Assembly: GCF_006345805.1 (NCBI RefSeq)
Contig: NC_042997.1
Location: 53,320,001 to 53,384,000 of the forward strand
Length of the DNA stretch: 64,000 nucleotides
DNA from: Octopus sinensis
Lineage: Eukaryota
Reading direction: 5' to 3'
In this document: positions 1-64,000 of the stretch, one piece after another
How the letters are laid out: the number at the start of each line of letters is the position of its first letter
Numbering within the stretch: the first letter of the stretch is position 1
Translations under genes and position numbers: made by a program
The notes under the pieces: generated by a model
What the model saw: only the letters and a program-made list of their open reading frames with translations
The model's database searches: none
Told to the model about the DNA's origin: nothing

Positions 1-2457
1 GATGGTTAGTACTGTATTGTTGGGACTTAATTTAAAATCTGGCCTCCACGAGATTGGAAAGGAGAATGCACTAGTGAGTATTCCCATTGTCTTCGCTAGC
101 CTTGCAGAAATATTTGGTGTCAGTTTTGAAAAGTGAGGAAATACTTGATGCATTGAGGAATGGTATGTCCAAAGCCTGTGTGTCTTTGCGGCGTGTGTGG
201 GTAGATAGGTGTCAGGTGCTGGAGTGTACTAAAGACTCTTTATGCAATTAATTTAGAGCAAAGTGAAATCCATCCTTCTCGAAGCTATACTCAGCGGAGA
301 TCATGAACTGAATACAGTGAGCTAACAAAATTCTCGCTGATCTAACCTTACTGCGGCTGCTTACAATGTTGAACTACATAACCTTACAGCATTAATTTAG
401 GGCGAGCTGAACCTGATATTTAAGTTAAAAGTAGTTTAGTTCAGTTAGGGAAAATATATTTTATACATTAAACACTATTTAGAAATAATTATGCTGAGAG
501 GGAAAACAATATTAGTGAATGGCGCAAATACCGGAGACAACCCCAGTATATTTAAGCTTTATTATGACCTCATCAACGAAAAGTTGACTTCACCACACTA
601 AAAGAAGTGATGGAAAAGTAAGTAAATGTAGAAGATTGTACACTAGTTGGATTAGAAAACTAGAATCGCTTAAATAAGTGGTTTGACCACGGACATAACA
701 GTGAGCTTGTCAAAATATTGTCGGGAGACTTCTCACGTGGAATCTATGTTCTGACAATTCAGCTGTCTACTATTTCTGGAAAAGTCTGAATATTAAATTT
801 AATAAAGACATATAGATATTAAGACTTTTTCCTTGAATACCATTTAAAATTATCACCCAATCCGGCAATAAAAGTTCTTTGCATGCTCACGTACGGATGC
901 ATATATACATACACACTTGTATATGCATACTTATGCAGGTAATTATACACCTACGTATAATGTTAGCTCTTTTTCTTACTTAAAGCCATAAACTTAAATC
1001 TCGTTATTTTTTTCTATTGTTGTGAATCCGTGTTTGTCAACCTACCTGTTGATTACATTTACAAACATATCACAGCTTATGCATTCAGCCAGTCCTTAAA
1101 AGATCAACCAACATACTTACCTTTCACTCGACAAACAGCCAATACAACAATTTCCAGCACATGCTGATGAAACATATATGCGCTGGGTCAACTAACTCTC
1201 TATTGCTTGGTGGTCACATTTGGTACATGCAAATGACGAAACATGTCACCTCCATTCCAGGAATAAGTCTGACTATACATCACTCTTTCTTTAAGTATTG
1301 CTGCACTGTTGTTCTACCACTTGCTTTTGATTCAACTAACTCTTATCTTCACCAAAATCTTCACCTAATTTTCTTTCTTTTTCTTTTCTTTTCTTTTCTT
1401 TCTTTCTTTATTTTTTGAATGGCTGCGCTAAGAAAAATTCCAAGCAGACTTGTAAGATTAATTTTTGTATGGCTCAATGTATGCGTTGGAACGAAAGATA
1501 TGGGAGTGAAGAAGAAACGATTAATATAGATAAACGTTAAATGTGATAGTAAACGCCTGTCAAAGTTAAAGAGATCGAGTGACTCATTCATGATCTTTCC
1601 TTTTTGCATTGGAATGATTCAATATGGTTTATATGATGAATCAACCACCATTACCACGACCACGACCATGACCTGGAGAGCATATTATAGATTTTTATTG
1701 AAATCCAATTAGCCTATTATTGAACTGGATGTTGGTGTAACATAGATGCAAAGATGGTAACAAACATACAGACAGGACGACAGACAGATAGAAATTGCCA
1801 TTTATATATATATAGAAAGAGATAGATACAGTGTGTTTATTACGGTACGCAAAAATTAAAAATTAATACTGTAAATTGTTAATTCTATCTATGTGTAGGA
1901 AATAACACTTGATGTGGTGGCAGAGGTCGTGTTGACATTTTTCATTATGACTCTGTAGAGATGTGATATTCCACTGATCCCTGCTTCCTACTTGTAGAAG
2001 TTTGAGATATGGTGGAATGTGAAAAAAAAAATATCTGTCAATACTTTTGAAAACTATCTCAATGTTATTGTATCCAATGCCTCGCTTTTCCATATAGCCC
2101 ATACCTCGTATTTCGTAAAGAAAATTGTATATACATACACGGCATATTAATTTGTTTAAATAATTTGCTTTATTCTAATCATATCAGGAAATCAGCCTTC
2201 ATACATTTGAAATATCCAAACAGAGTATTCGATATTGTATTTTGCACTGTTAATCAATTTTGCAGAAAATATCTTATACTTTAAGATTGCGTACTGAGAG
2301 ATCCACAATTTTGCTCATTTGAAACATTCAGTATCATTAAAAGTAACGGATTATAAAAAGACAATCCAATAAGTTCGAATGATTTGATTTCTATTAAAAT
2401 CTTTTGGCAACGTAGTTTAAAAAATTTCACATGTGTCCTACATTCGTATTTTGACAG

Positions 2458-2693
2458 ATCTCTGTAGAAAGGTCTCACTGCCGTGTCCTGCAGGTGAAAG
2501 ATTCAGAGATGCAGTCACATGTCGGGAATACTATGAATGTGGATATGACGGTCAGTTTTTAATCAAGCGACTTTGTCCCGGAAGAAAAGAGTTTGACTCT
2601 AAACGTGGTTTCTGTGTTGTCAGTTCATCATTTAAATGTGAAACTCCAGTAAGATGTCCAAATCTATCTTGGTCAAATAATCTAATCCAAGCG
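2458..2693 (+). CDS. Internal exon of a single-pass membrane protein: peritrophin-A (CBM14/ChtBD2) chitin-binding domain
   Basis: ttgacag|AT...GCG|gtaagg splice sites; translation has six Cys spaced C-X11-C-X5-C-X11-C-X12-C-X7-C with aromatic YY and F positions typical of peritrophin-A; phase 1->0. Upstream exons not identified. Confidence 0.85.
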
Positions 2694-3313
2694 GTAAGGT
2701 ATATATTTAAATATAAATTTACAATATTAAACTGATTTTCATTGCTTAGTGGAAGACTATTTGAATGCTATACGGAAATATGAAGAAATTTGATAGAATA
2801 TAATATTTCACATGATTTTCCTTGGCTGCTAGTTGAAAATATTTAAACAAAATATTAATTTCGTCTAACTCGGCACCAGACCGAATTTTAGCTATGTATT
2901 ACTTATAGCGTGTGAAAGCGCATGGCTCGGTGGTTAGGGCGTCGGACTCACAATCATGAGATAGTGAGTTCGATTTACTGGCGTTCGGTTATCGCCAGAC
3001 AAGTATTTCAGCCTGGTTTGGTCTTCTCAGTAACAAATACACCAGACGATTTGAGCTAAATCGAAAATGCATGTTCAAATATAGAAGTCGAAAGAAAAAA
3101 ATACTTTCTCATTTGTGCGAAAGTTAACCAGGCTCGAATTAAAATAATATATGCATTTGATACAGCTTTAGATTAAAATTCCAGTGTGGATTGTCAAAGA
3201 AAGAAATATGAAATTTAGACTTAAGATGTTGTTTTTGATTTTTTTAAACCGTATCTCTAGATCAGGAAATCTTAAATCCATTTATATACTTTTGATATCG
3301 TTATAATTTCTAG

Positions 3314-3429
3314 GAGAATTCCTTCCCGACTGACTACGTAGTGGGTGGTGTACTTGGATCTCTTGCACTTGTTACCCTGTCAATTCTGATAGTTGCATGT
3401 ATAAAAAAATGGCAAATAAGAAAAAAAAG
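3314..3429 (+). CDS. Transmembrane exon of the chitin-binding membrane protein
   Basis: ttctag|GAG...AG|gtaaga; ENSFPTDYVVGGVLGSLALVTLSILIVACIKKWQIRKK = hydrophobic helix plus basic stop-transfer; phase 0->2 matches neighbours. Confidence 0.85.
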
Positions 3430-3706
3430 GTAAGAGTGGAATTTTAAAAATGTCTTGTTTCTAAAACTTTTTTCTGTGTATTTCACCCTTTTAACACTCA
3501 CTCCCTCGATTTTCGTCCACATGTAACAGAAAAGGAGTGTAGTATGTAGCAATTTATTACAAAACATTAACAGCATTGTATTAATTTGTCATTATGATAA
3601 AGAAACTTTCAACCTAAAAAAATAATATGATACACGGGTATCAATCTAAAACAACAACAAAAAAAAAACGGTATATGCAATTGAAAGAGCATTAAATTAA
3701 ACTTGT

Positions 3707-3834
3707 CAACCACATGGTTCCGGGTTCAGTCCCACTGCGTGGCATCTTGGGCAAGTGTCTTCTGCTATAGCCCCGGGCCGACCAATGCCTTGTGAGTGGA
3801 TTTGGTAGACGGGAACTGAAAGAAGCTTGTCGTA

Positions 3835-3878
<44 letters not shown>

Positions 3879-4094
3879 TATGCGTGTGTGTTTGCCCCCC
3901 TAGCATCGCTTGACAACCGATGCTGGTGTGTTTACGTCCCCGTCACTTAGCGGTTCGGCAAAAGAGACCGATAGAATAAGTACTGGGCTTACAAAGAATA
4001 AGTCCCGGGGTCGATTTGTTCGACTAAAGGCGGTGCTCCAGCATGGCCGCAGTCAAATGACTGAAACAAGTAAAAGAGTAAAAGAGTAAAGAGT
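3707..4094 (+). mobile_element. tRNA-derived SINE family A, 5'-truncated (CORE-like segment, internal microsatellite, (AAAGAGT)n tail)
   Basis: B-box GGTTCAGTCCC, 'cttgggcaagtgtctt' segment; near-identical copies at 15504, 24684, 43578, 47312. Confidence 0.85.
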
Positions 4095-4583
4095 GAGTGT
4101 CATGCTCAATGCATACAAATCGTTAGATGGCATGAGACTGGAGAGTGTTTTATTCACTGCTTCTCGTATAACGAAGCACGAATTCGGTTTAAGCAGGTAA
4201 CAGTTAAGTGCAGGACATTGGCTAGCCTCAGCAAAGGCGAAACGCATCTGTTTTTCTCGAAAATCACTGTAGCGATGTCCTTCGTCTCGTTGCGATGTAT
4301 ATTGTTTTTTAATAGAAGTCTGTGGAGATTTTATCTCAGACAACTCTACAGCATTATACCGTGTAACGGCGTGTGTACATTTTGTATGATGCACAGAAGG
4401 TGATGCTAATTTAATGCATGTATATATATAAGAATGTGTGTGTGTGTACATACATTCACTCACCCCCCATCCCCCCCACACACACAATGTGCGTTTGTGT
4501 TCGTGTCTCTTCATGCAAAAGGAAAAAGAAAACTGATGAAAAGATCATGCATGTGCACAGAAGAATATATCATGTGATCTTGA

Positions 4584-4815
4584 AGGCGGTGATCTGGCAG
4601 AAACGTTAGCACGCCGGGCGAAATGCGTAGCCGAATTTCGTCCACCGTTACGTTCTGAGTTCAAATTCCGCCGAGGTCGACTTTGCCTTTCATCATTTCG
4701 GGGTCGATAAATAAAGTACCAGTTACGCACTGGGGTCGACGTAATCGACTTAATCCCTTTGTCTGTCCTTGTTTGTCCCCTCTATGTTTATCCCTTTGTG
4801 GGCAGTAAAGAAATA
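4584..4815 (+). mobile_element. tRNA-derived SINE family B (Meta/MESC-like central domain)
   Basis: GAGTTCAAATTCC B-box and 'gcctttcatc...ggggtcgataaa...gtaccag' domain; further copies ~6600-6767(-), 17010-17205, 28330-28640, 42626-43050, 50145-50343(-), 62420-62530. Confidence 0.8.
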
Positions 4816-5513
4816 TATATCATGTGATCTGCATACGACAATTAATTAGATGAATGTGTGACGCATTTTCTAACTGGTTTTGATAAACAATGAGATCGTA
4901 TTTCGATAGCTGTATGAATAGTTTTGCTCATAGATATTGTCCTTCTTTATTTAAATTGCTTCATAATGGGCAACGAGAAACTGGGACTAATAATTCCAGA
5001 AGATCCAGCAGAAAAATATGTGGAAGTCAATCAAGTGATAGAGCGGAAGTGGTTAAGAAAAAGGCATTTCAAGTTACTAATCCTTGAAAATTCGTTCTTT
5101 ATGCGTTTGGTAAGAGTGAGTGTATACATGAATGAACGTTAGGATATGTATGTGTGCACTTCGTGTTGGTATCAATATACAGTGTTACAGATAGATAGTG
5201 TGATGGCGGGTGCAACAACCGGTGTGTCACTTCACTTGTCGACCGCACAAGTGGGCGGTAATTTGGAAGTTATTGTTCCATGGTAGCCCATTACCTGTTG
5301 GCACAGATCTTCGATCGATAGCAGAAATTGATTGATACGGATAAAACGCAAAGTTAACCTCAATGTGATTTGAATTCGTTATATAATGAACTAGAAAAAA
5401 AAAAAGACATCGCAAGATGCTTTAACGGTTCTGCCAACACACCACTCCTAAAAAAAAAAATTTAATAATAGAAATTTATACAAAATATTTAACTCGTTAA
5501 TAATTTATTTCAG

Positions 5514-5634
5514 TCGTCGACGAATTCAACTGCGGAAAAATCTTCGTAGCAGGCGTATGGTACCAGTTTTTGATAGTTCCGATTATTTCCACGACAAGAT
5601 GGCTCAAATGTACGAAAGAATCAGTAGTAGCCAC
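5514..5634 (+). CDS. Juxtamembrane cytoplasmic exon of the chitin-binding membrane protein
   Basis: tttcag|T...CAC|gtaagt; open in phase 2->0: (S)RRRIQLRKNLRSRRMVPVFDSSDYFHDKMAQMYERISSSH; bridges the phases of the flanking exons. Confidence 0.8.
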
Positions 5635-6767
5635 GTAAGTTTCGAGTGACCAATTGATTTATTTTAACAAAGTTTTATAGTCATTACAATATGTAAAGCA
5701 GGGATCATAATGATAACCAACGTCATAAAGTAGATAACACCAGATGATAACATCATTACACATAAAAAGGCCTCAAAATTACCACAAAAGCTTGACTTTG
5801 CAATCTCTAGTGATCTCTTATGGCGAATTTTCTGTATAACTACGTCCCACGTTTCATTTTCAGAGCCTGAGAATACCAGCAGTTTACAAAGATCCATGGC
5901 GTGGCTGTTGCTACATATATACAAGCGTGGATGTATATAAATGAAGGCACTTGAGGTTCTTAGCAAAGATTTGCTCACCAACGTGTCTCACTGATACGCT
6001 GTTTCATTTCTTTCTCTTCTTGAATGATTTCTGTGCTTTTGAACAATCCAGATACATACCTCTTTCTCCGACAGGCTCGTTTGTCATACCCATCCCTCTT
6101 CTAAGTCTTCATCATATGCCTAGCTCCCAGATTTCTCACTAAAACCTTATATGTATATATGTAACACAAATTATCCTCATGCGCACGTAAAATAGCGAGA
6201 ATCAAAAATATGATGTACATTTTCATCCCTAATACTGCCCAACAGATTTGAACGTGAATTTATTAAACGCTTTTGTATTTCAACTCCAGAGAACACTTTT
6301 GAAAGAAGTTTTTTGAAGGCGAAATACGAGAGCATTTACGTAATATATTCCCTTTGAAATCTGCTGGAACATTTTGAGAATGTATATTAACATAACATGC
6401 GAATATATATACATATATATTGGATTGGATTGGATTACTTATGTTCAGTCCATTGTAGGCTTGAGGCCTCGGTGTGTTCTCTCCACCCAACGACGGCCGT
6501 AAATTTGAGCTTAAGATCATATTGATGGGCCTACTCCTGTCACACTGGTTTGACATGGCTTGACAGCGGAATGCAGTTTTTATACTCATATCCAGGAGTA
6601 GTTAAGTCGATTACATCGATCCTAGTGTTCAACTGATTCTTATTTTAGCGACCCCGAAAGGAGGAAAGGCAAAGACAGCCTCCGCAGAATTTGAACTCAG
6701 ACTATAAGGACGGACGAAATACTGCTTAGCATTTCGCCCGGCATGCTAACGATTCTGGCAGCTTGCC

Positions 6768-6768
<1 letters not shown>

Positions 6769-6805
<37 letters not shown>

Positions 6806-6946
6806 AGTGTGTATACACATACATACATACATGCATACATACGTAAATACATATATATACATGCATACATACATACATGCATACATACATACATACATAC
6901 ATACATACATACATACATACATACATACATACATACATACACACAT
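6769..6946. repeat. Compound (TA)/(TG)/(CATA)n microsatellite
   Basis: Directly visible; source of the spurious MYVC ORFs. Confidence 0.95.
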
Positions 6947-7009
6947 ATCCTATACTTCTTTGTTTCTTGTTAATAATATTTAAATATGGGTGATCTTTTC
7001 TTTCTGCAG

Positions 7010-7360
7010 AATATTTCACGTCCATATTATCCACCAATGTTCAGACCGATGGCGATGCGACCGCAATACGTCCAACCGTATAGATACCCACATCCTTTTG
7101 GAAATTTCGATAGTTTCGGTTCCAGCGATCCTGCTCTGTACATACCAAATGTTCATAGCGAACAGAGTGATGAACCGTCAATTATTACTGGGAGTTTTAT
7201 CTACCATAGCCCGAACAATCTACCACCGCATTTTATCTCTAACCCTAATTACAATGATCCGGATTTAACTTACGACAGTTTCAAGAACGATCACTTTTTC
7301 GCAAGCAGCTCTCTTGGAGTCATGAATAATACACTGACAACTCGCCAGCTGCATCTCTGA
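7010..7360 (+). CDS. Terminal exon: Tyr/Pro-rich cytoplasmic tail
   Basis: ttctgcag|AAT phase 0, NISRPYYPP...NPNY...RQLHL*; AATAAA signals downstream (~7752, ~7889). Confidence 0.8.
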   Translation, partial: NISRPYYPPMFRPMAMRPQYVQPYRYPHPFGNFDSFGSSDPALYIPNVHSEQSDEPSIITGSFIYHSPNNLPPHFISNPNYNDPDLTYDSFKNDHFFASSSLGVMNNTLTTRQLHL

Positions 7361-8263
7361 TTTCTTTTGTTGTTGTTGTTGATGTTTTTTTTTATTAATG
7401 AAAATATTATTTTTGTATAAAATGCATTCTTTATGTTCACACACAATACATCTGCACTCAGAACATTGCAATCTGCACTTTGTTCCAATTCTTTAAACAT
7501 ATTCGGTCTGCATGCGATGTAAATTACTAAACAGAACACAGAACACTGAGCTACTGTTTTCTCTTTAGAAATTAAGCGATGTAAGAAAAGAAGCCTCACT
7601 GTCCAGACAATAAGCCTATATTTTTCATTAACAGCATATTAGCTTTGGAGAATTTTTGATTCTTGAGATTATCTCCCTTGCGCAAATGGAAGTTTGTCTT
7701 AATTGCCATTTTGGTAATTATGATACATCCTACAGAGATAGAGATAATTTGAATAAATCAAGGATTTATATTGTATGGTATTTATATACCAATATTTATC
7801 TATGTTGTTCGAGTACATGCACTGGCCGCTCGAGTTATTTCTCTGAGCTCATTTTTGTTTAAATTATGCAAATATATTTTCACATTGAATAAATCTAATG
7901 CGTTTATATGTACAATCCTGCACTCTGTCTTTCTTTAATTCAATGTAACGTTGGTTACTATAGGGTAGATTTTTAAATACATTGCCTAAGCAATCTGCCA
8001 AAATCGAAAGCTCAAAATATGTTAATATATTTCAAAGAAAAGCTTTGAAAATTTAAATTTGCTGATATACACTTACTCTAAAGTTAAATTATTCAATCGC
8101 CAATGAAATATATATATTACACAACTACAAGAAAGCCAATCCAACATTCAATACGATTGTTAGAAGTTATAGCGTATTACTAGTTATTAAGCTTGCGCTA
8201 GCTCAAAACTACCCAATAATAACAACTACGGTGCATATGTATGACCCCCTCGATTTCAGTTTA

Positions 8264-8738
8264 GTATGTATGTATGTATGTATGTATGTATGTATGTATG
8301 TATGTATGTATGTATGTATGTCATTATTCAGTTTAATTTCAAGATTTCTTGCCAATAGAGAAAGAGCCGGTTTCTAACCTAGATCCAAGGCTATTTCATT
8401 GGAATTTCAACATCAACAGGTTATGTATGTATGTATGTATGTATGTATGTATGTATGCATGTATGCATGCATTTATTTATGTATGAGTGCATATTTGTAT
8501 GTTTTGTTTTAGGTGTATATTCTCATGCGTATAGTTCCATACTTTTATGTTCCACAGTTTTTTTATGTTTTTATGCTTTTTATGTTCTATACTTTTATAG
8601 TTCCATAGTTTTATATATGTATTCTCAAGCGTATAGTTCAATACTCGAACACAAGTTTGCAACTATCATGTATGTATGTATGTATGTATGTATGTATGTA
8701 TGTATGTATGTATGTATGTATGTATGTATGTATGTATG
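8264..8738. repeat. (TATG)n microsatellite blocks with short intervening inserts
   Basis: Three TATG arrays (~8264-8320, 8422-8470, 8668-8738) separated by non-microsatellite segments. Confidence 0.9.
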
Positions 8739-8912
8739 CAGAGGATCTGGGGTATTTATAGTGGAGACTTGGTGGAAGGACTGCATAGAGGCAAAATGGT
8801 AAATATTGGAAAGCCGAAGGTGATGACAAGTGGTAAAGTATATGGTAAGGCGAAAAGAACAGAGTTGTCACGTGTCACGTGCAGCGAAGGTGTTGGAGTG
8901 AACTCTATTAAA

Positions 8913-9303
8913 TCTCTCTATATATAAAGCTGAAGTTGTCTGTATATGGCAGGTTTGGTAACCTTCAACTAACACTATCCCCTCCGAGACCCTGCGGTGC
9001 AAGTTGACCAAAATTGAGAGTATGATAGAAGAAGGCTTGCTCTTCCTTCCGTAAAAGAAAAAATTGAAATCGGACCATGTTAACACCAAAAATTGTTTAC
9101 ATCAAAGAGGTGCTTTTTTCTATGAAAATCCCTATTTTTTACGATTTTTTGACTTCTGTGTCGCCATTTTTCGGTGTATTTCAACCAGAAAAATGTTCAC
9201 TTAAAGAGAATAACAAGCTACATAATGCAAAATTTTTACTTTTCAAAAATTACAATTCTAAAGGGTCGAAACAAACCCGAGCAACGCCGGGCGATACTGC
9301 TAG
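8913..9303 (+). mobile_element. Non-autonomous Helitron-like element
   Basis: A|TC 5' end, 3' CCCGAGCAACGCCGGG hairpin followed by CTAG|T, no TSD; same 3' end at 12856 and 61532. Confidence 0.8.
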
Positions 9304-9708
9304 TATACAATATATGTTGGTAGGTTTGTCAAAATTGTAGTATTGTGAAAGGGTTACATATTAATGTAGCAGCTATAAAGCTATCTGCGTCTCCTTTCGT
9401 ACACACTTCATACTGATGTATAAACTGTGTACGAAAGGAGACGTAGATGGCGGGAATGTTGAGCCGGATCTTGGAAATGAAGATGGAAGGTGAAAAACCG
9501 CTGTAGCATTTCCGTTAGGATGTCACTGTACTTTTCAGCTATATTGGCACCGTTGTCCTTCGCTTACATCTGACAGTCACTCAAAGGAATTGTATACTCT
9601 TCCACGGTGTTCATGATTAACTGAACAATTTTTTCCTGTTTTACGACAGCCTTTGAACTTTCGAAGTTTTTCTTGTACCTCATATCTTCCGTCCTTTAAA
9701 TTAACATA

Positions 9709-11355
9709 CACTGGCCAAAATAATCTTAAGACCGATAATGACAGTTCTATTCCTTCATTAATATATTTTAAACAAAACTATATGAAATTATTTTACTTTT
9801 TACAGTTATGTAGAATTTTTTTCTTTCGAATGATATAGGCGTTCTATATCATTCTACAATTTGAATAAATTTAATGCGCAATTAATTCAAATGATTAGAA
9901 ATTGTCGGTAAAATAAGTTTAAGACCATACCAAGATTATACAAATTAATAAACCAAATGGGTGGTCATGTGGCTAGTCGTACTGCACTCTTTTTTTTTTC
10001 TTAATAATCGAGCATTGTTACACATTAATTTACTATGGGAAAGCATCGTAGTCTCAGCCCAGTTACTAAAGCAACGATCGCATTGCATCATCAGTATAAT
10101 CTGTCCTTCAGGAACATTAGCAAGCAATTAGGATGCAGCAAAGCGGTTTGTGTTCAAGGATGGAAGCTTTACCAAGCTACTGGCCAATACATAGATCGGC
10201 AAAAAACGGGCGCTCCGAGAAAAACAATAGTACAGGTGGATCGGCGAATTCATAAGCTCTCTGAAGATAACCAAATCCTAACAGCAGTGGACATTTGCAA
10301 GCAATTAGCTGATGAAACTGACATCAGCTTTACACCACAAACTGTCAGAAACCGGCTAAAAGAATTTGGACTGTTCAACCGGATCGCTGGAAAGAAGCCA
10401 ATAATTTCTGAGACGAACCGGCAGAAGTGGATCAAGCTTGCTAAACGCCATACTGAATGGGCGGCCGAAGACTGGTCAGAAGTTCTTTGGAGTGACGAAT
10501 CCCGCTTCTGCATCTTTGGATCAGACGGAAAGACTTATGTTAGACCCCGTCCAACTGAAGACTTCCATCCTAAGTGTGTCAAGAGGACGGCGCAAGCGGG
10601 AAGTATGTGTGTGTGTGTGGGGGGGTAATTGGGTGGGCCGCATTAAGTAGCTTAGGTGTTGGTCCAATTGTTAAGGTTGATGGCAGACTGAACAGTGTAG
10701 GCTATCTGCAATTGGCAAATGAAAACGTGCTGACATATTTAAATAATCAGATGCCACCGGGATCTATTTTCCAGTAGCACAATTGCTCCGTTCATAAAAC
10801 TAGGTAAGTTTTGCAATATTTTGAGCGCAATAATATGGTGGTTATTGAGGGGCCTCTGCAAAGCCCGGATTTGAATCCGATAGAAAATTTATGAAATTAT
10901 GTTTCTAAAAGAGTTCATGCTAAAAAACCTACAAATTTGTCCAATTATATAATTGTATTGAAGAATATGGCAGAACATTCCAAGTGATTTTTGTGCTCAT
11001 TTGTCGAACTCCATGTCCGGCCGCTGTGAGGCCGTAATTGAAAATAATGGCTATGGAAATGGATACTAATAATAAATTTTTGTTCGTTGAACATTTGTGC
11101 CGTAAATTTTTAATTTAAACAAAATAATGTTGGTACATTCTTAAACTTTTTTTACCAACGATTTTTAATCATTTGAATTAATTGCGCATTAAAATTATTC
11201 AAATTGTAGAAAGATATATAACGCCTATATCATCCGAAAGAGAAATATCCTACATAAACTGTTAAAAGTAAAATTATTTTATATAGTTTTATTAAAAATA
11301 TATTAATGAAGGAATAGAATTGTCATCATCGGTCTTAAACTTATTTTGGCCAGCG
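9709..11355 (+). mobile_element. Full-length Tc1-like DNA transposon (IR/DR type), defective
   Basis: TA TSDs (9707-8, 11356-7); ~230-bp TIRs (9709-9939 / 11124-11355) each with an internal direct repeat (aaaataa(t/g)(c/t)ttaagacc). Confidence 0.95.
10035..11069 (+). pseudogene. Tc1 DD34E-type transposase pseudogene
   Basis: Paired-like HTH, GAPRKT, WSDESRF, degraded FQ*HN, SPDLNPIENL motifs; frameshift at a (TG)n/G-run near 10605-10625 and several stops. Confidence 0.92.
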
Positions 11356-12855
11356 TACCTCAACATAAATGTAGTCGGTTCAACATTGGAGTAATCTTGG
11401 GTTGCTTGCATGATAACAAATATTTTCAAGACCACCTTTTCAGAAAAATTTGTTGCTTCACATTCTGAAATAAAATCATTCTTTTGCTCAAAGGGCAGTT
11501 AGACGACTTGAAAATGTTCACCCTCTCATACTTATCGTTTTGTCAGTAGCTCATACTGTTGGAAAACAAGAAACCATCTGGATAGCAGCTCTGTTAGATC
11601 TAAGAAGTTCCATTGTTTGGATTAATTCAATGTAGTGATCCACTGATCACTAACCCCGTTCCCCACAAAAAGAACTACAACTTCCATATATTTTAAAATG
11701 TTGCTTCATTTCAATGTTTCAGTTCAAAATCTTGCCTTTGAAGAAGAAAGTTATCGTTAAAGCTTTCTCTAAGCTATGTAGCTTGGATCTTTTCTTTGAC
11801 AGAAATTTCTACACACATTTTTGTGAAGATTTTGGTTTTAGAAGTACCAGTTTAAATTTATGTGGGGCTTTAAGAAGGACATGATTCAGACAATTTTAAT
11901 TGGCCAATTGATTTAAATCCTAATCTGCTGTAGAAGACTAAAAACAGACGCAATCGGTTATATCTGACAGTTCTGGCCATGAATGTTATTCGTCAACTTT
12001 TTATTAGAGTCAGACGATATATTCTTTACATAGGGAAAAGAGAGATCTCTGTCAAAGTAACTGGAGAGATCTATGAATTTTATTTCTAGAGAGTAGGTCG
12101 CCAGATATTCACGACCCTTCTTTAGCTCTTTGGACTTCGCATCAGCCTATCGACTGAATCCTTGCTCTTATAGGCCCTGCCCGTAATGTCATCCAGATTA
12201 GGTGGGTGAACTGGAACACTGTTCACAAAAGTCTTTATTTTCTTTTATTTTCAAGTTTATTCTGATGACCATACATACAAACCTCTTACTCATAGAAAAC
12301 GCTTTATCACTAACAACTGGAGACTTCATTTCTACTCAAGCTGGTTTTCAACAAATACGACGTCAAAACATAGCATCTACCGACAAAATACTTTTCTGTT
12401 TACCGTATTAATACATTTTGTTTGCTATGGAAAAGTTGTTTCTGGCACTGAAGTGAAGAGCAGTCTAACTAAATTGTCACATTTTACTTTACAGGAAAAA
12501 AATTTCAGCTTCAAGACACGAAATTCCAAACAAAGTTCGTTTAATTTTTCTTTCTCCTTTTCTCTAAGCTTGTGCAAACATCTCTAAACGTATTATTTAG
12601 ATTGTCACGAAATAGAGTTTGTTGGCTAGTTCTGATAGATAACTGAAATGTGCGTACAGGTGTGGCAAAATACAAGAAGAGATTAAACTCCTTTCGTCAT
12701 CTATAAACGCGCTGACCTGTAAAAATCTTGGAGTGTCGTCTTTGAAAATACTGAGAAATTAGTTCAAAGATGCAAATCTGAACAAAAAAGAGGTTGACTG
12801 TTATTCCGAATAATGTATTTAAAATAATTTTGTTTTGTTAGCATTTTATACCTGA

Positions 12856-13366
12856 CTAGCAGTATCGCCCGGCGTTGCTCGGGTTTGTAAGGGAAATAAC
12901 TATATAAGCATTTTAGAGAGTTACTTCCCTTATAGATGCCAATTCGGGCTTTCTTAGCCATTTCTGTTTTGGTGTCTTCAAGCCATGAAGTCGTTGTTCT
13001 AAAAGAACGCTGGTCTCCTTGACAACGCTTTACGACGTTGATTTCCTTACACTCCCTTCCCCACAGCTTCACAAGGGAGGGAAGAAGGGGGAGAAGCAAA
13101 CAGGTGCAGATGTGAGCGTGGACGCCAACTCCGCCGCCATCGACACACGAAAAATTATGCATTAAAATGGAATAAAAAATGATGTTAAATTATTTTAAAA
13201 ATCGTAGACTCATCGTAGACGCGCGCTAATACCCAGACGGGCTCGATATGAATCACGACTATAAGATACCCGAATTTGGTTAAACTGCACCGCAAAATGT
13301 GGGAGTAGTTAGGAATCTAAATCGAAGGGGACAGACACTCACACAACTACAGTTTTATATATATAA
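12856..13366 (-). mobile_element. Non-autonomous Helitron-like element
   Basis: Reverse complement ends ...acaaacccgagcaacgccgggcgatactgCTAG|T; 5' end tatatataaaactgtagttgt resembles the 8913 copy. Confidence 0.8.
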
Positions 13367-13796
13367 TGGTCCCATGAATTCAGATATTTCCACAAATTAT
13401 AAAAGCTGAGTTTTACTATCATCTCTATCAACATGGTGTTGACTTGGCCGAGACAGAAATTCTAATAGAATTTTTGTCACTGAAGTTTCATAGTTCAAAT
13501 CAAGTCGGAGTTTCATTTCCCCATTAACCTCTCCAGAATCGATACAATAAGTCTCAATAATATGCTGAGGTAGATTTTACTAACGATACTCCAGACCCTC
13601 ATAAAAATTGACCTTGTACCTATATAAGAAGTTAATATTTCTTTCTCTCTCTTTTTCTTTCTTTTCTTTTTTCTTTTTTTTTTTGAAACGAATGTATTAA
13701 TTGTGACTGACATCATACTTTTACGTTTCTCTTTTGATAAGTCTTGATCTTCGTATGTGTCTCTCGTTGTTTTTCTTTTTTTAGCCACTCTTAGAA

Positions 13797-13838
13797 AGAG
13801 AGTAAGAGAGAGAGAGAAAGAGAGAGAGAGAAAAAAAA

Positions 13839-13895
<57 letters not shown>
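13797..13895. repeat. (GA)n microsatellite
   Basis: Directly visible. Confidence 0.95.
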
Positions 13896-13899
<4 letters not shown>

Positions 13900-14049
13900 G
13901 TCCTAGTACTATTTGGTTTTAATTTTTTGTCTTCATTTTCTTTCTTGACAGACAGGAAAGTGTAGTTTGAAGGATAATTGACTGTTATTTCTCAAAATGA
14001 ATGTTATACAAATCACTAAATAAATAAAAGAATATATATATATATATAT

Positions 14050-14248
14050 GGGCCGTTGGCGATTTTCCTTCTTCTTTCGACTTTCTCCTTTCTGATGAAG
14101 AGCCATGCTCGAAACGTTAAAAACTCTCTCCTTTCACCGAGCGTAAAACTAGTATAATTCTTGTGCACGTCCTCATGTTCGTTTTTTTCTCTTTTGGCTT
14201 TTTCTTTTCGTTTCTTTCGTTTTTGAATTGTTTGTTCATTGAATTGAC
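14050..14248 (+). mobile_element. Penelope-like element terminal-repeat (pLTR) fragment inserted in a (TA)n tract
   Basis: Contains a minimal hammerhead motif; homologous to the sequence downstream of the GIY-YIG ORF at 29370-29490(-); (TA)n on both sides. Confidence 0.7.
14089..14122 (+). ncRNA. Minimal type-I hammerhead ribozyme (PLE type)
   Basis: ttt-CTGATGA-a-GAGC-cat-GCTC-GAAA-CGTTA-aaa: intact core, 4-bp stem II, palindromic AACGTT stem III. Confidence 0.75.
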
Positions 14249-14315
<67 letters not shown>

Positions 14316-14318
14316 ACA

Positions 14319-14384
<66 letters not shown>

Positions 14385-14407
14385 CATATATATATATACA
14401 TACATAT

Positions 14408-14445
<38 letters not shown>

Positions 14446-14446
14446 A
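14249..14446. repeat. (TA)/(CATA)/(CA)n microsatellite
   Basis: Directly visible. Confidence 0.95.
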
Positions 14447-14890
14447 CTACCATCGAACAGTGAGAATGAGTGCTCAACACTAGATTGGGGGTTAAATATT
14501 GTTATATTGTTTATTTATATATTGTTTATTTATTGGTTAACAAGGCTACCATTGGCTTCATGTCTAGAAGTCTCCCCAATTATCAAGGGACGTAGGCACT
14601 CGTCTCCACCTTGCATGTGAATATAACCAAGCTACACAAGACCATGCGAAATTTTGGAATAAATAAATATATATACAGATCATAGGAAGCAACTTGTAAT
14701 TGTATCTCCTTTGCATTAGTTCTGGTCACGTTCAAATTTATAAATATAAATATGAATAGCCACGTATATATATACATCTACATCCATGCAGAATATGTGC
14801 ACACATACACACTAGCACACTCACACATACACCAGCATCCTGCATTTTGTTTGTGTTTGGATGTGTGCACACAACTGTTCGTATTTGCGT

Positions 14891-15233
14891 ATATGTGCAC
14901 ATAATTGCGGAGTTTCACATATTTTGCCGTCAGACTTGGTCCAAGGGATTGAAAATTCATTCATAGGGTTGCGGATTCATAAGTTTGTGTATCTCATGTG
15001 AAGTCATGAATATGTGTGGTGCACATATATTCATGTAATGAGGGAGTTCAGCTTAAATCTAGGGGGACATGTGTCTTATACATAATGTTCATATAGTGCA
15101 TGTAATTGATGTTCAGAGAAAAACTAATCCATCGTGATACAAAAACTTATGAATATGCAATCCCCTGAATCCACAACCCTATAGATCAAGATTGATGTCA
15201 AAATATGTGAAACTTCGCAATTATGGGCATATA
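14891..15233. mobile_element. Inverted-repeat (MITE-like) element
   Basis: ~100-bp imperfect arms (cataattgcggagtttcacatattttg... / ...caaaatatgtgaaacttcgcaattatg) around a ~140-bp spacer. Confidence 0.7.
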
Positions 15234-15503
15234 AACATTTTCTTCTTATCTTTTCCACACACACACACACACACACGCACTTACACACACGGATATATAT
15301 GTTGCTTTGAAATATGGGAAAAACAAAATAAAACAAAGTATTTTGAAAATTCTTAAACGATCGTTGCATTATTTTATTTACATGAAGCGGGGTGTAAAAT
15401 GAATGAAATGTATGAATTAGTGTTTTACTGTATATTATTGAATCATTAACTGGATAAATATTTCGATGAGAGACCAATCATAAAATACATCTCACATTCA
15501 ATA

Positions 15504-16082
15504 GGTACAGGAGTGGCTGTGTGGTAAGTAGCTTGCTTACCAACCACATGGTTGCGGGTTCAGTCCCACTGCAGGGCACCTTGGGCAAGTATCTTCTACT
15601 CTTTTACTATAGCCTCGGGCCTTCTACTAAAGCCTTGTGAGTGGATTTGGTAGAGAGAAACCGTTATATATATATTTGTGTCTGTGTTTGTCTCCCCAAC
15701 ATCGCTTGACAACCGATGCTGGTGTGTTTACGTCCCCGTCACTTAGCGGTTTGGCAAGAGAGACCAATAGAATAATTACTGGATGGATGGAAGCACTCCG
15801 TCGGTTACGATGACGAGGGTTCCGGTTGATCCGATCAACGGAACAGCCTGCTCATGAAATTAACGTGTAAGTGGCTGAGCACTCCACAGACACATGTACC
15901 CTTAACGCAGTTCTCGGGGATATTCAGCGTGACACAGAGAGTGACAAGGCCGGTACAGCAGAAACAGGAAGTAAGAGTGAGAGAAAGTTGTGGTGAAAGA
16001 GTACAGCAGGGATCACCACCATCCCCTGCCGGAGCCTCGTGGAGCTGAATTAGTACTAGGCTTACAAAGAATAAGTCCTGGC
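15504..16082 (+). mobile_element. SINE family A interrupted by a retroposon insertion
   Basis: Head TGGCTGTGTGG...GGTTCAGTCCC; the body resumes after the insert with gaattagtactaggcttacaaagaataagtcc. Confidence 0.8.
15781..16046 (-). mobile_element. 5'-truncated retroposon with (CATC)n tail and ~11-bp TSD
   Basis: Flanked by gaataattact (15770-80) / gaattagtact (16047-57); the minus strand ends ...cttccatccatcc. Confidence 0.7.
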
Positions 16083-18167
16083 ATTGAATAGAATAGTGAC
16101 TTGAATAAGTTTGATTAACGAGCATATAAAGTAGCCAAGGGCAACAACTCCAGTTAAATTAATTCAAATTTTAGAAAATATACCAGTTGCAATATGGAAG
16201 TGTAATTGGTCCTTAAGTCTATTGGTGAAAGCAACAGACATGTTTTGGTGCATGTTTCAGTATTAGCTGACTCAAAATGTTAGTCTTTCCAACATATACA
16301 ATTTTTATTCCCATTTTGATTCATGCTGACATAAATCCTCGACATTCTACTGACTAGTGACTACTTCTAGTAAGAATAATGATTATTGATAGCAAAACAA
16401 CTAAACAAGATAAGAGTTTTAATACAGGATTGTACTCAGGAAGCTAGACTCCATGCAGTATATGTGAATTAAAATTTATTATACATGGCTTCAGTTTTGC
16501 ATTTGCAGACTAACTTTTGATTCTTTAAAAAAAATGATATAGTGTATTCAATTAATTGACCATGTTGCAGAAGATATTGCAGTGGCTGAGTGTAGAAAAT
16601 AGTTTGCAGTATTTAATTACATTTCTTCAAATTTGAGTGTCTTGCTTTAGTTTAGTTTGCTTTCAGCCTTTTGAGGTTGATAAGTAAGCACTAGTAACGA
16701 TTCAGATTCAATTGACTTCAAATTTGATGACCAGGGTTAAAGTTGAATATTCAGATTCATGTTTCAAGTTCTGGCTGAGTCCATTTTACTACATTTATAT
16801 GCTGCAAATGCTCTTGGAAAAAACATTAATGTTGAATCATCTCATGTTTCTAGCTAACTAGATATAGTAAAAAAGGGATAAAAACCATAATACTCAACAA
16901 GAAATGGTTATGGAATATAATAGGCAAGTTATTTAATTTCAGCTGCAAGAAATCTGCTGATTGAGTAAATGTTAATATAATGATGCTGTTAAGGCAGTAA
17001 GCTGGTAGAATTGTTACTGTGCCAGGCAAAATGCTTAGCAGCATTTCGTCTGTCTTTACATTCTGAGTTCAAATTCTGTCAAAGTCAACCTTGCCTTTCA
17101 TCCTTTTGGGGTTGCTAAAATAAGTACCAGTTGAGCACTGGGTTCTATTACATCAACTTACTCCCCCCCCTCAACTTACTGGCCTTGTGCCAAAATTTGA
17201 AACTAATATAATGGTGCTGTCAGTGTTATTGTAAATCTGGCTTTCTCATCTTGAACATTCATTAAACTTTATGGAGAAATAAATTGTTTCTAATTTAGAC
17301 ACAAGGCCAGCAGTTTGAGAGGAGGGATCCTTCCAGCTTTTATATATTCCTATTCTTTGTGAATTTCTGAAATGCTTTGCTCTATAGGGATTTCTGCTTG
17401 ATTTTTACATTTCTCAACTGGTAAATTTAAAGTTTCACATATAATCCTTACAACAACAACAAAAATAATCACTGGTCTATCAGGAACTTGTCAATATTGG
17501 AGATGTTTAGTCTATCACAAACTGACAAAATGCCTGAAGATATTAGATTGTATAGCTATTGTGAGTGTGTACATTTTCTTCTTTCCTCTTGTCATTATCT
17601 AAGCTTAAATCCCATTCTCCCTACAGTTGTTCTATCCACTCCAACAATTCACATCCTGTATCTAAAATTTCTTTTTTTAAAAAAATGGGAGGTGAGATCT
17701 GTCTTGGCAGTCACACTGTTTACTGAAATATAAACTATCAATATTGACATTAGAATTAAATAAATGTCACATATCTTGATCTGCTGATGGCAGCTAAAAT
17801 GGCAGCTAGTCAGTGACAAAAGCATCATAATATGATTTGATGGTATATCATATGCACCCTTATAAAATATATATATATATATATAATAGAAAAATATCAA
17901 TTGCAGTAAAAAGAATTGACTTGTCATCAGAAGCATGAGTGCTTATATCTTCTCACTGCAATTCAAACAATGGAAGTAGACACAGGTACGTAACACCTGG
18001 CAACAGAATTGTGAGAAAGGGTGGAGCCTCATGTAAACTGTAAATTTATATATAATTTGATGAAATAAAATGTGATTGCATCAGGTTTTGAGGCTCATCA
18101 TCACCATAGCATTTTTTCATTCCAAGGAAGCACATCCATATATTATCACAAATTCTGTGTCATGTTT

Positions 18168-18457
18168 TTAACCTTTTAACATTCAGATTACTCTGTCAGA
18201 TGTAATGTTTATTCATTCATTTTGTTTTAAATTAATCATACATTATCTTGTAGCTTCAAGATTTCGATCATAAGGTTAATCTTTTAATCTTTCAGTCATT
18301 TGACTGTAGCCATGCTAGAGCACCACCTTGAAACATATTGCATATTTTTGGAATGACATATAGGGTAGGAGTGAGAGACAGGATCTGGCTGGTTTGAACA
18401 TAAAGCAAGTAGAATATTTTGGCCAGATATGGCCACCTTAAATGCTAGAGGATTAAA
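18168..18457. mobile_element. TTAA-flanked (piggyBac-like) MITE family 2, with a small SINE-tail insert
   Basis: ttaaccttttaacattcagattactctgtc...aaatgctagaggattaa; related copies ~35107-35334 (opposite orientation) and ~52447-52600. Confidence 0.6.
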
Positions 18458-18637
18458 TTCTAGGATAAATTTTAACTTCTACACTGCTTTCCCCTTTTTC
18501 TTTAACAGCATAGCCGCTTTTGGATATAGCTTATTATGATTGAGTGGAGGTACAGTGAGCAATTTCTCAAGGCTCCCCCCACCCTTAGAGAGGTTGTTTA
18601 ACACTTTGGAGGTGGAGCCTCATTTAGAATTTCCTTG

Positions 18638-19000
18638 CTAGGAAGACAGAGTCCTTTTCACAAGCCCTACAGAGGGCATGCACTTATTTTTGAATAAGAT
18701 TCCATGTGAAAACAGCATAAAGTGTTCCACTGGGGTGCTTATGCCTTGTGGCATATTTCTAGGCCCTATATTTTCTAAGAATTCATAGGGGTCATCTCTA
18801 TCTAAGTTCAGAATCCCCAATCCTAAACCAAGGGTTCACAACATTTTCATCACCGTCGTCATTTTGATCTTCTCATTATTTCCCTGGTTATTTTCATCAG
18901 TTTCAGTGTCAGATTCACTGCTAAGCTGGGAGAAATCAGACTCACTAAGGAAATTTTCATCAGTGTCACTGTTGGACATGGTGAAATTTCACAATGCTCA
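18638..19000 (-). pseudogene. Possible decayed piggyBac transposase N-terminal fragment
   Basis: Acidic S/D/E-rich stretch (SDTDENFLSESDFSQLSSESDTETDEN) followed by FLENIGPRNMP..STPVEHFMLF, resembling PGBD N-termini. Confidence 0.4.
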
Positions 19001-22000
19001 CTTGGAACACACACAAAAAAGAAAAAAATTGATGTAAAATCACAGAACACAACAAACTATCATGGAAGCCACCACTGAAAGGCCCAGATGTGCAAGAAAT
19101 GCAAGAAACAAACTGATTGGCAGGTACAAAGACCAGCCAGCTAACCTAGAAGCTTGTATTATCAGGCCAATGGATTGACCCAGTCGTGCAGCGTTTTTTT
19201 TATAATCAAAGGCTTCTGCAAATTCTACTCATAAGGTATTTGTTACACATGTTGAAGACATGCCTAGGAGCTTTGTAGCATAATCAAACCATTGAAGTAA
19301 TACTCATTATGGATGGTGGCTTTTAATTTAATTTCCATTCAGAGGTTCTTTCAATTATTTTTTGATTGTTGTACGAACAAACAAATGACTGTTTTTCAAC
19401 ACTTTACGTGAGTTATCTCATGCTTCAATATATCATTTAAAATATTTTGAATCATGTTGGAGGTGTGAACCAAAGCCTATAGGATGGAACATCAAATGCT
19501 ACTATGTTAATGATAGTAATAATTATTATGAATTGTACACTCCCTGTCTCCCGTACAGAATAAACATTTATTAGAAGCAAACAAGTATTCAAAATCAATT
19601 TATCAAAGATTGGATCTAAAGTAAAAATATAAAATTCTTTAACCCTGCAACAATTTCAGAGAAATTATAGAGATTACAAATAATTTATGTAGATGACAAA
19701 CCAATGTGGATAAAGTCAATTTATTAATGAATGAAATAAAATAAAACAATAAATTTAATCAAGTGCTAAAATTATTAGTTGATGAGGTATTTTTAGATCA
19801 GTGCTCTTGAGAGATAAATTTAAAGTTGCACCCACACACACACAATAAAATATCCACTAATGCATACAATATTTTTATTTATTTTTCTACTAATACATAT
19901 ATCAAAATAATTTTCTGTTAACATAGTGTTTGCTAAAGGGGAAAAAAAGAAAGAAAAAAAATGGAAATCATAACTAATACTCAGAAAGAATCTTATAAGT
20001 GTAAGTACTTAACATCTTGCAGTAAAGTCCAATGAGCAGTATTGATATATTTTTTGTCTTTTAAATTCTGAATCAAGCAAAAAAAAAATTGTTTTCAATG
20101 AAAATTCAGTATGTATCAGTTTCAGGATGCAACTTGCTATGAATGTGACAATATCTAAGAAAAAGTTCATTGAATAGTTTCCCATTATGTCTTCAAGTAG
20201 ACGTGGACCAAGAACTTTTGAAGAAGATTAATGAGAATATTGTAAGGTGTTCTTAAAGATAATTAGTAAAAAAAAAAAAAAAAAAAAAAAGAGAAATTAA
20301 AGAGTGCCAGAAATTGAAGATGGATCATAGACTTAGCTCATAGCAAGTTTCCATCCAATCCTATAGTAATTTACCAAAAAGTGGAAGGGACAAAATAGAC
20401 ATTAATATTTAGAAAGTTTGTTTTACAATGTTCCTTTACCTTTTTGGTGAAATATTTGATAGAACAAATAAATAAATAAATAAATAAATAAAAGGAAGAA
20501 ATTCATATGAAAAAAATTAAATTTTGTAAAATAAATCAATCCATCACAATATGGAAACAGAAATTAAATTTTATCAAAAAAAAAAAAAAAATGAATACAT
20601 TTATTTTGCAGTGAAAACTAATTTTTCCTTCTCATTCCTTTTAATTTCTTCTCTCAAACAAACTGACAATATAATTTGCTTAAAGAATACGCTATTGACA
20701 ATTTCATATTTTTCTTAAGTTCCAATAAATTTTATGTGAAAAAGGTTATTTTTTTTAACATTATGTTAAAATAAATCATATGCAACCAAATTATTGCAAC
20801 AAAAATTCCGTCTCTAGACATTACCATAACAATACTGATCTATGACACAGGACTCTTTTGTGTCATCTTTTACACACATACAAATGTAGACACACACCTA
20901 ATAATAATGTCAAAATATAGGTGGAGGCATACCTGTGTGGTTAAGAAGTTCAGCTCCCAACAACATGGCTTTGAATTCAGTCCCCATTGCATGGCACATT
21001 AGGAAAGTGTCTTCTACTATAGCTCTGTGTTGATCAAAGCTTTGCAAGTGACTGATGGAAATTGAAAGAAGCCCATAAACTGTGTGGAAGCTTGACATGT
21101 GTGTTTGAGAGAATGTGTATGTGTGTGTTTATCCCCCTCCACTACTTGACAACTGTTGTTGGTTTGTTTATATTCTTGTAACTTACTTGTCTAGTAAAAG
21201 AGACCGATAAAGAATGTACCAGAAGTAATTTGTTTGACTAAACCCTTAAAGTGGTCCCCCATCATGATTGCATTCTGATGACTGAAACAGGTAAAAGATA
21301 AAGATATGTGTTTGTGTGTCTGTGTGTGCGTGTACACACTTGGATGTGTTTTTGTGTAATCGTTTTGACATCATGTGATGTGAACAAATAATACTGTCAT
21401 ATGAGTGATGGACCTTTGTTTCCAATATTTTGCATAGGAAAATATTACTTTGTCTGGAAACATGTAAAGGTTGGTAACAAGAAGCGTATCCAGTTGTGGA
21501 AAATCTGGCTCATCAAATTCCATCTGACCTATGCAAGTACGAAAAAGTGGACTTCAAAACAAAGATGATCCAGTAAAAAATTAGCTGGTTAATACAAGTT
21601 AGATAAGGCACAGTAATGTGTTTGCCCTATCAAATACACTGTTAAATGTACTAAAAATGTACAAAAACAACACCAACTGTTGACCAACATGTATTCATGA
21701 AGTAAGTATATGTTGATCAACTGTAACTGTTCTTGTGAGAATATAATTTAAGATTTTAAATATAACTTTGAAAAGAATACAAAATTTATATAATATAAAC
21801 AAGTTTTTTTTTTATACATACTGAAAGATTACTCAGGATAAATTTAGAAAGTTTAATTTAAGAAAAATAATCAACTTTAGATATGCCTTGTTTTCATATA
21901 GAACTTTTATCAGAAAATATTAACTGTTACAAGAAACATTTGTTTTTATGAAAATATATTTTTATAGCTTTGTTTTCGTTATTTGACACCATAATTCATT

Positions 22001-22145
22001 GAAAGAATCACAAATTAAGATACAATTCTATTCAATGCTTCACCAAGTAGCATTTGGTTGTTAATTGCTGTTGTTTATTTATTTTCAATGATGTTCTTCA
22101 TGTTAACAGTATATGTGGGTAATTGCTCACAGACATCAGTATGTT

Positions 22146-22313
22146 TCAAAGTTCAGTTTTGGAAGGAGGTTTATATAGTTCTTGATGTTTCTCCCAAAAT
22201 AACTTATGACTAAGAACATAATCAGCAGCCCCAATAATTAACCTCATGAATTCTTTAACATCAAAAGAATAATTTGTAAACTTGGGATGTGGTCCTAATG
22301 TTGGATGATTGCC
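22146..22313 (-). CDS. EOGT: EOGT coding exon 16 (terminal)
   Basis: [19 protein letters not shown]...[13 protein letters not shown]. Confidence 0.96.
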
Positions 22314-25300
22314 CTAAAAAACAAAAAAACAAAAAGTTTAGAAAAATTTATATACAGAATACAAACACACACACAAATATATATAGAAAGGGAGAGAGCA
22401 ATTTCAAATGAAATATTAATTTATCCTATGAGAACTTATTTCAATAGCTGGCTTTCATTGACATGGAGAAAGCCCTAGACCAGGTCTCCTGATCCCTTAT
22501 CTGGTGGTCAATGGGGAAACTAGGGATAGATGAGTGGTTAGTGAGAGCTGTACAAGCCATGTACAAAGATGTGGTCAGTATGGTGAGGGTGGCAATGAGT
22601 ATAGTGAAGAATTCCAGGTAAGGGTAGGGGTCCACCAAGGATCAGTCCTCAGCCCCCTTTTATCATAGTCCTCCAGGCAATAACAGAGGAGTTCAAGACA
22701 GGATGTCCCAGGGAGCTTCCCTAACCCTAACCTTGCACTAATAACTGAGTCACTATCAGAACTAGAGAAGTTTCAGGTGTGGAAGCAAGGTCTAGAATTG
22801 AAGGGCCTTAGAGTCAATCTAGCAAAAGTCTTAATAAGTAAGAAGGAAGACAAATCACAAATCCCTGCTCGATCTGCAGAAAAGGTGTGGGTAGAAACTC
22901 CATAAGATGTACCCAGTGTAAGCTATGGACACATAAGAGGTGCAGCGATATTAAGAGAAGGCTAACTGGGAAGATAGTTTTTGTGTGTGGCAAATGTTCA
23001 GGGGCAATAAACACTGAAAATGTGCAGAAAACAGCTTCCGTCACATGCCAGGGAGAAACGCCAGAAGTAGTTGATAGCTTTCATTACCAAGGTGACCAAG
23101 TCAGTAGCAGGGGTGGATACTCTAAGAGTCTAGCTGCTAGAATAAGAATAGCCTGGGTAAAGTTCAGAGAGCTCCTACCTCCGCTGGTAACAAAGGGCCT
23201 CGCGCTCAGAGTGAAGGTAGACTGTATGACACATGTGCGAACAGCTATGCTACATGTGCCGTGACTGCTGAGGACATGTGCAAGCTTGCAAGGAATGAGG
23301 CTAGTATGCTCTGCTGGATGTGCAATGTCAGTGTGCATACATGACAGAGTGTAAGCACCCCAAGAGAAAAGTTGGACATAAGAAGCATCAGACGTGGTAT
23401 GCAAGAGAGACAACTGTGCAGGTATGGTCATGTGTTGCATATGGATGAGGAAAGCTGTGTGAAAAAGTGTCACACCCAAGCAGTAGAGGGAACCTGTGGA
23501 AGAGATAGACCCAGAAAGACCTGGAATGAGGTGGTGAAGCATGATCTTCAAACGTTGGGCCTTATGGAAGCGATGACAATGGACCGAGATCTTTGGAGAT
23601 ATGCTGTGCTTGAGAAGACCTGGCAAGCCAAGTGAGACCGTAACTGTGACCTATGCCAGTGCAGCATACCCTTCAATCATTGGACAATAAACTGCACTTA
23701 CGAAGACCTGTTGAATAAAGTGAATTGTTGTGGCTGATGACAGTACCACGTGATTGGCACCCATGCCAGTGGCACATAAAAGGCACCATTTGAGGTTGAT
23801 CGATGCCAGTGTTGGCTGACTGGTTCTGTGCCGGTGGCATGTAAAAAGCACCATTCAAGCATGGTCGTTGACAGTGTTGCCTGACTGGCTCGCATGCCGG
23901 TGGCACATAAAAAGCACCATTTAAGTGTGGTCGATGCCAGTACCACATGACTGGCCCTCATGCCGATGGCATGTAAAAAGCACCCACTACACTCTTCAGA
24001 GGGCATCCAGCTGTAGAAACTCTGCTAGATCAGACGAGCCTGGTGCAGCCTTCTGGCTTGCCAGCCCTCAGTCAAACCGTCCAACACATGCCAGCATGGA
24101 AAGCTGACGTTAAACGACAATGATGATAATGATGACTTGAAATACAAGTTAAAAAAATTCTATTTAAACAAATATCTTTCTTTTACTTGTTTCAGCACTA
24201 GACTGTGGCCATGTTGGGGTACTATCTTGTTGGACAAATTAACCTTGGTACTTACAATATCTTTTCAAGTCAAGTAGTTATCTACATGTCACTGGCACAG
24301 GTGAACTCAACAATACATTATTTTATTAGTACCAACCTGAGGAGTATGTGGCAATGTTAGAACACAACCTATACGTATTCAAATAAGAAACAAAATATAC
24401 AGTTATAAATCACAATAATTTTGTTAAAAAATGATGCATATTAATTGGTAAGTCACCTCATCTTCAGGTGTAAGTTTATCACTTTTTTCCCAGGTGATGT
24501 ATTTAACTCCCCGGAGATGAGAGAGGTCTTTGTAACAAAATTCATCCTCACAATTATACCTGAAAGAAAGAAAAAAGTATTATTAAAAAAATGTAAACTG
24601 AATTAAGTGCAAAAATACATAAAGTCCAATTCATTGCAATTTCTCTGAAAGAACAAAAATAAACTGTATCAAATTTTAAGCTATACTCTTTACTCTTTTA
24701 CTTGTTTCAGTCAGTTGACTGCGGCCATGCTGAAACACCGCCTTTAATCGAGCAACTTGACCTCGGGATTTATTCTTTTGTAAGCCCAGTACTTATTCTA
24801 TCGGTCTCTTTTGCCAAACCGCTAAGTAACGGGGACATAAACACACCAGCATCGGTTGTCAAGCAATTCTAGGGGGACAAACACAGACATACAAACACAC
24901 ACACGCATATATATATATATATACATATATACGACTGGCTTTCAGTTTCCGTCTACCAAATCCACTCACAAGGCTTTGGTCAGCCCGAGGCTATAGTAGA
25001 AGACACTTGCCCAAGGTGTCACGTAGTGGGACTGAACCCGGAACCATGTGGTTGGTAAACAAGCTACCTACCACACAGTCACTCCTGCGCCTATGTTTGA
25101 ATTTCTAATACAATGAAGATACAATGATGATATGCTAGATACTGGTTTCAAATTTTTGGCACAAGGCCAATGATATGTTAAATATTAATGTAGAAATAGA
25201 ATCAGATATCATTATCCTCATTTAATGTCCATTGTCCATGCTGACATGGGTTGGACAGTTTGACCGGGGCTCGCAAGCTGGAAGGTTGCACCAGGCTCCA

Positions 25301-28031
25301 GTTTGATTTGGCACAGTTTCTATGGCTGGATGCCCTTCCTAACACTAACCACACTGTAACGGGTACTTTTACGTGCCATTTGTGTGACACCAGTATCTGC
25401 CACATCTGCAATTTAACTTGACTTTATGGGTCTTCTCAAGCACATGATGCCAAATGTTTCATTATATTGGCCAAGAGGTCTATGTGGTTTTTTAAGTGAA
25501 AATAAAAAACAAGTTTTAAATGCAAAGCAATTTCTTCAATCAATAATATAATAATCGTTCTGTTGCAGTATCTTCAGTCGTCTTGCATGCAGATCCATTA
25601 TTCCTAGCTCAAAGAATGTCCAACCTTTACTAGCTAAAAAAGCTTTTATAGGTGAATTTTTACATCCTTTACAGAATTAAAAGTCTGTTCATTTAATGAA
25701 TTTTTAAGAGAGAGAAATAGGTGGAAATCTGAAGGCACAAAGTCAAGCAAATATGGAAAGTGTGGCAAAACTTTCCACCTAAGCTCCGGCAACTTCTGAC
25801 ACAAAGAAGTGTGCAATCTTGAATTGTTGTGATGAAAGACAAAGCCCTTATGTGTTATACCCTACTGGTGGATTGCTACATTTAATTTGTCCAGCTGGTC
25901 ACAATACACATTGAAATTGATGGTTAACCTATTTCAATTGATGTGGGAGCCAAACATTGAGCCTTCTAACACAACCAAGTTAATGCAGATGGCTTTCAAT
26001 ATTTGATTTGGATATTTGGAGAGTATATCTGATCGTCCTGGTTATATATATTCATTTAGTTGCTGTTAATCTCAGCTGGCCAGCCAGAGCCAGCTGCATT
26101 TTGAACTGAAAAATTTCCTGATTGAAATCTTGAAAACTGCTTCTTGCACACACATTTCATAACAGCTTCCCTTCCCTTCATAAATCTTCCTGCAGAAGTC
26201 AAATGCTTTCTTGCCTTTTTTAAAAATAAAAAAAAAAAGCATGAGGTACTAATAATGCTCATTTTGGTTCTCCAGAATACAAAATACAACTTGTTTCATA
26301 GCAAGTTCATATCAAGCTACATCAAAGTGTCATGTATCTAATGAATGTGTATGTGCAAAGGACTGAAGTTCACTACATTTTGGAGTGTTTCAAGTTTAGT
26401 GTCAACAAAAACTGAACAGACTTTTTGACCAAACCAATATTTGTGTTTAGATCTTAGGTTGTGAACTGGCAGAATTGCAATAGAAAGTGCAACTATTCGG
26501 ACTAATTGCTTTCTGGGACAGAATACTTTGAGATATTTGCTATGGCCTTCAGTGCTCTCATTTCGAACCCAGCCAAGGTAAACTTTTATTTTTATCTTTT
26601 CAGGATTGATAAAATAAAGTACTAGCACAAGGTGAAGGACTGATTAAATTCTTATGGCACTTGTGCTTGATTCTTTGTGGTCCTAGGTAATAAATCTAAT
26701 TTCTCACAAAGTTTGTTTGCCCTAGTTGAACTTTTTAGTTGCAAGTAGTCAGGCTTGAGGCAAGTATTTGGTTTAAAGATAACTTTTTCTTGTTCTCACA
26801 TCAATCTCAGGTGCAGCAAAAATAAAAGATCATGGAAACTGCTCTTCCTTCCCTAAGGGGTGAAAAAATTTTTTTTTTTTTAACTGAAGCATAAGGCCAT
26901 AAATTTTGTGGGAGAGGACAGTCAGCTATACCAATCTCATCAGACTACTAAAGCTTATTTTTATAGCCTCTGAAAAGGAAAAAGATAAAGTTGACCATGG
27001 TAAGATTTGATCTCTCAATGCAAGGAGATGAAACTAAATATTCACAAGGAATTTTCTATCTGATATCTTACTCATTCTGCCAATGCTCTGCCATTGATGT
27101 GATTATATGATACTAGTAGATTCCAAGTTATAAGCATCTGATACAGTTTTTATCAGCTCTCCTCTTGTTATCTTTTGTAAATGACTGAAAAATGAGAACA
27201 GTAGCAGATAAATGGCATCAATTATACAGCCCTGACAAACTAATGTTATCAAAACCAGCAATTTGAATATAAAAGAAAAAGAAAATATGCCCTCTTTGAC
27301 CCAGAAAACAATTAGTCAAAATAAGTGCTTCTATAGCAAGATTTGTAATACTATATCAATGAACTTTAATAGTATTAAACAAAGTAACATGAATAAATGA
27401 ATGAATGAATGGATAAGAATTAGACTTACAATTCAAACAAAACAGCCCAGTCAGGTAAGAATAGGACATGTGTCAGACCAGCTCCATGCATACCAATGAA
27501 AATATCACTGTTGTGAGAAATCTATAAAAACAAAATTAAAATTTGTTTCTTTAATGCATAGTTAATTTAGTGCTAAATGCAGTGAATATTAAAAAGCTAA
27601 TTAGAAACAATTATTCTGTGAGGAAAGGATGATATTAGTCAATGACAAATATCCTCCTTCATATTAATTTCATTATTCTGGCAAGTGCAATAGACAACTG
27701 TGGACATGTTTTGGTCTTATTAGACCTCCTCAGTAAAGCATAGACTTCTTTGTACATACTGAAGTAGTGAGGAAAGAAACCATGCCAAAGCTGACATTGG
27801 AGCTCAAAACAGCTCTGTAGTATGCTGGATCTTGTTAAATGACAATGATGATGGTGATTGTATGCATGTGTGTGTGCATGCGGTAAGAAGCTTGTTTTCC
27901 AACCACATAGTTCTGGGTTCAGTCCCGCTGCATGGCACCTTCAGCAAGTGTCTTCCACTATAGCCTTCGGCTGATCAAAGCCTTGTGAGTGGATTTGGTG
28001 GATGGAAACTGAAAGAAGCCTATTGTGTGTG

Positions 28032-28087
<56 letters not shown>

Positions 28088-31000
28088 GTGTGTGTGTCTT
28101 ATTAGACCTCCTCAGTAAAGCATAGACTTCTTTGTACATACTGAAGTAGTGAGGAAAGAAACCATGCCAAAGCTGACATTGGAGCTCAAAACAGCTCTGT
28201 AGTATGCTGGATCTTGTTAAATGACAATGATGATGGTGATTGTATGCATGTGTGTGTGCATGCGGTAAGAAGCTTGTATGTGTGTCCTTGTTTGTCCCCT
28301 CTATGTTTAGCCCCTTGTGGGTAGTAAAGAAATAGGTATTTCGTCTGTTGTCACATTCTGAGTTCAAATTCTGCCAAGGTCAACTTTGCCTTTCATCCTT
28401 TCAGGATCAATAAAATAAGTACCAGTTGAGTACTGGGGTCGATGTAATCGACTAGCCCTCTCACCTAAAATTTTAGGGCATTTGCCAATAGTAAGGGGTT
28501 AAAGCAGCAAGCTGGCAAAACCATTAGCATGCTGGGTGAAATGGTTAGCGATATTTTGTCAGTCGCTATGTTCTGAGTTCAAATTCCACCATGATCGACT
28601 TTGCCTTTCATCCTTTAGGGGTTGATAAATTAAGTACTAGTTGAATCGGAATCGATCAACATCAATGGAAATTGCTGCTGTTATACCAGTGCCGGTGGTA
28701 CGTAAGAGAACCATCCGAACGTGGCTGTTGCCAGCGCTGCCCCGACTGGCCTCGTGCCGGTGGCACGTAAAAAGCACCATCTGATTGTGGCCGTTGCCAG
28801 CCTCGCCTGGCCCCCATGCCGGTGGCACATAAAAAGCACCATCCTATCGTGGCCATTTGCTAGCCTCGCCTGGCCCCCATGCCGGTGGCACGTAAAGAGC
28901 ACCCACTACACTCACAGAGTGGTTGGCGTTAGGAAGGGCATCCAGCCGTAGAAACATTGCCAGATCAGACTGGGCCTGGTGCAGCCTTCTGGCTTCCCAG
29001 ACCCCAGTTGAACCGTCCAACCCATGCTAGCATGGAAAGCGGACGTTAAACGATGATGATGATGATGATGATATACATGCGTGTGTGTGTCTTTGTGTCT
29101 GTCTCCTAATCATTGCTTGACAGCTGGTATCAGTGTGTTTACATCCCTGTAACTTAGTGGTTTGGCAAAAGAGACCAATAGAATGAGTAATAAGCTTAAG
29201 AAATAAGTCCTAGGGTCAATTTGTTTGACTAAAACACTTCAAGGCGGTGCTCCAGCATGGCTACAGTCAAATGACTGAAACAAGTAAAAGAATAAAAGAA
29301 TGTATGTGTATGTGTGTATGTTTGTATATATGTATACATCATCATATATGCATACAAGCATAGTTGAAATTTATAGAAAAACAAGAGGAAGACAGGTGTA
29401 TGAACAACAAACAGGTGTATTAGTTTGACACTTGGGAAAATGAGAACTTCTTTTATGTTTTGAGCCTATGCTCTTCAACAGAAAGGAATAAGATAAAATA
29501 AACAGAAAGAAAATTAAAAAAAAACTTGAGGATTTAGTGATCAAGCATGGTGACTGGTTGGGAACAAAAAGGTTTGACAGGAGAGATAGAAAGAAAGGAA
29601 GATGATAAAGTATTGGTGATCCCCAAACGAAGGTGTGTGTGTGTTGTGTGGGTGGAGTGGGTATCAATGAAGAAAGAAGGTGGGTAGGAGTGAAGAGAGG
29701 AAGTAGGTGTTAGATGAAGAGAGAAGGAAAGTTAAGCCCATGTGGTGCAAAAGAGCGAAGAAAGATTAATTCCTGTTCACGGCAAAGGCAGGAGTCTGGA
29801 TGGCCCCTGTGCAAAGACAGTCTGAACACAGACAGGTGTTGTAGTGAATGACTGGTAAAGCGGAAATAGCGTGAGACTGGGTTGTCATTGCCGAGTCTGA
29901 TATCTTGGAGGTGCTCTGGAAACCAGTTAGCCAAGCAGCATCTCATTTGACCAATGTACAGAGAAGGGCAGAAAGAGCATAAGATGCAGTAAATATATAT
30001 ATGGTGAGATTCTTTCAGATTTCATCTATCAGATCCACTCACATTGTTTTGGTCAGCTCAAGGCTATAGTAGAAGACACTTGACCAAAGCGCCAAGCAGT
30101 AGAACTGAAACTGAAACCATGAGGTTGAGAATCAAACTTCTTATCCACATAGCTATGTAATTAAAAAACCGAACAGCTCTGTCGCATGACTTTTAGAAGC
30201 AACCTTTTGTTTTGAGGCCCAATCCTTTCAATCAAAATTCATAATCCATGCATCTTTTATTCATAGCTATATTTTACTTTATTCTATCTGAAGCTCATTA
30301 TTTCACATTATCCTAATGAAGATCTTTAAATGTACAAGTTAAATTTATTTTGGTCTATTACAAATTTCCATGTATGAATAAAAGAGTACTTTTATAATCC
30401 AGGCAACTTTCAACAACAAACATGGTGCACTTTTTGCTTCGCGAGCTGAGATTTAGGATTGGTTAGCATATAAGGAAATAGATCATGTTCAATAGATATC
30501 ATAGACAATCCATAAAGTCTGGTACATGTTCGTGGCGCAATGTACTATTTTTACAAGAACTTTTACTGGTGCAAAGTATTACCACTTTATTTCTTGAAAT
30601 TTTCAGTTAACAAAGATAGTTTAACTCTTGTTCAACGTCTTAACCAAAGAAATAGATGACCCATCTATGTACTTTTATCTTAACATGAGGCCCCCTCAAC
30701 TATAGAGGGCTCCTGTGACTGCAGGGGTTGCAGGAGCTTCGTGATGGCCCTGATTATGAAATAGATATTAGCATTTACTTTTCAGCCAATGTTGCTACCA
30801 ACTGTGCCTTGCTTAAAGTAAGTCTAAGTATGCACATATATATTTCATTGTTCAACTGAATAAAAAATTTCATAAGAACTTTTCAGAAGCTTACTCTTAG
30901 TTGGTCATAAAATGACATTTTTCTGAAATGAAAAAGAAAAACTGCTGTTAAGAAAGAAAAAAACAAAACAAAACTTCACATAAAATTTTCCACATATTAA

Positions 31001-33086
31001 TCTAAGTTTAAACTAATTTTTAACTTTCATATATTTACTTACACACACACACACACAATATATAAAAATATTTCAGCCAGATTTTTTGAACAGACACAGA
31101 GTATCTCTAATTGACAGAAAAGGCCGTTTATAAATCCTACTATTTATCAAAGTTCTTCAGTGATTCCTCACACAATTTAATGACCATTATAGTATCCATT
31201 ACTTTGGAATTTATCACTTGAAAGGGATACAAACAATTCTTTTAGGCTAAACTTAACAATGGTTCAAAATGTAAACTAAGAGAATGAATTTTTTCATACT
31301 TCTTTAACACATGTGCTTAATAAGCATAAGCTTATTCTTTTCCAGAAAATTAAAAATATTTTCACAAAACAGTCTGTTATTTGTATTGTTATTTTTCAGG
31401 ATGGTCATTTTTTTCTTTTTTTCCTTGCCAAATAAACACACATACTATATATTCATTCTTCACTTGTTGTTCTTGTTTTATGCCCATTGCCTGGAAATCT
31501 GTCGTCACACATCCTGTGATCTCTTCAATGTCTCTCCTGTTCTGTTTAGTCCAGAATGGGAAGAGACACATAGGAAGGAGGGCAGCTGAAGAGGCCACAG
31601 GATGTGAAGCAAAAGATCTCCAGACAAAGGACATAAAACAAGAACAATAATAAACAAGTGAAGAACAAATATGTAGTGCATGTGTTTATTTGGCAGGCAA
31701 AAAAAAAAACAAAAAAAACTATCCTGAATATAACAGTATCTATTTCAACACACAATTTCACATCAGGAATCTTGCAAAACAAATACATAAACATAAAAAT
31801 CTATCACTTAGTATAACTAAAAGAAAAAAAAATCTTATCAGATCAGATTATATATTTCTCTAGAATAAGTTTATTTATTCAGCTAATAAGAAAATTGATC
31901 ATTAGTCTAACTATGTGGAATCTCAGATTTTAACTCAGTTATTCTATTGATTATCTTTAGATTTGTTTTGTGGTTTGGTAGCATAAGAAATTTTTGCTAT
32001 CCATTAACTATTTCCAAATTTACAAACTAAAAAGACAGTTAATTTATGGAGAGTGAAATAGATTTTAATTTGCAAGATGTTTGTTTCAGCAAAACTATAA
32101 TCCAAAATTCACTGGTATTTCACTGGATAATTTCAAATCTAACATGAAATTCCTCAATTAGCTAGTTAAAACAGGTATGTATTTGAGAATATCTATAAAC
32201 TCAGTGTGTTATTCAAGGCAAAATATAGCTCCCACTAATCAAATGATATACAAACTGGAACCTAAGAATATCTAGCTTTTAATCCAACTTCCTAATTTCA
32301 TTATATTGAGTTTCATTGAATTCAGGATTATATGATGTGATAGTAGTAAAAAGGAAAAAACATACCTAAAATTGTAATCCACAACCTCAACTTCAAATTC
32401 AGTGATTGTCTTCAAAGCGTTTACAAGCTAATAAGGAAAATAAAACATTTTATAGTCTGGAAGGTTTTAATAAAAAAAATATAAAAACTCCTTGAAATCA
32501 ATAAGTATGAGCTAAATATTATATAGGATATAGATTTAAAATATGATATGTACAATAACTACTAATTTTGCATAAATTGAAACATGATAAATATATTAAT
32601 GCAAATATTTTATCAAATATTATATAATATTCAAAATATCAGTTCTGTGGAAATTATTACAGTTAAGCAACAAAGTCTTTTATGAAGATATATAATGGCA
32701 GTCATGGCCCATGCTTCACTGCCATGTAGTATGGCTGGTCGTACACATGCATCATACAGTCTACATTTTACTCTGAGTGAGAGGCCCTTTGTCACCAGCA
32801 TAGGTAGGAGCTCTCTGAACTTTGCTCAGGCTATTCTTATTCGAGCAGCTATACTTTCAGAGAACCCACCCCCACTACTGACTTGTTCATCTAGGTAACG
32901 GAAGCTATCAACTACTTGTAGTTTTTCTCCCTGGAATGTGGCGGAAGTTGTTCTCTACATATTTTCAGTGTTTATTGCCACATACAAAGACTATCTTCCC
33001 AGTTAGCCTTCCTTTGATATTGCTGCGCCTCTTATGTGTCCATAGCTTACACTGGGTACATCTTATAGAGATTCTACCTATGCCTT

Positions 33087-33127
<41 letters not shown>

Positions 33128-36100
33128 TCTCTTCACTAAATTCCCTCACATGGTGTTGGTTGGTCCTGGATTATAGTGAATGACTTACTCAAAATGTCAT
33201 TCAGTGCAACTGAATCCAAAAGCATGAGATTGCAGAGAGAGAGAGAGCAAATACTTTGACCACACAGTCAGACATGGCTGTGCCTATATGTATTAAAAAA
33301 AAATTGGAAAGATTTTAAGTTTCTTTGTTTGAAAAACCATTATCATACTTACTTCCTCTTCATTTAAAATTCTACGATATGTTGTACTTCGAGTAAGCAC
33401 TGTAACTCTTATTTTATGTAGCTGTAAAATAAAAGAAAAAGATAATTTGAGTTTAGTATAGTTTCAACATGTCAAAGTGACAGCTCTACAATTCAGTGAT
33501 ATATCAAATTAAAAGTGCTTACAAGTGGTCCTTCTTGAGATATGTTGAGACGGTGAAGGATATGTTGAGAGAAAGCCCGGAAATAACCACTTTTTTCACA
33601 GCCAGGTACCTTAAAATATTAGAATAATCCATAACAATAGATAAAGTAACATTTTTAGTGTAAAAGCACTTGAAAAAAGATTTGTACTCAGTAGCTCCAT
33701 AAAAGTATTTCCTTAAAAATTTTTGTGGGTGTATTTTTAACAAACTAACAAAAATGCACAACCAGTGTCTTTCAATAAACTTAGGAAATAAAATTTTTGT
33801 GGGCGTATTTCTAACAAAAATGCACAACCAGTGTCTTTCAATAAACTTAGAAAATAATAAAAAATTTGGAGGGATTTAAAAAATAACTGTTTTTATTATT
33901 AATCTGACATTTGGAACTTAAACAATTCTTATATAAAATCATGATGGGACAGCTTAATTTAAATATGAATACTTTTAAATTTAAATATGAATACTTTTAG
34001 TTAGCTGTGGTAGTCTCAAGCAGGTTTGTATTAAACGAGTTAACATAATACTATATTTTAAGTCATTCTCTGATGTGATATAGTCAACCGATCGATTCTT
34101 TATGGTTAGATGTATCCATTAATGGATAATCAGTTCTGTCATGGTAATCTGTCAGTGACTGTGATATAAATTTTCTGACAACATAGTGTATCTTCAAATT
34201 TTCTTTTAAAATCATAATTTATCAAGTTTTCTGTTGCCTGCAACTTCAGAAACTTCACAGGTAGTCAGAAAATGATTTCAAAAAATCACAATATGGATGG
34301 GAGTGGGGAAGGCCAGCACAAAGACACACACACACACATACATATATATTGTATTGGGTTGAAGAATAATTCATGAGTGTTTTTTTTTCAAATTTAGAAA
34401 TGCATTGGCAAAATGTTTTATGTTATTTGGAAGAGAATTTTTTGCTCTACAAGATAGTAATTTATTGATTTTTGTGTATTTTCAGATCCTTAAAATGGAA
34501 TGTCAAGTGGACAAGACTGAGCATTTTTGACACCATTTGCTTTTTGCATTTAATCGAGGTGTTAAGGCCACTGAAGCTGCTCGTGATACTTGTGCTATGT
34601 AAGGAGAAGGAGCAATTCCTCAAAGTACTGCCCACTGTTGTTTCCAACAGTTAAGTAATTGTTGTTACACAACAGACATTCAGTTTTGAAAAAGTTATTC
34701 TTAATAATCCATGTAAGCATTAGAAAAGAGAAAAATTATTCCTTATAAATAGCATCCAGGAAAATTCCCAAAGGATACCATGAAATACAGTGCATGTGAT
34801 GAAACAAGAAGCTTTTAAAGTCTAGAAGTTCAGAAAGTGACTTTCTAACCAACCCATGCTAGCAATAACAAGAGATATTTTTAAAAAATCATTAAAATTC
34901 TAATATTTTAAACAATAGAAAATAGCAACTTACCAATGGCATGTTATAATACATCCCACTTCTCATACGAGGCAGAAATGAAAACACTGCATCTTTAAAA
35001 CACACCTTTAAATTAAAATAAACAAAAAATAATATCAGTCATTGATTAATATTTTTTCCATCACTGTATTATTATTTCCAATTAGCTTGTTAGTGTTCTC
35101 AGCATCAGCCCTTTATCATTTAAACCAACCATATCTGCTCAAAATATTTTCTCTGGTTTATGTTAAAACTGGCTAGATCCAACCTTTCACACCTACACTA
35201 CAATGTCATCCTAAAATTAAACAATCACATCATCAAAACCTTGAAGGTACAAGATAATGCATAAATTAGTTCAAAACAATGTGAATAAATAAGCATTACA
35301 TGTGACAGAGTAATCTGAATGTTAAAAGGTTAAATTTATTAACACTAACTTAACTAACAAACTGTTAAGCTGGTATCTTCAGTGTTTTAGATTACTATAT
35401 ATATTGAAGATTAGAATTAACAAAAACAACAGTTGCAAATATAATCAATTAGTCAAATATATTTTGATTTTCACCATCAACCTATTTGTCTTTCTTTCCA
35501 GAAAAAAAGTCCTTTGTGAAAGGCACTCAGGACAATAATTAACACATGTACTGTAGTAAACAGAAAAGAGTATGCTAAGAAATACTTATGTAGTGAAGAA
35601 AAGACAACATTAGCTTAATGACTAACAGTATTTTTAGTAATTTTGGTATGAGGTTACAACTGACAACTCTGCTTGCATTTCATATTTATTAGAGCTCCTC
35701 AGTGGATAATAAATGTAGTGATGAGAGAAGCACTAAGCAGATGTACAATATTGTACAGGAGCAGCTGTGAAAATATAACTTATTTTAAGAAATATATCAC
35801 TAAAGTTAACTACAGAGAGATGCCATTGTAGGTTGAAGTATTTAGGAATCAGTCCCAGATTTGCCATAGTCTCTGCTTTGGCAGGATATCACTTGTTTAG
35901 GTAGAACAATTGAAGGTTTTTTCTTTTGTTAAAAACAGACACACAAAGCAGCATACTTTATGGTGTTGCTGCTATGAATTTAAAAAAGAAGCTCAAATCA
36001 CAAAAGTATCAGAATCTTTATTTTGACATTCATCTTTCTATGCTCACTTTGGTTGAAGAGAATTCATTGAAACAGATTTTCTACAGCTGGATGTCCTTCT

Positions 36101-39100
36101 TGTCACCAACCCTCATCTGTGTTCAAGTAAGGCAATATTCCTCCATGACAAAACATGTTTTACGAAAGATTGGAAATAAAACATGATTGATGGTGACACA
36201 GCTTGATTGATGATGACACTTATTTATGCCTATCATGCATGGAAACAGCAACATACATAAACATATATGATAGGCTTCTTTCAGTTTCTGTTTACCAAAT
36301 CCACTCAAAAACCTTTGATTGACCCAAGGCTACCCTAGAAAACATTTACCTTAGTGCCACATAATAGCTAAACCTGAAACCTTGTGGTTGGAAAGCAAAC
36401 TTCTTACCACACAGCCATGCCTGCAGCTAGTATGTATATGTAAAGTGTGAGTATCCAAAAACCTTAATTCAAGATGTTTTTCAGTACTCAAGAAGTTAAC
36501 CCTTTCGTTACTGCATTTATTTTGAGATGCTCTGTGTTTCTTTCAATTACTTTAAATATAACAAAAAATTCAGTAAAATTACTTAGTTATCATTCAGCTA
36601 GTTAGGAACATAAATTGTGACTAAAGTTTGGTGGAAGATTTTAATTCAAAACTTATGAAAACATGACATTTCTACTACAGAGCCAGAGACGGTTTCAGGT
36701 GGGTTGGTAATGAAAGGGTTAAACTGTACAATATGATATAATAAATAAATGCTTAAATCAATTGAAAGTGCAAATTTTGTTATTATTTATTCCATTGTTT
36801 TCCTCTCCAAATATACAGGATACTCACTTTGACATTAATTTCTATCAAGGCAATGTCGTTGCCAAGATATGTAAAGTTTTAAAAGGATATAAAATTATCA
36901 CTTCTCCTCACATTAACTTTTATTTTATAAAAATAATACTTTTTTGCATTGACACAAGCTATAGGAGCTGTTGAATGATATAAAAAATTGAGCACAAGTG
37001 AACTGAAAAAGTAGCTGTTAATTAAAGGTATCAAAGATAATAGCAGAGAGATAACTCTGCTGATCTGCCTGTCAAGTAACTGGACAATGATTAAGTGTAA
37101 GCACTGTCTCAAGTTCCAGGACCCATAGGGTAGTTACCTGGTTTCCATGGTGTATAAATGGTCAAGATCACAACATTCCTCTTGAACAGGATGCCTGTCT
37201 ATTGCAGGATTACTCATTTATAGCTGAGTGAACTGAAACAACATGAAATGAAGTGTTTTGTTCAAGAAAACAATGCATTGCTTTGTCTTGGAATCAAAAT
37301 TAGAACTTTGCAATTGTGAATGCAACACCTTAACCACTGTACCTTCACTCGACAGTGCTGGGTGAATAAATTATCACAAGCTCTCAATGGAAGACATGGT
37401 GAGGTCATGTCTCGGGATGTAATGCTTCTTAGATAATATTAGAGAGAGAGAGAATTAACTATGTGTTGTACAATAGATCTATTCAATTTCATCATCATCA
37501 TCATCATCATCATTTAACATCCGCTTTCCATGCTAGCATGGGTTGGACGGTTCAACTAAGGTCTGGGATGCCAGAAGGATGCACCAGGCCCAGTCTGATC
37601 TGGCAATGTTTCTACAGCTGGATGCCCTTCCTAACGCCAACCACTCCGTGAGTGTAGTGGGTGCTTTTTACGTGCCACTGGCACAGGTGCCAGACGAGGC
37701 TGGCAAACGGCCACGATCGGATGGTGCTTTTTACGTGCCACCAGCATGGAGGCCGGTCAGGCGGCGCTGGCTATGGCCACATTCGGATGGTTCTCTTGCG
37801 GGCCACCGGCACTGGTTAAGGAAAAGCAGATGTTAAACTAGTTAAATTACAATGATGGTAATGATGCTGTTGATGAAGCTGATGTGCTTAAAGTAACTTC
37901 CTGTAAACTGCAAATTGCATGCTTTGTCACACAGCCACTTACCCGTTTACCATTATAGTCACCTAGCCGGATAATTGGATGCTGAGTAAATGCTTTCCAA
38001 GTCAATTCAAAGAGTTCCCCGTATATGAGAGGGCTCTGAAGTCAAGAAATACAAAGTTAAATGTCAGTGTGAATATTTGCTTCATAAACATTTTTTTTTT
38101 TACAATTCAAGATATTTACTTTATTCATGGATATCTTAAGGAAACTCTACCAATTATGTCCAAGCATATTATGCTAGCTAGTATTTACAGCTTACATTAA
38201 AAGAAACCATGAGCTTATTGACACATGCACATGTGCATGCAATCATTTTAACAAGTGTATACAAGCAGCCTATGTTAGAATGAATAGTGCTAGGCATTCA
38301 ACCATAAGGCACCTGTACTTTAACATTGGATGTCTCTGACTGTTGGAGCTTAATTCCTATTTATCTTCTAAGTCCGATCTCTAAATTAACAGTGTACATG
38401 ATGAGGCAATAAGGATGTGTGTAAACAGTCACTTAACTGTTTAACAGCTGAAAAGCAGCCAAATCTCCTTCAAATCACATCATCCTATCTTTATGAAAAG
38501 GAAAGATAAATAGGTCAATTTAACCCTTGATACACACACACACACATTATAAGATAACAGGATAACACTGTTAGTAGGAGAGGTTTGGAATCTAAAGGGT
38601 GTGTGGGTGAAATAAAATAAATTTGTATAAAATAAAACGAGACAAAATGAGATATGAGGAGGTTTAATTTTTGTGATAGATTTAGGGATATAAAAGTTTC
38701 ATAAGTTCATGGATGTAAAACATCCAGGCTTACGGATATGGAAGCAGATATAAAAGTAGATAGGTAATGTATATATATATACACACCTATAGGTATTATG
38801 CAAAAACTGTTAACTTTACTTAATTGTTTATTATATATTATATATTATATATTAATGGCGGTGCCCCAGCATGGCAACAGCTCATTAGCTGAAACTGGAA
38901 AAATCAAAAATCAAAATCATATGGTATGGAAATTTCCATTGCACTAAAGTGGAACTGTGTCAATGACCAGGTTGCAGTTAAGGCAACAAACATTTTGACA
39001 CCAGTTATATGTTGGCTGACACATAGTCTCAGATCAAATTGTTTGTTAGAAAAGTACACCTCCGATACATTTAAATTCAGACTAGACATATTGTAACAAA

Positions 39101-42100
39101 AATATAAAATATAAGGCACTTACTGTATCCCACATGACAATATAAATGTCAGTACTGAAGGAATTATTCATATGTTGTGTTAAATATAAGTTGATAAAAT
39201 CACAGAAATGATGATATAAGTTAATACCTATAATAGAAATTTAGAAAAAAGAAAAAGAGAAATATGTGGTAGTAAAGTGAATAAATTTTAAATAATGATA
39301 ATTAAAACCAATCAATTTTTGTCTTTAATGAATAATAACAATATATCATCATCATCATTTAACGTCAGTTTTCCATGCTAGCATGGGTTGGACGGTTTTG
39401 CCTGAGGGCTGGCAGCCAGATGGCTGCACCAGGCTCCAGTCTTGATCTGGCAGAGTTTCTACATCTGGATGCCCTTCCTAACGCCAACCACTCTGAGAGT
39501 GTAGAGGGTGCGTTTTACGTGCCACCTGCATGAGGGCCAGTCGGGCGGTACTGGCAATGACCTCACTCGAATCTTTTTTCACTTGCCACCGACATAGGTG
39601 CCAGTGGAGCGACATTGGTAACGATCACGCTCGAATGGTTCCCTTTTACGTGCCACGGGTACGGAAGCCAGTTGGCTGCTCTGGCAACGATCACAACGAT
39701 CACGCTCGGATGGTGTTCTTGGCACCCTACAAGCACAGGTGTAAGTGCCAGTAAGGCGACGCTGGTAATGATCATACTTGAATAGCCGCTCTGTCAACGA
39801 TCACATTCGTATGATGCTCTTTGCACCCCGCTAGCATGGGGTGCAAAGAATATACAAAGAAATACAAAGAATATACAAAGAAAATAATAAGGTTACATTA
39901 CATTTGACATGCAACAAGCTATTTGTTATGTTCAGCATGAAATTGCCATCATCATCTCATTAAATGTCTATCTTCTATGCTGGCTTGGGTATTTTCGTTA
40001 TGGTACTAGCACTAGTGGGGCTGTATGCAACTTGCAAGACTGAAAGCCTCTTAAATAATAGGCAAGGAGACAGCTTTATGCTAGGAGATGACGGCCAGAA
40101 CAGAACAGGTTTCTTGCTGTAGAGGGGCTACTTAGAAGATAGGGTCGGAGTGACTAGAGTAGAGCTGAAAGAAATGAAAATAGTGATGATGAAGTGTCAG
40201 GGTAGAGCCTCAAAGTCGAAGGCAAGTACAAGTGAGTGTGGACAGAGAATGCAGGTGGATAGCAGTTGTAAGAGTGTATGGGAGAGCCAGAGATGGGAGA
40301 GAGTGAGGTGATGAATATAATGAAGAATAAGTGTTGAAGGATAAGTAGGGAAGAGTAGATGACAACTGTAGAGATTGGATAGAACTAAGAGGTGGATAAA
40401 GAGTGATCAACAATACCCAAGTTGGGTAGATGGCAATAGAGTGGAAAAGGACAAGGGGAGGTGAAGAGGATCAGAATAGTAATAAGGGTACAGTAAACAG
40501 GGGGGAAGATGTGTGTGAGAGAGAGAGAGAGAGAGATGATCAATGTAAAAAGTGGGTGGAGAGGACAATACTATGAATGAAGGGTGGATATCAAGTGAAA
40601 TGGTTCTGAATAGTAAGAAGGAGATGATAATGAGAATGTTCTGAGGATAAAATTGGGCAGGTGGGGAGGGGGCAGTTGTGCATATAATGTGTGTGTGTGT
40701 GTATTTAATGTGCTTACAGGATTTCAGCTTCATTGAGGTGGGTGGGTCTTCTGGAGTACTGCATATCACCAGTCATCCTAGTCTTTTGTCATCACCTGTG
40801 AGGTTTAAGGTCCTAAGATCAGCCTTCACTACTTGGCTTCATATCTTCCTGGGTATCCTTCTGCCAGCTCCACATTAAGTGATTGACATTTCTTTATACA
40901 GCTGTCCTCATCCATACCTATCACATGACTATACCAGGGCAGTTTCTTTCTGCAACACTACATCTGATTGACCTGCTTTTCTCTCAATGCTCTTATTTTT
41001 GTTGTTCATGCTCTTAGACTGCACGACCGATAATTTATGTCAGCTTCATTTGTTTCCCATCTTCTCAAATCCTCTGCAGTCAAGGACCATGACTCACTAT
41101 CATGCAGCTCAATCACAACCATCGTACAATCTGCCCTTCACTTTGAGGGAAAAGACCTTTGTTGCAAGCAGTGGTAATAACTTCCTAAACGTTTTTCAAC
41201 CTGTTCATATTCTATACTTTCAGAGCAACCATCTACCTTGCCATTTACATCTCTTAGGCAACAAAATCTATTGACTACTTCTTGTGAGTCATCCATGTAT
41301 TTAAGAGAATCTGTTCTTAATGTGTTCATAGAATATACTGCTCCAATGCATCTGTCACATTTGAAACTTACTTTCTCTGTTACAACATTTTTGGGAATTC
41401 AGTAGGATCTCATATATGTAGTATAGTGAGTTGAAAAACTTTGATCAACTGAGACTGTCCAACCAATTAGCAGGTACAAAGTCCCTCTCAGAGTGTCTAA
41501 AATCTAAAAACACCAGCTTTGCTGAGGAGGTTTAATAAGACTGAATCATATCTTATTATTACCAGCTGGCTTAATAGTAAGCCATCAATGTAGATTGAAG
41601 TAGATTTGTTCTTTATCGTGTTTAAAAAATTCAATTAATTGATCTTATTGGAGTTATCTTCCTTGATCATTTTTAGCTTTTCATCACATCACCTAAAAGG
41701 ACTTTTTATTAACTAATCAGTTGGAAAATTTCAGTAGATCAAAGCCTTTCAACTCACTATGTTGCACATGAACAATCCTATCCTACTGTTTCTGTATTTA
41801 GCATGCACAACAACTCCCCATAAGTATTTTCCCCTCAGCCATATTGTTAACATTTTTGGAAACCTTGCTCTTTTCCATAAATGCAATTTAGCAATTAAGC
41901 TACAGGAATTCATTGGTTTCTGTTCATTATAAATAGAAGAATGATACAACAGAGTAGTGCTTCCAAATTTGACTTGACCTTTTGTTTGTTTTCTTTTTAT
42001 AATATAATGAAGTCAATTTTGTGAGGTATGATATTTAAATATGAAGATCACATCCTCCACCAAGCAATAAAATATATCATCAGACTGATTTGTATGTTGA

Positions 42101-45100
42101 TGTTTATATCAGTATATCCTTATTAGAAGAGATGAAATTCCAAGCAAAAATCTAAATAGAATGCTTGAACTGACTTGGAAAACATCCAAAGGATAAAATG
42201 ATGGAAAAAGAAATTTTACATGGAACTATTTTAGTGCATTCTATTTTCTTTCTCCTGGGTAGGGTAAATATAGAAATCTAAAATTTGTATATCTTCATAA
42301 TCAGCAGTACATTTAGAAGATTTTGCTTATATATATATATATATACACACACACAGACACCCACTTTCCCATACTGGCATGGGTTCAGCAGTATATTTTG
42401 AGGAAGTATTTTACAGCCAGATGCCTTTCCTGATACCAACTCTTTTTTAATATGCAGGAACAGGGTGCACGTATTGTAAAAACTGGGAGACACTAAATAA
42501 AAATTATCATCAAAAGACTGTTGAAACTAGAAAAAGAACTTTAATAATAATCTTTCCCTGAATATTATATGTTTGTAATGCCTGATAACAATTTTGAGCA
42601 AGATTCTTAACCACTCAGCTATTTAAGGCAGTGATCTAGCAGAATTGTTACCATGCCAGGTAAGATGCTTAGTGGCATTTCATTTATCTTTATGTTCCAA
42701 GTTCTAATTCTGCCAAGATCAACTTTGCCTTTCATCCTTTTGGGGTTAATAAAGTAAGTACCAGCTGAGCACTGGGATTGATGTAATTAACTTACCTCCA
42801 ACCCTGAAATTGCTGGCCTTGTGTCAAAAATGGAAACTAATATTTAATCCTGTCTGAGGTGGCGAGATGGCAAAATGCTTAGTGGTATTTCATCCGTCTT
42901 TACGTTAAGAGTTCAAATTCTGCCAAGGGCGGCTTTGCCTTTCATCATTTTGGGTGTCAATAAAATAAGTACTAGTTGAACACCAGGGTCGATATAATTG
43001 ACTTGCCCCTCACCCAAAACTGCTGGCTTAATCCTATCAAATGAAACCATAATTAAATCCTGAACAACCTCTACAGATGATCATTTGTAAGAAAGATAGT
43101 TACAATACAATATTATATTATATTACAAACAAAATTTCTTAAAACAGAATCAAAACATTACTTACCAACATCCATTTTCATAATGATTGTTGGTTTTTCA
43201 ATATGAACATCACAATGTTCTGTATTGTTAGTGTGGAAATTAAATGATGAATAATTCTCTAGTTCTGCAAACCTATTTAAATATAAATAATACAAGAATC
43301 ATCAAGGGATTAAATATTCAAAAGTATTTTTGTATGTTATTTGAAATAAAATTTCAAACATGTTGGTAACTTTCAAGACATCCTACATATCTGAAAAATA
43401 TATTAAGATAAATAACCAGGAGAAAAACATATTGTTTTGACATATAGCAAACAAATTGATTGAAATGTTATAAGTACATTAACAAATCTGCTTTGCTGAC
43501 ATTATCTTATAAACTATAAACATCATTTCTATTCTGAGTGGTGTGAATAATAATTTAAGAAATCCTGTACAGATATAGGCGTAGGAGTGGCTGTGTGGTA
43601 AGTAGCTTGCTTATGAACCACATGGTTCCAGGTTCAGTCCCACTGCGTGGCATCTTGGACAGGTGTCTTCTACTATAGCCTCAGGCCGACCAAAGCTTGT
43701 GAGTGGATTTGGTAGACGGAAACTGAAAGAAGCCCATCATATATGTGTGTGTGTGTGTGTGTGTATGTTTGCCCCCTCCCCCCAACATTGCTTGACAACC
43801 GATGCTGGTGTGTTTACATCCCCGTAACTTAACGGTTTGGCAAAAGAGACCGATAGAACAAGTATTAGGCTTACAAAGAATAAGTCCTAGGATCGATTTG
43901 CTCCAGCATGGCCACAGTCAGATGACGGAAGCAAGTAAAAGAGTATATATTTTTTTTAATATTATCTTTTGTTATTAATGACATTGTTGGTTACAGGTTT
44001 CCAATGTACCAATCACTAGTTCACTTACATTTTCAACAGTGAGAAGTAATAAGGGTTTGCTTGTGCAACTATGATAGAACAAATATCACAAGGGATTTCA
44101 TCCAACAGCAATAATTTATTATTTTTCTTGTCAATACAAGGTTGTATCAAGAAGTTCCCAGACTAGTTCTGTAGTGTGCCAACAGATGGCAGCACATGGC
44201 TGTGTGTGCAGTGAAAGCTAGCAGCGACCTTCGTGGGGCAGTGTGCTGAGTGACGTCTTACTTCACAACTTGTGAAATTTGTGTTTTTGTGGTCATGTGT
44301 ATGCTGTAGACTGCAACTTTTGTCATGGACAGGAAGTTGAAACAAGGAGCCAATGTGGAGTTTTGCATTAACCCTTTCGTTACCAACCCAGCTGAAACCG
44401 GCTCTGGCTCTTTTGTATAAATGTTTTGTTTTCATAAGTTTTTAATTCAAATCTTTCACCAAATCTTAGTCACAATTTATGTTCCTAACACTAGCTTAAT
44501 GATAACGATGTTATTTTACTAAATTCTTTGTTATATTTAAAATAATTGGAAGAAACACAGAGCATCTCAAAATAAATGCAGTAATGAAAGGGTTAAACAT
44601 GTGAAGTCTGCTACAGAGATATGGAGCATTCTTTGGCAAGCTTATGGTAATGAGGCAATGGGTTGCACGCAATGTTTCAAGTGCACAGGCACTTCAAAAG
44701 TGGAAGAACATCTCTGGAAGATGATAAGTGATCTGGAAGACCTACCATGAATGCCACCTCTGGGAATGTGGAGAAAATTCATCAGCTTGTGCACAAGGTT
44801 TGTTGGAGGACAATCAACGACATTGCTGATGTTGTTGGTCTGTTGTATGGGTCTCTAATCAGGCAATCCTAATGCCTGAATTTAACATGCAGCATGTCTC
44901 TGCCAGTCAATGACATTTTGAAGCATCAGAGGGAGGACATTTGGCAAAAATGACTGGATCTGTGGAGCGTGAAGAATTGGATTCTTCATGAGAACAATGT
45001 ACCTTGTCACCAAGCTTTCCTCATTCATGAGTTTCTTGCCAAAAACAACATGATATCACCTCCAAACCCACCCTATTCACCAGATTTAGCACCTGTGGAC

Positions 45101-48100
45101 TTCCATCTCTTCCCCCGAGATGAAAATGCAGCTCAAAGGTCATTGCTTTAACACCATTGTCAAGATCAAGAGCAGATTACAGAAGGTCCTCAACTCGCTT
45201 ACGGAAAACGACTTCCAGGCTAGATTCCAAAAGTGGCAGGAACACTAGGACAGGTATATTGCTGCGCAAGGTGACTATTTCAAAGGAGATGATGTTAAAG
45301 CTTAGGTAAATAAGTTATTTTTTTATTAAACATAACTAGTCTGGGAACCTTTTGATACCACCTCATATTTACATTTTCCACTCAAATACATTCACCCCCA
45401 AAAAGGACAACTCTCCCCATGTACACACACATATACAATTGGCTTTTGTACAATTTCTTTCAACTAAATAATAGCATTCATAAAGCATTGGGAAAATTGA
45501 GGCTATAGTAGATGGCACTTATCCAAGATTCTGAGCAGTGGGATCAAATCTGCAATTGCAAAGATAACATCTTAACCACATGGTGGAAATTGTACATTTT
45601 ACTTCCATTCCACTTAATATGAAAATTTTATATTCAAAATTAACATTTTCAATGAAAAATTAATTCAAAATAAAATCATTAATAAGGGTTCAAAATTAAA
45701 GTGTTGTAGAAATCAATAAAAAGATGTAAAAGAAAATGAATGAAATTGTGAACCTACCATGATTGAAGTGGACTTTTATGTTGCCCTTCAGCCCGTATTA
45801 AATTTTTGAAAATATGACAATGGCCCCCAATTTCATTTTCTTTGAAAATGTTTTCTCGGAATCTGTTCAAAGACAAGTTGCACATGAAAATTTTCCTTTT
45901 ATCAAAACTTTGTTTCACTTCAAGAGATACATGATAAACACTCCAGTAAATTCTTTCTTTTAACTTTTAATCAACATAATAAAAAGACTTAGTCTTTTAA
46001 TGCATAGAACATTAAAAAGCTTAGCAGAAGTAATTAGATGGTGGAGAAAATTACCAATATTCTAGTTGGGCAAGGATGGGAAAAACCTTATCAGTAAAGC
46101 ACAAACTTCATCATACTTGATGAAATAGTGATTAGACTAATTGTGAAATATTCTATAACAGTTATTGTAGGGAAAAAAATGCTATTTAGAGAATAAATAA
46201 CTTAGAGATACCACCTGTATGAAAAAAATATAGTTAAATTAGTGACTTTAAAGATCAGAAATTGGAATAAGTCTGTGTGCGGTAAGAAGAGAATTCACAC
46301 ACACAGGCAAGACCCAGGTCACACTTTTATGGAAACTAGAGTATTCTAAGTTCGTTGTTATTTTCGTATGTAAATGTCATGTAGAAATGAGACAATGAAA
46401 TCATATTACTGTTGTAATTAGGCTGTAGATTATCAAACTAAAAAGAACATGTGAGAGTTCAGATTCTTGTTGTATTTGAAGATGTAATTAGTCTGTTTGT
46501 GGTATTAGGAATTACACTCCAAATCTCCACCATTACACTAGTAATTTTATGGGATTCTGTAAAGACGATAATTTGTATATCATAAAAAAGTAACAACAAC
46601 TGCTTAATTGTAGCATCATGGGTTGTGAAGTTATCTCATCTTTATTGTTACACTACATTTTTAATCAAATTCTTAATTCTGTTTGTTTATAGGTAAATGC
46701 CATACTATTTTGATTTGGAAACAGGCCCTAAAGCCTCAAATGCCCACGAATCAAGTATTAGTAAATATCCTATTACCTGTCATTCCCAGTATTGAGATCA
46801 ATATTTCTGAAGTCAATGTAGATATTGGTTGCTTCACAATATCGGAAGTAGTTGCAACATTTTAGAGATGAATCACCCTGTAAAAGGAAAATATCAATTG
46901 TTTTCAAAGTTAAAAGCTGTTTGCGATGTTGATGGATGGAAGTCAACTGGTTGTAAGACATTAAGCTGTATAAAATTGGTTTAAAGGTGTCCCTGAAATA
47001 TTGCATATCCATAAAGATTTCATAGTAAAAAGCAGATTCCATAGCGTTTTATTGTACAATAGTAAATTAATATAAATTCCATTTATATATTTTCTCAGTT
47101 AATATGAATGAACTTCAAGGTTAAGACATATTTTTGGAGAAATTATTCTTAAATGAATAATTGGGTGAATTAAATAAATAAATCCAAACTATTTTAGTTA
47201 GATCTATGAGTATGGGCCAGAGTTGTAGTTGTTTTGGAAAGAAGGATGATTGAAAAATATATAGGAATAGCATTAAATGTAAAAGTTTAAGAATGACAAC
47301 CAACATGCTTATACTCTTTTACTTGTTTCAGTCATTTGACTGTGGCCATGCTGGAGCACCACCTTTAGTTGAGCAAATAGACCTTGGGACTTATTTATTC
47401 TATCGGTCTCTTTTACTGATCCGCTAAGTTACAGGGACGTAAACTCACTAGCATTGGTTGACAAGCGATGTTGAGGGGGGGGGGACAAACACAGACACAT
47501 AAGCATACAAACACATATATATATACATATATACGACAGGCTTCTTTCAGTTTCCGTCTACCAAATCTACTCACAAGGCTTTGGTCGGCCTGAGGCTATA
47601 GTAGAAGGCACTTGCCCAAAGTGCCACGCAGTGGGACTGAACCCAGAACCATGTGGTTCGTAAGCAAGCTACTTACCACACAGCCACTCCTATGCCTATG
47701 GTATGTTTCAAAGGAACTTGTTGATGGAAATTAGAGGAGGCCATAAAAAAAAAGATAGTGGGCAAGGAGAAACTTTCAGATGACTGCAGTTCCTGGGAGA
47801 AGTGGGGAAGGATTGATAAACTGTTTAGTATAGAGACTAGATTAGTATTTCTTGATCTTTTAGAATTTATGGCTCACTGGAGATGAAACAAAAATTTTCT
47901 AGAGCATTTCACACGGAAAATTTACATTAAAAAAAAAAAGGAAAATATAGAAATCTATTGCTTGCTATGCATTATTAATCACACTTGTACCTAACAAAAT
48001 TATGACTAACATGTGACATCTGTATCCTTTGTCCAGATTTAGAGATAGAAGAGAGGAGCCAGGTGAATACATAATTTGATAACATCCTCCTTATTTTCTT

Positions 48101-49678
48101 TTTCTATATCACAAGAATCTATGGGGCTGATGATTATACTTTCAGCAGTGTTTAGCTGATGAATGACTAATCCATGGGGGATAAAATACTACTTTATCAC
48201 AGATAGCTTTTGCACAGGAGACTTGAATTTAGCACTGCAATCCAACAAACTGCTGCACTACTTATCTATTATATTATTGAATGAAGGTAGTGACTTTGGA
48301 TTAGCTTACTAATAGACCAGTTTAATAGTACAAGTTTGTAGAAGGAATGGATAGCTGAGCTGATTGGGTATTAGATAATCAACCAAAATTATGTATGAAG
48401 GCATGGCTTAGATTTGATCTCACCGTGTGACAACTTGGGTACATGTCTTCTATCATAACTTGGATCAACCAAAGCCTTGTAAGCGAAATTTGGTAGATGG
48501 AAACTGAGAAACTGTCACAGGGAATATTCCTGTTTTACAGTAGCAGTCATAATACATTGCTGTGTTTACACTTTAATACCATCACTGTAGTTGTGTTTGG
48601 CTGAGATCACACTACTTGCATTGAAGCAAGGTCTGCCCTTTTTTTCTTACCTATCTTCATAGTGATATGTCTCTTGTCTAGGGACACACTGCTGTGCTGG
48701 TGATAGCATGTGAACCCTTTGTCCCTTTCTCTTTTCAGGGTCCCTGAGACTGGTGGGAGAAAGGGAAAAATTCACTACCTTCATTCAATTAGAAAGTAAC
48801 GACTTTTACATATTTCCCAAGGAGATTATCAGTTGTAAGTAAAATCAAACTGGGTCACAGGCTCAGTTTCCTGACAATTTGCATAGATGCTGTAATTGAT
48901 ACCTAGAAACCATTACACTAATAACAGTAATTACAACAATAACAAGAACTCACATGAAACTTTGAAGGAAGAAAAAAAAATACATTGTTGGGAGAAGAAA
49001 GAGAAAAAGTATAAAAATAAAATCAATATGAAATGAAAATAAGGTCAAAGATAAGGGGGAAAGGAACCTTATTAATACTTGATGTCAGGCAAAAAATAAA
49101 TAAAAAAAATAAATTCAAGTAGAATTACAAGTTTTTCAGCAGTACAGTAGGATTTTAATTCTTCTCTTCTTTTTTTCACATAACCAAAATCTCCATTTTC
49201 CCAGAATGATTCTATCTGAGCCTTCTTGTCCTGATACCTAGTAAAAGAATTGAAGTAGAACCAAAAGCAGGTCTTTCCTAAATTACATAGCAGTGAATCT
49301 CAAATTTATGTAGTATAAAGTAGTAATTGTTTAGCTTTTAGACTATAAAGAAATAAATATTTTAGTTTTAACAGAAGATGCCTGTTTCTTTTTTCCCTTT
49401 TGTTTTGAACCATGAAACCCAGGAAGAGTTATAAGCTACACATAAACACACATGCATCTATCTATCTATCTATCTAATATAATAAATGTAAAAACTAATT
49501 TGTTTGTCATACTTAGGCCCCTCTCTCATTATTCCATGAGAGAGGTATGTGAGAGAAAGAGGAAGATGAAGAACAACTTTGTTTAACCATGTCTTTTGAC
49601 AAATTCCTGTTGCTGTCATACCGAACACTCATTTTTGTTTTATTTTTTGCTTTCTTTAATAGATATGCGCGCACACAT

Positions 49679-49715
<37 letters not shown>

Positions 49716-52700
49716 AAATACACTTTAATTGAAATAAAGTTTCCCCAAAATTAAACATCTAATATAATAAATGCAAAAGCTAATTTCTGTGTGTCAGTGT
49801 GTCACACTTAGACCCCCCTCTCTCACTATTCAATGACACTCCTACTATTCCTCATGATGGGATGAGAGTAATAGCAGGCATAGAAATGGTGAGGGTGGTG
49901 GCAAAGACAGATAGAGAAGAGGGAGATGATGTACAACTGTGTTTAATCATGTCTCTTTGACAGAAATTCCTGTCACCAACATACTGAACACTATCACTTT
50001 TGCTTTAATACATACATACATATATATATATAAAATACACTTTAATTGAAATAAAGTTTCCCAAAAATGAAACATATCTAATATAATAAATGTGAATGTC
50101 AGTGTCACACTTTTTCAACTTTAATAAATCATTTATACTGGAAGCACAAGGCCTCAAATTATAGGGGAAGGGATTAAGTCAATTACATCGACCCCACTAT
50201 GTAACTGGTACTAATTTTATCTACCCTGAAAGGATGAAAGGCAAAGTCGACCTCAGCGGAATTTGAACTCAATACCTAATGGCAGACGAAATACTGATAA
50301 GCATTTCACCTGGCATGCTAATGATTGTGCCAGCTCGCCACCTTAAATACAATATAATAATATAATAAATGTGAATGTCAGAGTGTCACACTTTTTCAGC
50401 TTTATTCCTAGAGGCTGTAGTCCAACATATACCATTTTGGAATCAGGCTGACTGTGAGTAAATTGGAAACATTCTGGGTTGAATCCGGACCCACAATCCT
50501 GAAATTTGGATTCCCAAGTTTTCATTACTGTGATTATTTTCAGTGATTTTTTACGTGACTTTTTGTGACAAACTTTTTTGTATGAGAACAATTTTTATAA
50601 TCTAAAGGCTAACTCCATGAATAAATTAAAAACATTGTGGGCTGAATCCAGACTTGCAATCCTGAAATTTTGGATTCCTATGTTTGCATTACTGCAACTG
50701 TTTTCAGCGATTATTTTACATGATTTTTAGCAATGAATATGATCATCATTGGGATATAAATCTGGAGGAAGCAATTGCAACAAATTCTCCAAAACAAGTC
50801 AGAGATCTGTTTCCAGATCTTCCCATTTGAAGTCAGTTGCTTAAAAGCTTGTACACACACACACACACATATATATATATGACAACCTGCTATAAAGTTT
50901 CTGTCTGCTAAATTCTAATATCAAGATGAAGGTCATGATGGTAGACATTTGCCCAAAGTGGTTTGCAGAGAGATCAAGCCAGTATATAAACACACACAGA
51001 GATATACATACACTATCGGCTTTCACACAGTTTATGTCTGATAAATTCTTCTCACAAGAAGTGAATAGAGTTTATAAGCCCAATGTCTTCTACTGTGATT
51101 ACAGTAGAAGACACTTGAATTAGATGCTGCATAAAAGTGAGATGGAACTCAGAATCATGTGCTTGTGAAACAAAAATCTTAAGATGAAATTGATTTACTA
51201 ATGAAACAAAATTTACACTTAGCAAGAATAATTTGACTAATTTTATAATATACAAAAAGCAAAAGATAAAACAATGAAGTAATTAGTTTAATAAAATACA
51301 GTGATTTTACGAAAGCAAATGTTTATGTTAGTTTTAAGAAAAACTTATAGTTTAGTACTGTATAAATAAGAATGATGTAACAAATCCAGTATGATATTGA
51401 AAGATAATTAATTTAGATAAGTATATACTTAATAACTGAGGTTATTACAAGTAAATTTAACTGTCTATTCATTTTCCCCTGGTTACTGTAGAACAAAAGT
51501 GTATTCAACTGTTAAGGTATAAAATATAATTTGTAATTATTTAATCAAAAATATTTTGAAATGTTTTACTTATGTTTTTGAATTTTTAGCTTAATTTGAA
51601 CAGCTTTACAAATATCAGTTTAACAGCTATATGACTAGATCTTCTCAGCCCTAATCCTTAATCCATGAGGAGCAAGTGGTGAGAAGAAAATGTACCGATG
51701 AGTCAGGTTGATCTACAAGTTTTTAAAAATTCAGACAAAATATTCCCTCCATCCCAAAAAATGTATTTACAAAAATTTTGGCAACAAAAAAATGCATGCT
51801 TACCACCCATTACTGGAATCAGGACAATGGGGTGTAGACATTTGCAAACTGGAATTACAAGATTTTTCATAACCCCAACATCGCTTTGAGTCCAAATGCT
51901 TGTTGCAAATATTAAAACAAAACAATGTTTTTAAAATTTAAACAAAAAAATTTAAGAGCCATATTATATAAACTTAAAAACAAACACTATATATAAAAAT
52001 AACAAGAAATGTGAAATTTCTTAATAAAATACATATACTTGAAAACAAATGTCACTGCAGGTGGAAGAAAGTAGTCTGATGCAGAGTTGGCTAATATAAG
52101 CAGTGTAGAGAGGGCAAAGATGATACATAAATAGAGGTTTACTGTACATGTGTGGTAGTCAACTATTGAAATAGAAAAATATAGTCTCACAAACAGCTGT
52201 TATGCCCAAACTAAATAAACCAGCCCAAAAATGTAACAGTCTTACACTGGTATATGTGCTGCAGTTTTAGCAGAAGACTTTATTCAAATTTTATCTTTTA
52301 TTTCAATGAAAGTGCTGGTTCACATGTTGTGTACCTTGAGATTTGTACAGATGAAAAAAGGGTCTCATAAAATTGTGCTGCACCTTTTCCTTTTCTCAAA
52401 TAGCAATTTTCAATGAAATTAAGGATATACAATTAGTGAGATTCGTTTAACCTTTTAACATTTAAACTGGCTATATTCAGCCAATATATGCTACTTGTTT
52501 TATATTAAAACTGTCAGATCTGGCCCCTTACATTTACCCTACAATGTCATTCTAAAAAATAAACAATCACGTCATCAAAATCCCAAAGCTACAAGATGAT
52601 TGCCAAATGTTGATTAATCTATCCTAATGAAGATAGGAATATTTGAATGAGATTGTTCATTGTTTTCATTTAGTTCTTGTAAATGAAAACAGCATGGAGA

Positions 52701-55700
52701 AAAGTTGCCATGTGGCACCTTCGACAAGTATCTTCTACTATATCCCCATGCTGATCAAAGTCTTGTGAATGGATTTGATAGACAGAAACTGAAAGCAGCC
52801 TGTCATATACATGTATGTATGTCTATGTGTTTGTGTTTCCCTGCCTTGACATCATGCAATAGCTGTAAGCATGTATCATCATCATACAAGCCATGTCTTT
52901 CATTTTCAGTCTTCTGAGACATGTCTAGCCATGGGAAAATATTATCTTCCTTGGAAACAGGTGAAGATTGGTGGCAGGAAGAGCATCATTGCTAGACCAT
53001 TATTTGGTCGACCAAATATTGCAGGTTAGCTAACATTCTCTAGCATAGCAAGTAAGGCAAAAAATTACAAACATTCCTGGTTGACAAGACTTCATCAAAA
53101 GTATAATCTTTGATATTGCTTACTGGCTATTGTAATAAATGGTCCTTTATAGAGAACTGAATGTTATGTTTTATTCTAGAGCTTTCTAAGGTCTTGTCTT
53201 GTACTGTCCTATGGTGGAAGTTGTCCTAAATTGTGTGTAAACAAATTTGAAATAGTTGTTTATCTGCTTCCTAATATTCTAAATAACATATTTGTTTATC
53301 CAACATGAATTAACATTTTCTAAACCTACAGAAAGTTATCTACACACAATTTCAGTACTATTCCCAACTTAGAAAATTAAAAATTATGTCTTCTTTAGCT
53401 TTCAGTTAGGATATATAATATTTATGAGTGGGTACTGAAAAGTTCCTTGTTTTGGGCAAAAGAAAATTCAAGAGTATCAAATTAATTATGATTTTATTCA
53501 ACATAATCCCCTCTCAGAGTCACATGCTTATTGTAGTGGTCCTTCGGTTTTTGTAAGCCCCGTAGAAGAACTTGGAAGGTTGAGCCTCCAACCAGGCCTT
53601 TTGTGATACGCTTAAAGCCGGGAACTTTGCAGCACTCCCTTGTATATGAAAAACAATGTAAAAATTTCCATTATATTAACATACCCAGAATATACTAGTA
53701 TTGGTTTCAGTTAAAGCAGTTAGTTTTGGTTTTGAAAATAGTGTTTTCTTCCTAACTTTCAGCAGGTTTCCATAAAGACATTCACATAAAGTCGGATGTA
53801 GAGGGTTTGTTGGACACAGCGTGAGACGACTGTTGTTATCACTAGGCCTAACTCATCGTAAAGTCAATACCACCATGACCGATATCCAATCTACAGTGGA
53901 GAAGGCTAGCCACTGGATTTGGTTAAAAAGAGACGATGAGCGATGGCTAGAAGTATATTCAGTTCTTCATAACCAGCTGATCTAGCAAGCAGGGCCTCAT
54001 ATCAGTGAGGGGGGGGCCAGTGCGCATTGATGCCGTCGAGAGTTAGGCCCCGGAACGGCGCGCATTCTCTCCTGATGACCCCATACACTTGCTAGCTTCC
54101 GGTATATGGAGCTTTTAACTGGTAGCACTTGCATGTGCAAGTTGTTTGCAAGACATGTTGCTGCCATTTTACATTTAGGGCCAGTTTCTTTCAAATGGGA
54201 TATGAACATTTGTGTTATATATAGTATGTGCAATGTATTTTATTGTTGGTTAGCCTTTTGAATGGGTGTATTTATGGTATTCAAACTAGTGAGAAAATGG
54301 CAATAGTTAAGTGATATGATACTAGCCGCTATTTGTAATGCTTAACAATAATATAGAATATACATGGTACATTAATCCATTCAAGAATACCATTACTTTG
54401 TTTTTAGAATCGGCCTAATTAATCATCTCAAATTACAGTCATTAATTTAGATACACTTAATTTTTCATTAATGACTATTTCATTAACAACATAGTTTTAA
54501 GCACTTTTAAATTGTAATCATGAAAAAATCTTTTACCAAGTTGGTAATTTCATTTAGTGATTCTGTGAAGCAAAATTTGCCAGCAAAGTTATAAAACATA
54601 AAAAATCAAACAAATTTACAGTTTCTCCATGACCTCTTACTTTACACTGCTCACTATTTTGAAAGGTTTAACCTATTATCATGCAAATTATACCCTCACA
54701 ATTCTAAATGCAAAAGTCACAGCAAATATTTTAGTAGCTAGTAATATATATATATATATATATATTAGTTTTGGAGTGGTACTTGTTTGGCAAGTGACTA
54801 ATTTTTCTTATTATTATCATTTATTGTTTTTAGAATTTTGTTTTCCAGTATAAGTCAAAAACATACTTATCTACTCTAAAATTGTTTAAAATTAAAAAAA
54901 AAATTTTACCAAGCGGATTACTTTGTGACTATGCCTGCATAATGACGAGAGAGGACAAAAATCTGTTCATTGAACAAAAAATACCTTGTGGTATTTCATT
55001 CCTTACAAGTTCATCCCTTTATACCCAGGTTGGCCTTGCTATATATCCCTTTTGGTGTTAATAGAATAAGTACCAGAAACAGTATGGAGGTAGATATAAT
55101 CAACTAAATACCCCAAAGCAGTTACCATAGCATTGCTGCAGTTCAGTGACTGAAACCAGTAAAAGAAATATCCGCAACATAAAACTAATTTGAAAGCATT
55201 TGACAATGATGTTTCCTTTTCTGAACTAAAATAAATAGAAAAGATATTGATGCCATCTGTCCTTAAGTACAAAACAAAACAAAAAGAATATAAAAGAGAA
55301 AATGAAAATGTCATTTGTCCTATAATATTTCTAGAGGAAGAAATTGGATTAATTTCAAAACATGAAATTAATATTACATTTTAATGTCATTGAAAGAAGC
55401 AAAGCTTATACCATGATAAAACATACAAGAGCTTTATGAAAGTCAGTTGTAGGAATTAATATCTAAGGTACAATTTCCTCAGATTTGTAGAGCACAAAGA
55501 TTGTTTGTGATACTTATGTTTTACCAAAAGTATTGGCCATGTAAAATAAAGTGTCAACAACCAAATGTTTGAAACAGGTTTGCAAAGAGAGTTTACAGGA
55601 AATTATAGCAATAAATGTACAAAAATCATGAATTAATAAGTTCTCATTTTCAATATACATACCTTTTTGTACGGACACTTGTCATCAGTTTTACATTTCT

Positions 55701-55821
55701 TTTTTAAATGTGGATTGTTATAAAAGAAATAAGGGACATGTTCTTCATGTAATACAAGATCTTGCCATAAATCTTCAGCAACAACTGTTGTTACCAAAAG
55801 AATGAACAGTCCATACATCAT
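22146..55821 (-). CDS. EOGT: EGF domain-specific O-GlcNAc transferase (GT61), 16 coding exons, 1554 nt / 517 aa
   Basis: All exons join in phase with GT-AG sites; signal peptide, [15 protein letters not shown]-like motif, [37 protein letters not shown]-terminal KTEL; recognised from recalled vertebrate EOGT sequence. Confidence 0.97.
22446..24135 (+). mobile_element. 5'-truncated RTE-clade LINE (RT remnant with embedded PHD finger, tandem-repeat 3' UTR, (GAT)n tail)
   Basis: [20 protein letters not shown]4HC3 finger, [27 protein letters not shown] motifs; stops and frameshifts. Confidence 0.9.
24457..24559 (-). CDS. EOGT: EOGT coding exon 15
   Basis: [25 protein letters not shown]...EDE. 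Confidence 0.96.
24684..25091 (-). mobile_element. SINE family A, full length
   Basis: Reverse complement of the 43578 copy. Confidence 0.9.
25465..26439 (-). mobile_element. Decayed mariner element
   Basis: Degenerate tattgg...caa termini; minus-strand [20 protein letters not shown] and [18 protein letters not shown] motifs. Confidence 0.75.
27430..27521 (-). CDS. EOGT: EOGT coding exon 14
   Basis: [30 protein letters not shown](L). Confidence 0.97.
27714..28277 (+). repeat. Identical 182-bp direct duplication (27714-27895 = 28096-28277)
   Basis: No mismatch found by eye. Confidence 0.9.
28650..29072 (+). mobile_element. RTE-related 3' end with ~62-bp tandem units and (GAT)n tail
   Basis: Shared with 23755-24135; reverse copies at ~25205-25400, 37489-37815, 39345-39840, 57910-58095, 59377-59650. 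Confidence 0.85.
29370..29995 (-). mobile_element. Penelope-like element 3' fragment: GIY-YIG endonuclease remnant plus pLTR with degenerate hammerhead
   Basis: [16 protein letters not shown]...EH...HSLQHL...[17 protein letters not shown] (C-x2-C plus His residues typical of the PLE GIY-YIG domain); CTGTTGAaGAGC..GCTCAAAAC at 29454-29481. Confidence 0.85.
30895..30922 (-). CDS. EOGT: EOGT coding exon 13 (28-nt microexon)
   Basis: tttcatttcag|A AAA ATG TCA TTT TAT GAC CAA CTA AGA|gtaagc = (R)KMSFYDQLR; required to restore phase 2->0. Confidence 0.92.
31384..31738. mobile_element. ~355-bp foldback/palindromic MITE with TA flanks
   Basis: Arms 31384-~31545 and ~31570-31738 are imperfect reverse complements. 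Confidence 0.8.
32366..32427 (-). CDS. EOGT: EOGT coding exon 12
   Basis: [20 protein letters not shown](R). Confidence 0.95.
32695..33090 (-). mobile_element. RTE LINE fragment (PHD/RT C-terminal region)
   Basis: Reverse-complement match to 22875-23270; further decayed copies ~40730-41390 and ~56100-56540. Confidence 0.85.
33353..33421 (-). CDS. EOGT: EOGT coding exon 11
   Basis: [23 protein letters not shown]; 101-bp intron upstream. Confidence 0.95.
33523..33609 (-). CDS. EOGT: EOGT coding exon 10
   Basis: [29 protein letters not shown]. Confidence 0.95.
33716..33858. repeat. ~70-bp tandem duplication
   Basis: aaaatttttgtggg...cagtgtctttcaataaacttag twice. Confidence 0.85.
34352..34650 (+). 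mobile_element. 5' fragment of a mariner element
   Basis: tattgggttg TIR start; [39 protein letters not shown] mariner N-terminal HTH. Confidence 0.8.
34934..35005 (-). CDS. EOGT: EOGT coding exon 9
   Basis: [24 protein letters not shown]. Confidence 0.95.
36500..36718. mobile_element. TTAA-flanked piggyBac-like MITE family 1
   Basis: TTAA|CCCTTTCGTTAC...GTAATGAAAGGG|TTAA; reverse-oriented copy at 44372. Confidence 0.9.
37943..38035 (-). CDS. EOGT: EOGT coding exon 8
   Basis: [31 protein letters not shown]. Confidence 0.95.
39124..39227 (-). CDS. EOGT: EOGT coding exon 7
   Basis: [35 protein letters not shown]. Confidence 0.97.
43166..43272 (-). CDS. EOGT: EOGT coding exon 6
   Basis: FAELENY...[16 protein letters not shown]. 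Confidence 0.95.
43578..43945 (+). mobile_element. SINE family A, near full length
   Basis: A-box TGGCTGTGTGG, B-box GGTTCAGTCCC, tail gtaaaagagta. Confidence 0.9.
44137..45365 (+). mobile_element. Internally deleted mariner (DD34D) element with nested MITE
   Basis: TA TSDs; ~32-bp TIRs (caaggttgtatcaagaagttcccagactagtt); QAYGNEAM and LHENN...[16 protein letters not shown] motifs. Confidence 0.9.
44372..44592. mobile_element. TTAA-flanked piggyBac-like MITE family 1 nested in the mariner transposase
   Basis: TTAA at 44368-71 and 44593-96; CCCTTTC termini. Confidence 0.9.
45758..45862 (-). CDS. EOGT: EOGT coding exon 5
   Basis: [15 protein letters not shown]...HKSPLQSW. Confidence 0.95.
46777..46877 (-). 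CDS. EOGT: EOGT coding exon 4
   Basis: [25 protein letters not shown]... Confidence 0.95.
47312..47696 (-). mobile_element. SINE family A
   Basis: Reverse complement of the family consensus. Confidence 0.9.
49129..49237 (-). CDS. EOGT: EOGT coding exon 3
   Basis: [27 protein letters not shown]... Confidence 0.95.
49472..50410 (+). repeat. Head-to-tail ~290-320-bp units each starting TCTAATATAATAAATG (Helitron-like 5' ends)
   Basis: Unit starts ~49472, 49758, 50077 and a partial one at ~50360; shared end taaaatacactttaattgaaataaagtttccc. Confidence 0.75.
51804..51898 (-). CDS. EOGT: EOGT coding exon 2
   Basis: [14 protein letters not shown]...NGW; aag acceptor, gtaagc donor. Confidence 0.93.
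53425..53642. mobile_element. Mariner-derived MITE
   Basis: TA flanks; degenerate TIRs gagtgggtactgaaaagttcc / ggaactttgcagcactcccttg. Confidence 0.65.
53791..54125 (+). mobile_element. 3' end of a HERO-type (R2 group, RLE) non-LTR retrotransposon; 3' limit approximate
   Basis: Open frame 53791-53985 [19 protein letters not shown]...[17 protein letters not shown]...*, matching the recalled HERO C-terminus; GC-rich structured 3' UTR. Confidence 0.8.
53982..54095 (+). ncRNA. Permuted, pseudoknotted hammerhead-like RNA structure in the HERO 3' UTR
   Basis: GCCG-TC, GGAA-CGGC and CTCTC-CTGATGA core strands, with stems I and III correctly abutting the core, plus additional helices. Confidence 0.6.
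55663..55821 (-). CDS. EOGT: EOGT coding exon 1
   Basis: [15 protein letters not shown]...[11 protein letters not shown]...CPYKK|gtatgt; acceptor cttacag places the exon start at 55835. Confidence 0.95.
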
Positions 55822-58800
55822 CTTTCTTATAACAGCTGTAAGTTTGAAAGAAAAAGAACAATTTTTATTCAAAATATTAACTCCTGGTTGTATGATTTCA
55901 ACTTGAAAAGAATCCTGAAAGTAACAATTCATCTGATCACAATAAAAATTCCATCAACTGAAATAGTAAATATCTGAAAGAATACATTTCTGAAAAAAAT
56001 CATCAACATCTCTATCATCTTAATTACCATTAATTTAACATCCATTTTACCATAACAACTTGAATTAGGCAGAATCAACCCCAGTTCATCTTTTGTTTTG
56101 ATTCTGTATCATCTCTTTCTGATCCTTAGATTTAACCTTACCACAATTTATTATGCATTTTGTTAGTGTTTTTTTTGTTTTTTTTTTACTTTTCTGTCAT
56201 AGGTACCCTCACTATCTGCATTGTTGGCACATTATTCACATGGAATTCATTATTTACATCACATGACCACAGTTGATTATGTGTCTCTTCTTCACACTTC
56301 ACTTTATTCTTTTAATGACCAGCTAGTATCTCAACACACTTGCATTCTGTAGTTCATGAAAGTTAATTTTGTACACCCAAACTATCACATTCTCTGCATT
56401 TCTCTCCTCAGATTTTCCTCTCTCAATATCTGTTTCCTCACCAAGTAGTATCATGCATCTTATACATGCTTCCCACAGTCTGCTCTTCATGCATAGAAAG
56501 AAACTATTTTGTTGTAGATAGAGCTAAAAGATCATCTGATGAACTTGTTTTTACGTAGTGAGGAAGCGACAGCTTAGCTTCCTATTTGAGTTACCTTCTG
56601 CATTTAGAAATGGGTTCATGAGAAAACAATACAACTTTAATTAACCAATGCTATCTACAATCAGGTCAACACTGTTATTTAATGGTCAATTTATGACAAA
56701 AGTTTTATGTCCTATTTTCATACTTATTACTGTTGTACATATTTAAACTATTTTTCTTGACAATGTCTTTCCTCAGGCTAAACATGTGATATAAGGAAGA
56801 AAGAAACAACTAGGGTATATTATCAGCCTTAAAGGCACAATGTGTGTAGACAATATGGAAACATATTAAAATGGAGCCATTCAAATTAAAATTCCAAGAT
56901 GGATTTAACAATACGTTTTCTAGTTTTCATATAGATTAGAATTCTAGTATAAGTTTTCACTGTTTCTCATCAGCAATAATTCAAATAAGAAAAGAATAAG
57001 CATGCTGATCTGATTACAAACAGCATTATTTAAGATCCAGAAGGCCATTTATGTTATTGTTATATGCATTGGTAAAACATTTGTAAGAAAACAACTGAAC
57101 CCGGTTATCTGGTTGACTTGTTGAGTGTTATGTAAATAAATTGTAAATATGCAAATACCAAAGATAATATCTTAAGCATTCCCACCATTAGAACATGTTC
57201 TACAGACAATTGTTAGTGTCTCTATAGAAAAATTCCTAAAAACCATGACTGAATAATAAAAAAATTACAATTTACCACATAAAAAATAACCCTATATATA
57301 TGCTTTGAAGAAAAAAAATCATGACTCAGGCAATATTACTAACAAGTCTGCCATACATTTTCATTTGTAACACCTGAAATTTTAAATGGCTATTGTCCAA
57401 GAAGATTTTAACTAGGATATGCTGAAAGACAGAAATGTTAGAGCTGAAACTGTTTTGATCCAAATTAAACATTTACTTTGTTGTGAACATAATTTTAAAA
57501 AAATGGATTAGTTCATAAACCGTTTGTACAGTCTCTGGCAAAAATCTTTGATAACACCACCCTTAGAAGATTTTTACCTAGCTTTTCCTTTCATAGCAAA
57601 TAAACAAAAGTGACAGCCATTTTGTTATTACATTCTTCTTGAAGTACACTGCTTCTATTTCAGTTACTTTTCAAAATAATGAAAAGTTTAGTAAAATAAT
57701 TTTTTCTAATTAATCTGGTATTGGAAACCAAAATTAACATGGAATTTTGATGAAAGATTTTAATTACATAAAAGCAAGAAGTTGATCATGGCTGGTCTCA
57801 AGCAGGTTGGTATCAAGATTGATAGCTGAATATTCTGATTTCATGAAATTGCTCTCAAACAAATTACAGTAAATTATTGTGATAAATGGTATATTTTCTT
57901 CAGAAAAATAATCATCATCATCATCATTGTTTAACGTCTGCTTTCCATGGGTTGGACGATTTGACTGAGGGCTGGTGAACCAGATGGCTGCACCAGGCTC
58001 CAATATTGATCTGGCAAAGTTTCTACAGCTGGATGCCCTTCCTAATGTCAACCACTCTGAGAGTGTAGTGGGTGCTTTTACGTGCCACTTGCACGGGGGG
58101 GGGGGAAACAATCAAAGAAAAATTCATATAAACAGAAACTTCACAGGCAGTACTTTTGTTCCTCCTCGAACTTATAAAAGTCTAAATTCTTTTCTGTGAG
58201 TTACGGTCTCTACTTATGTAAAGTGATTTTCCCCATCAAGCTGGCTCAAACTTGCTCAAATAATGGTCTGTTGATCAATTTTTAGGTTGGATTTATGTCA
58301 AGGATTGTTTTAAAAAAATTTCTACCATAAATTTAACCAGATTTGTTAATGTTGTTGTGTACCTATGACTTTCAGAAAGAAAAGTTTGAAAACTTTTTCT
58401 ATGGCAAGGTGATATATCATGGTGGAAAACAACTCTTATCACAATTTACTACAGAAGCAAAGAGAAAAGTGTCAAATTTCATTGTACACCAATGCATTGA
58501 TTATTTGGGGTAACAAACACCATCTGCCTGGGTCCTTTACCTGAAATGCAACTGCTTATCATAAACGAATAAAGAAATCTGTTTTCTTTAAGCAGTCATC
58601 TCTATATGTTTCATTAGAACAGTACCAAAAAAAAGTTCCAACATTGTTCTTTGGATACTGCAGATTTATAATTCATCATGCTAATATCCCTTTCATTCAA
58701 TCATCCATATTCCATGATTGCTTTCCTTTAGCCAACTGCAACCATTTTTTTAATACCCATTTAAGTGTTATGGTAGGTTTTTGTTTGGTTTTTCTGTATG

Positions 58801-59933
58801 TAAATATCATTTCATATTTTCATTTTGTTGGTTTCTTACATTCCTGTAACAAACATCAAATCCTGATATTTTTTGTTTTTGTGCATTTTCTATTTTCAGG
58901 GCATTCTGCTTTGAATTTTCTGCCCTGTCAACCAAAATATTTTCCCTTTATAACTTTCACATTTTGTTAATAGCAGTCCAGAAACAACCAACATTTGCCA
59001 CACTCTGGGTTGTATTTCCTTCTTGAAGGATTTTTCCATTCCTTTCTATCTAGGCTGCAAAGTTAGTACACAAAAGCTTTGACTAACTCCTCAGTTATGA
59101 TATCACCACTCCTTTATTTGTGATTAGACTAATGCATTTCTTATATTGACAGCATATAATACACTTGGACAGTGTGACTCCTCAAGTATTTGTTTAGTAT
59201 CATAACTTATCTAAAGTTTGGGTTTAAAGGCTGCAACTGTGCAGTTGTGGATTTTCTAAATCATCTATTTAAAGAAGTTGCAAACAATTAAGCATAAAAC
59301 TTTTAAAAAATCAAACAGGATGTTTTTATCAAAAGGATATAAAGTAAGAAGATATGAAAGAAATAAACTATAAAAATCATCATCATCATCATTTAACGTC
59401 CGTTCTCCATGCTAGCATGGGTTGGACGGTTCGACCGGGGATCTGGGAAGCCAGAAGGCTGCACCAGGCTCCGGTCTTATCTGGCAATGTTTCTACAGCT
59501 GGATGCCCTTCCTAACACCAACCACTCCGTGAGTGTAGTGGGTGCTTTTTACGTACGACCTGCACTAGTGCCAGGCGAAGCTGGCATCGGCCACAGTCGG
59601 ATTGGTGCATTTTACGTGCCACCTGCACGGAAGCCAGTCGAGGCGGCACTAAAAAATTGGAAACACCTAAAGCAATTCGACAAATTGATATTTAAAAGAA
59701 ATAAACTCAATTAGATACATAATGCTTCCTTTTCAAGATTTAAGTATTGTTTTGAATGGAAATTTTACATGAATGTAACATGAAAGATTACATTAAATGA
59801 AACAAAATTATATTGTAAAAAATTAAGAAGTTTATCCTTTCAAAATATTTTAAACAAATATTGCAGCTATAGAATAAGGGTTAAATCATAAATAAAAATT
59901 CCCAATTTACTAATGTCTTGTAAACAAAATTAC

Positions 59934-60006
59934 TTCTCCCAGATCCTCCTTCATAAAACCATATATATCTGATTTAACTGCTTTCAGTGCAGAAAACAGT
60001 CATTAC
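59934..60006 (-). other. Candidate EOGT 5'-UTR exon
   Basis: tctttgtttcacag acceptor and gtaatt donor upstream of the ATG exon; no coding homology recognised. Confidence 0.3.
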
Positions 60007-60609
60007 CTGTGAAACAAAGAATTTTAACACATTATTGCAATTTGCATTTAAACAAATTTGGAATAAGTATATTTTACTGACTAACTCCAGCACACAATAC
60101 ATGCTTCTGATTTTGACTCTACAGCCCTGTGTAGAATTGTTTCAGTTTTTTGGTTGACAACTATCTTGTTGGGGGCTAGATTTCCTTTCAATTACCTAAG
60201 CCCCCAAACTCTTTTAACTGCAAGTACTTACTTTTCACTGCTGACTAATTTGCAGTTTTAAACTTGCACCAGTATTTGTTGCAGACACGCAAATTACAAG
60301 TGAAAAAGCTGGGTGAACAGTCTCAAAATGTGTTGATTACATAATTTTTACCATGACTCGTGTACTGATGATAAAATGTCACTTTGTCATTTACTAGCTG
60401 AAGTTAATTGAAAGACTTAAAAATTTTGAAGGGTGTTTAACTTAATAATCAATTGTGAATAAAAGGATTAATTTTTATGCTAATTACTCCATGAATGATA
60501 GAGTTTCATAAAATTGATGCTAGCTTCAGTTGTAGTAGTGTTAAATAAATGTAAGACAAATCAAAATTACTTCTCTCAGAAATGCTTAGTACCTATTCTC
60601 CAGCCTCAT

Positions 60610-60675
60610 AAAGTGAGGTATAGTAAAATCAGCAAAGTGAGGTATAGTGAAGTCAGCAAAGTGAGGTATAGTAAG
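60610..60675. repeat. 24-bp minisatellite (~2.7 copies)
   Basis: aaagtgaggtatagt(a/g)aa(a/g)tcagc repeated. Confidence 0.85.
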
Positions 60676-61222
60676 TCATTGCACAACCTGCTAGAAATAG
60701 CAGCTAAATCTCTCTCAAACTAGATGCATCATATAATAAGGAAAGATACATACGATAATGTGGTCTTAATTACTCCTAAACAGATGGAATGGTTTTAGTC
60801 GCTGGTCTACTCAAGTGGGATTGACAGAGCTCTAAAAACACAACTGATGCCTAAGTAGTTACATATTCACAGGACCACTTTATCTACATTGAGTGGGTGT
60901 TTAACAGAACAAAAATAAAACAAACAAAAAAGATAAATATAAATGTTTGTTGAATCACCCCTAACTCCAACAGTGAATGTCAGTTGTAGAAGCTAAATGC
61001 CTGTCAAACAATATAAATCATGATAAAATTTCTGACATCTATTTACAGTGGAGAAATATCACAAACATACTTCCTTTTGAAATTATTACTGAAAATAAAC
61101 ACAGACCTACACTTTTACAAAGTAAATTAATTCCTGTTTACATTATACTTTCTAATTGATAAATGCTCTATAAACAACGGAATATCAGAAGACTCTGTAA
61201 TGCATTATATTTGCTATCATTA

Positions 61223-61532
61223 TCTTTTATATATATAAACGGCAGTTTGTCTGTCAGGTTGTACCCTCACCCTGACCACGGCTTTCAACCGATTCTGATG
61301 AAACTTGACACATACATAGCCCAATGTCATAATTCAAAACTAACGCAGCGAAAATTTTGAAAATTTCCCCCAGTTCTGAAAAAAATCGATAAATTCGAAT
61401 GGGGTCGAGAATCTAAGCTTTTTATATGCATTTTTAATGCATTTTTTTGCTATTTGTTGACTATAACTCTCTAAAAATGCTTATATAGTTATTTCCCTTA
61501 CAAACCCGAGCAACGCCGGGCGATACTGCTAG
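61223..61532 (+). mobile_element. Non-autonomous Helitron-like element
   Basis: A|TC 5' end; ...cccgagcaacgccggg...CTAG|T 3' end. Confidence 0.8.
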
Positions 61533-64000
61533 TTTATAAATAAAACAAGAATTCAAAGGAGGACATCTTCCAAAATGAGTAAAACCATTTGGAATCATAA
61601 TGATATTTATGATTTAATCATAGACATAACCAAGATTTTACAGGAGACACTAACAATATTTTGATTTACTCAATTTCTTATGGTCCATGGTTTCAATAAT
61701 AGTAAATTAAAGTAAAAAAAAAAAAAGCTTCTAACTGCTTTCTTTTTCTCTTTTTGTTGATACTTTTGTTGTATCTAGGGAGGGTCATTATGCCAATATA
61801 ATTAACACACACACTGGTTCAATTCCACTCCTTTATTATTTAGTGAATTGGTTAAATTTGCAACTAATATATTGTTTGTTTAATTTGGTTAAACACATGG
61901 CATTTGTTTTGTTTTTGTTTGTCAAAATGCTTTCATGACTTTCTCATTTGTCTGCTTGAGACCTTGTTGTGTGTGTACGTGCTTGTGTATGTATGTAAGT
62001 AAGTATGCATCTATGCATTTTGTATATTCATGTGTCTATGTGTGTGTGCATGTATATATGTGTACTTCCTTTGTGGGCGTCCTTGAATGTGTCTATGTAT
62101 AGGAGTTTGCGTGTGTATGCATGTGTGCCTATACATGACTGTGTATGCATGTGTGGAGTGTGTGTGTGTGTGTTTCTGTCTCCTTGTATATGTGTGTGCT
62201 TTTGTATATGTCTGTATGTGCATGTATTAGTACTACATATGTACCTACCGATTTATCTACCTATCTTAATTTGTTGACTTTGTTTATTTTTCTATGAATA
62301 TCATACTGTTTGAGATGGTCGAACATATGCCTTCTTCAAAAACTAACAAAAATATCAATCTTGAATGAATAAATCAATCTTTTAATCAGTAAACTTTTGA
62401 TAGCAGAGAAAATGTCTATGGCATTTAATTCAGTCCTCTTATGCTCTGAGTTCAAAATCACCAGGGGATCAACTTTGCCTTTCAATCTTTCAGGGTTGAT
62501 AAAATGAAGTACCAGTCAGTCACTGGGGTCACTTTTATAGATTGGTACCATTGTTTTCTGAGCTCCTTCATGCAAGTGCCTACAGCTGAGAATCTTCAGA
62601 AAATCTTTTCAATGCTGTTTGTATTTGAAAGGTGGGTGAAACTCCAATGGCAATGTATTCCTCTGAGGAACAACAACCAGCATTATGACTAACTTTGAAA
62701 GACCAGCCTATAACAACAGGCTAATGTCACACACATCCTTGAATTAGTGAGATATGTGGGGTAATGTTTGTTGCAAGTGCAATGAGTTGTCGACAATGAT
62801 GATCAACAAACTTTTCCTATTTTCATGTTTTTGACAACAAGCCCACGTGAGACTATTTTTACCTTTATGATACAAACATCCCATTTTGAAGTGATATAAA
62901 TTAAAATCTTCCATAAAAATTTTATACTAATTTATGTTCCAAACATCAGCTTATTAATGGCAGAGTTATTTTACTAAATTCTATATTTTTTTGACAATTA
63001 ATTGAAATGATGATTGTTGATTAAGAAAAATATGGCAACAAATAGGTTAAAGAACTTGGTACTTCACTATTTTTATTTAAAACTGAACATTAAAAAAATG
63101 CTTCTGCAAATTTAAATAGGCCCAGAATGTTTACTTTATAAATTTGAGAAATTAATTATGGCTAATATAACTGATATAAAAGAAGTTATACAAGGTTTAG
63201 TGTATTGTTTTTTGAAAAAGCTAAAGTCTTTTTCACATTAACCCATTTCGTATATCAATCTTCTTGAGATTACTTCTGGTTTCATTATCTAGAATCTCTC
63301 TAATATATAAAAGTATTTCATGAATTCTTTCCACGTTATTTACAAAATGAATTGAAACCAACAGCTTATTTTATGACAAATTTAGTTACAGGAGTCAAAT
63401 ATGCTATAATTAAAAATATTTCTCTGTAAGTTACACCAGGAAAAAAAAAATTTAATCCATAAAGATTTCCTTCTTGAAATATTTGTTGCTCAAGATGCAG
63501 GATATTTTCAAGGAGAAAATCATTACTATTTTGTACATATGGCTATTAATTTGTATGAGATTTAACAAAAGTCTTGGTTCTCTCATAATTTATACAAAAG
63601 TAAGAAATATCTGTTTGACACTATATTTAGCTAGACAGTTCCTTTTGATCTTAGCAACAGTTTTCTGTTATCGTAACCTACATTACATGGACATATGGAA
63701 CAACAGTTTTTCATATTAAAATTAATGTAAAAGGTTTCAGCTTCCTTTGTGTTATTTCCCAAATGATGGACTTTGCCCATCACAATCTCAGTTATAGTAG
63801 AAACCAGTCTGCTTAGTATTAGATATTTGGTGGAAGTATGTGCATGAATAGAAAAGGAATTTTAGGAAAATAGGTTTCATGAAAATAGTCTGAAAAAAAT
63901 TTCTATTAGCACAATCTAAATTTTCTGACAAAATGTATGTTGAAAGTGTGAACAATACAGAAAGCTATTTCTTTCAACCACTAAAGCTAAGATAAAATGA

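Follow-up and report, generated by a model that had tools for sequence, protein, structure and literature searches.

A conserved hammerhead variant with a split stem II in an octopus LINE, and partial tandem copies that point to a possible circular RNA intermediate

In the 3' UTR of a high-copy LINE of Octopus sinensis we find a real, conserved and unusual variant of the hammerhead ribozyme, tied to an unreported tandem layout of the element's copies; together, these features point to an RNA circle as the intermediate of an autonomous LINE. In the standard model, LINE copying uses a linear RNA that is primed at its 3' end. Were the template circular instead, this would explain how an element that needs no start site of its own can regenerate full-length, source-competent copies, and would tie the R2-group LINEs to the question of what the hammerheads of Penelope elements do; likewise, internal priming on such a circle would matter for R2-type gene-insertion systems. 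As an RNA of about 115 nt that grips both of its products by four helices, the motif could be a compact tool for circularising RNA. As far as the literature searched shows, it would also be the first hammerhead of S-G-C strand order found in an animal genome.

The host element and its copy in the window

The starting point was a window of 64,000 nt (contig NC_042997.1, 53,320,001 to 53,384,000), in which positions 53789-54156 of the forward strand, 368 nt in all, are the last part of a high-copy, HERO-like LINE with a restriction-like endonuclease (RLE). A first look at the 2.7 Gb genome gave 2353 candidate copies of the repeat, and the 40 scored matches included at least 29 other copies, 96-97% identical to the window piece from 53789 onwards and ending with it at 54156. 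The piece is thus a 5'-truncated member of what we term family A, whose full unit spans about 3.75 kb. Its first part (53789-53961) is a remnant of the ORF C-terminus, comprising the end of the endonuclease domain; the TGA stop codon of most copies lies at 53959-61, where the window copy reads TCA and is read through. The original prediction had the ribozyme region start at the stop codon; the family stop is in fact 24 nt upstream of that start. At 54150-54156 lies the genomic 3' end of the element, the putative start of reverse transcription, directly after which full copies continue into the 5' UTR.

Long family A copies encode a single ORF with an N-terminal zinc finger, a reverse transcriptase (RT), a CCHC finger and a PD..E.K restriction-like nuclease. 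The RVT_1 match lies just under the cut-off (E 8e-7, with a partial ORF as query), and the sole PDB relatives of the ORF are R2-type proteins. This domain set and the 5'-truncated copies are those of an RLE-type non-LTR retrotransposon, and the protein has neither the GIY-YIG nuclease nor the telomerase-like RT of Penelope-like elements. Its named relatives come from argonaut, Clytia, lancelet and hake. The 3' flanks of family A are diverse, with some microsatellites among them, indicating the largely non-specific insertion by which HERO is defined (PMC4640811); R2-Hero has further been described as a cephalopod-rich R2 type (PMC10294476). Judging from these relatives and the published descriptions, HERO is the likely clade of these elements.

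The window copy itself is a dead fragment. Its GAAA block reads GGAA, the only G at that column among 45 copies; the remaining 44 have GAAA, which bears out the expectation that this is the family state, and the private A13 to G change is likely inactivating. Its G run is eight long, against six in the commonest family form. The piece lies antisense to an EOGT-like gene, 1.5 kb past a coding exon (55663-55821, reverse strand) that encodes a signal peptide and matches the EGF-domain O-GlcNAc transferase (E 7.7e-6), and it probably sits in an intron of that gene. Elsewhere in the window, 10029-10628 of the forward strand holds what we take to be a piece of a Tc1-like transposase, and 23084-23650 of the reverse strand another probable repeat-derived frame.

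A hammerhead core with a split stem II

All the motifs of the original prediction are present at their positions in the window, on the forward strand. The 5' strands of helix P2a (53982-53994) comprise an outer segment, CTAGCAAG at 53982-89, which pairs with CTTGCTAG at 54088-95, and an inner one, GGG at 53992-94, which pairs with the strand after CUGAUGA, with covariation. The P4 hairpin (53995-54010; CCTCA at 53995-99 and TGAGG at 54006-10) is the third arm of a four-way junction, and is followed by a splint, GGGGCC (54013-54018), which is the 5' strand of P2b and whose first G pairs with C11.1 in the place of G10.1. The P5 5' strand (54021-54025) pairs with 54060-64, and this helix is the likely counterpart of the interaction helix between stems I and II. 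The 5' strand of stem III with the GUC triplet (54032-54037; GUC at 54035-37) shows the U16.1/H17 pattern of a hammerhead site with a predicted cut after C54037, and leads into the 5' strand of stem I, GAGAG (54038-54042), which pairs with CTCTC at 54067-71. Then come the P2b 3' strand (GGCCCC, 54046-51), the GAAA block (GGAA at 54052-55 in this copy) and the 3' strand of stem III, together spanning 54046-54059; the P5 3' strand, a UU linker and the stem I 3' strand (54060-54071), assigned from motif reading and covariation; and the CUGAUGA block with the P2a 3' strands (54072-54095; CTGATGA at 54072-78, CCCC at 54079-82). A small hairpin 3' of the ribozyme (54095-54112) is alike in sequence in seven lineages; its fold alone is not significant.

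The fold had been predicted to be either knotted or intermolecular: knotted it is, and it closes within one strand, so that no dimer is needed. Nested folding of the region alone gives no signal (z 0.58), as is expected of a knotted fold, and the region matches no ribozyme covariance model in Rfam, hammerheads included. A six-helix descriptor that allows GNAA matches the 64 kb window just once, at 54072. No match came up in 300 dinucleotide shuffles of each of six example UTRs, and one in 6000 shuffles with the core letters held fixed; on 1.98 Mb of overlapping loci the descriptor gave 99 matches, 98 with a family signature and one without. That the hammerhead-core fold is real we regard as close to certain.

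For comparison across lineages, 3' UTRs were gathered by protein homology and not by RNA motif. The octopus genome holds, besides A, families B, C and D; of ten metagenome loci, two of them decayed (L075 and L076), one (L077) stops before any motif and nine bear it, yielding six further lineages. The resulting ten lineages are 32-61% identical in the nuclease region of the protein, and every one retains the permuted hammerhead core together with the six helices, in which compensatory changes occur. The strand order is constant: P2a 5', P4 hairpin, splint, P5 5', stem III, UH, stem I, a short linker, P2b 3', GAAA, stem III, P5 3', stem I, CUGANGA and P2a 3'. Fish HERO 3' UTRs had been suggested to share this order with other stem letters, and distant relatives do so, including a family recovered using a fish protein as query. 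The two strands of the splint pair trade places between families: A has GGGGCC/GGCCCC where B has GGCCCC/GGGGCC, and C has GGGTC/GACCC where D has GACCC/GGGTC. The helix formed by AGTGCGC and GCGCATT was predicted correctly save for its two outer pairs, which are G-U wobbles in the family.

A joint MAFFT alignment left C, D and L079 out of register, and pairs were hence counted on two subsets. In the first (A3, eight sequences), 86.9% of 229 cells pair, against 44-53% in slid registers, with B and L078 partly out of register and lowering the counts; both sides changed in 12 of 29 pairs, and stems I and III are paired in 100% of cells, compensatory changes among them. In the second (A4, nine sequences, three helices), 94.3% pair, against 19-45% when slid, and both sides changed in seven of 14 pairs. 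The covariation score was reached in none of 500 shuffles, a count not to be taken as a probability, since the aligned sequences share ancestry and were themselves used to derive the structure.

The pattern of constraint is that of a catalyst. In each of the ten lineages, the most frequent letters give U16.1, GAAA and CUGANGA; all four bases occur at N7 across them; the cut-site base H17 can be C, A or U, but G is never found there; and the U16.1-A15.1 pair is fixed while all stems turn over. G12 has become A in 11 of 29 copies of family C and nine of 22 of family D, which we attribute to CpG decay in old families, as expected for dead copies. On these patterns, the fold is probably catalytic. 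Among viral contigs, two protein matches proved false and 19 pattern matches were due to chance, and a further scan of such contigs found nothing; in prokaryote genomes, 16 candidates included no relatives.

What sets the motif apart is stem II. Positions 10.1 and 11.1 are C-C or U-C and pair in none of the ten lineages, so that there is no ordinary stem II. Instead, C11.1 pairs with a G of the splint in all ten, the first splint pair being G-C throughout, and the strand after A9 pairs farther upstream; this supports the prediction that an upstream splint pairs with both would-be arms of stem II. With P4 between those helices, the result is a four-way junction without an unpaired base in nine lineages; that of family D is imperfect, with three unpaired nt by eye (the script took a different register). 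In B, D and L079 a weak ordinary stem II is possible behind a mismatch; a U-U mismatch at that position is tolerated in one natural hammerhead (PMC3088659).

The strand order, which the original prediction held to be undescribed, has already been found: type SGC hammerheads (the HRIMA-1 motif; Eckert, Friedrich, Weinberg and Weinberg 2023) have the S-G-C block order and cleave in vitro, slowly, at 0.007-0.13 per min, with 5' products of 15-18 nt (PMC10085705). The LINE motif shares with them the full core in the order site, GAAA, CUGAnGA, the 2-3 nt linker between stems I and II, and a helix joining the far ends of these stems. However, type SGC has an ordinary stem II, and its describers assume CUGAnGA to be inseparable from its stem II arm (PMC10085705), whereas the LINE motif lacks such an intact block C and receives the arm from the upstream splint via the four-way junction, with both the arm and the interaction strand upstream of block S. 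The LINE motif is equivalent to an SGC ribozyme that has been cut open between A9 and 10.1, where the SGC paper takes a break to be impossible; the novelty lies in the split stem II, with its splint and four-way junction, and not in the strand order. Type SGC was reported from metatranscriptomes only, with none in the genomes of known organisms (PMC10085705).

Among published natural hammerheads we found none in which helices meet in a junction at 10.1, and activity is therefore not assured. We suggest that the core would still fold actively despite the split: A9 would exit into P2a, the splint would supply a G-C pair beneath G12-A9, and the active site would fold as in SGC. In the literature searched, with Repbase and Dfam notes and subscription papers outside its scope, nothing was found on a hammerhead in HERO or R2-group 3' UTRs, on a splinted stem II or on the partial tandems described below, and "type-SGC" appears in one paper only.

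Partial tandems and the template for reverse transcription

A search with the 5' region of family A gave 40 loci. Collapsing DNA duplicates, namely one cluster of 13 and two pairs (the pairs with their flanks compared), left 26 independent loci. Eight of these begin inside the 5' UTR, and in all 18 that reach the element start a stretch of 5-980 nt from its own 3' end lies directly upstream, without a gap and with a junction that is identical save for point changes. These upstream pieces are variably truncated: 13 extend back through the cut site, by up to 860 nt beyond it, and none starts at the cut, which is intact in all copies of the family A alignment. The layout recurs in family B, where the start is present in three of 20 long loci, each of them preceded by its own 3' piece passing the cut site, and at one locus of family C. 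On the metagenome contigs, of which 1.5 kb upstream was covered, it was not seen. Four RNA contig sets cover the element and show no pile-up of ends; as contigs, they carry no information on ends, strand or circles and weigh neither for nor against.

In 11 loci with both ends, the upstream and downstream alleles agree at 40 of 42 diagnostic sites (20.9 expected; none of 20,000 permutations), with ten loci fully concordant, in an uneven comparison to which one locus contributes 14 sites and five loci one each. Given this agreement, the two ends of a locus come from one source. Solo 3' ends stop at scattered points, and 12 of 53 run 3-5 nt into the 5' start sequence, where we estimate that fewer than one would be expected. 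Taken with the pieces that pass through the cut site, these run-on ends imply a template that was continuous from the 3' end to the 5' start and unbroken at the cut when copied.

A segmental duplication that includes the element probably accounts for thirteen near-identical rearranged copies (the L191-L208 group, at 3.8-5.2 Mb of contig C18 of the octopus assembly, G000, and on unplaced contigs). An internal deletion junction is common to L190 on contig C2 and L194 on contig C10, marking a non-autonomous unit of about 1.15 kb that moved at least twice; a search for arrays of a deleted derivative gave two single copies and no array. Further internally deleted copies are L182, L187, L221, L227 and L273.

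The reading that best fits these observations, and towards which we lean slightly, is unit-length self-cleavage, re-joining and rolling reverse transcription on the resulting circle. Briefly, we advance the following mechanism, built on sequence comparisons. A read-through transcript of a partial-tandem copy would be cut at two tandem ribozymes to give a monomer that opens with the last 119 nt of the "tail". P2a, P2b, P5 and P3, with about 28 pairs in family A, would span the cut and keep its two ends together until either the ribozyme or a host ligase joined them. On the circle, the element's enzyme would then begin target-primed reverse transcription at an internal position, the genomic 3' end. 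The majority of events would stop early, leaving pieces like that in the window; some would pass one full turn and leave a partial tandem, again a competent source. We favour a circle because the ribozyme shows the conservation of a catalyst and still no copy starts or stops at its cut; because four helices bridge the cut, as opposed to the one helix that spans it in type I, type III and SGC hammerheads; and because a circle regenerates the upstream piece in each generation, no source beyond about 1.3 units being seen among the loci examined. In its fullest form, the proposal is that a whole clade of autonomous R2-group LINEs replicates via a covalently closed RNA circle that the elements produce with their own ribozyme, which would be a cleave-and-ligate clamp and a seventh hammerhead arrangement, breaking a block assumed to be indivisible, while the annotated 3' end would merely be an internal priming site; we would give this an even chance.

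Circular copying in a protein-coding LINE has no earlier description that we could find, though its steps have precedents. Retrozymes and the Neurospora VS RNA are cleaved, ligated and reverse transcribed (PMC6765202), a multimer being cut by the ribozyme to unit length and circularised before reverse transcription (also bioRxiv 10.64898/2026.07.22.740005); they differ in being non-coding, non-autonomous and small, with type I or III hammerheads or the VS ribozyme. Among LINEs, R2 and others that carry an HDV-like ribozyme at the 5' end are likewise RLE-type with a single ORF, and their ribozyme frees the RNA from a longer transcript (PMC6765202, PMC13580325); these systems differ in that this 5' ribozyme has the HDV fold, in that their RNA is linear with priming at the true 3' end and, in the accounts available, in lacking a partial tandem. 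A further likeness is to the Penelope-like PAc (Frangieh 2024, PMC11167929), an autonomous element with RT and endonuclease, partial tandems, a hammerhead near the repeat and an internal start of reverse transcription. It differs in its telomerase-like RT, GIY-YIG nuclease and minimal ordinary hammerhead, where the octopus LINE has an R2-group RT, a CCHC finger, a restriction-like nuclease and a large knotted hammerhead.

PAc also provides direct precedent for the strongest rival explanation, as its hammerhead needs protein and is dispensable for insertion in vitro, and its describers favour uncut multimers as templates (PMC11167929). By this route, the octopus ribozyme would be active but slow or protein-gated, and internal priming would take place on uncut, multimeric read-through RNA from tandem sources, with cleavage serving translation (by a new 5' end before the ORF) or RNA turnover. 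The low rates of SGC hammerheads (PMC10085705) are in keeping with this, and it accounts equally well for the tandem layout, the shared alleles, the passage through the cut site and the run-on ends. We consider it a serious contender and still rather unlikely: it requires a source of at least two units in each subfamily, where the longest found had about 1.3 units; each generation could, if there were no circles, only shorten the upstream piece; the four cut-bridging helices are left unexplained; and unrelated loci lack the common 5' flank that transduction would leave, both pairs checked sharing flanks in the manner of DNA duplicates.

A fold that no longer cleaves and acts as a protein-binding signal for the RT, the tandems having another origin, would agree with a cut site intact in all copies and with a junction at 10.1 that might block the active fold. 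It is improbable, since conservation follows catalysis: N7 is free, H is never G and U16.1-A15.1 is fixed amid stems that turn over. A shade less probable still is template jumping, in which the RNA would be linear, or cut and nicked, and the enzyme would form tandems by jumping between RNA ends as R2 does. The R2 reverse transcriptase reportedly copies across non-continuous templates (Bibillo and Eickbush in 2002), and could so act here; however, jumps would have had to make the same junction, point changes aside, in all 18 loci, all 13 pieces that reach the cut site go past it, and solo ends run on into the 5' start sequence. Finally, site-specific insertion of the element before its own older copies, for which the RLE element Utopia-1_NVit offers a known case of site-specific tandem insertion (PMC4640811), is countered by the 40 of 42 concordant sites, and a ribozyme that simply forms the RNA 3' end, as originally predicted, by copies that terminate about 119 nt beyond the cut; both are largely refuted and very improbable.

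Several further features were observed close to the ribozyme. In two metagenome loci, a stretch between the stop codon and the ribozyme position (L077:1240-1322 and L079:1620-1700) is tRNA-like, with A- and B-box-like segments by eye; ARAGORN called no tRNA in either. In family B (L131-L150), the 400-nt 3' UTR contains, 5' of the ribozyme, another CUGANGA-like word as well as long segments that are complementary. In family C (L255), the 5' arm of P4 is also able to pair, by six pairs, with the strand before GAAA, a possible off-switch fold. Directly after the putative priming site, the first 130 nt past the junction in family A (L212, minus strand) hold five hairpins with GAAAGA loops and different stems, four of them with 4-5 pairs (region z -2.3), where the window background is two of 101 such hexamers with stems that long. 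One such hairpin each is present in one of three B copies (L231) and in the C copy (L273:1684-1699), and these hairpins are, to judge from sequence, likely a protein-binding or translation signal.
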